Assembly (NCBI GenBank): GCA_030390025.1
Contig: CM059430.1
Coordinates: 125,426,001 to 125,490,000 of the forward strand
DNA: 64,000 bases
From: Squalus acanthias
Taxonomy: Eukaryota
Direction of reading: 5' to 3'
Part shown: positions 1-64,000 of the stretch, in pieces
Numbering within the stretch: the first letter of the stretch is position 1
Layout: the number at the start of each line of letters is the position of its first letter
Translations under genes and position numbers: made by a program
Notes under the pieces: model-generated
Told to the model about the DNA's origin: nothing
Database searches by the model: none
Seen by the model: only the letters and a program-made list of their open reading frames with translations

Positions 1-432
1 AGACTGAAGAAGCTGGGGTTGTTCTCCTTAGAGCAGAGAAGATTGAAAGGAGATTTGATAGAGGTGTTCAAAATCATGAGGGGTCTGGACAGAGTAGATA
101 GAGAGAAACTGTTCCCATTGGCAGAATGGTCGAGAACCAGAGGGGACAGATTTAAGGTGATTGGCAAAAGAACCAAAGGCGACGTAAGAAAAAACTTTTT
201 TACGCAGCGAGTGGTTAGGATCTGGAATGCACTGCTTGAAAGGGTGTTGGGAGACAGACTCAATCATGGCTTTCAAAAAGGAATTGGATAAGTATCTCAA
301 GGAAAGAAATTTGCAGGGCTACAGGGAAAGGGTGGGGGAGTGGGACTAGCTGAAGTGCTCCTGCAGAGAGCTGACATGGGCTCGATGGGCCGAATGACCT
401 TCTTCCATGCTGTAACTATTCTATGATTCTAT
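1..432 (+). mobile_element. CR1-type LINE 3' fragment
   Basis: FSLEQRRLKGDLIEVFKIM...FFTQRVVRIWNAL ORF2 C-terminus, 3' UTR and (TTCTATGA)n-type tail. Confidence 0.92.
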
Positions 433-2901
433 CCCACTTCTCCACTACACCAGCTCATGCGATAGGGAAAACTTTTCTCTCATGCACTAATGCAGCAGTA
501 CAAGAAGGCCCCAGATGGAAGACATCAACCACATAACTTTGGCAATTACCAAATTTGTTGTGGTGTCTGAAGACAAGCAACAATAACCACAAGCAACTAC
601 GTTGCCAATGATTCTCATCCTCAGCCATTCCAGTGATGGTACTACAGTCACAATGATTCAGTGGAATATTTTTACCTAAAAAATGAGGGGCAGTCTTTAT
701 CAACAAGTGCTGGCACTACTTCATACGTATTGACACTCCTTCACTAGTCTTGTTAAAAGGTGCCATTGTGTCACCCATGTCTGACTTCATGACAAAAACA
801 AGGCACAACTGTTCAGCAGCTTTCTTGCCCCAGCATAAAAATTGGGCCTCTTTAAACTTCATTGCATTTGATGGATTTGTCTACAAATAGCAGGGGTCTA
901 CACCCCATAGGGTTACATAGAATTGCTAAAATTGATTGCATTTTGGTACAGAACCAGAGTTACAGGTTTGGCAGGCATAAAGCCATGATGTACCTTATTT
1001 AAAATCGATCATTAACTGAAGGCTCCTATTTAAACAGGAGAATATCAGAGATTATTAGAGTGTAATATACATCATGCATGTGTATTGCACAGGGTTCAAC
1101 AAACTTCTTAAAGAATCTGTCGCAATATGTTGTTACACAAAACAATCATGCAATAATCAGATTCAGTCTGCCATGATCTCATTCTCTCATCTTTTGCCTG
1201 TGGACTCCTTCAGTAAGAAGGGCCCTGAGTGGGAGAGTCTCTCCTTAAAAGAGGTCTTGAATGCAAGACTCCCACTTTAATCCTTATAGTGAAACTCCTC
1301 TTCAAAATGGGGATCAATTTTCCCAAAACATGATAATTAAGCATTATTGAGTGATTTGAGAAATGGACAAGTTGTAGTTAAGAGGAAATGGGATAGTTCT
1401 GCTGGGTTGAAGTAATGCTCACAACCCTTTGACAACCTCATTCTTGGTAGTGGCACAGAGAAAGTCAGCTCTCTTTAGTACTCAATATCTGTAGACAATT
1501 TTGCTTTGCTACAGTCCATGATTTTGTCTGAATTGCACACCCTGAATAATGAGTGGCTGAGATCACAATGTCTGGCCAGACAGCATGCCAAGATAAAAGA
1601 AAACTGGAAGTGGTTTAAACACTAATTTTAAAAATGGGATTACCCAGTGAGTAACAAACACGAGCAGATCATTATCTGCTAAACAGACCGAGGCTTTTAC
1701 TGATTTCCTCTTTTCTACTAGTTTTCATATTATTAATCACTTGCCCAAAAGCTGTGTTGTTGTTTGAGACAGATGTACAGTCATCAGAATCCTCTCCAAA
1801 ATCCAACAGTTATAAATAGTTCTGACCAGTGCTTAAAGACACTGCCCAACCTTTAGCCATACAGATCAGGAAAGTTCCAGTCTAGGCTGACTTAACTGCC
1901 AGAGCAGCCCTTGTGAGCTACGATTGCCTTGGGCTAGGGAGAGAAAAATCAGCCAGAGTTCCTGCCCCTGATCACTATCCATTGAACCCTGCTGAAAAGT
2001 GAGTGGATGTAATGTTGAGTGAGAAAAGGATCGAGTACAACGGTGACCCTCCACCTAACTGAACACCCGGCTGACACTCACAGTCTGGTGAGGAATCTGA
2101 TGGTGTCAGCACCTGAGCAATTGTACTCCAGTATGAGTTTGGATCTTCAGGACAGGGAGAGAACTGAGAAAAAAAATAGACCGAGGGTTAAAATAATCTA
2201 AATGGATCATTTAAAACAGTTGATACCATATTTCACTGCAGCAGGCGCACAGTCTTCTAGTTAGTGCTCTAGGTGGCCCAGGGAAATTGCTATCCACCAG
2301 CAGGAAGGGAACATCGGAGATTAATCCTATGTGGACTACTCGGATATATCTCAAGACCAGTTCAAGGTGGCACTGATGAAGGCCCAGGAGCCACTTGCAT
2401 GCCTTCTCAGTTAAGGCTGATGTGTGGCATGGGGAGACCAGAGGGCAGAAGAATAGAGAAGAGTCTGCAAACCTAGCACTTATTTCTGGGTTTGCAGAGA
2501 TTGGACAAAGCCACAAAATACACATTACATTAACAGTAACATGATTTTTTTATTCTGTGGAAAGTAAGAAATGGTTTCAGGGCCCAACATTCATACTAAA
2601 CTTTAAGAAAGCAGATCCAGCGTGATGTTTAATCGTGTTCCCAGAACAGAACTACAGATGGTAAGCATGCAAAATAAAGTTACACGTCCATATGTACATA
2701 CATATATTGAGATGTCATGATTCATGTGTATGTGAATGATCCACTTTGTTTGTTTGCAGATTGTCCACTCCAGTCTGAATAAAGGAACTACTTGACAAGC
2801 AAAATTTGGCCTGAAGCTTAGCCCTGAACAAGCATTCAATGGCCAGTTGTAATATGGTAATTCATTTCAAGAGTCTCATCTTGTGAAATTTCATTCAATA
2901 C

Positions 2902-3123
2902 CTTCTTGTAAGAAAGCTCCGTGTTCACAGGTCCTACGGTGCTGGTCCAGCCTTTAAACTTCTCTCCAGCCTCTTTTAGCAGGCCCTGGATTGTGTCCTC
3001 CATGTAGGCTATATAGTCCTTGACCCTGCCTTCAGGATGTCTCCTGAAGCCCTCCATGGGCAGAGGATGAGCATCAGCTGCAATGTAGGAGTTTTGTGAC
3101 TGTACCATTATATCATGCGGGAT
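2902..3123 (-). CDS. STARD8: STARD8-like exon, linker and start of START domain (IPHDIMVQSQNSY...EKFKGW...TELSYKK)
   Basis: 222-nt exon, phase 0 to 0; QGLLKEA.EKFKGW and ELSYKK motifs; no further START exon was found in 1-2900, so the gene continues outside the window. Confidence 0.95.
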
Positions 3124-3828
3124 CTGTCAGAAAGAAGGATTATGTAAAACTGTTCAAATTTCAGGTCTGCCTTAGATATTCTGAGGTACAATGGTGCAGG
3201 TGACTCCTTTAAGCGCTCCAAGTAGCTTACATTCAGGAGTGTGCCCACGCGGCCCAATATTTAATTATTCACACATATACCTTCATGTGCATTTCTCCAT
3301 TCTTTACATAGGCAACTGAAACACTTAGTGAGACAACACCAGATACAAATATTTAAGCTGCTTTATTTTACAGATAGCAAGTGAACATGCAGAGAAACAG
3401 ATGTAATCAAATCGGGGCCCCGATTTTAACCCGACCTGTCCGGCAAGGCAGGTCTGAGCTTCCCATTTGCTTCTCTGATTTTCTCCCCCCTTACCAATCC
3501 TCATTAAGCACTCACTGCTTATCATGGATGATGTTTTTGCTTCACTTCTTTAGACGGACAAACCACTTGAGGAAGAGGAGCAGCAACAGCAGGAGCCTGA
3601 AGAACCAGAACAAGCAGCAGGTGGGCCTGTAGAAGACTGCAGGCAAGGGGAGCTGCTCGTAAAAGGCTTTACCCAGACCAGGTAAATGCATTAACTCATT
3701 CATTACTAATATCACACAGTGCAATTTCAACCCATTCATCACTGTCACACGACCCTCCTTCACTCCTAATAGCCAAGTGTTGTGGAAAAGTGCCAAACTA
3801 TGAGCCCTAAAATCTGCTTTGATGGTAC

Positions 3829-3943
3829 CTGGAAAAGCTTCTTGCACTCTGCGATCATGTGACCCAGTCCCTCAGTTGCTCCCAGATTCTCGCTAAGGTC
3901 CCTTTGATCGGGCTTGCTCAGTACACCCCTCCGTCGGATTACC
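3829..3943 (-). CDS. STARD8: STARD8-like exon (VIRRRGVLSKPDQRDLSENLGATEGLGHMIAECKKLFQ)
   Basis: 115-nt exon, tttgtag acceptor, GTACC donor; KPDQ.DL.EN.AAT.GL.HMI.ECKKLFQ family motif. Confidence 0.96.
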
Positions 3944-4488
3944 CTACAAACAAGGCCAGGAAAAATGTGACAACAATCAGAAAACCCAGGCAAAGTTATA
4001 TAACACATACAGGCACATACGTAGGCATGATTGTTTCTGTGACCCAAACTATATCATACAGCGTCACATTAATCAGTTAGACAGATGTTACTTTGAGTTA
4101 CAACACAAATCTTCCACGTCTCACATCTGTGTCCACATTCAGTTAGGCAATGGAGATGAGGTTTGTCTCTCACTGATGGAGATTTTAGTTCTACAGTGGT
4201 TACTTCCCCTGTTCTTCCCTTCCTCCTGCATTCTACAAGCTTCTAAAATCTTAGCTTGACGTCAGATAATTATGACTTCTTGATTTACCTCATCTTCACT
4301 CCTACTCTTTACAATCTTGGTAGTGCCCTGCAAGATGGGCTTTGACCTGTCACCACGATTTCTTAATAAAAAGAAAACGGAGACAAAGTGATTACTGATG
4401 CCAACATCAGGCTGGTGGCAAGTCCGTCTTTCTTCCATCCCCAAAGAATACGACCAACAACAGAGTACCAGTGAAACGCAGAGCTCAC

Positions 4489-4699
4489 CTTGGCGAAGAA
4501 GTTTCTTTTTTCGGCACATTCAGGTGGAACAGAGATGGCGCAAGGCACACAGCCAGGTTTCCAGCAGTCATCTGGTTCTGCTGTACTGTCGCGATGTCAC
4601 TCAAGAAGTACAACAATGACTGAAGTACCTCACGGTTCTCGTCTGGCATCAGCACAATGGCAGCCTGAAGGGCTTGGAGACGTTGGTCCTTTGGCACAT
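4489..4699 (-). CDS. STARD8: STARD8-like RhoGAP exon (YVPKDQRLQAL...NQMTAGNLAVCLAPSLFHLN)
   Basis: 211-nt exon, ctctctcag acceptor, GTGAGC donor; RhoGAP C-terminal block N.M...NLA.C.APSL. Confidence 0.97.
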
Positions 4700-4854
4700 C
4701 TGAGAGAGGGAAAGGAGGATTCACACAAATGGAACTCTACATTCTTACTGCTTTAACATTCGATAACAGGACAATTCTACTGAACCATAATCCCATTGGA
4801 GGCTTAAGTACAACAAAAGACAGTACCTCCAAGCATGGGCCATAGGTATAACAA

Positions 4855-5195
4855 CTACAAGATGCACTGCAGCAACTTGCCAAGGCTTTTTCGACAGCCT
4901 CCCAAATCCACCACCTCTACCACCTAGAAGGACAAGGGCAGCAGGCGCATGGGAACACCACCACCTCCAAGTCACACAACATCCTGACTTGGAACTATAT
5001 CACCATTTCTTCATCGTCGCTGGATCAAAATCCTGGAACTCCCTACCTAACAGCACTGTGGGAGTACCTTCACCACATGGACTACAGCAGTTCAAGAAGG
5101 AGGCTCACCACCACCTTCTCACGGGCAATTAGGGATGGGCAATAAATGCTGGCCTTGCCAGTGATACCCACATCTTATGAATAAATTTTTAAAAA
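4855..5195 (+). mobile_element. LINE 3' fragment (same family as 49985 and 52310 copies)
   Basis: Reverse-complement match to the RT-bearing copies at 50-53 kb; ends in an A/T-rich tail. Confidence 0.85.
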
Positions 5196-5419
5196 TTTAC
5201 AAACTGAACGCTTCAGATACTATCAAAATAATTGTGAACATCACATCAAATTTGAGATTGTGTTTAATCTTTGAGACTCATTTCTACTGAAAAGAGCATC
5301 TCAAAACAAATATTGTTCAGATCATAGCTGTGGAGAATCTGGTTGAAGAACTAATCTGTGAACAAGGATTTCATCTTTGAGTGTCGCAGGTTCTCTAGTC
5401 TCTGCATCTAAAGAGCTCA

Positions 5420-5815
5420 ATTTCAGGGAACTGGATACCTTAGTGAGTTAAACACTGGTATTACACCTCTGGGACATGAACTAATAGCCAGCCGAACTGA
5501 TGGAATGGAATTCTCTTCTGTCTATTGGTTATATGGGATCGACATGAAATGAGTGTAGGACAATCTCACCCCAGTTCCTAGTGGGCAATGCCCCACAGCA
5601 GAAATTGGCGCTAAATTGTCAATTTCTCTTATAGAATGGCTGGTGCGAGAAACGGAAATCTCACACTGGCACTGGCACAGTATTGCCTCGGGAACTTTAC
5701 TCTACAGTTTCCTGCGCTGTGCCAGACACAGATGTGCTTATGCTGACTTAGTACTCTAAATGGGAAAGCATTTTATTCCCAAGCACCGATACCACTCACC
5801 TTGATAAATGGGGTA
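5420..5815 (+). mobile_element. LF-SINE-like ancient SINE; related copies near 40565-40860, 51030-51490, 55590-55900, 56530-57180
   Basis: TGAAATGAG...CCAGTTCCTAGTGG...CACAGCA...TGGC.CTAAATTG block resembles the LF-SINE core as I recall it; shared ACTTTACTCT..ATCTAAC 3' motif across copies. Confidence 0.55.
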
Positions 5816-5893
5816 ACAAAGCTCAACTCAATTACAAGGAAAACAGTTCAGTAACTTTAAGATGTTCAGAATGTTGACTAGGATAAGACATAT

Positions 5894-6646
5894 TGGCCCA
5901 AAAATTCGGCCCTTCCCGGGTGAGTACACAGTCCGTACTCACCCGTATTGCTTCCTGAAGTGCCGGTTTCCTGCATGCACGGGAAACCGGAACTTCCGGT
6001 ATGGTGAAGGGGGCAGTTCCTAGGTGAACCGCGTGCACGCTAGAGGCTGCGCGCACACAGCACACTTAGATTTTTTTTCAGGTTTCTACGCGAGGGTAAG
6101 TATTGAAGATACTATGCTAATAAAAAGGAGGCGTAAGACCCCTTTTGAACAAGGTAAGTGGTTAATTAAGTATAATTTTAAAAATTTTTCAACAGGTTTA
6201 TCTTTTTTTAGATACTTTAAAGAAAGGTAAGTTTATTTTTATAACTTTTAAAAAGTATTTTAATTTTTTCAAAAATTTAAATTTTTGTTTAAAGTGGTTA
6301 ATTTATTTAACTATAGTTATTTTATAAATGTGATGTTTTTTTTTATTTATTTTAAGTTTAGCTGTTCTTTTGGGGCCGATTTCAATTCACAGATTTGACA
6401 GGTCTCCTGTCAAATCTATGAATGAAAGATGGTCTGCTGCCATTGGCTCTCCATGGCACACGTGATCCCAGGGGTCGCATCGCACTAACTGCGCCCCTGG
6501 AACACGCACACACTGCGCGCCGGCAGTTGGGAGAGGCCCAGGACCCGACGTTCCCGTGGGCCCAAAACACAACGGCAGGCGCAGTAGGTAAGAGCGCGCG
6601 CGATCCTTACCCCCACGGCAAGCCGGACACGCGAATTTCTGGGCCA
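5894..6646. mobile_element. Non-autonomous DNA transposon (Harbinger-like MITE), copy 1
   Basis: TIRs TGGCCCAAAAATTCG / CGAATTTCTGGGCCA; ATT on both flanks of GGCCC..GGGCC; GC-rich ends, AT-rich core; near-identical copy at 18705. Confidence 0.9.
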
Positions 6647-6703
6647 TTATAACTCATTACAAGGCGAAAGGGGGAAAATATGCATTTTCTTTATTTCACT
6701 CAC

Positions 6704-6902
6704 ACTGATAGATCTGTAGAAAGGTTTCTGTCAGTTTGCTGGTGAAGATGGGTTCTGGAAGGTCCCGGAAATACTGCTTTAACATGTCCGCTACATCGAA
6801 TGCTGACTGACCATGGTAATTAACATTGTCGGGATTGTTTTCATTCATCTGCCTCAGGGCCTGGATTCGAGATTTCACCCCTGACTTCCTGAAGATGCCG
6901 AC
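6704..6902 (-). CDS. STARD8: STARD8-like RhoGAP exon with arginine finger (VGIFRKSGVKSRIQALR...KQYFRDLPEPIF)
   Basis: 199-nt exon, GTGAGT donor; catalytic GIFRKSG and KQYFRDLPEP motifs intact. Confidence 0.97.
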
Positions 6903-7562
6903 CTGTTTATAAAATATAAATACAATTTGTGGCCATCTTTCTACTCCAATCAACTCAAACCATTTTTATTGAGGGGGAAACTTCCTAAATATACAACACT
7001 GGCAGCAGGCAACTGGTCAGTGTCCATCACATACCAGCACTTAATTATAAAGAGGCTATGGACATCAGACATTGCAACATCAAGGACATGCTGCAATATT
7101 GCAGAGGGCCAGCCATGTATAATGAGCTGGAGAGGATATCAGAGACAATTTCAAGATTTGTCACAGGGAAGAAAAGGACATAACCTGTCCCAAAAAAGGG
7201 GGGTTTTGCCACATCCCCTTCATCCTCTCCAGTGATTGAACCGATGCAGAAGGCACCTAAAAGGTACAGGTTAATCTGGAGCCTTGGTGTAAAGATGCAA
7301 GTAGCCGGGGGAGTTCAATTAATTAGCTTAACTACCTTAACCATTTTTTTTTAATGGTTTACTGCTAGCTGTCTCTTTTTACTGTGAGGGGAATGTCTTG
7401 GAGAAATGGGATTAGATAAACCCCAGTCAGGAAACTGGCACCAGAATAAACATGATGCACTGGATGGCCTTGTCCTGTAACAACATTTCTATGATCCTAT
7501 AGCTGCTATGTGTAGTGAAGTTACTTAACTCAATACACTGCTCCACCTAACAGTGGGAGACT

Positions 7563-9233
7563 TGAAATAAAAACAGAAAATGCTGGAGATACTTAGCAGG
7601 TCAGGCAGCATCTGTGACGAGAGAAACAGAGTTAACGTTTCAGGTCGATGACCTTTCGTCAGAACTGGAAAAAAATCAGGAAATGGAACAGATTTTTAAG
7701 CAAGTGCAGGGGCTGGAAAAGGTGGGAGGGGATGAAAGAACAAAAGGGAAGGTCTGTGATAGGATAGAAGGCAGGAGAGGTTAAGAGACATTAAGAGATA
7801 TTCAAGGCAAAAGGAGATGGTAATGGGACAGGTTAAGAAACAAAGGATGGCTCTCGATGAAGTGTGAATTGCGCTGGCAGAATGAAAGACAGCTGCCATG
7901 TGGGAGAGAAGAAAAAAAGACAGACAAACAGTGTGGATGAAAAATATATATATATATATATATATAGGGGCCGAGGTTATGATCTGAAATTGGTGAACTC
8001 TATGTTGAGTCCAGAAGGCTGTAAAGTGCCTAATTGAAAGATGAGGTGCTGTTCCTCGAGCTTCCGCTGAGCTTCAGTGGAACAATGCAGGAGGCCGAGG
8101 ACGGTGAGGTCTGAGTGGGAATGGTGCGAAGAATTAAAAAGTGACAGGCGACCGGAAGCTCGGGGTCCCCCTTACGGACTGAACGGATGTGTGCCGCAAA
8201 GCGGTTACCCAATCTGCGTTTGGTCTCCCCAATGTAGAGGAGACCACATCGTGAGCAGCGAATACAGTGTATTAAATTGCAAGAAGTACAAGTAAATCGC
8301 TGCTTCACCTGGAAGGGGTGTTTGGGGCCCTGGACAGTGGGAAGGGAGGAGGTAAAAGGGCATGTGTTGCATCTCCTGCGCTTGCACAGGAAGGTGCAGG
8401 GCAAAGGGGAAGGGGTGTTGGGGGTGATAGAGGAGTGGACCAGGGTGTCGCGGAGGGAGCGGTCCCTGCGGAATGCTGAAAGGGGAGATGAGGGGAAGAT
8501 GTGTTTGGTGGTGGGATCACGCTGGAGGTGGCGGAAATGGCGGAGGATGATCCGTTGAATGTGGAGGCTGGTGGGGTGAAAGGTGAGGACAAGGGGAACT
8601 CTATCGTGGTTCTGGGAGGGAGGGGCAGGGGTGAGGGCAGAAGTGCGGGAGATAGAACAGACACGGTCAAGGGCCGTGTCAACCACAGTAGAGAGGAATC
8701 CTCGGTTGAGGAAAAAGGAAGACATGTCGGAAGCACTGGTATGGAAGGTGGCATCGTCAGAGCAGATGCGGCGGAGACGGAGAAACTGGGAGAATGGAAT
8801 AGAGTCCTTACAGGAAGCGGGGTGGGAGGAAGTGTAGTCCAGGTAGCTGTGGGAGTCAGTGGGCTTGTAGTGAATGTTTGTCAATAACCTATCCCCAGAG
8901 ATGGAGATGGACCATGTGAAGGTGAGGGAAGAGTGGAAATTGGAAGCAAAGTGAATGAAATTATCTAGTTCAGGGTGAGAGCAGGAAACGGCACCGATAC
9001 AGTCATCAATGTACCGGAAAAAGAGGTGAGGGAGGGGACCTGAGTAGGACTGGAACAAAGAGTGTTCCACATATCCCACGAAAAGGCAGGCATAGCTAGG
9101 ACCCATGAGGGTTCCCATAGCAACACCTTTGATTTGGAGGAAGTGAGTGGACTCAAAGGAGAAGTTGTTCAATATGAGAACAAGTTCAGCCAGGCGGAGG
9201 AGGGTGGTGGTGGATGGGAACTGGTCGGGCCTC
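7563..9233 (-). mobile_element. 5'-truncated Penelope-like retroelement (RT + GIY-YIG endonuclease) with 3' pLTR
   Basis: ORF 8030..9172: GVAMGT.MGPSYACLF, FRYIDD RT motifs; C..C and CIRCSRCGLLYIGETKRRL..R..H GIY-YIG; internal deletion and frameshift near the end; pLTR at about 7563-7670. Confidence 0.93.
7630..7666 (-). ncRNA. Minimal type I hammerhead ribozyme motif in Penelope pLTR
   Basis: AGUU-CUGACGA-A-AGGUC(AUC)GACCU-GAAA-CG-UU-AACU: conserved core, 5-bp stem II, palindromic ACGU stem III, stem I AGUU/AACU. Confidence 0.75.
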
Positions 9234-10104
9234 TGGGAGACTTCCTGTTCTTTGGAGGGGAAGGGGGTTATATCCTCCTATTTTTTTCAAAGTAATTTCT
9301 CCCAGCTCTTTTTCTGGTCTTTCCAAGCCATTCACTAGCTGCAGTCCAGTTAAGAGTGCCCATGGATGACCTTTGTCCCGGCCTCAGCCTGGAACATTCA
9401 TGACTCAGCCACTGGGAGATCTACAAGATTAGCCTAATGATGACTCTACTTCTTACTTTTTCCTCTTTTCTATCCTTCTTTCAAACTTAGCTCATGGCTT
9501 ACCGAGAGTGACAGAATGGAGATTGTCAACTCATCGTGTGGGAACTCATACCTGCAAAACCACGTCCAACCCCTCCAAAATGCCACACGTTGGCACAGCA
9601 ACATGTTGCGCCATCGCACAATTCCATTAAGAAACTTTCACCACCTGTCTGGGCTGGAGTCAAACCAAGGTGCCAGCGTTGCAAGGATATCAGTAGTTAT
9701 CGAATGTTTCTGTGAGGCACTTCCTGCAACTATTAATATACTTCCCAGAACTCCCTACAATTATTGGCATAGTTTTGGTCACCCCCCCCCACCCCCCCCA
9801 CAACTACCCACAAAAACACTGCGATCACAGCAGAAAATGATTTTCAATTAGTATGCAGTGCGAGAAATAATATGCTAATAACTCAACATATATAGAAACA
9901 TTTAGAAGGCATCTGATGATGTGAGGGACCAGGATCTCCTCACAGACCCTCTATGGTTCAGGGATCCCAGTCTGAAAACCTATATTGTATCTAACTCTGT
10001 GGCATCTCGTTCTGTGTAACTTCTGCTGTTAATGATGTCCAAAGAGAATCCTTCTTTGGAACATTACAACTAGTTCTGATTTGCAGCAGGACATGCAGAC
10101 GCAC

Positions 10105-10264
10105 CTGGCCCATGCACTGACTGCGCAGGTAGCGCATGGCTTGTTGGATGCTTTGAGGTAGCGGCTGTCCCGACCTCTTGACATTTACTATTGGCGGAAC
10201 ACCAAACACGTTTTTGCCTCTGTAATCTGGTTCCTTGCTCCTTTTCATGAACTTGGGAATGCCC
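10105..10264 (-). CDS. STARD8: STARD8-like exon, start of RhoGAP (GIPKFMKRSKEPDYRGKNVFGVP...RYLRSQCMGQ)
   Basis: 160-nt exon, ctcccccacag acceptor, GTGCGT donor; VFGVP and GQPLPQSIQQAMRYLR motifs. Confidence 0.97.
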
Positions 10265-10517
10265 CTGTGGGGGAGAAAGAGCATAAGAATCAATAAGGCA
10301 CCAAAACCCTGTGGATTAGTGACAACATTTAGACAATTAAAATTACAATAGGCCTAATTACTGACAAAATCCCCTTAAGACTTCCTCTTGTCCTTGTGAT
10401 CTGATAGATGGTCTTTATCCTTTGACCCATCTCTCTCTAACACAACCTTTCTTGTATATTTCTATTTTTTCAACATTATTAAAGTCATCGCTCATTCCTC
10501 CTAAGCTCCAAGTATAT

Positions 10518-11083
10518 GGGGTCCAAATCTCCTGGCCCCTTTCTGCCCTGTTACTGGACAGGTATAGGATGGATGCCTGTTGAGGCCGAGCTGAGGCCAT
10601 GTTTGGTGCATTGCGCCATTAATATGACCCGGTTGCACCCCCGATACACGTCCAGCAGAGAGTTGTGTCTGCAAATGGAGGGGGGAAAGTGGAGCACAGT
10701 AGCAGACCTGTAAGGCCCGAAGGCCCAAAGATCTAATGGGTGCTGAAACAAAAATACTCCACCAACCTTTGGGGTCCTCTTTGGCTTGCAGCTGGGCAGA
10801 CATTCCCATCTGAGGAGGCTCCCAGTGTAAGGCCCAGCACCAGTTATTTGCATCTGGGTGTCCCTGATCTGCAACTAGATTAAATTGAAGCGGGAGGCTG
10901 TGAGCATCCCGTTCCGCCTCATTAACATCTGAACACTGGCTCTGCACTAACTGCAGGTGGAGGTTTAGTGCTATCCACTTTCCTTTCCAGACTTCAAAGA
11001 GAAAAGATCGGGCGAGCTGTATAATGGGCGGCCGATTCGCTGTCGCCCGTTTTGCGGCCCCACCAAAGTTGAATTTCACGCCC
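10518..11083. mobile_element. Degenerate Harbinger-like non-autonomous element
   Basis: GGGGTCCAAAT start and TTGAATTTCACGCCC end; right end matches the 113-bp MITE at 49602. Confidence 0.6.
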
Positions 11084-12159
11084 TAAATCTTACTTTAGGC
11101 TTTTGACTTCTAGACCCTGTCCTCTAGTTCTGGTCTTGCATTCCAAACTCCTTCCCTTCTCACAGATTGTTTGCCTTTCTTTACAGTACACCTCTCGCTT
11201 TGCTTTTTACACAAAGAATTTCAATCGAAGCTGTTTCCACCCTTTGTGAGTTTTTAAACAATTCAACCACCGCACCACCCCACCCCCCCCCCCAGCTCAT
11301 TTTCCACATTTCCCCTCTCTCACTGCTGTCATGTGACACAGCCTATATCCATTCCTCACAGCTGCAAGGAGGAAACCATCTGCAATATTCCGAGGGTCAA
11401 TGGCTGTGGTTGGACTGGCTCCAAGTCCTGTGGATTCCTGTTATTGTACATTCTCTGCCTGGTTACAGTAAGCATGAAGAGACACAATAGCAGGGCTCGT
11501 ATCCAATGGGATGCTTTTTATCCTCAAGGAAACATTGGGGATGAATCCTCTTGAATCACCAGGATGCAGTCCGGTGACCCCAAGTGCACGGCCAGCTCCT
11601 GCAGCCACTGTGGAGATTCTAATTATCGAATGCCCCAGGAAGGGAATGTTCCAGCAATTCACGATCAGAAATAATCTGACTTTACTGCAGCTTCAAGGCC
11701 ACAAGTTCAAATGTCACTGAACACCAACGGGTAGTTTCACTGAGTAATGAGACATGGATCATACCCAGAGACCTTGATCAGAGGGAGAGACAACCCTACA
11801 CCTCGCTCATACATTTCCTGGAGGCTGGATTCACATCCTTAGTGGAAGAAGTCTGGCAGCTTATTTCCCACCTATCCTCTTGACCAAAGCACGAGCAAAT
11901 CAAGAACAAAGACAGCAACAAAACAATCAGGTTCTCCCAGTGGCTCAAGCGGACACCATTCAGAGTGGCACTGAGCCAAGGTTTCAGGTTTGATCCCCAT
12001 TCCGCATTGAATGAGTTGGGGTGGCAGTAAAAGAGAGTGGTCAAGCCGAGAGGAGAAATATAACCCAGAATTCCTGCTCCTGATCACTTTGCCGTCAGAA
12101 CTGCGTGTTTGTGATATCTCTGAATATTATTGAGAAAACACAAGTAGTGTGTTTCACGG

Positions 12160-12630
12160 ATAGGAACATAGGAACAGGAGTAGGCCATTGAGCCCCTCGA
12201 GCCTGTTCCACTATTCAATGAGATCATGGCTGATCTGTGACCCAACTCCATATACCTGCCTTTGGCCCTTATCCCTTAATACCTTTGGTTAACAAAAATC
12301 TATCAATCTCAGGTTTAAAATTAACAATTGATCTAGCATCAATTGCCATTTGCGGAAGAGAGTTCCAAACTTCTACCACCCTTTGTGTGTAGAAGTGTTT
12401 CCTAATTTCACTCCTGAAAGGTCTGGCTCTAATTTTTAGGCTATGCCCCCTAGTCCTAGACTCCCCAACCAGCGGAAATAGTTTCTCTCCATCTACCCTA
12501 TCTGTTCCCCTTAATATCTTGAAAACTTCGATCAGATCACCCCTTAACCTTCTAAATTCCAGGGATACAATCCTAATTTGTGTAATCTCGCCTCGTAATT
12601 TAACCCTTGGAGTCCTGGTATCATTCTGAT
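12160..12630 (-). mobile_element. CR1-type LINE 3' fragment
   Basis: SLEFRRLRGDLIEVFKIL...FYTQRVVEVWNSLP; (TAGGAACA)n tail on the + strand. Confidence 0.92.
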
Positions 12631-13160
12631 GTGACATGTCTTAGGGTTCAGATGACCCTTATGACATATCATCAGGAATCAATTGTTCTTTATATTAACT
12701 ATCCAATCCCCTGAATTAAATTCCAGTCTACAAGTCACTCTTGGGTATTTGTTTTGCTATGTAAAAACCATTTAAATCCCGCGATTAGATTCCAGCCTGT
12801 GACTCACTTTTGGTATCTATTGCTTTGCATGTAATTCCCTGGATGATGTACAATAGGTTTCATATTGTTCCCATTTACAAAGGATTAATATTGCTGTGTT
12901 TGGAGAGTTCTGCATGTCGCTTTCCATGCTTCCTTTGGGTGACATACACTTCATGTCTAATCAGAATTAGTTACAGGTCTAATTCTGCCGCACAATACAA
13001 GCAGAGAGGAGATAAACACTGCAATTTCTCTCATGGCCCTGGAGCCCGCGTTCAAATTCTGCTATTTGCTTTGGCTTTCAAACATCTGACAGATGCAGCA
13101 AACGAGAACAGAGAGTGATGCCCCCTGCCCACCCCATATAAATAAATCTTAGATACTGAC

Positions 13161-13334
13161 CAGTTCCAGCCCTGCTTGCTGCGGACAGCGTATCTTTCCA
13201 TGATGGCGGTCAGGCGCAGTAAGGAGAATCGCTGCAAGAGGTTGAGCTGAGCTGCCGACTGTCTGTTGATTTCCAATGAAGCAGAGTTCAGGCTTGGACG
13301 GTGAGAGTTCTGGAAACTGTGCCAGCGCAGCTTC
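13161..13334 (-). CDS. STARD8: STARD8-like exon (KLRWHSFQNSHRPSLNSASLEINRQ...KQGWNW)
   Basis: 174-nt exon, phase 2 to 2; KLRWHSFQNSHRPSLNS.SLEINRQ resembles STARD8 more than DLC1/STARD13. Confidence 0.96.
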
Positions 13335-14729
13335 CTGGTGAAAGAAGATACAACAATTAACCCAGGACAACAAATACCAAGGCTACTAACACCACACCAG
13401 ATACTCAGGGCCAAATTCCACAATGATCCCTGTGAGCCGCACATTGTTCTGCGCGGCCTGTTTCTTTTAATGCGTGGTCCCTTTAAATTCCTGCACATAC
13501 GTGCCATTTACAATGGAAAAGCCGGTGAGCGGCCCGCGTGGGACCTTTCGCATTACTGCACGGCCATGCCGCTTAGACGGAACATTGGTCAGCATCCCAG
13601 CCTAAGTATCACGAGGCATCCGCTGGGATAATCTCTGCCGCTGACCCCGCCAGAGTATGCAGGGTCAGAGGAAAGCTCCCCAAATTTAAATATTGCAGGT
13701 GAGCATCTGGACCATTGCAGGCACTCATCAAAGCAGGGGTCGCAGGTTACGTGGCACTGGACAGCTGCTCGGTTTCCGGGATCTAATTCTCATCTGATGT
13801 CCAGGCCAAGGCCCCAGAGATACTGGCAGCGCAGGTCAGGATCTGACCTATCCATGTCCCAGCCTAATTCGCAGCCCTTCTGCCACACTCCCAGCAGTCT
13901 TCAGCTGAGACTCTGCTGGAAAAACCCACGTAAATTCAGGGCCTCGTTGCCTTTAAAAGAAAGATGTTCCTATTTTTAATTTTCTTTGTTATAAATTATT
14001 CTTCATAAACCTGGTGCAGCAAAGTTATATGCTATGAAGGGGTTCAGGCCTGCGATTCCACAGGCATTTCACTGCAGCTGGGCAATTGGTTGAGGTATAA
14101 GTGAAGGTACACTGCCTCCCTCAGGGAGGAATGGATAACCAGAGAGCAGTTTCATCCAGGATCAGTCTCTCTCATTGCAGTTGCACTGCAAGACTGACCA
14201 AGGCTTGGGAACAGAGCACTTGTCAGGGAAGGTCATAAAATACAGGAAGGGTTGCATCAAGGTGCCATGCACCCATTTAATAACCTGGAAATTAGATACA
14301 AATGGACTCTTGAGGCCATGTCTCATTAATTATGCAGTTTTCACTCTGTTCACCTTACACACAAGACACTCCATTATCACCTGACACTCTTGTGGTCACA
14401 GGGCACTGGTGAATACAGAAGTTACTCTGGAACACTGATGTGCCCAGTTTATCAGTGTCTCTTAGGTAAACACATACAGGACATGACTGGCTACAGTCTC
14501 TTGTCACAGGAAACCCCTTGTTAAGATGAAGCCAAGATAGGAACCTATTGAAAAACATAGTCTTATTCAACAGGCACCAGTGAACCTTTGAAACCCAAGC
14601 ACAGGGGAGCTGATAAATAATATACAAACTACAAAATGACTCATTTTATTTCAGTGGAAGGGTGCAGTTCAGTTCTGATTCACTGTGTTTTATTGCTCTC
14701 CTCAATTATATCCCGGTTCTCCTGAAGGC

Positions 14730-15050
14730 ACTGACGGTCACTGAGACACCTCATCCAAATGTGCATTCTTGCTGTGTGAGCCTAGACAGTGAGTGTTGGC
14801 AGGACATTTAGCCACGGGGACACCGCAGTAAAGTTTGATCTTGTCCTCACTCATTGTCCACGCACGTGCAGTTTCCAGCAGGGGTCAGTGGATAGTGACC
14901 AGGAATGGGAACCCCGGCTGATTTCCTCAACATGCTTCCCCTCCGCAACCCCATCCACCCTACCCCAGGAATGCTGTGGCCAATTGTTGTGCCATAACTG
15001 CTACCTGACTACCACCAGCTAACTCAGCACAGGCCAGGATCAAGCCTTCA
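14730..15050 (-). mobile_element. Ancient tRNA-SINE-like family; degenerate copies near 1860-2160, 11870-12110, 15930-16220, 20420-20760, 24490-24780, 28730-29020, 33360-33860, 36940-37170, 39740-39950, 42340-43390, 55000-55370, 57620-58060, 60280-60610
   Basis: Recurrent motifs GTGCTGAGTTAGCTGATCTCAG, GGGCTAGGGA, CCTGATCACTATCCAGTGAC.CCTGCTGG, GCCACTTGG.TGAGGTAC in both orientations. Confidence 0.65.
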
Positions 15051-15156
15051 CCCAAACATTGTCACATTTATAAGCTGCTGAATTACTGCAATTAACTGTG
15101 GAGCAATTACAGACAGCTGTATGAATATTCAGAAAGAATGCGAGAATTAAACGAAA

Positions 15157-15465
15157 TAAGAAAGTCTTTCATTCATATTGTACATCATGTCTCTGAGACT
15201 TCTCAAAGTGCTTCAAAAACAGAGAATTACTTTGACGTGCAGTGACTGCTGTTATGCAGGCAAATGCAGCAGCCATTTTGCACACAGCAAAATCACACAA
15301 ACAGCAAAAAGAATGAATGTCCAGTTAGTTAATTTTTGGTGGCATTCATGTGGTGGGAATGTTGGCCAGAACGCCCTGCTGTCCTTCAAATAGTGCTATG
15401 GGATCTTTAATATCCACCTGAAGCACCAAAACACAGCCTCAGTCTAACATCTCATCTGAAGGACG
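15157..15465 (-). mobile_element. Degenerate Deu-domain SINE fragment
   Basis: Diverged match to the 37181-37643 SINE (CAGCCATTTTGCACACAGCAA, TTCAAATAGTGCTATGGGATCTTT). Confidence 0.7.
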
Positions 15466-15579
15466 AAATATCAAGTTATCAAACAGCGTAGCAATCTCCA
15501 GTCATCTGTACTGGGAACCATTTTAGTCACACGTGACATATGCATGATTTAATTCTAGTGCTATAATACACGATACCAT

Positions 15580-15727
15580 GAGGTAGATTTCCGGCTTTAC
15601 TGTTTCAATGGAAGGAAACTCAGGCAGGTTCTATTACCAGCATGAAAAACTCCCCACCAGATTTTCCTTTCTGTGCTCTGCCCTGACGTTGCGTAACACC
15701 CAAGTGGTAAAGGTGAAAATCTACCCC
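15580..15727. mobile_element. 148-bp Harbinger-like MITE
   Basis: TIRs GAGGTAGATTT / AAATCTACCCC with CAT on both flanks. Confidence 0.7.
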
Positions 15728-16290
15728 CATGTATCACTCGTGCACAACATTGTGATAAGTACGATATACGGCCCTTCTGAACTTCCCCTCCCCAGAAAGG
15801 GTGAAAAAATTAGTCACCCCCCGGGTGTTATTCAGAAGCATACCAACAGTTTGGATCCCTAATCAGGCAGCAGTAGGGACAGTACAACTAAACTAAGTCC
15901 CCTTCGGCTAGCGGGGTGTGAAATCGTTAGGGCAGTACCTCATCCAAATAACCATTCTTTATACGTGAGCTTAAGCAGTGGATATCAGTCGGTTATCTGA
16001 CTGCATCCTCTCCTTATCCAATGTTCACACAGGCAATTACAAGCAAGAGTCAGTGAATAGAGATCAGAAGCAGGAAACAGAGACCAGGGTCATTGTAGCG
16101 TACTGTAGAGCACCTACTGCCACCCTGGTGAGATCACCTAACTCAGGACAAACCAGTACTGAGCTGGAACTTCCTTGCTCTGTAGAACTCAGTTCCACAA
16201 TGGGCTGTGCTGAATAATCGAGACAGCCTGCAAAAAACCTTTTATTGATGTCGGTGACTATTTACCAACAGAAAGTCAGAAGTCACTAAC

Positions 16291-17615
16291 CTGTTTGGTC
16301 TGGTTAATGAAGCCCCTACTCCAGAATCTCTCCGCTCCCTCATCTCCATTTCTTCAGCTTCATTAAGCGAATTGCCAGTACTGTCAAAATCACTTGCAGT
16401 AGTACCCACGTCAGACATCGAGCGGTCTTCAAAATTCAAACCCTGCAAAGGAAAAACCGTCTCTCCAGTAGAGTCAGACTCTGTGTCATTAAATTCTGTG
16501 CGTAACATTTTTGACCAGAGGTCCACTGACTGCTGTAACCCATTGACATGCTTCAAGACATCATCTAGTTGTTTAAATAAGTCCTCAGATCCAACTATGT
16601 TGTTGTACGGGTGAGTCTCGGGCACATTGTCATAAATGCTCTGCCTGCTCTCCGTGGAGCTGCATGAACCCCTTCGTCCCTGAAACCCAAACCCTGGAAA
16701 ATTGTTGATGCTACTGCATGTGGACATCCCAAAGGACAGATTTCCTGATCTCCAGTTTACCAAATGGTCATCAGCACCTGGACACAGGCTTTCTATGGAG
16801 AGGGCTTTGGGGAAGGTCCCTACTTTGTGGTTCTTGGGGACCCGGACAACATAACCTTCATGAGAATGCGGTTCATCTTTTCTGTTATGGTTGGAGGCCA
16901 TGAGCCCCATTTCATAGTCTTCCAAGTACAGTCCACAATGCATTGTGCTGTGGCTACTTCTAGAGTTGACCGTAGAATGTTCTCTGCATCCACATTCAGC
17001 AAGTGAAGCAACTGATTGAGATACATTCGTCATCAAGCCCTTTGGGCTCTCGTTTCCAGTTTTCAAAGGACTGGAGCTGTGTAATGGTTCGTGTTGCCGT
17101 TGTAACACAGTCCTGCCACTTCCTGGCTCTTTGCTTTTTGAAGCCATTTTGTCTTTGCCCCGGAGAGTTTTAAATCGAAGGGACTCAATTCGTCTTAGAA
17201 AGCTCTTGGTCCTCTGTTTTTTGGGGATCTCCATGAAGTCTGGAGTGGTTTGGGTTCCAGTGGAAACAAAGCTGTCATTTGAGCAGCCATCAGTCTTTCT
17301 TGCTGCTTGGGTATGATCCACCATGACTCTCCTTGGACTTTCTTGCACTGCCGGATGACTGCCCGAAGAGTGACCTAACACCTCCTCTTGGATGCTCCCA
17401 GCACTTCTGCTGCTGCGCACAGAACTGGCCTCGGGATCACTGAGGTCAGTGAGCACGCTCTCACGGCTGGCCGACTCCTTCATTGTTGAGCTTAGGACCT
17501 CAGCTCGGTTCGACAGGAAGTCGACAGTCGTCAGCCGAGACCATCTTTTGCTCTCTCGCTGAAATGCCCAGCGATCACTGATAGCGCACAGGTCGTCTTC
17601 TTCAGAATCGTCACC
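16291..17615 (-). CDS. STARD8: STARD8-like large Ser-rich exon (focal-adhesion targeting region)
   Basis: 1325-nt open exon, GDDSEEDDLCAISDRWAFQRESKRWS ... GTFPKALSIESL ... SIYDNVP ... LDDVLKHVNGLQ ... ERRDSGVGASLTRP; contains ORF 16242..17483; AG/GT boundaries in phase. Confidence 0.96.
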
Positions 17616-18704
17616 CTAGGATGATAATGGCACAATAGTTAGGAGAGGGTCACAGCATGAGGAAAGGACAACAGCAAACAATGGGGTTGATTGTGGTCTT
17701 CTCTGCTCCCAAATAGCACCGGAAAAATGGATGCTATTCCTTTGCTCCTGAAGAGCACAACACGCAATCTTCCTCCACGGCTTTTCTGGTATCTGCACCG
17801 GACTATACCTGAAGAGGGTGCAGCAATGTAAATTACCCACCAACAACTAGGAGAGGTCTTGGCACACAGATTTCCTCTAATAGCAACATGTGCAAACTGT
17901 TCAGAAAAACCTGGTGCTACTGATCCCAGAGCTCCATTTTGTGCTAACTGTCTTAAGGAACAGGCTAGTACTGTTAAGAAAGTTCTCTGTGTTTCATTGT
18001 TTTGTACTTCATTGGCTATGAAGTGCTTTAGGATGTCCTGATGTCATAAAAGGGGCTATATAAATGCTATTTCTTTCTCTCGGAATTAAAAATGGCTTTT
18101 CTGGTTATATAGGTGTTACAGAATGTTGTTAGTCTTTTACAGTTAGTGATGGAGGCCGTATTCAGTACCTTGCCTTCACCCCCCAACGCACCCCTTTTTG
18201 CAATATGGAGCCAGGTCTGGTAAACAACCACAAGCCTTCGTGACAGCTGCTAGTTATTCACCTCCCCCTTTCCTGAGCCACTAAAACATCTTTCCATCCC
18301 AGAGAGTAGGAATTTCCCCACCCCCTGACTACCAGTGCTCCATGAATAAAAAGGGAACCCTCAGAGCACCTTCCTCCTATTTCAATGCCATCATTCTTCA
18401 CACCCACATGTGGTTTCCCTGTTTCTCAACCTACTGCTTGGCACGGCAGTGCCGCCTTCTTATCAACTCCCTGTAAGACAGACTACAGGGGTGCCCAGAC
18501 AACCCTCGGGATGCTGCCATCTAATGTTGAAAGCTCTTGGTCACCCACCCAACCAACCTAAAGGAAGGCTTGATTAAGGCTGGAGAAGAGGGACAATAAA
18601 ATTAACAGTGAGCCCTCCAAATTTCTTGTCCTACTTTCAGGTCCTCCAACAGTGGCAAAGATCATAGTTAGACTACACTGTTCTACCAGAGTTGGCAATT
18701 ACGT

Positions 18705-19464
18705 TGGGCCAAAAATTCGGCCCTTCCCGGGTGAGTACTCAGCCCGTACTCACCCGTAAGACGTCCCGAAGTGCCGGTTTCCTGCATGCACTGTGCATGC
18801 GCGGGAAACCGGAACTTCCGGTATGGTGAAGGGGGCGGTTCCTAGGTGAACCGCGTGCGCGGTAGAGGCTGCGCGCACGCAGCAGACTTAGATTTTTTTT
18901 CAGGTTTCTACGCGAGGGTAAGTATTGAAGAAACTATGCTATTAAAAAGGAGGCACAAGACCCGTTTTCAACAAGGTAAGTAGTTAATTAAGTATAATTT
19001 AAAAAAAATTTCAACAGGTTTATCTTTTTTAGATACTTTAAAGAAAGGTAAGTTTATTTTTATCACTTTTAAAAAGTATTTTAATTTTTTCAAAAATTTT
19101 AATTTTTCTTTAAAGTGGTTAATTTATTTAACTATAGTTATTTTATAAATGTGATTGTTTTTTAAAAATTTATTTTAAGTTTAGCTGTTCTTTTGGGGCC
19201 GATTTCAATTCACAGATTTGACACCTGTCAAATCTATGAATGAAAGATGGTCTGCTGCCATTGGCTCTCCATGGCCCACGTGATCCCAGGAGACGCATCG
19301 CACTAACTGCGCCCCTGGGACATGCACGCACTGCGCGCCGGCAGTTAGGAGAGGCCCAGGACCCGAAGTTCCCGTGGGCCCAAACCACAACGGCAGGCGC
19401 GATAGGTAAGAGCGCGTGCGATCCTTACCCCCGCGGCAAGCCGGAGAGGCGAATTTCTGGGCCA
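18705..19464. mobile_element. Non-autonomous DNA transposon (Harbinger-like MITE), copy 2
   Basis: Colinear, same-orientation, high-identity copy of 5894-6646 with the same TIRs. Confidence 0.9.
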
Positions 19465-19479
19465 CTATGTCAACACTAG

Positions 19480-19850
19480 AGTTGTACAGATACAAAACCC
19501 AGGGGCGGAGCAGCTCTCTAAAATTTGGAGGTGGACAGGGAGTGTCTATACTAGTACAAAACCCAGAGGGTGGGAGAGGTGGAGAAGGTAGGGCATCTCT
19601 GTACTGGCACAGAACCAGAGGGTAGAACTGGGACTCTCTATATTGGTACAGTACTCGAGGTGGAGCAGGGGGCACTCTATACTGGTACAGGACTTGGGAT
19701 GGAACAGGGACTCTCTCTACTGGTACAGTACTCGAGGTGGAGCAGGGACTCGGGAGGCGGAGCTGGGGGTCTCTATACTGGTACAAGGCTCATGGGGTGG
19801 AGCAAGGATCTGTGTAATAGTACAGAACCCATAGAGCAGAACAGTTGGTC
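19480..19850. repeat. Degenerate ~35-40 bp minisatellite
   Basis: Recurring CTCTATACTGGTACAG...GGTGGAGCAGGG units. Confidence 0.7.
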
Positions 19851-20142
19851 TCTAGACTCCATAGTGTGGTGGTTTACTCTACAGGTTCTGCTCTGGACAC
19901 AGTTACATTCACACCAGGCTTTCCTCCCATCATTTTAATGGTCAAAACTAACCTTTTTTTTTTATTAGCCAATACAGCCATACCAAACAGTGCCAAAACA
20001 ATGAAGAAAATGTCTGTCTCCCCATTTGCTAAAATGGCTATAGAATTGGCAGCTAAACCTTCGGACTTCAAAAGCACAGAGCACAGTAGGAAAGTAGTTG
20101 CTAGAAAACAGTGGACCAGTGCATTCCTCCAAGGGTGCTTAC

Positions 20143-20206
20143 CGACTTCCTGTTAGTGTTGACATCAAGCTTTATAGAGGCATATTTATTCAGTGTCATC
20201 AGCCGC
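20143..20206 (-). CDS. STARD8: STARD8-like exon, end of SAM (RLMTLNKYASIKLDVNTNRKS)
   Basis: 64-nt exon, ttttcccctcag acceptor, GTAAGC donor; RLMTLN is the STARD8-type residue pattern (DLC1/STARD13 have RLNTLN). Confidence 0.94.
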
Positions 20207-21327
20207 CTGAGGGGAAAAAAATCAAATTAGAGCAAAGATGCTTTATCCACCTGACTGATTTACAGGAATTGCCACAGCTACTCACAATAAGACACCAGCT
20301 GCAAATTTTCTTCAAATTGGGATTTTTTTTGCAGGGTAAGGATGGAATATCATTGAGCAGCCTCTCTCCTGTAACACTCAAGACATTTCCTGCATGACAC
20401 TTGCCACTCTCTCCCACTTAAAGTTCTTCCCTCCTGTCCTGATGGTGTTAACTCTTGCTGTGGTACAGTTCCACAGATGCTAGTTGGTCTCCAGTATCTT
20501 GCCCAAGTGCCCACTCTTCATCAGTGAGCCTACTATCGAGGGACCTCACAGAGAAGCCTACTGTCTTCACCTGACGTCCACGTTCCATCAGGACTCACTG
20601 AATAGTGATCAGAAACAGGAACTGGAGCAGCGCTTTCCCCTGCCTAGCCCAGGAGCGCCGAGACCAATTCTGGCACTCCTATAGTTATCCCAGCTGAGAT
20701 TAGATAACTCAGCACAGACCAAGGATCAAACCTAGTACCTTCTTGCTCTGCATATCCAATTCATCACAGTACTGATGGTTATTTAAATTCTTTGAAACAC
20801 AACTTTACGTGCTCCAGTGTGTTAGCAAAATCTGAGGGGGGAGGATAGGCAGAATAACTTCCCAACAGTGTCACACACAAGTGACACAAGCACTGATGAC
20901 CATTAACCAGTTTTTCTTCTTGGATCAACCAGACTTAGAAAGGGGCGGGTTTATGAGTCTAACCTTGAATAAACTTTGAAACACAAGATCATTACCAAGT
21001 GGAAGATACTGGATTTTGAAGTAACTGACGTGAATCACTTGCTGACTGCAACAGCACCACAGAAAATTCCTCACATGACAAAACCACAGCACAGTACGGG
21101 AAGTGAACTATGTTTAGTTCAAGATCAAAATCTAGTCTTCTGACACACAAGGATCCACTGAGAGACACCAGATTAATAAAAAATTGCAAGTTATCCTTTA
21201 GAAACTGGGGACACAGTCAATGTCACACAGCAATGACATGCACAGATGCCCATGTGTGCTACAATGTGTGTTAGGAATTACAATCTGAGGACTATTTGAA
21301 CAGGATGATTTATATCGCAAGGCATTG

Positions 21328-23900
21328 GGGTAGATTCTGGTCTGTACTGCCTGGGCATTAATTATCACGTGGAAGGGGCGCAGAGAGAAAAGTTGGGCTA
21401 GGAGGATCGCATGTGGGAAGGGAGCCTGCCTGATACTCATTCCATTAAATGAATGGGAAAAAAATCTGGTGGGCTAGGTTACTGGTTTTATCGCTGCGCG
21501 CAGCCCAGACAATGATCAATTCGGCGTACCGCCCCATTCCGACTGTGATTGTGCTGACTGCCATTTCAACTCCCGACTTCAATTAGGTGGCCGAGATCAT
21601 GGCTGGAAGCAGGTGGGTGCTGCATGAATGAATGCAAATCAGGGTCCGATGATACCTTTATATGATGCAAGTGATTTTAACTGAAGCCCCACCCGGCGGC
21701 CAACCCACGGAGTATAAGCTCGCAGGATTGGCTCCAGGCACTGACTCATTGGCTCAGCACCAATACTCAGCATAGCAAACTGATCAAAAAGAAATTTATT
21801 GCAGCCCAGGGGGCCACCAGCCACACTAGCGCCATGGTGATTTCCCTCCCCTTCCCCAGGACTGGCCACACGGTTGCAATGGACATACAGCCAGAAACCC
21901 ACCAAACCCACCTAAACGAGCCTGACCCCAGAAAATAAAATTAGTCAGGGGCTTCTGATTACTGACATGCGGTTTAGCTGGCATGGCCCTGGTGCACGGT
22001 TTGCTGGCACGCCCCCGGTGCACGGTTTGCTGGCACGCCCCCGGTGCACGGTTTGCTGGCACGCCCCCGGTGCACGGTTTGCTGGCACGCCCCCGGCGCA
22101 CGGTTTGCTGGCACGCCCCCGGCGCACGGTTTGTTGGCACGCCCCCGGCGCACGGTTTGCTGGCACGCCCCCGGCGCACGGTTTGTTGGCACGCCCCCGG
22201 CGCACGGTTTAGCGGCACGCCCCCGGCGCACGGTTTAGCGGCACGCCCCCGGCGCACGGTTTAGCGGCACGCCCCCGGCGCACGGTTTAGCGGCACGCCC
22301 CCGGCGCACGGTTTAGCGGCACGCCCCCGGCGCACGGTTTAGCGGCACGCCCCCGGCGCACGGTTTGCTGGCACACGCCCCCGGCACACGGTTTGCTGGC
22401 ACACGGTTTAGCTGGTATGCCCCCAGCACACAATTACTGACAGGAATTTTCCAGCATTAGGAACACCAGTCACCAGTTATGGAACTGCAGCTGCTTAAAG
22501 GGAATACATTATAATTTTGGATATACAACAATTTCAAAACTATTTGAGTTTGCAGGAGGGCCCAGAGTCCTCAGGTTCACCAACGAACATATAGAAGTCC
22601 TTCTGCATGAAGTCAGGCAAAGAACAGAAGCACTGTTTGGCATGCAGCAACGATGGCCCACAAGGAGAGCAATTTAGCAGCAGCACAGGAAATAGCCAGG
22701 GCAGTCAAACACCCCACGCACAGCAATTCAGTGCAAGAAAAAGAATTAATGACCTGACCAGGACAAGCAAGGTAAGAGGAGTTATCCGCATCTTCCAAAA
22801 GTACATTTGGAATAAGTATATCTGATAATTAGTGATCTCCCCTCACACTGTGCTTACCATCAATGCCCAGCAGGCAGCACCATGCCCTCGGCTTTCACCT
22901 GGAAGCGTTCCTTTATTCACAGTCTTGTGTTAAATCAGCCCACTAAAAGTGTCACTTGGAATCTAATTGCTTGGTGCATGTACCTCAGCACACCTATTAC
23001 AAGAATTAATGTGACAGCGGGGCGTTACGGCATCTCGTGGTAATCAAAGGTCATTCTCAATTTTGGCATTCTTTTTGAAGTAGAAGGCAAGCCATAACAC
23101 CAGAACGAGAACAAACCTTCACCCACCCACCTCCGATGAGGAGGAAGCTCTGCTATTACTGGGAAAGGAGGCCATACACAGTGGCAGAGATGGGGAAGTA
23201 AGAGAGCAGCTGCAAATGACAAGTTCCTGATTACATTTTGCTCTGTTCCTACTGTAACCCTCGTTACCGGTCAGCAAATTATATCGTGCACCCTCCCACC
23301 CCATCATTACGTCTGAAAGTCACATGTGAAGTCTGCTCCTCAACCACCCATTCTAACCTCTCTTCCTCTTTTCTGCCTCTAGATGCGTCAGAATAGGAAG
23401 AAGAAAATCCACCCCCCCCCGCACTGTATCTGGCCTAGCCAACACTTCACCGCGTGCACTGTCACTCACTCTATACCTCCCAAACACCAGTTCAAAAGGC
23501 ATCTACACCAGAGGTGAGTGCATTAGGTGATCCACAGAGCACAAGTGAGCAAGAGCAGCTGGGGGTTTGACCTTAAGGGTGAAGAAGTTGATGATCAGAG
23601 ATCCAGGAGATGTCACCCTACAGCTGAAGGGCCCAAGGACCAGCTCTCACAGGTGCTGTTTTTAAAGAAGGATGCACTAAGTGTATGTGCAGGCACTGAG
23701 GACCGTGCCAGACAGTGCATTGCAGATGGAGGAGTCCACCACACTCATGTGTTAAGGTGACAGAGACTTTGCAACACCATGGTACATATGAGAGCTCCAG
23801 AGCTAACTGCAGCAGAGATCTCCATAACAGTGCCCCAAGGGCAATCTGTGCATCTGCTATAGGTGCTCAATTACTGATGTCAATCCAGACATCCACTTAC
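21328..23900 (+). mobile_element. Decayed PIF/Harbinger element with Myb/SANT-like gene relic (about 22560-22772)
   Basis: GGGTAGATT TIR-like start; LRFTNEHIEVLLHEVRQRTEALFG...RINDLTRTSK|gtaag, disrupted by stops and frameshifts; right boundary uncertain. Confidence 0.65.
21985..22425. repeat. 26-bp CpG-rich minisatellite, about 16 copies
   Basis: Unit CCCCCGGYGCACGGTTTGCTGGCACG with TTTAGCGGC and TTTGTTGGC variants, head to tail. Confidence 0.97.
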
Positions 23901-24137
23901 TGACCCTGAGCTAGACATGTACTTGCTGACCTGGGTCAAGCTGACCATTACTGACCCTGAATGATCCAGACATTGCTTACCCCATAATCTAGCCAAGCCA
24001 GCTCATTATTGGCCCAAGTCAAATCTGATGATTACTGACCCCAGCTAACTGCACACATGGAACCATACCAAAGCAAGAGTTGGCACCTTTAGGAAAAGGG
24101 GAGGGGACAAAATTATAAAAGGTTCACAAACAGTTAC

Positions 24138-24219
24138 CTGCACACAGATTTCACAGAATCCCGGTCAAGAAAATCATGATCCTTCTTGACAGCTGTGATG
24201 TCGATGGGAAACTGGGAGT
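24138..24219 (-). CDS. STARD8: STARD8-like exon, SAM domain (DSQFPIDITAVKKDHDFLDRDSVKSVCR)
   Basis: 82-nt exon, ttgcag acceptor, GTAAC donor, phase 1 to 2; FPIDI..VK.DHDFLD motif. Confidence 0.95.
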
Positions 24220-24329
24220 CTGCAATACAAGAAAACAAACAAATTTACATATCTGCTCTTCGCATACTCCATGTACTTGGTTGTAGTGAAATAAATCTGT
24301 CCGTTTATCGCTGGAAATTATTCAATCAT

Positions 24330-24478
24330 ATTTTTTTTCTCACACCAGCTTTTGTCCCTCCAGGTTCTGACGAAGGATCGCAGGCCTGAAACGTTAACGT
24401 AACCTTTTTCTTTTCTCTTCTCCACAGATTCTGCCTGCCCTGCTGAATGTTTCCAACATTTTTTGTCTTTATTTTGTC
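24330..24478 (+). mobile_element. Solo Penelope pLTR fragment with hammerhead-like core
   Basis: GTT-CTGACGA-AGG..CCT-GAAA-CGTT-AAC followed by TCTCCACAGA..CTGCCTG.CCTGCTGA, homologous to the 7.6-kb pLTR. Confidence 0.7.
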
Positions 24479-25659
24479 CCTTTTTCAGGTGCTGACTCAT
24501 ACTGGGGTACAGTTCCATCGACACCAGGAACTTTCCAGTAGCTCATTCAAGTGGCCATTTTTCATATCTAAGCCTAGACAATAGTGGCAATTTTCCGAGT
24601 TTGCACCCTCAGAAGAGAGCCTCGTCCATTGGGAGTCCATACTGAAAATCTAGGCACACACACCATGCATGATTTTCCAACTACTTCAATTAATGGTCAG
24701 AAAATTGTCCACACCATACACCTGAATATCCAACATGCATTTCTGGCAGGAGAGGTGCAAAGTTATTAAATTACCCCTAATAAATATTGGCAGGTTATCT
24801 GAACATGGAAGAACACATGACAGAGTTCTACTATCCTGAGGAGGGTCAATCACACAATGACAGAACTTTAGTATAGTGGGTCAGTCGGTTGCACAGAGCT
24901 GCAGTATCATGGGATCAGTCAATTATAGAACTGTTATTCAAAATCTAAAGCGATATAAATGTGGCAAATAATGTAGAAAATTGTAACTACATTGGTGTCA
25001 CTGAAATCACCAAAACAGGACCAGCCTTGTTTAGTGCTATGGTAGATTAAAGACACTGCAATGCAGGAGTGGACTCAGCTCAGGTCGATGAGGTGGGGGA
25101 ATAGTGTAAGAATCGTAAGGTCTCAGAGCAAATAAAGGTAGTTTTGTATGGCAGGGATTGACAAGGACTGAGGAAAACCAAAGGCCAACATAAGCAAAAC
25201 ATAATTTCAGAACTTTCAGTGCCTCCAAACCAGTTCAAACAGGAGATTTAACAAGTATCACATTGGAAAGCCAGGCAGCAACGTCTGGGATTTTTCTGGG
25301 ATGGAAGCAATTTTCCCGAAGGGAGCAGATGTATGTGCTTTCACTGGGGCGGGAGTTGTTAGCCTGAGGGTGAAAACTGATTAATGGAGAGGAGATTTGG
25401 CTGAAGAACATTTCCCAATATGCTCTACTTCCAGTAATTGTTCTCTACCGACCCTCCCAGGGTCATTTAAAGTTACAGTCAAGCCTTTATTGCACTTAAA
25501 ATGTTTGCTTAAATTAAATATATATAAAGTGCTCACTTAAGGAGCTTTTGTATAGAGCTTTAAAACAGGAAGCTCCATTACAGTAGATAATAAATATTTA
25601 AAAGGAAAGTAGTTGTAAAAGTTAACCATTTGTGAACTCAGTTTTATCGATGGTTTATA

Positions 25660-26090
25660 AATTCCAAAAGTGGGCGCACAAGGAGCAGGGCGCACGTGCC
25701 TGTTCAGGTGGTCCCTGTGCCCACGTGATATTGGTACTGGGATCTCAATATAATGGGTCACGCCTGATTGTGTGGAGGGGGCGGGGGCAGGAAATCAGGA
25801 GTCTCTGATGCCACTTAAAGGCAGTCTGCACCTCTTAAAGGGGAGGTGCACCCTGGCTGCAGATAGGAGGGAACGCTTCTGAAGAGAAAAATGACTGTAG
25901 GAACTGCAGATAGGGCCCCCAGTTTTTTCAATGCCACTTTGGAGGCCCGAGTCTAGGCAGTGGACAAGAGGAGGGATCTCCAGCTCCCCCCCAGGATGCA
26001 GAAAGACCCCCGTCATCAGTGGGAAGAGGTGGCTGAGGAGTTCAATACAAGGAGCTTAGCTTCCAGGATATGGCTGCAATACCAAATAAC
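25660..26090 (+). mobile_element. Harbinger Myb/SANT-like gene relic
   Basis: RAPSFFNATLEA..AVDKRRDL...QWEEVAEEFNTRSLASRIWLQ trihelix pattern with an internal stop; fused to a CR1 fragment. Confidence 0.65.
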
Positions 26091-26094
26091 GTTT

Positions 26095-27015
26095 TGTGTC
26101 ACGACAGACACTGGGGAGGTACCAGTAGATTGGAAACAGGCCAAAATAGTGCCCATATTCAAAAAGGATGACAAAACAGAAATGGCAGCTACAGACCCAT
26201 TAGTCTTACTCACATTCCATGCTAAGTAATAGAATTGATTATTCGGAGTAAGGCCAAGGATCATCTGTACAATAACCGTCTAGTAAATAGCAGTCAAGGG
26301 GAAGATCCTGCCTGACCAACATCCTCAACTTGTTGTAGGAAGTGACAACCTAAGTGGACTGTGGGAAGCCCTACAATGTGGTATACCTAGATTTACAACA
26401 GGCTTTTCACAAATCCACGTTAAGGCTATCGCAAGGAATTTCCCAATCAGTTGCCATAATTCCAGCGGAAGATCGGCGGAAACCCCCCGTTTACACCTCT
26501 ATCTGGGATTTCCGCAGATTTTCCAAAGTTGCAGTGGTCGATCGGGAGAATCCCTGAGCAAATTCCCAGCATATTAGTCAAACTCAGTGTTAGGGGTCCA
26601 AGCTATGAGACTAGAGAAACATGGGATTTTCAGCCGAGGAAGGAGGCATCCCAAGAGCTGATCCTATAAAAGGTATCCAAGAGTATAGAAAAAGTTAAGC
26701 CAGAAGATTATTCTAAATTAAATTGTGGAGTAGAACAAGGAGGACACAGGTTCAAACTAGTAAAATGTAATTTTAGGACTGGCATCAGGAAATTCTTCTT
26801 CACACAATGTGTAATCAACATGTGGAACTAGTTCCAGATAGAATAATGCAGGCAAAAATCTTGGAACCATGCAAGAATCAACAGGATGCTAAAATGAGCA
26901 GAGGGGAGTGGCAGGGGTGGGGGCAGGGGATTGGGTGTTAGGGTCTCTTTGGGTGAATGAATTAAGATGGGCTGAATGGCCTTCCTCATCCATAATTATC
27001 TAGTGGTCTTGTGAA
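26095..27015 (+). mobile_element. Fragmented CR1 LINE (RT pieces and 3' end), interrupted by a MITE relic at about 26430-26570
   Basis: TGEVPVDWKQAKIVPIFKK, VVYLDLQQAF and degenerate FFTQ..IN.WN. Confidence 0.8.
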
Positions 27016-27335
27016 CTACAAATTTAAAAATAATACTTTACATGTGCTCACCTTGAGAAATACCCTCGAGGGAAATTAAGAGAAAGACAGTTGAGGGGAA
27101 AGGAAGAGGCACAGATACCCTGTTTGTGTCTAATTTAGGGCACAACATAATCGAGTGTGTGTCCTAAGGAGAGCAGGTGTGGTCATTGTCCCCAGCTGTA
27201 TCTGCACGTGGCAGATTTAAAACAAATTACTTCGAATCTCACAGCCACAGTTTCCTGATCGGCCTCTCCGCCTACATTCTTTTCAAAAAACAAATTAAAC
27301 AAATAAATAAATAAAGGTACAAAGGCCACACCCAC

Positions 27336-27407
27336 CTTCATAGAGCTGTGCATACTGAGGAAATCCTGCTGCCCGCAGCCAATCACAAGCCTCCTTAGCC
27401 TCAAGTT
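27336..27407 (-). CDS. STARD8: STARD8-like exon, SAM domain (ELEAKEACDWLRAAGFPQYAQLYE)
   Basis: 72-nt exon, tttttatag acceptor, GTGGGT donor; hallmark DLC-family SAM motif. Confidence 0.96.
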
Positions 27408-27535
27408 CTATAAAAAAGACAGACATCAGTAAATTAACTCTTTCAGAACCACACAGTTGCAAGTTGCTCTTTACAGTGTGAAAACAGCAAAACAAAAAAA
27501 TCTTGTTAGACTCCACACGAGACTCCTCTCACCCC

Positions 27536-27895
27536 TCTTCATCTAACCCCATCAGCATACCCTTCTATTCTTTTCTCCCTCATGTGCTTATCTAGCTTCC
27601 ACTTAAATGCATCTATGTCATTTGCCTCAAATACTCCTTGTAGTCATGCGTTCCACAGTCTTACCACTCTTTGGGTAAAGAAGTTTCTCCTGAATTTCCT
27701 ATTGGATTCATTAGTGAATATCTTGTATTTATGGCCCCTAGTTTTTGAAACCCCTACAAGTGGAAACATCTTCTCTATGTCTACCCTATCAAACCCCTTC
27801 TTCATTTTAAAAACCTCTATCAGGTCACCTCTCAGCCTTCTCTTTTATAGAGAAGAGCCCCAGCCTGTTCACTCTTTCTTGATAGTTATAACCTC
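27536..27895 (-). mobile_element. CR1-type LINE 3' fragment
   Basis: Reverse strand reads RLRGDLIEVFKM..GFDRVD...FFTQRVVRLWNA. Confidence 0.88.
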
Positions 27896-29670
27896 CTTAT
27901 TCCTTTATTCAGAGGAATTGACATTGCTATGGTCAGTGTTCCTATCACTGTTCTTCTCAGTTTCCTCCTAAACTCCAAATATGCCTTCCTCCTTTCTGTG
28001 TTCTCTGTTGAAATCATCGCACCATTTCTTACTCTAACTCCTTCTTTCCCAGGACCTAAACAATATGGAACTTCTTGCCTCTCTCGAACTTCAGTTTTTC
28101 CGACAATCTATAAACTTTTAAAACCAAAACTTGGCATCATTTAGTCACTACTTCTTGATTTATCTCCTCTTCTCGCCTCTTCTCAATATTGATGGTGTCT
28201 TGCAAAATAGGCCTGAGCTCTTCACCTTGGTTTCTCAGCAGGAAAAAATAAATAAATTGTTCCTCTCGAAGTGAGCAATTTTATTACTAGGGAATGGGAG
28301 CCTTTCTGCCCAGCATCAGCATTAAGCTCCCTCTACACTATCCCACCAAGCTCTCAAATGTCAGGAAGAACACCAGTTAGAGCAGAGTAAAGCTTTTGCT
28401 ATTGTGTGTCATTCTTATCCAGTGAGGTTTGAATTCTTCTGGTTGCTATGGGCAACAACATTGTGAATGTACAAGATGAATAGAACTGTTGAAATTGTCT
28501 TCTTCATGTCTACAAGTTTGACAGCACTGTAATGGTTAGCGATATTAGTGTCTGCATAATGGCATACAGGCAGAGATAATACAGTCTGTATGCACAGAAA
28601 CATTACAGATACAGTACAGGTGGAGGTACCACAATCTAGACAATGCTGTACAGGCAGATGCCACAGTCTGGAGAAGAGTGTGTGGGTCTTTTTTACATTT
28701 TGTCAGCTTCTCCACCTCTCCTGAAGGTGCTGACTGATGCTGGATATAGTTCAAAACACACCAGGCACTCTCCAGCGTGAGCCTAGGTCGTGTCAGCAGG
28801 ATAGTCAACCATCGAAGGCTAGTCACAAACCTTCACTTTTCAACAAGATTCACTGAATAGCGATAAGATGATCTATGGCTGATTTTCTCTCCTAGCCCAA
28901 GGACACAGAAGTGAACAGTAGAGCCCAAATACCACCCTGGTTGAGATAGAGCAGGAATCAAACACAGGGCCTTCTAGCTCAGCTGTTCATTGCATGAATG
29001 CACTGCATCACTGGGAGAGCTTCTTTTTCTCAGTTTCATTCCTTTGAAACATTTCATCAAATTGATTCTCTTTTGTATGACACATTTTATATTCACTCAC
29101 TTTCTTGTGTACACAAAGACCATTTGTGGTAAGTATGTATCACAGAGAAGATTGAGCAATACACAGTGAAGCTTTAACCGATCATTCTCTACTCAGCCAT
29201 AAAAACATCGAGAATATCTAGTTCCACATCTCAAGAGCCTGTGCTCAGTGCACGTCCAATATTTAAGGTGGAAACAGAATCAAAGCACTGTGGATGTGGG
29301 TACTTCCAAGGAACTTGTTTTCTCTCGAGCTTCTATGAGTTTGATCCGACACTATGACACAGAGATAAGGACAGCCAGGCCCACACTCAACTAATGTCAC
29401 AGATCAGCCCATCAGAGAAAACCACTTCCACTGTGTAGGACTGAGCTCAGACTATAGAATGCAACATGTGGAACCAGTGCACACTTCATACAGGATCTGA
29501 ACTACACAGTATACAACTCACAATGGACTGAAGACTTCAGCTCATCAAAGGCTATCTGAGAGATAATGACATGCAAATATACAGGCAGTATACAGTCATT
29601 ATACTGTCAAAAGGCCTTCCAGGTACCTATACTGGACAGCTGCTACCAGTATAATATAAGCCAAGCAGAA

Positions 29671-30133
29671 CGTTACACAGGGCGCTGTACAGTGCGTTAC
29701 ACAGGGCGCTGAACGGTGCGTTACACAGGGCGCTGTACGGTGCGTTACACAGGGCGCTGTACGGTGCGTTACACAGGGCGCTGAACGGTGCGTTACACAG
29801 GGCGCTGAACGGTGCGTTACACAGGGCGCTGTACGGTGCGTTACACAGGGCGCTGTACGGTGCGGTACACAGGGCGCTGTACGGTGCGGTACACAGGGCG
29901 CTGAACGGTGCGGTACACAGGGCGCTGAACGGTGCGTTACACAGGGCGCTGAACGGTGCGTTACACAGGGCGCTGAATGGTGCGTTACACAGGGCGCGGA
30001 ACGGTGCGTTACACACGGTGCGGTGCACAGGGCGCGGTGCACAGGGCACGGTGCACAGGGCGCGGAACGGTGCGGTGCACAGGGCGCGGAACGGTGCGGT
30101 GCACAGGGCGCGGAACGGTGCGGTGCACAGGGC
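29671..30133. repeat. 24-bp CpG-rich minisatellite, about 19 copies
   Basis: Unit GTTACACAGGGCGCTGWACGGTGC, shifting to GGTGCACAGGGCGCGGAACGGTGC at the right end. Confidence 0.97.
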
Positions 30134-30433
30134 GAATTTTTGGTTTGCATTAGAGGTTAGTCAGTGTTTGAAGCTAAAGGAGGTTTCTCATTTGCAAGTA
30201 CTATCCATAACTCTAGGCCTACTGTCAAGAATCATTGGTTTAGCTAATCTTGAAGCTCTTCAGTTTGCCTTGAAATAAAATCAGAAGAGGTACCTTCCTG
30301 ACTTCAGCCTCACTGCCTGTATTTCATGGTCTCTGGGTTTCCTGTTTACTACGGGATTCAGCAGCAAACAGGTTTCAAACATCTTTCAACTGGACAAGCA
30401 GACTGCCGTGAGGGCAAGCCTTGTAGTAGAAAT

Positions 30434-30457
30434 GGGGGGTGGGGGGGGGGGGGGGGG
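30434..30457 (+). repeat. Poly-G run (G-quadruplex-capable)
   Basis: G6-T-G17. Confidence 0.85.
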
Positions 30458-30459
30458 AA

Positions 30460-31005
30460 AGGAGTTACAGTAAAGACTAGGGAGCCAGGGTTACAGTGAA
30501 GTCTGGAGTCCATGGTGAAGTCTAGGGAGGTCGCACAACACCAGGTTATAGTCCAACAGTTTTATTTGAAATCACAAACTTTCGGAGCTATCGATCGCCC
30601 CTTCCTCAGGGCGATCGATAGCTCCGAAAGCTTGTGATTTCAAATAAAACTGTTGGACTATAACCTGGTGTTGTGCGACCTCTCAATTTTGTCCACCCCA
30701 GTCCAACACCGGCATCTCCGCATCATGAAGTCTAGGGAGCCAGGGTTACAGCACAGTGTAAACTAGGAGAGGGGGCGGGGATCATAGCAGAGTGAAGACT
30801 ATGGAGGTATGAGGTTTCAGCACAGTAATAAACTGGGACAGCCAGGGGAACCAGGGTTATAGTACAGTGAAGACTAGTAACCGGGATTACAGCACAGTAA
30901 TAAATTGGGAGGGGCAGGGTCACAGCGCAGTGAAAACTGGGCGACAAGTTTACAACACAATGAAGACTTGGGAGAAGAGGAAATGAGGTTACAATGTAGT
31001 GTAAA
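30460..31005. repeat. Degenerate ~30-bp minisatellite, interrupted by a hairpin element
   Basis: Recurring GGGTTACAG.ACAGTGAAGACT.GG units. Confidence 0.7.
30530..30725. mobile_element. Short hairpin (inverted pLTR) Penelope-derived element, copy 1
   Basis: 74-bp inverted arms 30527-30600 / 30609-30682 with 1 mismatch, unique tail, flanking direct repeat TGAAGTCTAGGGAG (30516-30529, 30726-30739). Confidence 0.85.
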
Positions 31006-32319
31006 CCTGCGTTAACAGATTTAGACATGATAAAGTGTACAGCTTGACAAACAGGCACAGATGACCCTGTTTTCATTCATTTGAGCTATTTGAAAAATCT
31101 ATTATAAAAAGGTACGAAGTCCAGACTGAGGGGAACTATGCAAAGAAATTTGTAATTTCTACGCATTACTACCTCACCTAACAAGATGAATAACTGCTAG
31201 CATCTCTGCTTTCTTGTCTAAATTCGAAAGAATATACTGAAAGAAGCCCTAAAGCACCATAGCTCTGGCTACATGTTTTCAATTCTAGTGGAAGTGCAGC
31301 AAACTCAGTGGTTGAATTGGAACTTGTGTCCACATCCAACATGGAAAATAGTAACCCAGCCCTTCCATCCAAGGACCCATTCATTGCCAATAGTCTGAAA
31401 AAGGATATATTAACCCCTTGTGGACTGATCCTAGTTCTACTAAGGGAAATTGTTCCATGTTTGATGCAAGCACTTAAGGTATTAACTAAATCAAAAATTC
31501 TGACAGTCTTATTTTAAAGGTAGGTATTAACCTATTTAATTTAAAAGGGTTAACACCTGGGTTTCTCAATTTTAAAAAAACACTCTAAAAACCACTGCTT
31601 TGTTACAACCTGACTTGCACAATGTACTTACACTGGGGCCACCTGCATCTCCAACTCACATACCTCTTTATCTAATTTGAGTTTCTTATACTCTTTCTTT
31701 CTTATACTAGCTGTCTCCCACCCCCATACTCCAGGCCAATAGTCATTTCCTGTATCTGCAAGTTCTTCCCCACTTCACCCCTGCAACCAACTGAAATGTG
31801 CAGTGAGGTCAGAAGACATCAAGCAGATAAGTTAGTAAGTCATCCTAAAATGTCTTCCAGCCATGGTACATTTCTAAGGAGATAGATAACCGGATCTGCA
31901 GAGTTGAGGGAGCCCAGAATAGCATATTTTCCCATTTGTTGAGCATTCATACTATTGGGGAGGCAGTTAATATCAATAAATGCCATCAGCCAGATGGCAT
32001 TTTATTAAAGGAAACCCAGGTTTCTCTTGGCAAGGATCCTGTGGAAAGGGGATTCATTGCAATATGTGCGGGATTTGGAAAAACTAACAGGTTACCTCAT
32101 CCCAGCCAAGAATGCAGTCATTCATCCAATTCCTTTCCCCCTCTCAAGTGCACAACTACGCTCAACTCCTACCAGGCAAATAATAATGTAAAAGATTACA
32201 ATTCCCAAGAACTGCCCAATAGATAGAGTTCCAACAAATACAGAAGCAAATGAGCTTCTTTCTTCATACAACCAATAACAGGCACGACATGCAGACACTG
32301 GGGGAAGAGAGTCAACATT

Positions 32320-33350
32320 GTTGGACCAGTTTAACGGGCGTAAAATGGACACGATGACAAGGCTCGCGCCTGATTTGCACATGCACCCGGGTCTCTGCTA
32401 AATTTATCAGGGCTTTTTTTCTGTACGGCCCCGGCAGTCGCCTGAAACAAGTATGGGCCTCATTTCAATATGGAAGCGAGGTTCCTGAGGCCGTTTCAGG
32501 ACCCAACCAGGAAGAATGCGAAAGTTTTATTCACCGGAGAAGGTCTCCCTAATTATCTGCTGTGTATGGCTCTTGCAATCTGTAACAGATGGTCCTCCAC
32601 CTCCTCACCTTGCTGCTGCTGGTATGTGCATGTTTGAGCAGAACTGGCAAATCTTCCTCCGTAAGGATTTCCACGATCAGGCCTTTGAGGGCGAAACTGT
32701 GCAGCATACAACACACAGCCACTATCAATGAGACTCGAACTGGATTGTATTGGAATGCCTCTCCAGAATGTTCCAGGCACCTTCCGCATTCTAACTGGGT
32801 GCTTGATAAGGATTCTAGTAGATCATGGGCAAGTGTGGCAGACATAATGCAGGTTTCATGAGGCACCCTTTGTCGCCAGGTAGCTACACAGAGACATGCT
32901 TATCTGGGTGAAACACTGCTAGTATAGTGGACAGCGTTAAAATAGAAGCACCATGGCAGCCTAATGAGCATAAATGAGGGGTGCAATGTCAATTGGTTGT
33001 AAATGATCTGCATGCTCATAGATTGACTTGCAGGTGGCATCCACAGATGGCCACCTGGGTGCCATCTACAACTCCCTGGACCTTGGAGATATGAACCAAT
33101 GTAGAACTGTCCTGCTGCTGCCAGGAAACGATTCTAAAGCTGATGAACTGTGCAGCAGCCTTCGCAAATAAGACATCAGTGACCTTTTGGATGCAGGCAT
33201 GCACTGTGGATTGGTTGATATTGGTGATGTCCCCTGTAACTGCTCTGGGACATTACCAATGGAAAGGCCCCACTGAATACAATGGAGGGGTGGAACTTCA
33301 TAACAGTCTGGAAGCCAGTCCATCATTACCCAATCCCAGGAAACCACACT
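32320..33350 (-). pseudogene. Decayed PIF/Harbinger DDE transposase (HARBI1-like) relic
   Basis: GDITNINQSTVHACIQKVTDVLF, VQGVVDGTQVAI and RCLEHSGEAFQYNPVRVSLIVAVCCMLH segments in shifting frames. Confidence 0.8.
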
Positions 33351-36300
33351 ACCAGCAAGGTATGTAGCTCAATTAGTAAATATGCTTCCAGAAGCGGTAC
33401 TGAGCCATACAAACCAGGGAAGACCCAAATTCAATCCCTAGTTTGTCCCTAAGTTGGCTAACCTCCAACAGGGCAGCCATAGGGGCGATGTAAGCACCTT
33501 GGGCTAAGATGGGGAAAAAATAGCCATACCTGATCATTATTCAGTGCTGAGGTGTACGCACATGGATGTTGGACATAATGGGGCTTAGCTGTGCTGCCTG
33601 TTGCAATCTAACAGTCTGCTGACACTCCAGCCTGGATTTTCCAGTCAGTGATATTTTAACACTGGTGTTAAAAGAACACGGATTGGAAATTGGAAAATAG
33701 AACACGGACTGGAAAATAGAAAACAGACTGGAAAATCTAGTCCTCATTGTCCAAGCTCGCACATGAAGAATGGCTAGCTGGATGAGGTATCAGAGGGTGC
33801 TGGTGCCCAGTGAACTGTGCTGCAGCAAGAGCGAGCACCTTCGGGGGAGAAAGGTGGAGAGTAAACAAACAGCATCAAAACAATGAACACAGCCAGTGCA
33901 CTTGAGCAGGAACAGGCTCGAATTAGCTAGTTATTAGCAAACAATGGCCACCTATATTTTAAGATATTTTTAATGTTACAAAAGCAGGAGTAGGAGCTAT
34001 TTTCCTGCCTCCCCCACTTCAAGTCACACATTCAAGAAACAGATGTCGTGAGAAAGGAAGCCACACATGTTTATGTAAGATTATAAAAGGATGCAAACCC
34101 TTATCAAAGGATGGTTGGGGGCAGCTGAGGACACTACAATGCTGTTTAATATACTTCTAGGCTGTGAAAATCCCAACATTCCACAGCAGCAGGGAGCAAG
34201 TTTTGGCCGTAATACTGCAATAGGCTTGCAAATCTTCACTGTTATCAGCTTCCTATTCTGAAATCCTTCAGGTTACTCTTTTCTAACTTCTTTCACAGCA
34301 CACAATCAACTGTGAAGCTGCTTCATCTGAGGCAGCCAGAATGAGGACAACAATAACTGAATTCCTACCGGAACTACATTCCCAAAATTCTTTAAAATTA
34401 ATGAAATTACTGTAGTGCTACAAACAACAACAGCGCTCCACATACATGTATTGGATAATAGACAGATACATACAACACCGAGTGCCCAACAATGGAGAAA
34501 TACTAGGTGTGGCACTTGCAGTCATAAGACACATACCCAAGGTGTCACTTCACACCAAAAACACGATTAAAGCAACCAGTTGCATCGGATGATATTAGTA
34601 TATTCTTCTCTCCTCTTTCTTATCCTTGTCTTTCAATTTATTTTCTCTTTCTACACATTTTATTTTTCTCTCCACACCCACCCAGCTGTGGGATTGATGA
34701 TTCTTCTTCTGTTGAGAGAAATCAAGACAATGCTTATGGAGAAAGGGATGTCCCAGCATTCATCCTAGCATCCATGCGGATAGTGAAAGGCCTCTATTAA
34801 GTCTATAGGACCTATAATTTTAATGGAGCCCTTTCACTATCACCAAAGTGCTGGCTTGCTTTCTTATCACCTGCATACACAACGCTGAGGCAAGCAGACC
34901 GCAACCTCACACAGTCTCCCACACCTGCCAAATGCGAGAGTGTTGTAGGTGTGATAAGAGCTATGAAAGGGAGGTTTAGGCTATGAACTAAACAGAGATT
35001 ATGAACTCCTTTTTGCACATTAGCATAGCTGCAGCCAGAGAGCACTGTAACAAGGCCAGGTGTCTGTCCCTGGTAGCTACTGTGAACACAGAAGAACTTG
35101 GGGAAGTTGTAGTTTTGGCCAACCTCAAAGTTACAGATTACCCGAAGCTTAAGGCACACCCCAGCAGCCCTAGTTCAAAAAACAATTAGAACATAAGAAA
35201 GCATGGAAATAAAAGGCTATCTAACCCACCAGTCCCACTCTTTCCACAGTTGATGTGCAACCCATCATGGATTTTACCTCACCCATTTAATCTTCTGCGT
35301 GAAAATTCTGCATAAATACTCCATGATCCCCAAAAGATCCTCAAGCAAAACTCCAGAATACTCATCCATCCTCACATCCCCATTACTGAACTCTCGCCTC
35401 CAAGCAACATTCTTCCTCAGTCCCAGCAGCACAGGAACCATTGAAGCCTGTAGACAACTTCATTAACTTAGTTTACATCTATCCCTGTAATCACCTATTG
35501 TATTGCAACCAGATATTATTTAAGTTCCCCATTAAAATCCTGTGTACAAGGCACTAAGTTCGGGGTCATTGGTCTCAGGAGAGAATTCCATAGACAGAAG
35601 GAGCAAAGTGTGAAGCTTCAATACACTGTGCAGACTTTCTCAATTTATACAGACTGTTGAGAGATTTCAGGGATCATTCCACCCCTGTAGAGTAAGCAGG
35701 ACATATCACCAAGGACCAGAACTTCTCTCTACTATGTTAGCTGCTTGAAAGAGCATCACAACTCATTCATACCCACTTACTGAGTTACTGGTCCTTTACA
35801 TCAAAGATAACACATCCTGTTCAGACAGCTGGTATTATTCTCAATGCTGCTGAAATGTACATTTAACATCCTTGCACCTGCTCGCATAGTTTCAACAATA
35901 ACTGTAGTACAGTTCTAATTTCTGTCCCTCCCTCTTTTCTTTTTTAATTGCTTCCCCTCTTTATATTGTAACTGCATTATGCAGTCAGTGCCCAGCCGAA
36001 AGTGTGGGCATTAAATCCGACCCCAGCACAGCGATCGTTTTCCTCTGTAGCCATGTGTTATCAGGATTGTCAACTTGAAAGAAATTCCATGTCAGATTTT
36101 TAATTGCGAGTCAGATACCCAAGGCATTGCCTGCAACAAAAAAATCAGATGGGCTGAAATTCATAAGACCTTCGAGCACACTGCCGCCATAACTTCGGCA
36201 TAACTGTGGCAGAAAGGCCAGATACTCTCACTATATGGGAAGTCCTGTCGATGTCGCCCTTACACAGGTCTAGCGTATCTTCAAAGACCAGTATGCTGAG

Positions 36301-36444
36301 AAGGAGGAGGGAGGCCAGCCTCTTCAATGGCACATGTGGGGAACACCTTGGGGGCCTAGGCCCGAGACTCAGCCTGGGCCCCTGAAAATTTCAGTAACTT
36401 TGTACTTTTGCTCGGCCCCCTTATAAAGGGGGACCAATGAGCAC

Positions 36445-36692
36445 AAGACAGAAATGTTTCTGAGAGGACATCGACCTGAAACTTTAACTCTGTTTCTCTC
36501 TCCACAGATGCTGCCTGACCTGCTGAGTGTTTACAGCATTTTCTGTTTTTATTTCAGATTTCCAGCATCTGCAGTATTTTGCTTTTGCTACAGTTCTGAT
36601 GGTGAGTCTCTACCCAAGTGTTAACTCGTTGCTTCTCTTTCAAGAGCAGCCAGGTCTGTTCTGGATTTCCAACATTTTCTATTTTTATTTCA
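36445..36692 (+). mobile_element. Two tandem degenerate Penelope pLTR fragments
   Basis: ATCGACCTGAAAC.TTAACTCTGTTTCTCTCTCCACAGATGCTGCCTGACC, then a second more decayed copy. Confidence 0.7.
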
Positions 36693-37180
36693 GAGGCTGA
36701 AGATGATGGCTTGTCTATAGTAATTTTGTAAACCACAGTCTGACTTCCTGTGAGACCGAGAATAGAGTTCCTATTTATAACCACTACTATCTGGTCTTCA
36801 GAAGATGCGGCATAGAGACCTGCTCAAAGTACCAACCAGCCCTATCCATATTAACGTGTGTTTTTACTTTAACCCCTTGCCTGCCAAATATCTTTTAAAA
36901 CAACGGACGCATCATAATTCACTAAGAAAGATGCTGCTCGTTCGGTGGCTGAGTGGGTAGATGCCCCACCCAGTCTAAAGCGCACCGACCAAATGATCAG
37001 AGATACGATCCGTGCCTGTGCTGATCTCAGTCAGGGACGCAGTTGGGGGCTATAATTGGCATCAGTGCTCTGGTCTAGTCGGAGTCATTCAGCCAGGATT
37101 ACCACTTCTGATCACCATCCAATGACCCCTGCTGGAAGGTGCATAGGTCAGGCGAGGCCAGGATCAGATTTGTCTGAGAA

Positions 37181-37643
37181 AAGAAAGACTTGCATTTATA
37201 TAGCGCCTTTCACGACCACCAAACGTCTCAATGCGCTTTACAACCAATGAAGTACTTTTGAAGTGTAGTCACTGTTGTAATGTGGGAAACGCGGCAGCCA
37301 ATTTGCGCACAGCAAGCTCCCATAAACAGCAATGTGATAATGAGCAGATAATCTGTTTTTGTTATGTTAATTGAGGGATAAATATTGGCCAGGACACCGG
37401 GGATAACTCCCCTACTCTTCTTCAAAATAGTGCTATGGGATCTTTTACGTCCACCTGAGAGAGCAGACGGGGCCTCGGTTTAACATCTCATCCGAAAGAC
37501 GGCACCTCCAACAGTACAGCACTCCCTCAGCACTGCACTGGAGTGTCAGCCTAGATTTATGTGCTCAAGTCCCTGGAGTGAGACTTGAACCCACAACCTT
37601 CTGACTCAGAGGCATGTGTGCTACCAACTGAGCCACAGCTGAC
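37181..37643 (-). mobile_element. Full-length tRNA-derived Deu-domain SINE (SacSINE1/AmnSINE-like)
   Basis: tRNA-like head with A box TGGCTCAGTTGG and B box GGTTCAAGTC, central conserved domain, tail GGCGCTATATAAATGCAAGTCTTTCTT. Confidence 0.85.
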
Positions 37644-38018
37644 ACAGTAAGAATCGGAGGGAAGCTCGCACCTGCTGATCTGTACCCCAGCACAAGCCAC
37701 ACAATTCAATTTCCTTCCTGTCACTACCAAACCCAATAGAAATCAAATCCCACAGAAAGGTGACACAATCATTTACTGCATGAAGTTGGCTGCAGAAACT
37801 TATCAGCAAATTGCACGGGTTTGAAATCCATCTGAATTACTGTCACACGCTCCCCCCGGTCACGCACCCCACCTGTATTGACAGTGATATTAAATCATAA
37901 ACCGAGTGAAGTTTCAGACACTGAATACGGCAGATTTTGCTTTTATGCCGTTCGCCGAATCTTAATTCTGGTAAATCTTTTAAAGAACAGCTCTGCGGTG
38001 AACTCGGATCTGACTTAC

Positions 38019-38055
38019 CGCGGCCCGTCAAGATCATCCCACCATCCAAACTCAT
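38019..38055 (-). CDS. STARD8: STARD8/DLC3-like RhoGAP, probable first coding exon (MSLDGGMILTGR-E)
   Basis: ATG at 38055 with an upstream in-frame stop; 37 nt ending in a perfect G|GTAAGT phase-1 donor that joins in frame to the SAM exon; MILT motif and 12-codon+1 length parallel the DLC1 short first exon (MCRKKPDTMILT-Q); local CpG enrichment. Confidence 0.75.
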
Positions 38056-38360
38056 GGAGGAGCAGCCCCGAGAACAAGCAGGTCAGAATCGCCTCTTGGC
38101 TCCAAGCTTTTAATCCCGTTCGACAAGCACACTGAGAAATTCCATGACAGGGAGAAAAAGGCGACCTCAGGGAATGCCAGTGGATTCAGTAATAGCAGTG
38201 GGAGTGACCTACAGCAGCTTGGATCTCACACACACACACACACACACACACACAAAGCCAAGCCCATTTTGCACCAGTAGCTCATCTGGCAGAAATACAC
38301 AACAAATGTCTCACCAAGTGCTCATGGGCAGTACCAACGGGAGGGGAGGGTAAGGAAACA
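38056..38360 (-). promoter_or_regulatory. Putative 5' UTR/promoter of the short STARD8-like isoform
   Basis: Unique sequence directly upstream of the first ATG, with CpGs, a (CA)n tract at about 38226-38253 and a GGGAGGGGAGGG Sp/KLF-like box near 38340. Confidence 0.4.
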
Positions 38361-38577
38361 CAGAGACTTTGCAGCCTCCCAGCTCCCACACCTCAAAGTC
38401 TGCTTCAGTTGAGTTGTCTTTCATTTGAGAAAGTCATTTTTTCAAGATTGGGTGAGAATTTGAAGATTTAAATGACGAAAATTGAGTTGAGGGTTATTCT
38501 TTTTAGCAGTCCTTTACGAAAAGAATTAACTTTAACATCCTTTCTTGTTGTGTCCTGCTTTATTTAAACAAAAAAAT

Positions 38578-39015
38578 CATAGAATTTTACAGCACAGAAG
38601 GAGGCTGCCTATCCCTTCACGCCGGTGCTGACACTCTGAAAGACCTCTTTCACGCAGTCCTATTCCCCTGCCCTTTCCCCACATAAATTTTCTTTTTCAA
38701 ACGTTTATCCATTTCCCTTTAAAAGCAATTATGGATTCTGTTTCCGACACTTTTTCTGGCAAAGCATTCAATGACCCCACAACTCTCACGTAAAAAGCAT
38801 TCTTCTAACTTCTCCCTTTGTTCTTTTGATGACGATCTTAAGTTTATGCCCGTTAGTCACCGATTCAGCAACCAGTGGATATAATTGTTCCCAATTTATC
38901 AAAATCCCTCAATTTTGAACACACTTTATCTGTCTTTGTTCTGATGAAAAGGGCCCCAGTTTCTCATAGCTGAAGCCTGATATCATCTTAGTGAAAACTT
39001 CTGCACCCTCTCCAT
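38578..39015 (-). mobile_element. Degenerate CR1 LINE 3' fragment
   Basis: CATAGAAT tail and decayed match to the 1-432 copy. Confidence 0.75.
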
Positions 39016-40264
39016 ACCCAGTTTAGGACATAATGCAGTTATGTAATTTTTAAAAAAGAGTATTAGAGAGAGAGACTGCATAGAGAGGTTAATCTCTACT
39101 AAGCATGCCTATTAGATGCCACACTGATTTCCATTTCCATATAGTCAAACAGCCAGGAGATACTGCTGCAATGTGGCAAGCAGTGTGGAGAGGGTGCCCA
39201 GCAGACTTCTGTTTTCTCTCCACAACACAAGACATGGTACTTATTTTAGCCAACTTGGAAGGATCAAAGATGTAATAAACCGTGCCAGAATTTGAACCCA
39301 AGATCTTCTGCCATAAGTTATCGGATTTCTGGCTTTAAGCTCCCTGAGCTGATGCGTACTAAAGACTGAAACTGGAAATAATGGGAGATTAAGCTAACTG
39401 AAAAGGGTTTGTGTTGAAGATTTCAACTAAACCTGAATTCCACAACATAAAGCCCTTTCCCCCAAAAAAGTACCGTTTGGCTGCTGGGTTCGGCATCAAT
39501 CCACTTCAGCATCACAGTGCAAGGGTATGGAGCAAAGTATTCAATCACTATGTACTCCAACAGCTTCCTCAGCAGAGGAGTGACATGTAAACACTAAGGC
39601 AGCAGGAGTGACTTGCAGACTTCAGGGTGCACAGGAATGCTTCGAGCCACAAGAGGAAAGCTGTAACAGATTGTGAGGCCTCTGTAGGCCTTGATTACAT
39701 TGGAGATTTTCAATCATTCCCAAGTATCTGCTGCTGTAGGATGTAGATAAAGTCCTAGGTTTGATCTACAGATGGTGCGGAGTTAGCTGATCTCAAACAT
39801 GGCAGCCGTTGAGGGACTACAATTGGCCATACTTCCCCGGGTTAGGGAAAAACAAATCTGCCAGGGTTCTCCATTCCTAATTGCTATCCAGTGATCCCTG
39901 ATGGAAAGTGTGCTTTAGTGAAAATCATGAACCAGCAATTAGCTCAACTCTCCGGCGTTCTACAGAAGAGATAGACCCAGTTTGTGTGAGTGAAAAGTCA
40001 GGGTTTAGAAATGTGTACAGTTTCATTCAATTCCTGTGAGGATTATATGCAAATATTAATCTAATATGTCTAATAGAATCTAACTGTAAGCTCTACTTAA
40101 ATTTGCCATTATTATAATACATAATTCAGACAGAGGGACTGAGTGACTTAGTGGTTAGCAAGCTATTTCACAATGATCAAAGTCTTCTTTGCTGGCTGTA
40201 AGGGTTCTATATCAAAAGAATTTAGGACAATCTCAACCCAATTTCTACTGAGTACATGAAGGGT

Positions 40265-40564
40265 CGATAACGAGAGGGCACAGATTGAAGGTGATTGGCA
40301 AAAGAACCAGAAGCGGCATGCGGAAAAACTGTGTCACGGAACGAGTGGTTAGGATCTGGAATGCACTGCCTGATAGGGTGGTGGATACAGATTCAATCAT
40401 AGCCTTCAAAGGGGAATTCGATAAATACTTGAAGGTGAAAAAATTGCAGGGATATTGGGAAAAAGCAGGGGAGTGGGACTAACTGGATTGCTCTTCGAAA
40501 GAGCCGGCGCAGACTTGATGGGCCGAATGCCCTCCTTCTCTGCTGTACTATTCTATGATTCTAT
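40265..40564 (+). mobile_element. CR1 LINE 3' fragment
   Basis: KVIGKRTR...RVVRIWNALP plus 3' UTR and TTCTATGATTCTATG tail. Confidence 0.9.
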
Positions 40565-40861
40565 GTCCACAGCACAAAACTGAACATAACTGGGCACCAA
40601 TTAGCACTAAATTGCCAATCTCGCATGAGCAGTCACAAGAATGGTGTAGAAATGGAAATGTCACTTTGGTCCAATAGGGGGCATTCTTCTGAGGCTATTA
40701 AAAGATTCTTCTTGAGGGATAATAGAGAGAACTTTACTCTGCATCTAACCTGCACCAACCCTGATCTGGGGGTGCTTACTGGTCAGAGTAGGTAGAACTT
40801 TACTATGTGTGCAACCTGATGAAACTGTTCAGTGCTAATATTGAGGCACAAGAGAAACACT

Positions 40862-41555
40862 GGCCCAGATTTTGCTGGCATTTCGCTGTGTGCCCTGTTA
40901 GTTAGAAATTTTCCCTCACCCTTCAGCGCAAACATTTTTTGCCATGTAAGTTGCTGGAAATGCGAGCTGATAACAGGGTATCTGGGACCTTGGTGAACGA
41001 CAGGACCAACAGTCTATCTCCTTAACCATTGAGATTTAAGGATTGATAAAGAAACAGAGGAATGTCAGAGAAGGAAATAGGGTGAATTAGAACCAAATCA
41101 AGTACAGAAAAATAAATAAGAGAGGGAAAGAAGATTGGATTGAGAGAGAGAAGAGAGACAAAAGAAATAAAAATGTAAAGTTTTACATTTTAAAAATCTC
41201 CAATAACAATTTAGACTCTGCAGTTTAAATTGTTCCCTTTCTGGCCGGAGAGGTTGATTGGCATTGCAGGAACATAAATCTCCTCATTAAAAAGGTACTT
41301 GCACTGTTAAGTACCAGCCTCAACTTTCTACGATGAGTTTAATTGGCAATTAATGTGCAAATTCATTAACTTCATTAAACTGATGGGGAGGTTGAGGGAG
41401 AGATGCCATTTTCGTGAGGCTAACGGTGGAGCGGCGCAAATCTGTGGCGATTCACAATTCACGGGGTATCTCTCGCCACAAGTTGCTGGACGATTTACAC
41501 ATTAATAACGGCGTGCACATTAAACTAGCTGTTAGTTTGGCAGCAATTCTGGGCC
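40862..41555. mobile_element. Harbinger-like MITE inserted in an LF-SINE-like element
   Basis: TIRs GGCCCAGATTTTGCTG / CAGCAATTCTGGGCC, flanks ACT and ATT. Confidence 0.75.
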
Positions 41556-42496
41556 ATTATCCATTCCCTCACTGCGCTGGGCACAAAAATTCATCAAACA
41601 ATAAACGAGTGCCTTGTACCGTTTTACACCACTGTAGCAAATGCCAAATATATAACATATACACACACACACACACATACACTTATGAATGAGAACGGAC
41701 TGAGCTAGCAATTCTTTTTGGCAATTTCTACATCACTCTGTAAAATAGCTTTTAAGCAGCGTCTCTCAGCCCTTTGAATAATCCTCGGAATTATGTGCAC
41801 TCCACGGGCTGCATCCCGAAGAAGCTCCACCCGGAATTCCATCCAGATGCCTTAATGAAACTCAGTATTCATTCCTTGAGAAGTGAGACCCACCAGCTGC
41901 TCCATTTAATCAACCGATCTGTTTTATGTTTTTTCCCCAAAACTTAGGGAGTGACCTCACTCATGGGGAGTGGAAGGAAAAAAAGGTTTTACATGAACGT
42001 AGTCATTGAGTCTTTTCTCAAACAGCTTGCTTCTAATTACGTGGGCCGTCCTGGCGCCAGTGCTGAAACCCAGCCCAAAGCAAGCAGTGACCTAGAGTTT
42101 AAATTTAGATAGGCAGCAACCGCTCTGCACTGCGCACACACACACACACAGGCCATTACATAAGAACATAGGAATTTTTAGGAACAGGAAAAAGCTAATA
42201 GCCCAACAAACCGGTCCTTCATTCTGGAAGATCAACTCCACCCACCCCCATCTCAATCCCTTCTCTCTACAGAAACACATTTAATTGTCTCTTAACAACC
42301 CCTCCCCCCACCCCCTGCACAATTTCCACCCACTCAAGGTGTTGACTCTAGTTGGGCCATAATTCCATGAGTAGCATTTGCCCTCCAGAACCTCAGCAAA
42401 GCAGCCATTCTTCATGCGTGAGCCAAATCGGTGAGTGTCGGCAGTCTAATCATTTGCTGAGGGCATTACAGCCGATTCCGATCCTGCCCTCACCAT

Positions 42497-43145
42497 GGGC
42501 TGGATTCTCCTTTTCGTGATGGCATCAAGACAGGGTGGGACTTCCACCCACCGCCCTGACATTGCCATGAGCCCCGACCCATTTTCTGGATTGGGGCTGT
42601 TTACTTATGTAGGGAGGGCTCCTGACAGGAAATTCTCCACCAAGAGGAAATTCTCCACTACCAGGGCACAGAATCCCGGTGGTGTTATGGCACAACCACC
42701 AATGCAACACCCAAAGAGGTGGCTACTGGCCATCCATTTAAAGTGGGCAAAAAAAATCCCCAAAGAGGATTCCAAAAATCTTTTTAGACTTCAACTGAGA
42801 TTAAGGCCTAAAAAGTTATAGCATCGAGGCCAAAATGAAGAGAGTTGGATTCTGTACTAGGCCCTCTCCCTCTATTAAAAGAATTTGGGCCAACCACCAC
42901 CTTCATTAAGTGGCTCTGGGGAACAGAAGGGGCACACAGCAGCACAACCATCCAAGAAGCTGAGCCCTGCCATTGCCAGCCTTTACATGAAGCAGGTGGG
43001 AAAGTGGCAGTCTCAGCGGGATGGGGGAAGGGAAATAGACCTCGGGCCTGAAACACGGGGCTAGGCCTTATTATTTGATTTTGACGCCCTGTCTGCCACT
43101 AGAACAGCCCTATTTCGGGTGGGATAGCAGAGGAAAATTCAACCC
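42497..43145. mobile_element. Harbinger-like MITE splitting an older SINE
   Basis: TIRs GGGCTGGATTCTCC / GGAAAATTCAACCC; SINE sequence resumes on both sides. Confidence 0.7.
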
Positions 43146-43974
43146 TTCAGATCTACAATATGCTTATGCACCAGCAGAAGTCGCTAGATAGCAATCAGGA
43201 ATGAGAAGTTTATCTAATTTGCCCTCTATCCAAGGGACACTGAGCTCAATCAGAGTCGCCCCATCATATCCCAACTCAGATCAACTTACTCAGCACAGAC
43301 CTGGGATCTAAGCTAGGACCTTCCTGGTCTGCATGGCTCAGCACCACACTGGATGGTGCTTTACCTACTAGGCCATCAGGGGAGCAGATGAACCCATTTA
43401 TATCGTCCACTTCAATAACCTTCCTTACTACGTTATTACACAGCTCTATTAACTTTTGAGTGAAAAAGTTCCACCTGATCACCAGTAAGTTTCACGGGGT
43501 TCTCCCGTTTCTCCCATTTCTCCAGGGTTTCCTCCAATCTTCCACCAAAGTTACGGCCGGAGATTGGGAGAACCCCCATGGAAATTCTACCCCATATCTT
43601 TTATTACTCTTAATGTTTTTTTAAATTAAAGAAAAAAAAATTCAAATACTGGAAATGAGAAAAGGCTGAAAATACATCCGTATCTGAAAAGAGAAAAGAC
43701 AGGTTAACATTTCGGGTGCCCTGGTGAAAGTTTAATCCTGAAACCCTAACTTATCTTTTCTCTTTTCAGATGTCGCATATTTTGAACATTTTCTGTTTCC
43801 TCGTTTTAGGCTTGGTTACCCCGATATTTGAATCCTTTGCTACAATGAGCAACTTCTCCAGATCAATCCCCTTTGCCAATCCCTTTCATAATCCTAAAAA
43901 CTACAACTAGAACCCATCATTTAAACAAGCAACACTAGCAGTGAAATGTGCCCAGAAAATCTTTTGAAGGGAAA

Positions 43975-44240
43975 ACTTTAATCCATATAGCACCTTATCA
44001 TGTTTATCAACATTTCACGTATAAGAAGTTACTTTAGAGTGCAGTGACTGTTACATAGATAAACACAGCATCCATTTTGCATTTAGTAAGACCTCACACA
44101 CATCAGTGAGATGATGACTAGTTAATGTTTTTGATGATGTTGGTTGAGAGAAGAATATTGGTCAAGTCACCAAAAGAATTCCCTGCACATCTTTGAAGAA
44201 TGCCATGGAATCCTTAACATTTATGTGAGCTACCAAAATA
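43975..44240 (-). mobile_element. Degenerate Deu-domain SINE fragment
   Basis: Diverged match to the 3' half of 37181-37643. Confidence 0.65.
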
Positions 44241-44363
44241 GTCATGTCCCTGTGGCATTTGTGTTGGTATTTAGACACCAGTGTGCAAAAAGATAGATGC
44301 TTACAAATGGAACTTTTTGGAGCAGGCTGTTCAAAGAACTGAAACAGATGGAAAACTCCTTAC

Positions 44364-44463
44364 GAAAGAAGGCGATGTGTCCTTTTAAAAAAAAAAAAAA
44401 TAGGAAAAAAATTCTTGATGTTCTACCAGAACGGACAAGCCTTCCCAGGCAGTTTCCTTCCAT
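44364..44463 (-). CDS. Candidate alternative first coding exon of the STARD8-like gene (MEGNCLGRLVRSGRTSRIFFLFFFFLKGHIAFF-Q)
   Basis: AACATGG Kozak context, 33 codons+1, C|GTAAGG phase-1 donor in frame with the SAM exon; no homology support, and it crosses a poly-T run. Confidence 0.3.
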
Positions 44464-44702
44464 GTTCGCTCAGCAGGTCAGGATGAGGGTGGGTAGGGGG
44501 CAGGGGAGGAAGCTGGTCAGAATATTTTTGGCAATTACGTTCAAACTAACTGTCCTGTGAATCATGGGTTCCTGGAAGTGTGCACTGCAGACAAAGCTTT
44601 GTAAATAGGTAACAGCCCTGGGAAGCAGAGAGAAAAGGGAAGAAGGTTTTTTTTTTTAAGAATGAATGCGCAATAAGAATTTAACTCTTTAGTTACGTGC
44701 AT

Positions 44703-45525
44703 CAACTTGGCTCAATTAGTAGCATTCTACCTTTTGAGTCAGGAGGTTGTGGGTTCAAGTCCCACTCCAAGATATGAGCAAATAACTTATTTTGATACAA
44801 AAGCAAGATACTGTGATGCTGGAAATCTGAAATAAAAACAGAAAATGCTGGAAATACTGATGAAAGGTCGTCAACCTGAAACGTTAACTCTGGTTCTCTC
44901 TCCACAGACGCTGCCAGACCTGCTGAATTTATACTGATACTCCAGTGCAGTACTGAGGGAGTACCTCAATGTCAGAAGTGCTGTCCTTCAGATAACACAT
45001 TAATCCAAGTCCTGTAGGTTTGTTCTGGTACATATTAAAGAGTTCATCACACTATTTGAACAAGAGTGGGAAGTTCTCCTCATGTCCTGGCCAACATTCC
45101 TCCTTCAACCAATATCAAAAACAGATCAACTGATCACTGTGGGGCCATCCAAAACTAGGGGTCGTAAATATAAGATAGTCATTAATAAATCCAGTACAAA
45201 ATTCAGGAGAAGCTTCTTTACCCAGAGTGTGTGAAACTTGCTACCACATGGAGTAATTGAGGTGAGTAGCATAGATGCATTCAAGGGGAAGCTAGATAAG
45301 TACATGAGGGAGAAAGGAATAGAAGGATGTGCTGATAGGGTCAGATGAAGTAGGATGGGAGGGTGCTCATATGGAGCTTAAACACCGGCATAGACCAGTT
45401 GGGCCGAAAATTCATCTCATTGCTATTTGTGGGGTTTTGCTGTGTGCTAAATGGCTGATGTGATTGCCGATATAATATATCACTGCATTTTAAAGCATCA
45501 ATTGTATGCCGAGTGCTTTAAGACT
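44703..45525 (+). mobile_element. Deu-domain SINE carrying nested Penelope pLTR (about 44790-44930) and CR1 3' fragment (about 45145-45410)
   Basis: tRNA head TGGCTCAATTAGTAGC..GGTTCAAGTCC; SINE body resumes after each insert; pLTR contains CTGATGA-A-AGGT..ACCT-GAAA-CGTT-AAC. Confidence 0.78.
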
Positions 45526-46787
45526 TGATTGGGTTGGTTGGACAGTAGATCAAAAGGTCACACAGACACCACAATGTCACTTCATTCCACACTGTATTCA
45601 GGAACAGGCTGTATGGTACAAACTTGATGAAGGGTTACGGCATTATAGCATTGGATTGAAGTACATCTTCATCTTCACTGCACAGGCAGTAATCAGGTGG
45701 AGCAGATCGCCCACCCAGTCTAGAGTCCATTTGATCAATGGAATGAGAATCAAGCGGGTTCTATAATGGGCGGGCAATCCACTCCGCCAGATTACTGCCA
45801 ACAGTGAAGATGGAATTTTACTCCATTGACAGCTGCCGATGTTGTGTGGAACAGGACATGTCACATAAAAAAACTCCTGAACAGGAAAGAGAAGAGAAGG
45901 ACCAACAGTGACTGTGTAAAATCTGTGTAGAAATGGAGGAAAGCCAGTCTGTGCAGCTTTTACTCACAACCAGCAACCCGACTACAGAATGCATGGGCAG
46001 CAAAAGGAAATAAGGTCTCACCCAGAGATGTGAAATCGATTTTGGTTATTTTAGTTCAGTTTGTGTGCATATGCAATATCAGTCATTCAAACAGGGCTGC
46101 ACTATCATGGTTCATTCAGTCCGTCACACAGCAACAGACACAAATTATCACAGAGTTAGTTATGCAATACAATTCACCATTCTGGATCATTCCCGTGTAA
46201 ATCAGACCGACCCGGGTTAGATCTTGTGTCGCTGTAAGCCAGAAAACAATACCATTATAAACCGCCAATGTCCTTGTGACCAGCCTGTATGTTTACTCTA
46301 AACTTCAAGCAGCTTTCAAGGAAATGGTACAGAAGGAGATATCAGGAAATTCCGTCATTGGGAAGCACTAAGAGAGATGGGGAAAATAGGCTGGGTTTCC
46401 TCTCGCAAGTTCACATTTTTGTGAATTTGCAACATTAAAATGCAAAATTTACAATATGGTGAATGCACTTTAAAAATTAGCAAACAGAACTTGAATTGTG
46501 GGGAGGGCGAGCTACCAGAGTTCTTTCAGCTGAATTGCAATGTGTGTCAGTCAAGGCAAGTCTCTCCCCTCCACCCAGTGATGTGTGTCTGCTCGTCTTC
46601 TTGCTATTTCCAACTTCAAAGTTCAGCCAGGACTGTATTCTACGGGTTACTGTCGAGGTCCCTGCCAGAACTCTCCCACTTTTTTGTATTGGTGGCCTTG
46701 TTCACTCTTTCCTCTCCTCCAGGCTCCTTTCTGGCCCACTTCAGCTGTCCACTTTATTCCTATCCCAGTGTCTCCACACAGAGCTGA

Positions 46788-47184
46788 AAAGGAGAAAGAG
46801 TTAAAAAAAAAGCAGGAAGAAGAAATAGAAAAGGAAAGAGACTAGAATCAGAAAAGGAACATGAAGAAGCAAGAGAACAGAAGAGATCAAAGGGGAGAGA
46901 TAGAGTGTGAAGGGAAGGAGAGACAGAAAAGAGAGAAGTAGAGTGAGAGAAGTGGAAAAAGAGAGAAAATAGGAAGAGCAAGGGAGACAGAAGGGAAGGG
47001 GTAAAGAAAAAGGGAAAAGGGGCATCTAGAGTATGTATGAGGGAGAGAAACAGAAAGAGGGGGACATAGAAAAGGGAAGAAAAATTGATCAAAGGAAAGC
47101 GACAGACAGCAGAAAAAAGGAGACAGGGGAGTGAAAGCAAGAAAGGTAGAGATAGAGAAATAACAGGAAAAGAGAAAGGTAAAT

Positions 47185-47226
<42 letters not shown>
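46788..47226 (+). repeat. Polypurine low-complexity tract ending in (GA)n
   Basis: About 440 bp of almost pure A/G; perfect (GA)n at about 47191-47225. Confidence 0.92.
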
Positions 47227-47227
<1 letters not shown>

Positions 47228-47963
47228 AAGTCATGTCACTCCCTCCTAGATCGCACAGAGGATGTTCAAGTCAATTTATTCACAGAACTCATGCATCATC
47301 TTTGTGGGTGAATCACGATCTATGTCCACAAAACAAAAATGGTTTCAATCCACTTTCCTAACCACACAGCAACTCTCACAAAATCTAGAGCATTCTAGGA
47401 TAAGTGGTTGAAATAGAAATCTGGAATGCTGTTCTGTTTCCAGCTGCAAATCCTGAAACACATTGGCCTTGATGGTTGCTAGTTTTTATAACTGGAGTAC
47501 ATGACACCCACTGAGTTTATGCCAGTGGTCCCAGTGCATGAACTGGCTCAACGAATCAATTCATGCATGCACCGAGTACCCTAGAAGTATTAGAACAGTG
47601 CCAAACGAGGCAGGAGATCGAACAGTCTAGACAGCACTGTACAAATCAAAGATACCACAGTCTGGACAATGCTGTGTACCATTAGAGCTTGTGATCTGAC
47701 TAACAAGGATTAGCTGCTTTTTTCCAGTTTAATACAAGATCACTAGTTATACTGGACACCCAGCTCAGCGAAATGACTCTCACTTTCAGTTGGAATACAT
47801 AACTTATTAATTACCAATGGAATGCAGAGGTTAGCAGAGAGGTTATCATGGGTAAATAGGAAACATTGCAGTTTGAGAGAGTTAGGTTAATATACAACAA
47901 ACTCCAAAAAGGGACTGTAATGAAAATATTCCCTTTCTAATAACACCCAGTACAATTTCACAT

Positions 47964-48290
47964 GAACCCTTACCCTGCTGAATAAACAGCAACTCCACGT
48001 AGCTATACAGCTAGTAACCCTTATCCTGCTGTACTAACAGCAACTGTGAACAGTTACAGTGACTAACCCTCATTCTGCTGAACAAACAGCAGCTTTATAC
48101 AGTTACACAGTGAATAACCGTCACCCTGTTGAATAAACAGGCACTCCATACCATTACACAGTAAATAATCCTAACCCCGCTGATTGAATGGCCACTCTAC
48201 ATAATTACAGAGAAGGTAGGCTTTACTATATTGAATTCAGTTACAGTGAGTAACCCAAACCGTACTGTATAAACAACAACCTGTACTATT
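47964..48290. repeat. Degenerate ~50-bp tandem repeat, 5-6 copies
   Basis: AACCCT.A.CCTGCTGAA.AAACAGCA.CT...CAGTTACACAGTGA.T units. Confidence 0.8.
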
Positions 48291-48592
48291 GCAAAATAGG
48301 CTATGGTTCAGACAAAGCTGAATTCCACAAGATCGTACAAACTGGTTGGTTAAAGGGAAGTTGTCTAGCATTTCAGGGCCCATACTTGAATAGCACCCAG
48401 TTAAATCAGTGCAATTACTATCCAACCTTAATCTATTGCTTCTGCACTGGCAATACAGATTCAAACACACACAGAGAACTTCATTAATGTCGATATAAAT
48501 TAATGGCTATGGGATTTTAGGGCTAACTCCCCATGAGGAGGGGAAAAAAACTTACTGCCCCAAAAAAATTATAAATGTGACTTAGAATCATA

Positions 48593-48882
48593 GGGGGAAA
48601 AATTGGGTTGGTTTGTGCCTCTCGTTAGCACCCCAGGGGGGCGCTAACAGGGCGTAAATCCCCTAGCGCCGGACGCGTTGCCGTTAACGCCTCCCACAAA
48701 ATTCAGCGGGAGGTTAGTGGCGGCGGTAGCCAGTAGCGCCCCGCGCCGCCGGCGATGACCTCATCGCCATGCGCAGCGCCCCGGCCGCAAACTTCCCATG
48801 CGCCCCCTGACCTATTGCCGGACAATATTTGCGACAGGATCAGGGGCCGGTGTATGGGCGCCACCCAATTTTTCCCCCCCCC
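48593..48882. mobile_element. CpG-rich Harbinger-like MITE inserted in a CR1 tail
   Basis: TIRs GGGGGAAAAATTGGGT / ACCCAATTTTTCCCCC, ATA on both flanks; a minus-strand CR1 3' UTR continues at 48883-49085. Confidence 0.82.
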
Positions 48883-49601
48883 ATAGAATCTTACAGCACA
48901 GGAGGCGACTATTTGGCCCATCATGTCTGTACCGGCTCTTTGAAAGCTATCCAACTAGTCCCACTCCCCTGCTCTTTTCCCATAGCTCTGCAAAATTTTC
49001 AAGTATTTATCCAATTGCAGACCAGCCCACAACAACTCACTGCGTAAAATACATTCTAATCTCCCCTCTGGTTCTTTTGCCAATCAAGGAATCAAAGAGA
49101 CATTTATGGATACAATGAGACACACGAGTATAGACCATCCGATTTCTCCAGGTAATTTGGTTTCATCCAACGGGACACCACTGCACATTCTACTAGATGA
49201 TTTTCCAAAAGTCCTGTTTAAAAGGTTTTATTATACTAACCCATGTACTTAAAATCCTTTCTCCTGCATTCTGGAAATGTTCTGAAAGAGATCCACATTT
49301 AAACACCACATTAAGGAGCTCCAGTAAGGAGCTCTGGGGTGCTAACGAGAGGCAGAAACCATTACAATTTTAGGTGTGTAATTGTGTCCTGTCTCGTTAT
49401 GGTCTTTGTCCAATCAAGTACTGGAACAGAATAGCCATTACCTACATATTCTCGAGAAATTGACTAAGGCATATAAAATCCATTGCTATCGAGCTATCAT
49501 ACCTTTCCAGTCAAAGAATCATATAGACAGTTCTGGGCACAAGTACTATTTTGGAATCAGCACTGCCATGTTTCTAATGTAGATCAAGAATGGAGATAGT
49601 A

Positions 49602-49714
49602 GGGTGAGAAATTCAACTTCGGCAGGAAATGGAAAGAAAATCGGGTAGCGTGTATAACAGGCGGCCGATCTGCGATCACCTGTTTTGTGCCACCGCCAAA
49701 ATTGAATTTCACCC
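49602..49714. mobile_element. 113-bp MITE
   Basis: GGGTGAGAAATTCAACTTCGGC / GCCAAAATTGAATTTCACCC inverted ends. Confidence 0.7.
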
Positions 49715-49984
49715 GCAGTACTTCTAGTCCAGGTGCATTCAGGACAGCTGTAGAGACCCAACTGCCACCCCTTCCAAGATCAGCCAACTCAACATGGACC
49801 CGGGATTTGTATCTGGAACCTACAAGTGTGGAAGATGGTTACAAATGAGCTCTCCCATTTTGTTGTCTCTTAGAATCCATGATGAGAAGGAAGCAGATGA
49901 GCCTTACTACCACAAAGCCCTAATAGAATCTGAAAACCAACTGTCACCACTGAACAGCCAGGGCAGAATCAGATCAGACGCTTT

Positions 49985-50937
49985 TCTTTTTAATTCATTC
50001 ATGGGATGTGAGCGTCGCTGGCAAGGCCAGTATTTATTGCCCATCCCTAGTTGCCCTTGAGAAGATGGTGGTGAGCCACCTTCTTGAACCGCTGCAGTCC
50101 GTGTGGTGAAGGTACTCCCTTCAATGCTGTTAGGTAGGGAGTTCCAGGATTTTGACCCAGCGACGATGAAGGATCGGCGATATATTCTAAGTCAGGATGG
50201 TGTGTGACTTGGAGGGGAACTTGGAGGTGATGGTGTTCCCATGCACCTGCTGCCCTTGTCCTTCTAGGTGGAAGAGGTCGCGGGTTTGGGAGGTGCTGCC
50301 GAAGAAGCCTTGGTGAGTTGCTGCAGTGCATCTTGTAGATGATACACACTGTAGCCACAGTACGCCGGTGGTGGAGGGAAGTGAATGTTTAAGGTGGTGG
50401 ATGGGGTGCCAATCAAGCGGGCTGCTGTGTCCTGGATGGTGTCGAGCTTCTTGAGTGTTGTTGGAGCTGCACTCATCCAGGCAAGTGGAGGGTATTCCAT
50501 CACACTCCATACTTGTGCCTTGTAGATGTTGGAAAGGCTTTGGGGAGTCAGGAGGTGAGACACTCACCGCAGAACACCTAGCCTCTGACCTGCTCTTGTT
50601 GCCACAGTATTTATGTGGCTGGTCCAGTTAAGTTTGTGGTTAATGGTGACCCACAGGATGTTGATAGTGGGGGATTCAGCGATGGTAATGCCATTGAATG
50701 TCAAGGGGAGGTGGTTAGACTCTCGCTTGTTGGAGATAGTCATTGCCTGGCACTTCTGTGGCGCGAATGTTACCTGCCACTTATCAGTCCAAGCCTGAAT
50801 GTCGTCCAGGTCTTGTTGCATGCGGGCATGGACTGCTTCATTATCTGAGGAGTTGTGAATGGCGCTGAACACTGTGCAGTCATCAGCGAACATCCCTATT
50901 TCTGACCTTATGTTGGAGAGGAGGTCATTGATGAAGC
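49985..50937 (-). mobile_element. 5'-truncated non-LTR LINE (CR1/jockey-group RT C-terminus and 3' UTR)
   Basis: MFADDCTVF...QQDLDDIQAW.DKWQVTF...KLNWTSHINTV..RAGQRLGVL; IYKAQV.S.MEY..LAW. Confidence 0.92.
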
Positions 50938-52307
50938 TTTCATATATCCAGTGTCACTGTTCCACACCATCTGTGCTTCAAGCTTCATTCCAAAATGAAT
51001 CTGGTTGGGATCATTAAATTCTACCACACCTGGCTGGCTGATGTACTTACTTACTTAGTATGTTAATTTTTAACATTCAGAATTTGGGTTCAAACCCTGC
51101 TCAGTCTGATGGGGTGAATTTTCTCTCTCTGCTAGTTCTACAAGTCCTAAGTGAAATATTTTTAGTTTGGTTCAACCCAGTTCTTGGGTGGGTATAAGAT
51201 CACAGCGCAAATCATTCTGTGCTGATTAGTACTAAATTGTCAATCTCAGATAGCAATGGTTGGCATGAAAAATGGAAATATCACATGGTGCAGTGTGAAA
51301 GGGTTCTTTTTAGTTTGGGATTAAGGTCATTGATGGGATAGTGTAGAAGGATCTCTACTCTACATCTAACCCATCACCAGAGCAGTGAGTGTTTAATAGG
51401 TCAGTGGGAGCTTTACACTGAACCTAAACAATTCTGCACTTGATCGGGAAGTATTTGTTGGTGTTGAACTCTCTTGCCTTGATGAGCATAATTTTTTTAA
51501 TGTTAAAGTTAATGTGATATAAGTAAAATGTTCAGTGTAAATCTGTCTCGAGTACCATTTGCAGAATTGCACCAGACAAAAATGGTCATGGAACCGACTT
51601 CAATAGAAATTTAACAATACAACATAAACAAAAAGTTATATATCGTGAAACAAAAACGAATCTACAAATACGCTTGTAACAGAATGCTTACTACATGATG
51701 CGTAATACTGCGATAGCTAAAGGGCAGTAATACATTCTAAGGTCGCTTGCAACAGAAGAGAAACTCCAATCCATGTCTGAATCTCAGAAACCAACCCTTG
51801 GAGAGAGTTAATAAAAACACTGGGACCTCAATACAAAGGAAACACTGTCTCGGACAAGTATTTAACCCCTCAGTCTGCTGAGTGTTCCAGAAAATTGCAG
51901 TCAATAGCCAGTGTACAGTATATGTGAATACTGATTAATGCAGTTAGAACAAGTACACAACAGGAAAAACCCTACAAAATACCAAAGAATGAATGAGGAA
52001 TGAAAAATACAGGCAGACAATCTACAACTCAAAGTTTCATTACCCCAATGTTTTGTCTTGTAATTAAAATATATTTTCTAAAATTGTATGTACACTCTCT
52101 TACCCTCGCCATAGTAAACCTGGCATAATTGTGAAATGTTAACTTGAACTTCACATAGTGCTCCCACTTCCTCAGTTCCCCACCTTAGGGCCTAGTACCA
52201 CCTCATCCCTTGGGCAATAATTTCCAATCAATATAAAAAGAGGTTTTTAAAAAATCCACTAAACTCTCAGCAGGTGTTAAACAAGTAAGCATTACCTTGA
52301 GGCCATG

Positions 52308-53200
52308 TTTTTTTTTTCGTTTATGGGATGTGGGCATCGCTGGCAAGACCAGCATTTATTGCGCATCCCTAATTGCCCTCGTGAAGGTGGTGGTGAGCCG
52401 CCGCCTTGACCTGCTGCAGTCCGTGTGGTGAAGGTACTCCCACAGTGCTGTTAGGTAGGGAGTTCCAGGATTTTGACCCAGCGACGATGAAGGATCGGCG
52501 ATATACTTCTAAGTCAGGATGGTGTGTGACTTGGAGAGGAACTTGCAGGTGGTGGTGTTCCCATGCGCCTCCTGCCCTTGTCCTTCTAGGTGGAAGAGGT
52601 CGCGGGTTTGGGAGGTGCTGCCGAAGAAGCCTTGGCGAGTTGCTGCAGTGCATCTTGTAGATGGTACACACTGCAGCCACGGTACACCAGTGGTGGAGGG
52701 AGTGAATGTTTAAGGTGGTGGATGGGGTGCCAGTCAAGCGGGCTGCTTTGTCCTGAATGGTGTCGAGCTTCTTGAGTGTTGGAGCTGCACTCATCCAGGC
52801 AAGTGGAGAATATTCCATCACATAAGAACATAAGAAATAGGAGCAGGAGTAGGCCAATCGGCCCTTCGAGCCTGCTCCGCCATTCAATAAGATCATGGCT
52901 GATCTGATCCTCTCCTCAAATCTAAAGAACACAAGAAGTAGGAGCAGGACCCGGCCACTCAGCCCCTGGGCCCGCTACTTACTTGTGCCTTGTAGATGGT
53001 GGAAAGGCTTTGGAGAGTCAGGAGGTGAGACACTCGCTGCAGAATACCTAGCCTCTGACCTGCTCTTGTTGCCACAGTATTTGTGTGTCTGGTCCAGTTA
53101 AGTTTCTGGTCTATGGTGACCCCCAGAATGTTGATGGTGGGGGATTCGGCGATGGTAATACCATTGAATGTCAAGGGGAGGTGGTTAGACTCTCGCTTGT
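52308..53200 (-). mobile_element. Second copy of the same LINE, with a nested CR1 tail fragment at about 52821-52980
   Basis: High identity to 49985-50730; CATAAGAACATAAGAAATAGGAGCAGGAGTAGGCC insert splits the ORF. Confidence 0.9.
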
Positions 53201-53329
53201 GTCAGCATTCCATGTGGCCCATGTCTCTTACAAATCAGTAATCTTGAACTCAATTAAAAAATATCTGACAGGAGTGACAGCTACTCTTCATTTTGTCTGC
53301 AAGTTATAGCCTCCTAATATTGGCAACTT

Positions 53330-53800
53330 CTTGGTTACTACCAGATATGTGTGCAACATTTTCACTTCAAGCCCTCTTTTACAGCTCCTTGAGTAGGCCC
53401 AAAGTTGAAAGTGCAGGATACTTTGAGAGTAGCAGGTAATTTAGAAGGTACCCATATAAAGGCAATAGAGCAATACTTTCTTCGGGGTAGGCTAAACACA
53501 AGCAAATATCCAAGGAGAAGGAAAGGGGAATTTGGGTGCAAGAGAAATTGAAAATACTGCAAAGGACAGAAGTAAGTTTGTAAGAAAACACCTCAATGAT
53601 GATGGAAAGGTTACAATCAAAATCAGAGGTCTCACTGGAGTGTATAAAGCCGAGTCCAACAAGCATGGCAGGGATAAAACTTGATGTTGGTTGTAATAGT
53701 AGACCAAAATGGAGCAATGAAAGGAAATTCTTTACTAAAATCATTGAGATTAGCGTGGTAGAAGAGAAGCAAGTCAAACTTGACAGATTTCTCTTTCAGA
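53330..53800 (-). mobile_element. Highly decayed LINE RT N-terminal fragment
   Basis: L.SVLCSIFNFS...FPSPWIFACV.PTPKK pattern across frames. Confidence 0.45.
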
Positions 53801-54143
53801 AAGCTAGCAACTGTATCATCAAAATGGATAAGAGATGGAAAGGAGAATTGACAGAATGAAAGTGCTATAGAACCATATTACATCATGGAGAAAATAAGAA
53901 TGATTTTAAATAAAAGCAATTTCACTGTCTCTCATTCTAAAGCATTGTAATAGAAAAATAGGCCTGCAAACACTTTCACTGCCTTGGACAATAAAATGCA
54001 TTCTTTACAAAAGGTTGGCCCTTTGATCTCTCTTCAATGTGGAGATATTTTATGTATACACAAAAATGATGTATATATGTAATTTTAAATTTGATAAATA
54101 GAGGCATTTGTTCCCATGTGCATTGCAGTGATACCACGGGTTA

Positions 54144-54197
54144 TAATGGGTCAACTACTAGCCTGTGCAGTAATGGGTCAACTAGTAGCCTGTGCAG
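54144..54197. repeat. 27-bp tandem duplication
   Basis: TAATGGGTCAACTASTAGCCTGTGCAG x2, 1 mismatch. Confidence 0.9.
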
Positions 54198-56925
54198 TAG
54201 AAGCTTTTTTCAGTAACATAATTAGCAGTAATTTCCAGATCCCCATAAAAGAACAATGACAGCACTCAAACAGCTAAATAACAAGAGCTTCATTACTGGG
54301 GCGAACCCTGGCAAAAAAAAATGAAATGGCTGGCAAAATGGAGAAACAGGCTTATTTGTTACCATATGGTAGACCTTGCAATGACTTATCAAAAGGTCTG
54401 ACTCTCAGAGTAATAAATCATACAATTAATATCAGATAGGGAATGAGCCAAAATCCTTCACCCACTCTACCAAATTGAATTGTTCCATTCAAACGAGTGG
54501 CTCATCGGAAATATTTTCAAGGAACAAGTAATGACATCACTGATTCTAAGCTAGTTATTGTGAAAAAAAGTGAACATTGGTTAAATAGAGTTTTAAAAAA
54601 TGTATTGCTGTCCCTCTTTCATGCTGGCACAAATGGCATTCTCCTCTGGCGACCTTTTGACTGCAAAGAAATTGGAATCAAAGAGCTCACTCACAGGCTA
54701 AACTTCTCACAGGAAATTGGAAAGAGATGCAGAGAGCCGGCCCATGAATTACATATTGACAGGATCCCGGAACAGGGGCCGCAGTGTGTGAAGCCAAAGA
54801 TGACAACCGCCTGCTCATTCCTTCAGCTTCTGAGAGCTTCATTGTTGGGCACAGCCCTAGCACGGAGTAAAGGACATGCCAATTTGATGGAGCATGGGAG
54901 AGGAAGGGTTCTGTTCTGTGATTGACTCAAAGGAAAACATGCATTGCACTTTCCCCTCTCCTGCCCATTTGATGTTGATTCACGTTAGTCCTGAATACTC
55001 ACCCAATGGCTCAGAGACCACCCTGTGTGGTACTGAACCATTATAAGACCAGGAATGTCCCAGATTTGATTCTTGGTCTAAATCGGATCTCAGCTGTAGC
55101 AGCATGAGTGCTACAATTGTCCATAGCTCCTCTGGGCTAATAAATGGAAAATTAGCCATGTTTGTTGCTTCTGATTGCTATCCCTACTGGAAAGGGTGTG
55201 TGTGGATCTTGGTTATGGATAGGATTGGGCTTAGTTGTGACGTTCCCTAAATTTGGATAGCGTATCTACACTCCCATATAGAAAATTGCCCACTTGGGTG
55301 AGGTACGAGATACAGGAGGTTGTCCAGTACCCTAACAAGGGTCAACATCTTCAGAAGAGGGTGAAAATTTGGATTAAAAACAATTCCAATTCAAATCAAA
55401 GGTGACCAGGATTCAGATTAAATTTAAAGACTATGGTACTAAACTAAGTGGAATTAGACAGCTGTTAGCCTCGCCAGGTTTAAAACCCTCCCACCCTCAG
55501 ATGGGGAAGGAAAATTATGTGCATGAATCTTATGGAAATCCAACTCCTCCTCATCACCACAATTCAATTTTCTTTTGGCCTTAAAGCTTCCATGTGAAAT
55601 GAGTTTGGACATTCTCAACTGTGGACATGGGCTCACAGTGCAAACCTGTCCCTAATTTGATACCAAATGGCAACCTCACTCAAATAGGCTGCAGATTGGC
55701 TGGTGCAGGAAACAGACATGATGAAATAGGAGGTGCTCTTCAGAAATGGGGGTTGAGGCATATTGTTAGAGAAGAGGAAACTTTACTCTGTATCTAATCC
55801 ACATTTTACTTGACCTAGGAGTGCCTGATGATGACAATGGATGCTCAATACAGAAGGTGCTCTGTTCACCAACTCCAATCTCTCTCACTTTGATGAGCAC
55901 AACATTTACATTAAAACATCATTGTTTTTAATGTTTTCAGTTGTACTTATAGTGTGTGTGTAGGTCAGGTGATAGAAGTGTCCCTAGTATTTACAAAAAC
56001 CCAACAGAGAGGAGGCCAAATTCGCTTCAGACCTCCCTAACCCCATGTCGAGTACAATGAATTTCCATAGTTTACATTGCAGTACATTTTCCAACAGAAC
56101 ATCCTTAAGTCCAGTGCATCATTGCAAGTAATGGAATGTACTCAGAGCAGGATTACAATACTTATCTGTGACATGCTCACATAGTCAATACTGCCCATTA
56201 CAATCTTCTAGGTAAACCCATTTCTAACTTTTTCTACAAAACATCGAACACAAATGTACACAAAATTAAGCTGCTTTCTTCTTGCAATTCTTTGTAAGCA
56301 TCCCATAAGCAAGTGTCTCTATTTATCATAGTACTCTTAAAAGAACTGGATGGTTAAAAAGCAAAAATCACAGGGCCTGCCAAAAGTTACCTCCAGCCAC
56401 TTGGGGGTGTTGTTGGGCAGCAGTGTTTATTTTGTTGAGCAGCTGAGGGCTGGAATTAGTACAAACCAAACAGAAGAAAGAATTAAATGAGAAAAGGTCA
56501 CTGGACCAACAGGTCTATAAATTTCGAATTTACTCAGTGGGAACTGGCTGATGTGATGGGCTAGACCCTATCCTTTCTGGAACCTGGTTTTGAATCCAGC
56601 CCAGAATGAAAGTCTTCCCTCTCTGCTAGATACAAGAGTTCAATGGAAAATGGATTTTGGGCAGTCTCAATCCAATTCCTAGTTGCTATAGGCCTAAACC
56701 ATACCATTACCTTCCATTGCCACCTTCACTCAAAGGCCATGGTTTGGAGAATCCAATATGTCACCCTGGTGCAGAATGGGCTGCTCTTCTAAAGCACGAC
56801 TGGCACAGTGGAACCTTTAATCTGCACCTAATCTGGCCTCAGAGTGCTTAATGGCAGAGTACAGAGGGAGCTTTACTCTGCATGTAACCCATGCTATTCT
56901 TGGCCTGTGTTTGATGCTAACACTA

Positions 56926-57116
56926 GGGGAGTAATTTTAACCTAACTCACTGGGTGGGAAACCCACAGGATTGGGTGGAAGGCCAGTTTTCCACCCCACC
57001 CAATATTACTCTCCATTGACTTCACTGGAGAGTAAAATTGGGCAGAGTGTAAAACCAGCATTGAACCCGATCCCATCAATTTCCCGACAGGTGAGTGAGG
57101 TTAAAATTGCCTCCCC
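56926..57116. mobile_element. Palindromic MITE inside an LF-SINE-like element
   Basis: TIRs GGGGAGTAATTTTAACCT / AGGTTAAAATTGCCTCCCC. Confidence 0.78.
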
Positions 57117-58504
57117 CCCAAGTGTCCAAAAGGGAAAGTGTTCCATTTCCTGGCACATCCCTTACTCTCAAGTACAAAATTGCCAAAATGTAAGAAACTA
57201 GGGCATTATAGAGGAGCCTGAGTCATCACATGTCTAATTGGTTGAAGAGTGATGGCTCGGAGGCACAGTTCTTCAATTTCTTATTAAACCCTAAAAGAAA
57301 TTTTGGGTCAGACATAATTTTTTTCCTGCCCTCTTTCCCAACAGTTAATACAACAAAAACAACAACAACTTGTATTTATATAGCACCTTTAACATAGTAA
57401 ATAGCCCAAACTTGTAATTATTCTTTGAAGTTGGTTCCCAAATCAGGGCAAATCTTAAGACTTTGAAATACATTTTCAACCTCTCCCAGATCTATCTAAA
57501 ATTACATTCCAAAACAAAAAATCCTCGGTTTTCCAATTGTAACACAGACATCAAAATGAATGAATTACCGTTGGCAATCTGATCAGAAAACCTAGGCCAA
57601 AACCTCAGCCTCAGCTGGTTATGGCAGTGGGCAGTTGAGTTATGCAGACCAGGAAGGTCCCAGTTTCCATCCCCAGGTTGTGGTGAGGCAGCAGTGGAAG
57701 TGCAATTAGCCAGGCTGCCTATTCTTGATCACTGGGCTCTGTGTCCCTCCATTAAGGGGACCTAAAATCAACCTGGGTGCTCATTTCTGGTCACTAGGCC
57801 CAATGTTCCCCCATTACAGAGGGCTAAGATCAGCCAGAGTGCTCATACCTGACACCATCCAGTGATTCTTGTATATATGCATGGCAGATGAGAATAGGTT
57901 CGGGCTCAGCTATGATGCTGAATTTTGTCTAATAGTCTACCATTGCTCGCAGTCTAAGCTCACACTTTTAAGACTGGCCACTTGGATGAGGTTCCAAGGG
58001 TAGAGTGTGCATTGGTGGAATCATACTCCTGCAAGAAATCAGTCCCTTTAGGGCAGAAGAGTAGAAAATAAGATGTTAAATGAATTAAAATATTTATGTG
58101 AAATAAACTAAATATTCATGGTGCAGTGCTTTTAAGTGGAGGAAAGTTGCATCACCCTGGTAACATGTCTTGCAGGACTCTTTATCCTATTTGTACACAG
58201 AAGGACATGTGACGAGACTTGTGGACATTATTTCCTTTGTTGAGAAACCAAAGTGAAGGACTAAAACCCACAATGCAGACACCACCAAAATCAGAAAGAG
58301 TAGCAAAGGCAATGAGGAAAATCAGGAACTAGAGGTTAAGTAATGTCATGCCTGTAGATTGTCGGGGCAAGGAAGCAGTGTTCAAAATGTTGAGGTCCTG
58401 GGAAAGAATGAATTATAGTAGGATGAGTCTTGATTGTAACAAAATAAGGAGAAAGTAGCTGTGTGACGGTGGATTTTCAATTTAGGAAGAACAAGGAAGG
58501 AAAG

Positions 58505-59640
58505 TTCAGTCTCAAAGTACTTCACAGAGGCATAATCAGACAAAAATGAACACCAAGCCAAACAAGATGTTGGGGGTGAGGGGTGTGGTGACCAAATGCT
58601 TGGTCAAAGAGGTGGGTTTTAAGGAGGGTCTTGAAGGGGAGAAGGTGGTGGCAAGACAGAGGGGGTTAGTGAGGGAATTGCAGAGATTGGAGCCTAGGTG
58701 GTTGAAGGCACAGCTGCCAATGGTGGGGCAAAGGGAGGAGGAAATGGAAGAACGGAGAGTTCTAGGTGGTTGTAGGGCTGGAGGAAGTTACAGAGCTAGG
58801 GAGGGATGAGACCATGAAAGGATTTAAACACAGAATTTTAAATTGGAAGATCGGGAGCTAAATGTTGGTCAACAAGGACAGGAGAGGTGGATAAGTGGGA
58901 CAGGATGAACTGAAGATTACAGACCTGGAGGATGGCATGCTGGCCAGGAGAACATTGGAATAGTTGAGTATGGAAGTGGCAAAGGCTTGGATGAGGATTT
59001 CAGCAGCACATGGGCTGAGGTAGGGGCAGATGCGGGCGATGTTACATTGGTAGAAGTATGCATTATGTTTGTGATGGAGAGAATATGGAGTTGGAAGCTC
59101 AGCTTGGGGTGGAATAGGATGCCACAGTTGCAATCAGTCTGCTTCAACCTGAAACTGCGGCTGGTTAGGGGAATGGAATCAATGGTAAGGGTATGGGGGT
59201 TGTGGCGGGGTTCAAAGATGATAACTTCAGTCATCCCAATATTTAGCTAGAAGAAATTGCGGCTTATCCAGGGAAAGCAAGTAGTCAGACAGCACAGAGG
59301 CAGTGAAGGAGTCAACAGAGGTGGTCAAGAAAGGTAAAGCTGGGTGCCATGGCATACATGTGGAAGCTGACATGATGATATCGCCAAGGGGCAGCATGTA
59401 GTTAAAGAGGAGAGGGCCAAGGATATATCCTTGGGGAACTCCAAAGGTAAAGGTATGGGGCAAGAAGAGAAGCTATTACTGGAGATTCTTTGGTTACGAT
59501 CGGATAAGTAAAAGTGGAACCAAGTGAGGACAGTCCCACTGAGCTGGACAATGGAGGAAAAGCATTGAAGGAGGATGGTCTGGTCAACAGTATTGAAAGG
59601 CTGAAATGAGAGATATAATAAGAAAAAGGGGAAGAAAAAG
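58505..59640 (-). mobile_element. Decayed L2 LINE fragment
   Basis: FNTVDQTILLQ...LSGTVLTWFHFYLSDR.Q, GVPQGYILGPLLF.YMLPLGDII, NIARICPYLS..AAEILIQAF.TS.L.YSN.LL. Confidence 0.85.
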
Positions 59641-61559
59641 ACAAGGAGGGAGGGAAGGGTTGGAGGCTGGAGGTGAGAAGGATGACCCATCAAACAACAA
59701 GCTTTTTCTTGTGTGACATCCTATCATGATTGATTATAAGTAAAAGTTTTTGAAAGAAGCATCCTTGCTACCATGACACTAACCCCAATAATTAATACAT
59801 CAGTATTGCAATGGAGTTTTGGCAGCAGACTACTTCAGAGGAACTGAACATATCCAAAAGTTCCCCCACCATAGCAGTACCATTGCTTAACGAAAGAGTC
59901 TGAGAAGTACAGACCCGTGTCCTTCCACTTTCTTTCAGGGTAGCTGTGCGTGTTTTCCAATCTTTATATTTACTACGTATGTTTCCAAGTCAAGTGAGAG
60001 AAAAAAAAACCCATGTGAAGGGTTGATGTTTGACTTGAGTAAGGCTTTGATTGAAATCATTGGTCATAACCAGAGTTTTGGTCTGGTCTGGGCAGAGTTA
60101 TATCACATTACTGAAAGCAAAACACTGAACGTAGCTAAAAGAAATGAAACCTGAACATTATAGAAGTGAACTGACCAGACACTAAACCACTCACACTGCT
60201 TTTTACTTAAAGGGGAAGTACAACTAGTGGTGAGGGAGAGAGAAAATAAAGAACCGGCTCAGTTTTTTTTCCGTTTTTCCCTTAAAGGTGCTGGCTCCTG
60301 CTGGGATACAGTTCCACTGGGGTTTTATAGTCCTATGATACTTCACCCAAATGGTCATTCTTATCGGTGAACATCTGGAGGCTGTTCGACCTGGGTAGAA
60401 TCACAGCGAGCCCTATAATGTTCTAACCTGACTCCTACACACATGTACTTTTCAACAGAAGTGCTGGATACTGATCAGGAGCAGGAATCACAACAAATTT
60501 GTTTTCTCTCCTCACCCAAGGGCACTGCTACCACCCGACTGAAATCAGCTAATTCAGCACAAATTAGGGTCTCTAATCTGGACCTTCCTAGCTGAACCAT
60601 CAGGGAAACTAGAATTCTAAGATTTAAATTAAGTCTTTCCCACGTGTTTACATAAAAGAATGGATGCTGAAATATAGGTTTGTCACTCATCGCACATCAC
60701 AATTGGAAACACGCCTTCACACAGGATGTAACACAGTCCACAGAGAGTTTTCAAACATTCAATAGACTGTTTTAACCCTGCAAGTGCTTCAAGCTGTGTG
60801 TATGAGTGTGTCTCCGCATCTCTCACAGACAACTCAGTAACTGCCGTCAGTCACAGATGATATCATCAGCACGAGCCATTAAAAATATTCCCCACAAAGA
60901 GAAAAAAAATCCCCAAATTTTCCCATGCCCAATCAAAAACAGAATAGAAAGTCATAAACAGAGAAAAGAACAGACAAAAACGAGCTTCCTGTGTAACATT
61001 TTAATGTGGGGTTGGAGGGTCCAGTGGGTGACCTTACAATGCTGACCTTTCACTTGCAGGATCTTGGTTTCAATGCTTATTACAACATCATTTCAGGCAA
61101 CTAAAAATTCACTTATTTGTTTAGTCATATCTGGTGAGTGAACACTAGCAGAACCTGAAAAACACAGCAGCCAAAGCCTAGTTACCTTGTTATAACTGAA
61201 GGGTTTAAGGTGAGGGTGGAGGGAGTAATGGAGAGAGTGTTATAATGGAGAGCCTTATATTGAGGGTGGTGTGTAACCAAAGGAGTGTTGTGTTATAATG
61301 GCTGTGGCGCGTAACCAAAGGAGTGTTATATTGAGGGTGGTGTGTAACAAAGAGCTTCATAACCATAAATGAGCTACAACTACGTGTATTATACCGAGTG
61401 TCTTACAATGAGGACAAAGTGTAACAGAGTAAGTTAAAGGCCTTATAATGGAGGGTGGATTTAACAGAGTGTTATAACCAACAGCCATATAATGTGGGTG
61501 GAGTATGTAATGGAGATAGGTTATAACTGACAAGGTTATAACTGACAACCTTACAATGA

Positions 61560-61780
61560 GAAGTCGCACAACACCAGGTTATAGTCCAACAGTTTTATTT
61601 GAAATTACGAGCTTTCGGAGCGCTGCTCCTTCGTCAGGTACAGTCAGGTACAGGTACACTGACGAAGGAGCAGAGCTCCGAAAGCTCGTAATTTCAAATA
61701 AAACTGTCGGACTATAACCTGGTGTTGTGCAACTTCTCATTTTTGTCCACCCCAGTCCAACACCGGCATCTCCGCATCAT
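61560..61780. mobile_element. Short hairpin (inverted pLTR) Penelope-derived element, copy 2, with two head-to-head hammerhead cores
   Basis: 83-bp arms 61555-61637 / 61659-61741; direct repeat AACCTTACAATGA at 61547-61559 and 61781-61793; same tail as the 30.5-kb copy. Confidence 0.87.
61606..61640 (-). ncRNA. Minimal hammerhead ribozyme motif
   Basis: UAC-CUGACGA-A-GGAGC(AGC)GCUCC-GAAA-GC-UC-GUA: core, 5-bp stem II, palindromic AGCU stem III, stem I UAC/GUA. Confidence 0.7.
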
Positions 61781-61876
61781 AACCTTACAATGAAGATGGA
61801 TGTACCAAGAGTGCTATAACTGAGAGCGCTACAATAATGGGGAGGTATATTAGAGCATTCTATAACAGACAGCATT

Positions 61877-62295
61877 GGGAGTCGATTTTAATCCTACCCA
61901 GCAGGTGAGTGGTTAAAAACGAGCAGCTTACTTACCCACTCAGATCTGGACCATTTGCAATGTTAACATCCAGAGTTTTGCAGGCAGATGAGGCGCACGC
62001 CTGAAACAGGTGGGAGCCTCGTATAGTTATGCAAACCGGGGTCCTATTACATCAATACCCCGATGCAATTTTAACCAGGGATTGAATGGGGAAGTGGCTT
62101 TCCCACTAGGGAGAAGCAGATCTGCAGCTGGTACAAAGACAGAAGATGACTTTTTGGCAAGTCTATAAAACTTTTCTTTGTGGCACCAGGAGAAGCAGGA
62201 GTGTCCGGCGGTTAAAATCACTTTGAACTCCTGCTGCCTCTGCCAGGCAGAAAATTACCTCACCAGAAACCCACTTTGAGTCAAAATCCACCTCC
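61877..62295. mobile_element. Degenerate Harbinger-like MITE
   Basis: GGGAGTCGATTTTAA start, CAAAATCCACCTCC end. Confidence 0.55.
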
Positions 62296-62364
62296 TGGTA
62301 TAATTTATGTAAGCCATATTTGTGGCTAAGAATTCAATTTTGTTTGGTTTTGCAATTAAGCATT

Positions 62365-63545
62365 ATGGCTTCGATTTCCCAATTCCCATTCCACCAGTGG
62401 AAGTGCAGCAGGTATGCACATCTACTCATGGATCCCGCCACTGACCTCGCCAGATTTCCCAGGGTCAGTACTTTTACATAATTATCAGAAGGTTCCCGCT
62501 GATTGAGCGCAAGTGCCTGTAGGAGTGGAAACTCAGATGTTGCTACAGGTTTTAAAAACCATTGTCAGCTTAAGGGTGATGGAACAGCAGAAGGAATATG
62601 GGAGAGGAGGTGAGAAGTTATGACAGCGAGAAGACCTGCAGAAAAATAGAGCATTAAACTTCACTAACTCCCAGATAAAGGTCCTCTTGGAAGCAATGAG
62701 GCCAAGGCAGGCACAACTTTTTGGTGCACAGGGCAAGAGACACATTGAGGACACATTGGAAGGAGAAGCAGTTAGTGCCACCTCCACAAACTTCAGATCA
62801 GCAACTCAGTGCCAACAAAATTGTAATCGCTTGGCCAGAATGGGCAAGGTAAGTGCATGACCTACCTCATTAAACGTTGTCCAAGCAGCACCTTGTATGT
62901 TGGCCTCTTGGCACAATCAGTGTAGCATGTGCTGCCAGTAGTGAAGCACTAAGACTCACCCCAGCTGGATAATGCATAATCCCCGGCAACCCACGTGCTT
63001 CCCATTTAAACTGCACTCCGAGCCCTACGAGTGTCATAGTTATGAGTCTTGAAGTTTGCATTTAGTCAATGGGTGCCTTTCCAAATTCCCACAACATCAA
63101 ACCACGAGGTTATCATATGACCTAGGCTACATTTGCGTTACAGGAAAAGACACCACATAATGCAAAATTAGTCCACAGGGAGAGTGATGAGTTGATCCCT
63201 ATTGAGGAGGAGGGACTCAGCATCATAGGACGTCCAGTGACAGGAGTTGGAGATGAAGAGGTTGGTGGACCAGTGTCAGAAATAGGTTGGCACATAGATG
63301 AAACACTTCTGGCCTCTAAAGCTTCAGCAGACAAAATGTGCCTTCAGCACGTTGTGATTGTACGGCACTCTGGAAGACTCAGAGAAGCTCAGTGGTGAAA
63401 GGCCTCAGATTCATTTGTTGCTCTGTCCCCCATCCAGATGTGGCTAATGACATGGAGCAAGAGGAGCACTCCCACTCCAGTTACCAACCCACCAGAACAC
63501 CATGAGCAAACATTACCATTTCAAGTGCAAGGTTATAGACAAGCA
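62365..63545 (+). mobile_element. Decayed Harbinger element with two-exon Myb/SANT-like relic (about 62645-62848 and 63143-63275)
   Basis: RALNFTNSQIKVLLEAMRPRQAQLFG...RSATQCQQNCNRLARMGK|gtaag; ttacag|EKTPHNAK...IPIEEEGLSIIG...VGDEEVG. Confidence 0.7.
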
Positions 63546-63549
63546 CCTA

Positions 63550-64000
63550 GGGCGGAAAAATTCGGTCGCGCCCCCTTTGGGGTGCTAACTTTGCCGGGGT
63601 GCTACTTTTAGCGCCCCGAAAAAGTTAGCGCCCCCCGCGCCGTAAATTGAGTGGTACCGCCCCAAGCAGGATGCGGGGCACTACTGGAAGCGCTCCCCCT
63701 CCTTCCTGGGGCGCTACCATTCAATATTGTGGCACTACGTGCAACAGCGTCACACATGTCGGCACGTAGCACCGCGTCATTGCAGGCCTACCTCCCCGAT
63801 TAAAGGGGAGGAGCCTAGCGCAGCGCGCACCGGGGCCCTGCTGAACCACAAGGGAGCAGGAAAACAGCCCAGCGCTCAAGAGGAGGGCCAGGCTGACTGA
63901 TCGCGGCCGGCAGCCCGCACGAGGAAGCGGAAGGGGGCAGATGCTGGCACCTGCCCTTTAATTAGCGCTGCCACAGCCGCAAAAACACCACCCTGACCCT
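63550..64000. mobile_element. Left end of a CpG-rich Harbinger-like element (runs off the window)
   Basis: GGGCGGAAAAATTCGGT terminus and repeated GGGGCGCTA/TAGCGCCCC subterminal motifs, as in the 48593 MITE. Confidence 0.65.

Follow-up and report, generated by a model that had tools for sequence, protein, structure and literature searches.

A 221-nt insert in the window (the whole 64,000-nucleotide stretch of Squalus acanthias DNA that was analysed) is, by its sequence, a stump of an autonomous Penelope-like element (PLE) encoding a reverse transcriptase (RT) and a GIY-YIG endonuclease: a promoterless piece of the 5′ untranslated region (UTR) of that element, present twice and head-to-head. 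We consider it probable (roughly 0.7) that the stump was made in one insertion, in which two target-primed reverse transcriptions each reached the predicted and probably capped 5′ end of the RNA, ran off it and were joined head-to-head. The original prediction had read the same hairpin as a retrozyme-like unit, free of open reading frames (ORFs) and mobilized as such by Penelope RT. The features of the locus, in coordinates of the window, are as follows.

61547 to 61559, plus strand: left target-site duplication (TSD), 13 bp, the last 5 nt of which are also the arm end.
61555 to 61644, minus strand: inverted arm, equal to parent +1 to +90, from the predicted start (61644) to priming site 1 at the T-run, by comparison with the parental copy L135.
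61606 to 61640, minus strand: minimal type I hammerhead, with stem I UAC/GUA, a 5-bp stem II with AGC loop, and an AGCU dimer palindrome.
Between 61609 and 61608, minus strand: predicted hammerhead cut, from sequence and covariation, the activity being predicted too.
61645, minus strand: non-genomic G adjoining +1 (C in the parent), a putative cap copy or first slip-back base.
61646 to 61658, plus strand: junction filler, stuttered re-copies of the left-arm end, unique in the genome.
61659 to 61741, plus strand: direct arm, equal to parent +8 to +90, with a core at 61659-61690 that lacks stem I closure.
61742 to 61780, plus strand: one-sided PLE tail, 39 nt, reaching priming site 2 at bases 1 and 2 of the parental start codon.
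61781 to 61793, plus strand: right TSD, an exact copy of the left.
61188 to 61546 and onward to about 61873, no strand assigned: degenerate TTATAA-rich repeat tract, the insertion target according to repeat analysis of the locus.

The layout agrees with what had been described from the letters alone. The inverted arms (61555-61637 and 61659-61741) are 83 nt each, 96% complementary and 21 nt apart; the insert measures 221 nt between the two copies of the exact 13-bp TSD, AACCTTACAATGA, and the arm end overlaps the last 5 nt of the left copy. Each arm holds the core CTGACGA-A-GGAGC-loop-GCTCC-GAAA-GC-TC-GTA, and stem I is closed (TAC/GTA) in the minus core only, while the TACA ahead of the plus core is shifted by one base. 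The spacer, taken earlier to be stuttered throughout, is stuttered in the filler, but 61638-61644 are templated and correspond to parent +7 to +1; a CTGTAC duplication is a subfamily variant among long copies. In parent coordinates, with +1 as the A of an initiator-like motif and the start predicted from motifs, the insert reads +1 to +90 inverted, then filler, then +8 to +129. The left arm reaches exactly +1 and is followed by the G at 61645, after which the filler repeats the arm end, a pattern that a cDNA end slipping back onto the GAC of the core would yield. The two arms differ at one recurrent polymorphic site (loop AGC versus AGA). The insert contains no TATA box and no ORF, the locus holds no tandem array, and its hammerhead pair is inverted. 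The records found to carry the element were contigs, with no RNA among them; those of related organisms cover the element but reveal neither its starts nor its ends, and as none of them spans the locus, an empty site was not seen.

A 40-mer from the arm has 3,454 exact matches in the 3.7-Gb genome, compared with 0 for the reversed control; these counts and a hairpin folding z of -18 rule out a chance origin. The asymmetry, the one-sided tail, the 12-13-bp TSD and the RT-encoding parent likewise rule out a MITE or DNA transposon. The Penelope origin proposed for the insert was borne out by longer copies that extend upstream into a GIY-YIG-like ORF end, and by L135, a partial tandem (pLTR-ORF-pLTR) whose ORF of 868 aa, counted from the ATG and frameshifted near its end, matches RVT_1 (Pfam, E = 7e-8) and contains a CX4CxxC linker. 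The GIY-YIG match itself, in the copy L061, lies just under the Pfam cut-off (E = 3e-4). A CX2-5CxxC linker between RT and endonuclease marks the Neptune clade in the available text of PMC8557442, and the linker sequence, one that Nematis shares too, points to a Neptune-type PLE as the parent. The parent has, in order, TATATATA, which begins about 33 nt ahead of an initiator-like CTCACT, then 7 nt, the hammerhead core, a T-run at +89, the tail, and the ATG at +128; arms and tail together represent the 127 nt upstream of the ATG. A pair of TATA and initiator-like motifs is reported for rotifer Pen2a in the accessible part of PMC3846280.

Across the genome we counted at least 3,146 core-to-core junctions with 6-36 nt between the cores, a lower bound from exact matches in which several subfamilies are pooled. 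The best-scoring 40 look-alikes in a genome search with the insert all match over its full length. Spread as a unit was not borne out: the spacer of the locus occurs once in 3.7 Gb with up to one mismatch allowed, and spacers are distinct in 24 of 29 look-alikes (the locus itself left out) and in 28 of 34 pattern-picked hairpins. The few short spacers that recur, 2-4 times each, are the simplest short-homology joins. We also parsed 79 insertions from the first 100 of the 3,454 matches, 42 with two arms and 37 with a single arm, a few of the latter having a tiny second arm that the search overlooked. Their arms vary in length without a break, from about 30 nt to over 800 nt, reaching the parental ORF (6 duplicate loci dropped); sampled loci were the first listed on contig C1 or the best look-alikes, and hence non-random. 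The mini hairpin is the short end of a length continuum, not a self-spreading unit. Long GC-rich inverted-repeat elements of one kind interrupt both L158 arms and a single L164 arm, all at one position (GTTGG).

The tail is confined to one arm, ending at +125 to +139, in all 42 two-arm insertions, and the shorter arm ends at +82 to +97 in 41 of them. The arms therefore begin at two different sites, about 40 nt apart, and because 29 of the 37 single-arm copies also end at site 1, this site primes by itself. Target-primed reverse transcription with a TSD, another part of the original prediction, is upheld: of 106 two-arm insertions tried, 8 could not be parsed, and 93 of the 98 counted have a TSD, with a modal length of 12 bp (11-14 bp in 80 of 93) and 69% A+T. 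These matching TSDs in relatives rule out a 13-mer that was already duplicated before insertion. The proposed microhomology priming survives as a bias: the mean overlap is 1.6 nt at either site compared with 0.7-0.8 nt after shuffling, but it is zero at site 1 in 32 of 93 insertions, and the 5-nt target overlap of the locus belongs to the upper tail (4 of 93). Short homology aids priming yet is dispensable. At L002, L050, L053 and L170, two subfamilies inserted independently at, or within a few bases of, one site of a dispersed repeat of the host, and the 13-bp TSDs of L002 and L170 are identical; these shared sites suggest sequence-specific target hot spots.

At the other end, stops of copying are densest around the predicted start. 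Arm 5′ ends fall at -5 to +10 in 49 of 121 arms, at a density of 1.8-9 per nt compared with 0.03-0.5 elsewhere, and the boundary is diffuse, with 17 ends at -5 to -1 and 9 at +1 in this tally. A second tally, not selected by the preceding base, has its mode at +1 (23 of 109 short arms, 18 with G before). Genome-wide, the base before +1 is the parental C in 18,366 cases, G in 2,986 and A or T in 1,593, so that 2,986 of the 4,579 cases other than C are G; at the next position inward, G was found in 17 of 100 (among the matches listed first, counted by eye). Inspection covered 70 of the first 100 matches with G before +1, namely the first 30 and 40 picked mostly off the hairpin list. With 11 longer copies and 3 TSD-covered cases removed beforehand, G precedes +1 in 9 of 12 single-arm cases (P = 0.001 versus 28%); 4 of the 9 can be read as slip-back or short homology, and the remainder is 5 G versus 3 A. 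G is also frequent ahead of other ends in hairpin junctions (+4, 10 of 13; -1, 5 of 6), where the partner arm can be its source. Untemplated G is the accepted mark of a copied cap in L1 and SVA elements, according to the available text of PMC4859970. The extra G here is likely to be a copied mRNA cap, with slip-back copying accounting for part of it instead.

The ribozyme cut site behaves differently from the start. None of the 121 arm ends falls at +37, a position that only partner arms could reveal, the 40-mer anchor starting at +29. Genome-wide, 604 pattern matches have a purine before +37, compared with 284 for the adjacent base. On inspection, 8 of 12 proved to be true ends, of which 3 have 4-nt homology as their explanation; the excess is small and due in part to point variants and short homology. 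Cleaved RNA is rejected as the main template on these numbers, 604 matches (some of them point variants) at +37 against at least 2,986 at +1, and because the copies span the cut site, their templates were uncleaved.

Both arms of an insertion come from one event, given that their length classes agree (25 short-short, 14 long-long and 3 mixed; Fisher P = 1e-8), as do their subfamilies: at three downstream sites, 0 of 31 arm pairs of mini hairpins are discordant, pairs lacking two parsed cores having been dropped from this tally (18 of 42, 3 of 34 and 3 of 29). At recurrent polymorphic sites, by contrast, the arms differ in 22 of 172 comparisons (12.8%), against 1.0% in other columns and about 44% under random pairing. 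Alleles at +12 and in the loop are linked (P = 4e-6), so they were inherited and are not fresh errors, and double differences represent different haplotypes. As a transcript has a single 5′ end, short pairs with discordant arms, L100 and L010 among them, suggest that two RNA molecules were used in at least some insertions; the agreement of most pairs fits a single template molecule equally, and later gene conversion or error hot spots in loop II may be alternative sources of discordance. One-base insertions in loop II (L139, L142, L145, L152, L156, L159, L162, L164 and L166) are discordant in 10 of 31 arm pairs, compared with 11.6 under random pairing, and reflect two templates or else a hot spot of RT errors. 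Such a hot spot, if real, could explain the variability of PLE hammerheads noted in the available text of PMC4209133. The upstream and downstream pLTRs of the L135 tandem also differ in loop II (AGA versus AGC), and tandems too may be built from different templates.

These data bear on three other explanations. One is a single priming followed by fold-back, in which the cDNA (or an antisense template, as has been suggested for rotifer Penelopes) would bend back on itself close to the hammerhead and be copied into an inverted arm. Short palindromes (GTAC) and near-symmetric junctions do exist, length class and usually alleles are common to both arms, and the accessible part of PMC3846280 interprets inverted junctions as self-priming on an antisense template. 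Fold-back nevertheless predicts identical arms, and the observed discordance stands far above its 1% background, 5 of 39 pairs having 2-5 differences that are linked; site 1 also terminates most single-arm copies, numerous junctions are asymmetric or contain filler, and an antisense template predicts neither the stops nor the extra G at the sense start. We regard this explanation as unlikely.

A stop caused by the polymerase stalling or being trimmed at a folded or dimerized hammerhead, rather than by a capped end, would keep the two primings. It accords with the clustering of ends at the 5′ edge of stem I, their spread across about 15 nt, and the other sources of part of the G excess. A block would, however, be expected on entry at the 3′ side (+37 to +40), yet the whole core is copied; moreover, the mode sits on the initiator A at TATA distance, and the extra G differs from the genomic base, making such a stop quite improbable. 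The retrozyme-like hairpin of the original prediction, transcribed, processed by its ribozyme and moved whole by Penelope RT, would account for the thousands of hairpins of similar size and for the few recurrent spacers. A unique spacer, the mostly distinct spacers of look-alikes and the continuum of arm lengths argue that this is not such a unit; tandem units and a promoter are lacking, and in the energy model the hairpin is about 67-70 kcal/mol stabler than either arm alone. For this locus the retrozyme-like reading is already largely refuted, and we consider it highly improbable.

The motifs in the arms are minimal hammerheads with covarying stems, as predicted. Stem I occurs as TAC/GTA 170 times and as CAC/GTG 137 times, with 18 off-diagonal cases (counts that include overlapping loci more than once); among variants of two families, 7 of 10 stem pairs show two-sided change and 96.5% are paired, and the conserved core is invariant in 20 hand-picked variants of the two. 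This covariation reflects few evolutionary events, between subfamilies or families. The second family has members elsewhere in the window, at 7629-7667 (minus strand), 44852-44890 (plus) and 24367-24400 (plus), with stem I AGTT/AACT and an ACGT palindrome; its stems I and II and its palindrome are swapped relative to the first, the 15.2-16.2 pair changing from G-C to C-G. Upstream of its copy at 7629 is a 415-aa frame (ORF 8030-9277, minus strand) with YIDD RT-like and GIY-YIG-like residues by eye and no match in a Pfam search, and the family is probably another PLE family. An Rfam search of the insert at E ≤ 10 returned no hammerhead family; its top matches, microRNA hairpin models below their gathering scores, reflect hairpin shape only. 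The expectation that the hairpin outcompetes the ribozyme fold was confirmed (-78.6 kcal/mol, z -18 versus shuffles), and even single arms adopt no hammerhead fold in the energy model. It had also been proposed that a ribozyme is presented whichever strand is transcribed: the core letters are indeed on both strands, but the antisense arm is transcribed first either way and stem I is missing from the plus core. The two cores are on opposite strands and unable to pair in cis. With the antisense arm first on either strand, and no TATA box or ORF, the ribozyme at the locus is likely to be silent.

In the mechanism that we favour, the endonuclease would cut the target in a staggered fashion and the 3′ ends of both strands would prime, one near +90 at the T-run and the other near +130 at the start codon; the tail would be the 40 nt that separates them. 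Priming would fall on the 5′-most copy of these sites, and each cDNA would meet the RNA end after 90-130 nt, where an extra C would often be added opposite the cap. The cDNA ends would then be joined through short homology and slip-back copying, which would give each insertion its private spacer. The template would be uncleaved and, in some events, two different RNA molecules may have served.

The layout, tail, TSD, hammerheads and opposite-strand pairs are already published. Inverted-pLTR insertions of EN+ PLEs, as far as the available text of PMC8557442 and PMC3846280 describes them, share the inverted 5′-truncated copy, the one-sided 30-40-bp tail and the TSD, and with the parent the TATA/initiator-like motifs in the pLTR and the Neptune CX2-5CxxC linker. 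Those seen here differ in their minimal size, in that both copies stop at the predicted start, and in having neither promoter nor ORF. The same two papers ascribe the inversion to self-priming and the tail to endonuclease resolution, whereas our data point to two primings. In metazoan PLEs the minimal hammerheads show weak cleavage, as dimers, and dual motifs 100-700 bp apart on opposite strands were already noted, in the accessible portion of PMC4209133; ours share the unpaired base before stem II, G10.1-C11.1, the palindromic 15.2-16.2 and predicted dimer activity, but have a 3-bp stem I and cores just 21 nt apart. That paper, in the portion available, proposes cleavage and circles as templates, whereas the copies here span the cut site.

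Among non-coding relatives, the non-LTR retrozymes share the type I hammerhead and the derivation from PLE pLTRs, but are head-to-tail tandem units in the available text (bioRxiv 10.64898/2026.07.22.740005), whereas we see an inverted, one-off insertion product. A close biochemical parallel is Anolis Poseidon PAc, which in vitro uses two adjacent internal initiation sites, either target strand and uncleaved RNA, and for which a protein dimer is predicted (PMC11167929, as far as its available text goes). Common to both systems are two adjacent sites that define the tail, extension of both strands and an uncleaved template. The PAc sites, in that same text, lie 111-118 nt inside the ORF and show no strand preference, whereas those of the present family are located in the 5′ UTR, with one of each used per two-arm insertion. 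In L1 twin priming both target strands also prime, and the resulting inversions consist of segments of a single RNA that do not overlap; in our insertions, one 90-nt stretch is copied into both arms from fixed sites. L1 shares the extra G at full-length 5′ ends (PMC4859970, available text).

A broader model is possible, although we hold it only tentatively. PLEs may integrate as a complex of two enzymes and two RNAs, in which each subunit would prime its own strand at a fixed site on an uncleaved capped transcript and the AGCU palindrome would possibly link the RNAs. Mini-hairpins would then be double strong-stop cDNAs, and the ribozyme a pairing or positioning module, not a cutter.

Regarding the neighbourhood, positions 16242-17615 of the window (minus strand) hold an open frame of 457 aa, apparently a large host exon, for which Pfam and Atlas searches returned no name. 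We take it to resemble the serine-rich exon of the DLC1/STARD13/STARD8 RhoGAPs, and the stump may lie within an upstream intron of the gene with this exon-like frame. GC-rich minisatellites occupy 21970-22402 (26-nt units) and 29671-30134 (24-nt units).

Our literature search, limited to openly accessible text, found no paper on start-site stops, cap-derived G or discordant arms in PLEs, nor one that reads the two arms as two primings with run-off at the cap. PLEs are the closest mobile relatives of telomerase. The single locus is a dead insertion, ordinary as a locus and useful as a record of mechanism, and thousands of such stumps log, at base resolution, where priming and stopping took place and which template was used. 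Together they speak for two primings on a sense template that was uncleaved and probably capped, rather than for circular templates or antisense self-priming. This bears on how PLEs make inverted ends and on what their hammerheads do, and offers a testable clue to how these elements insert.
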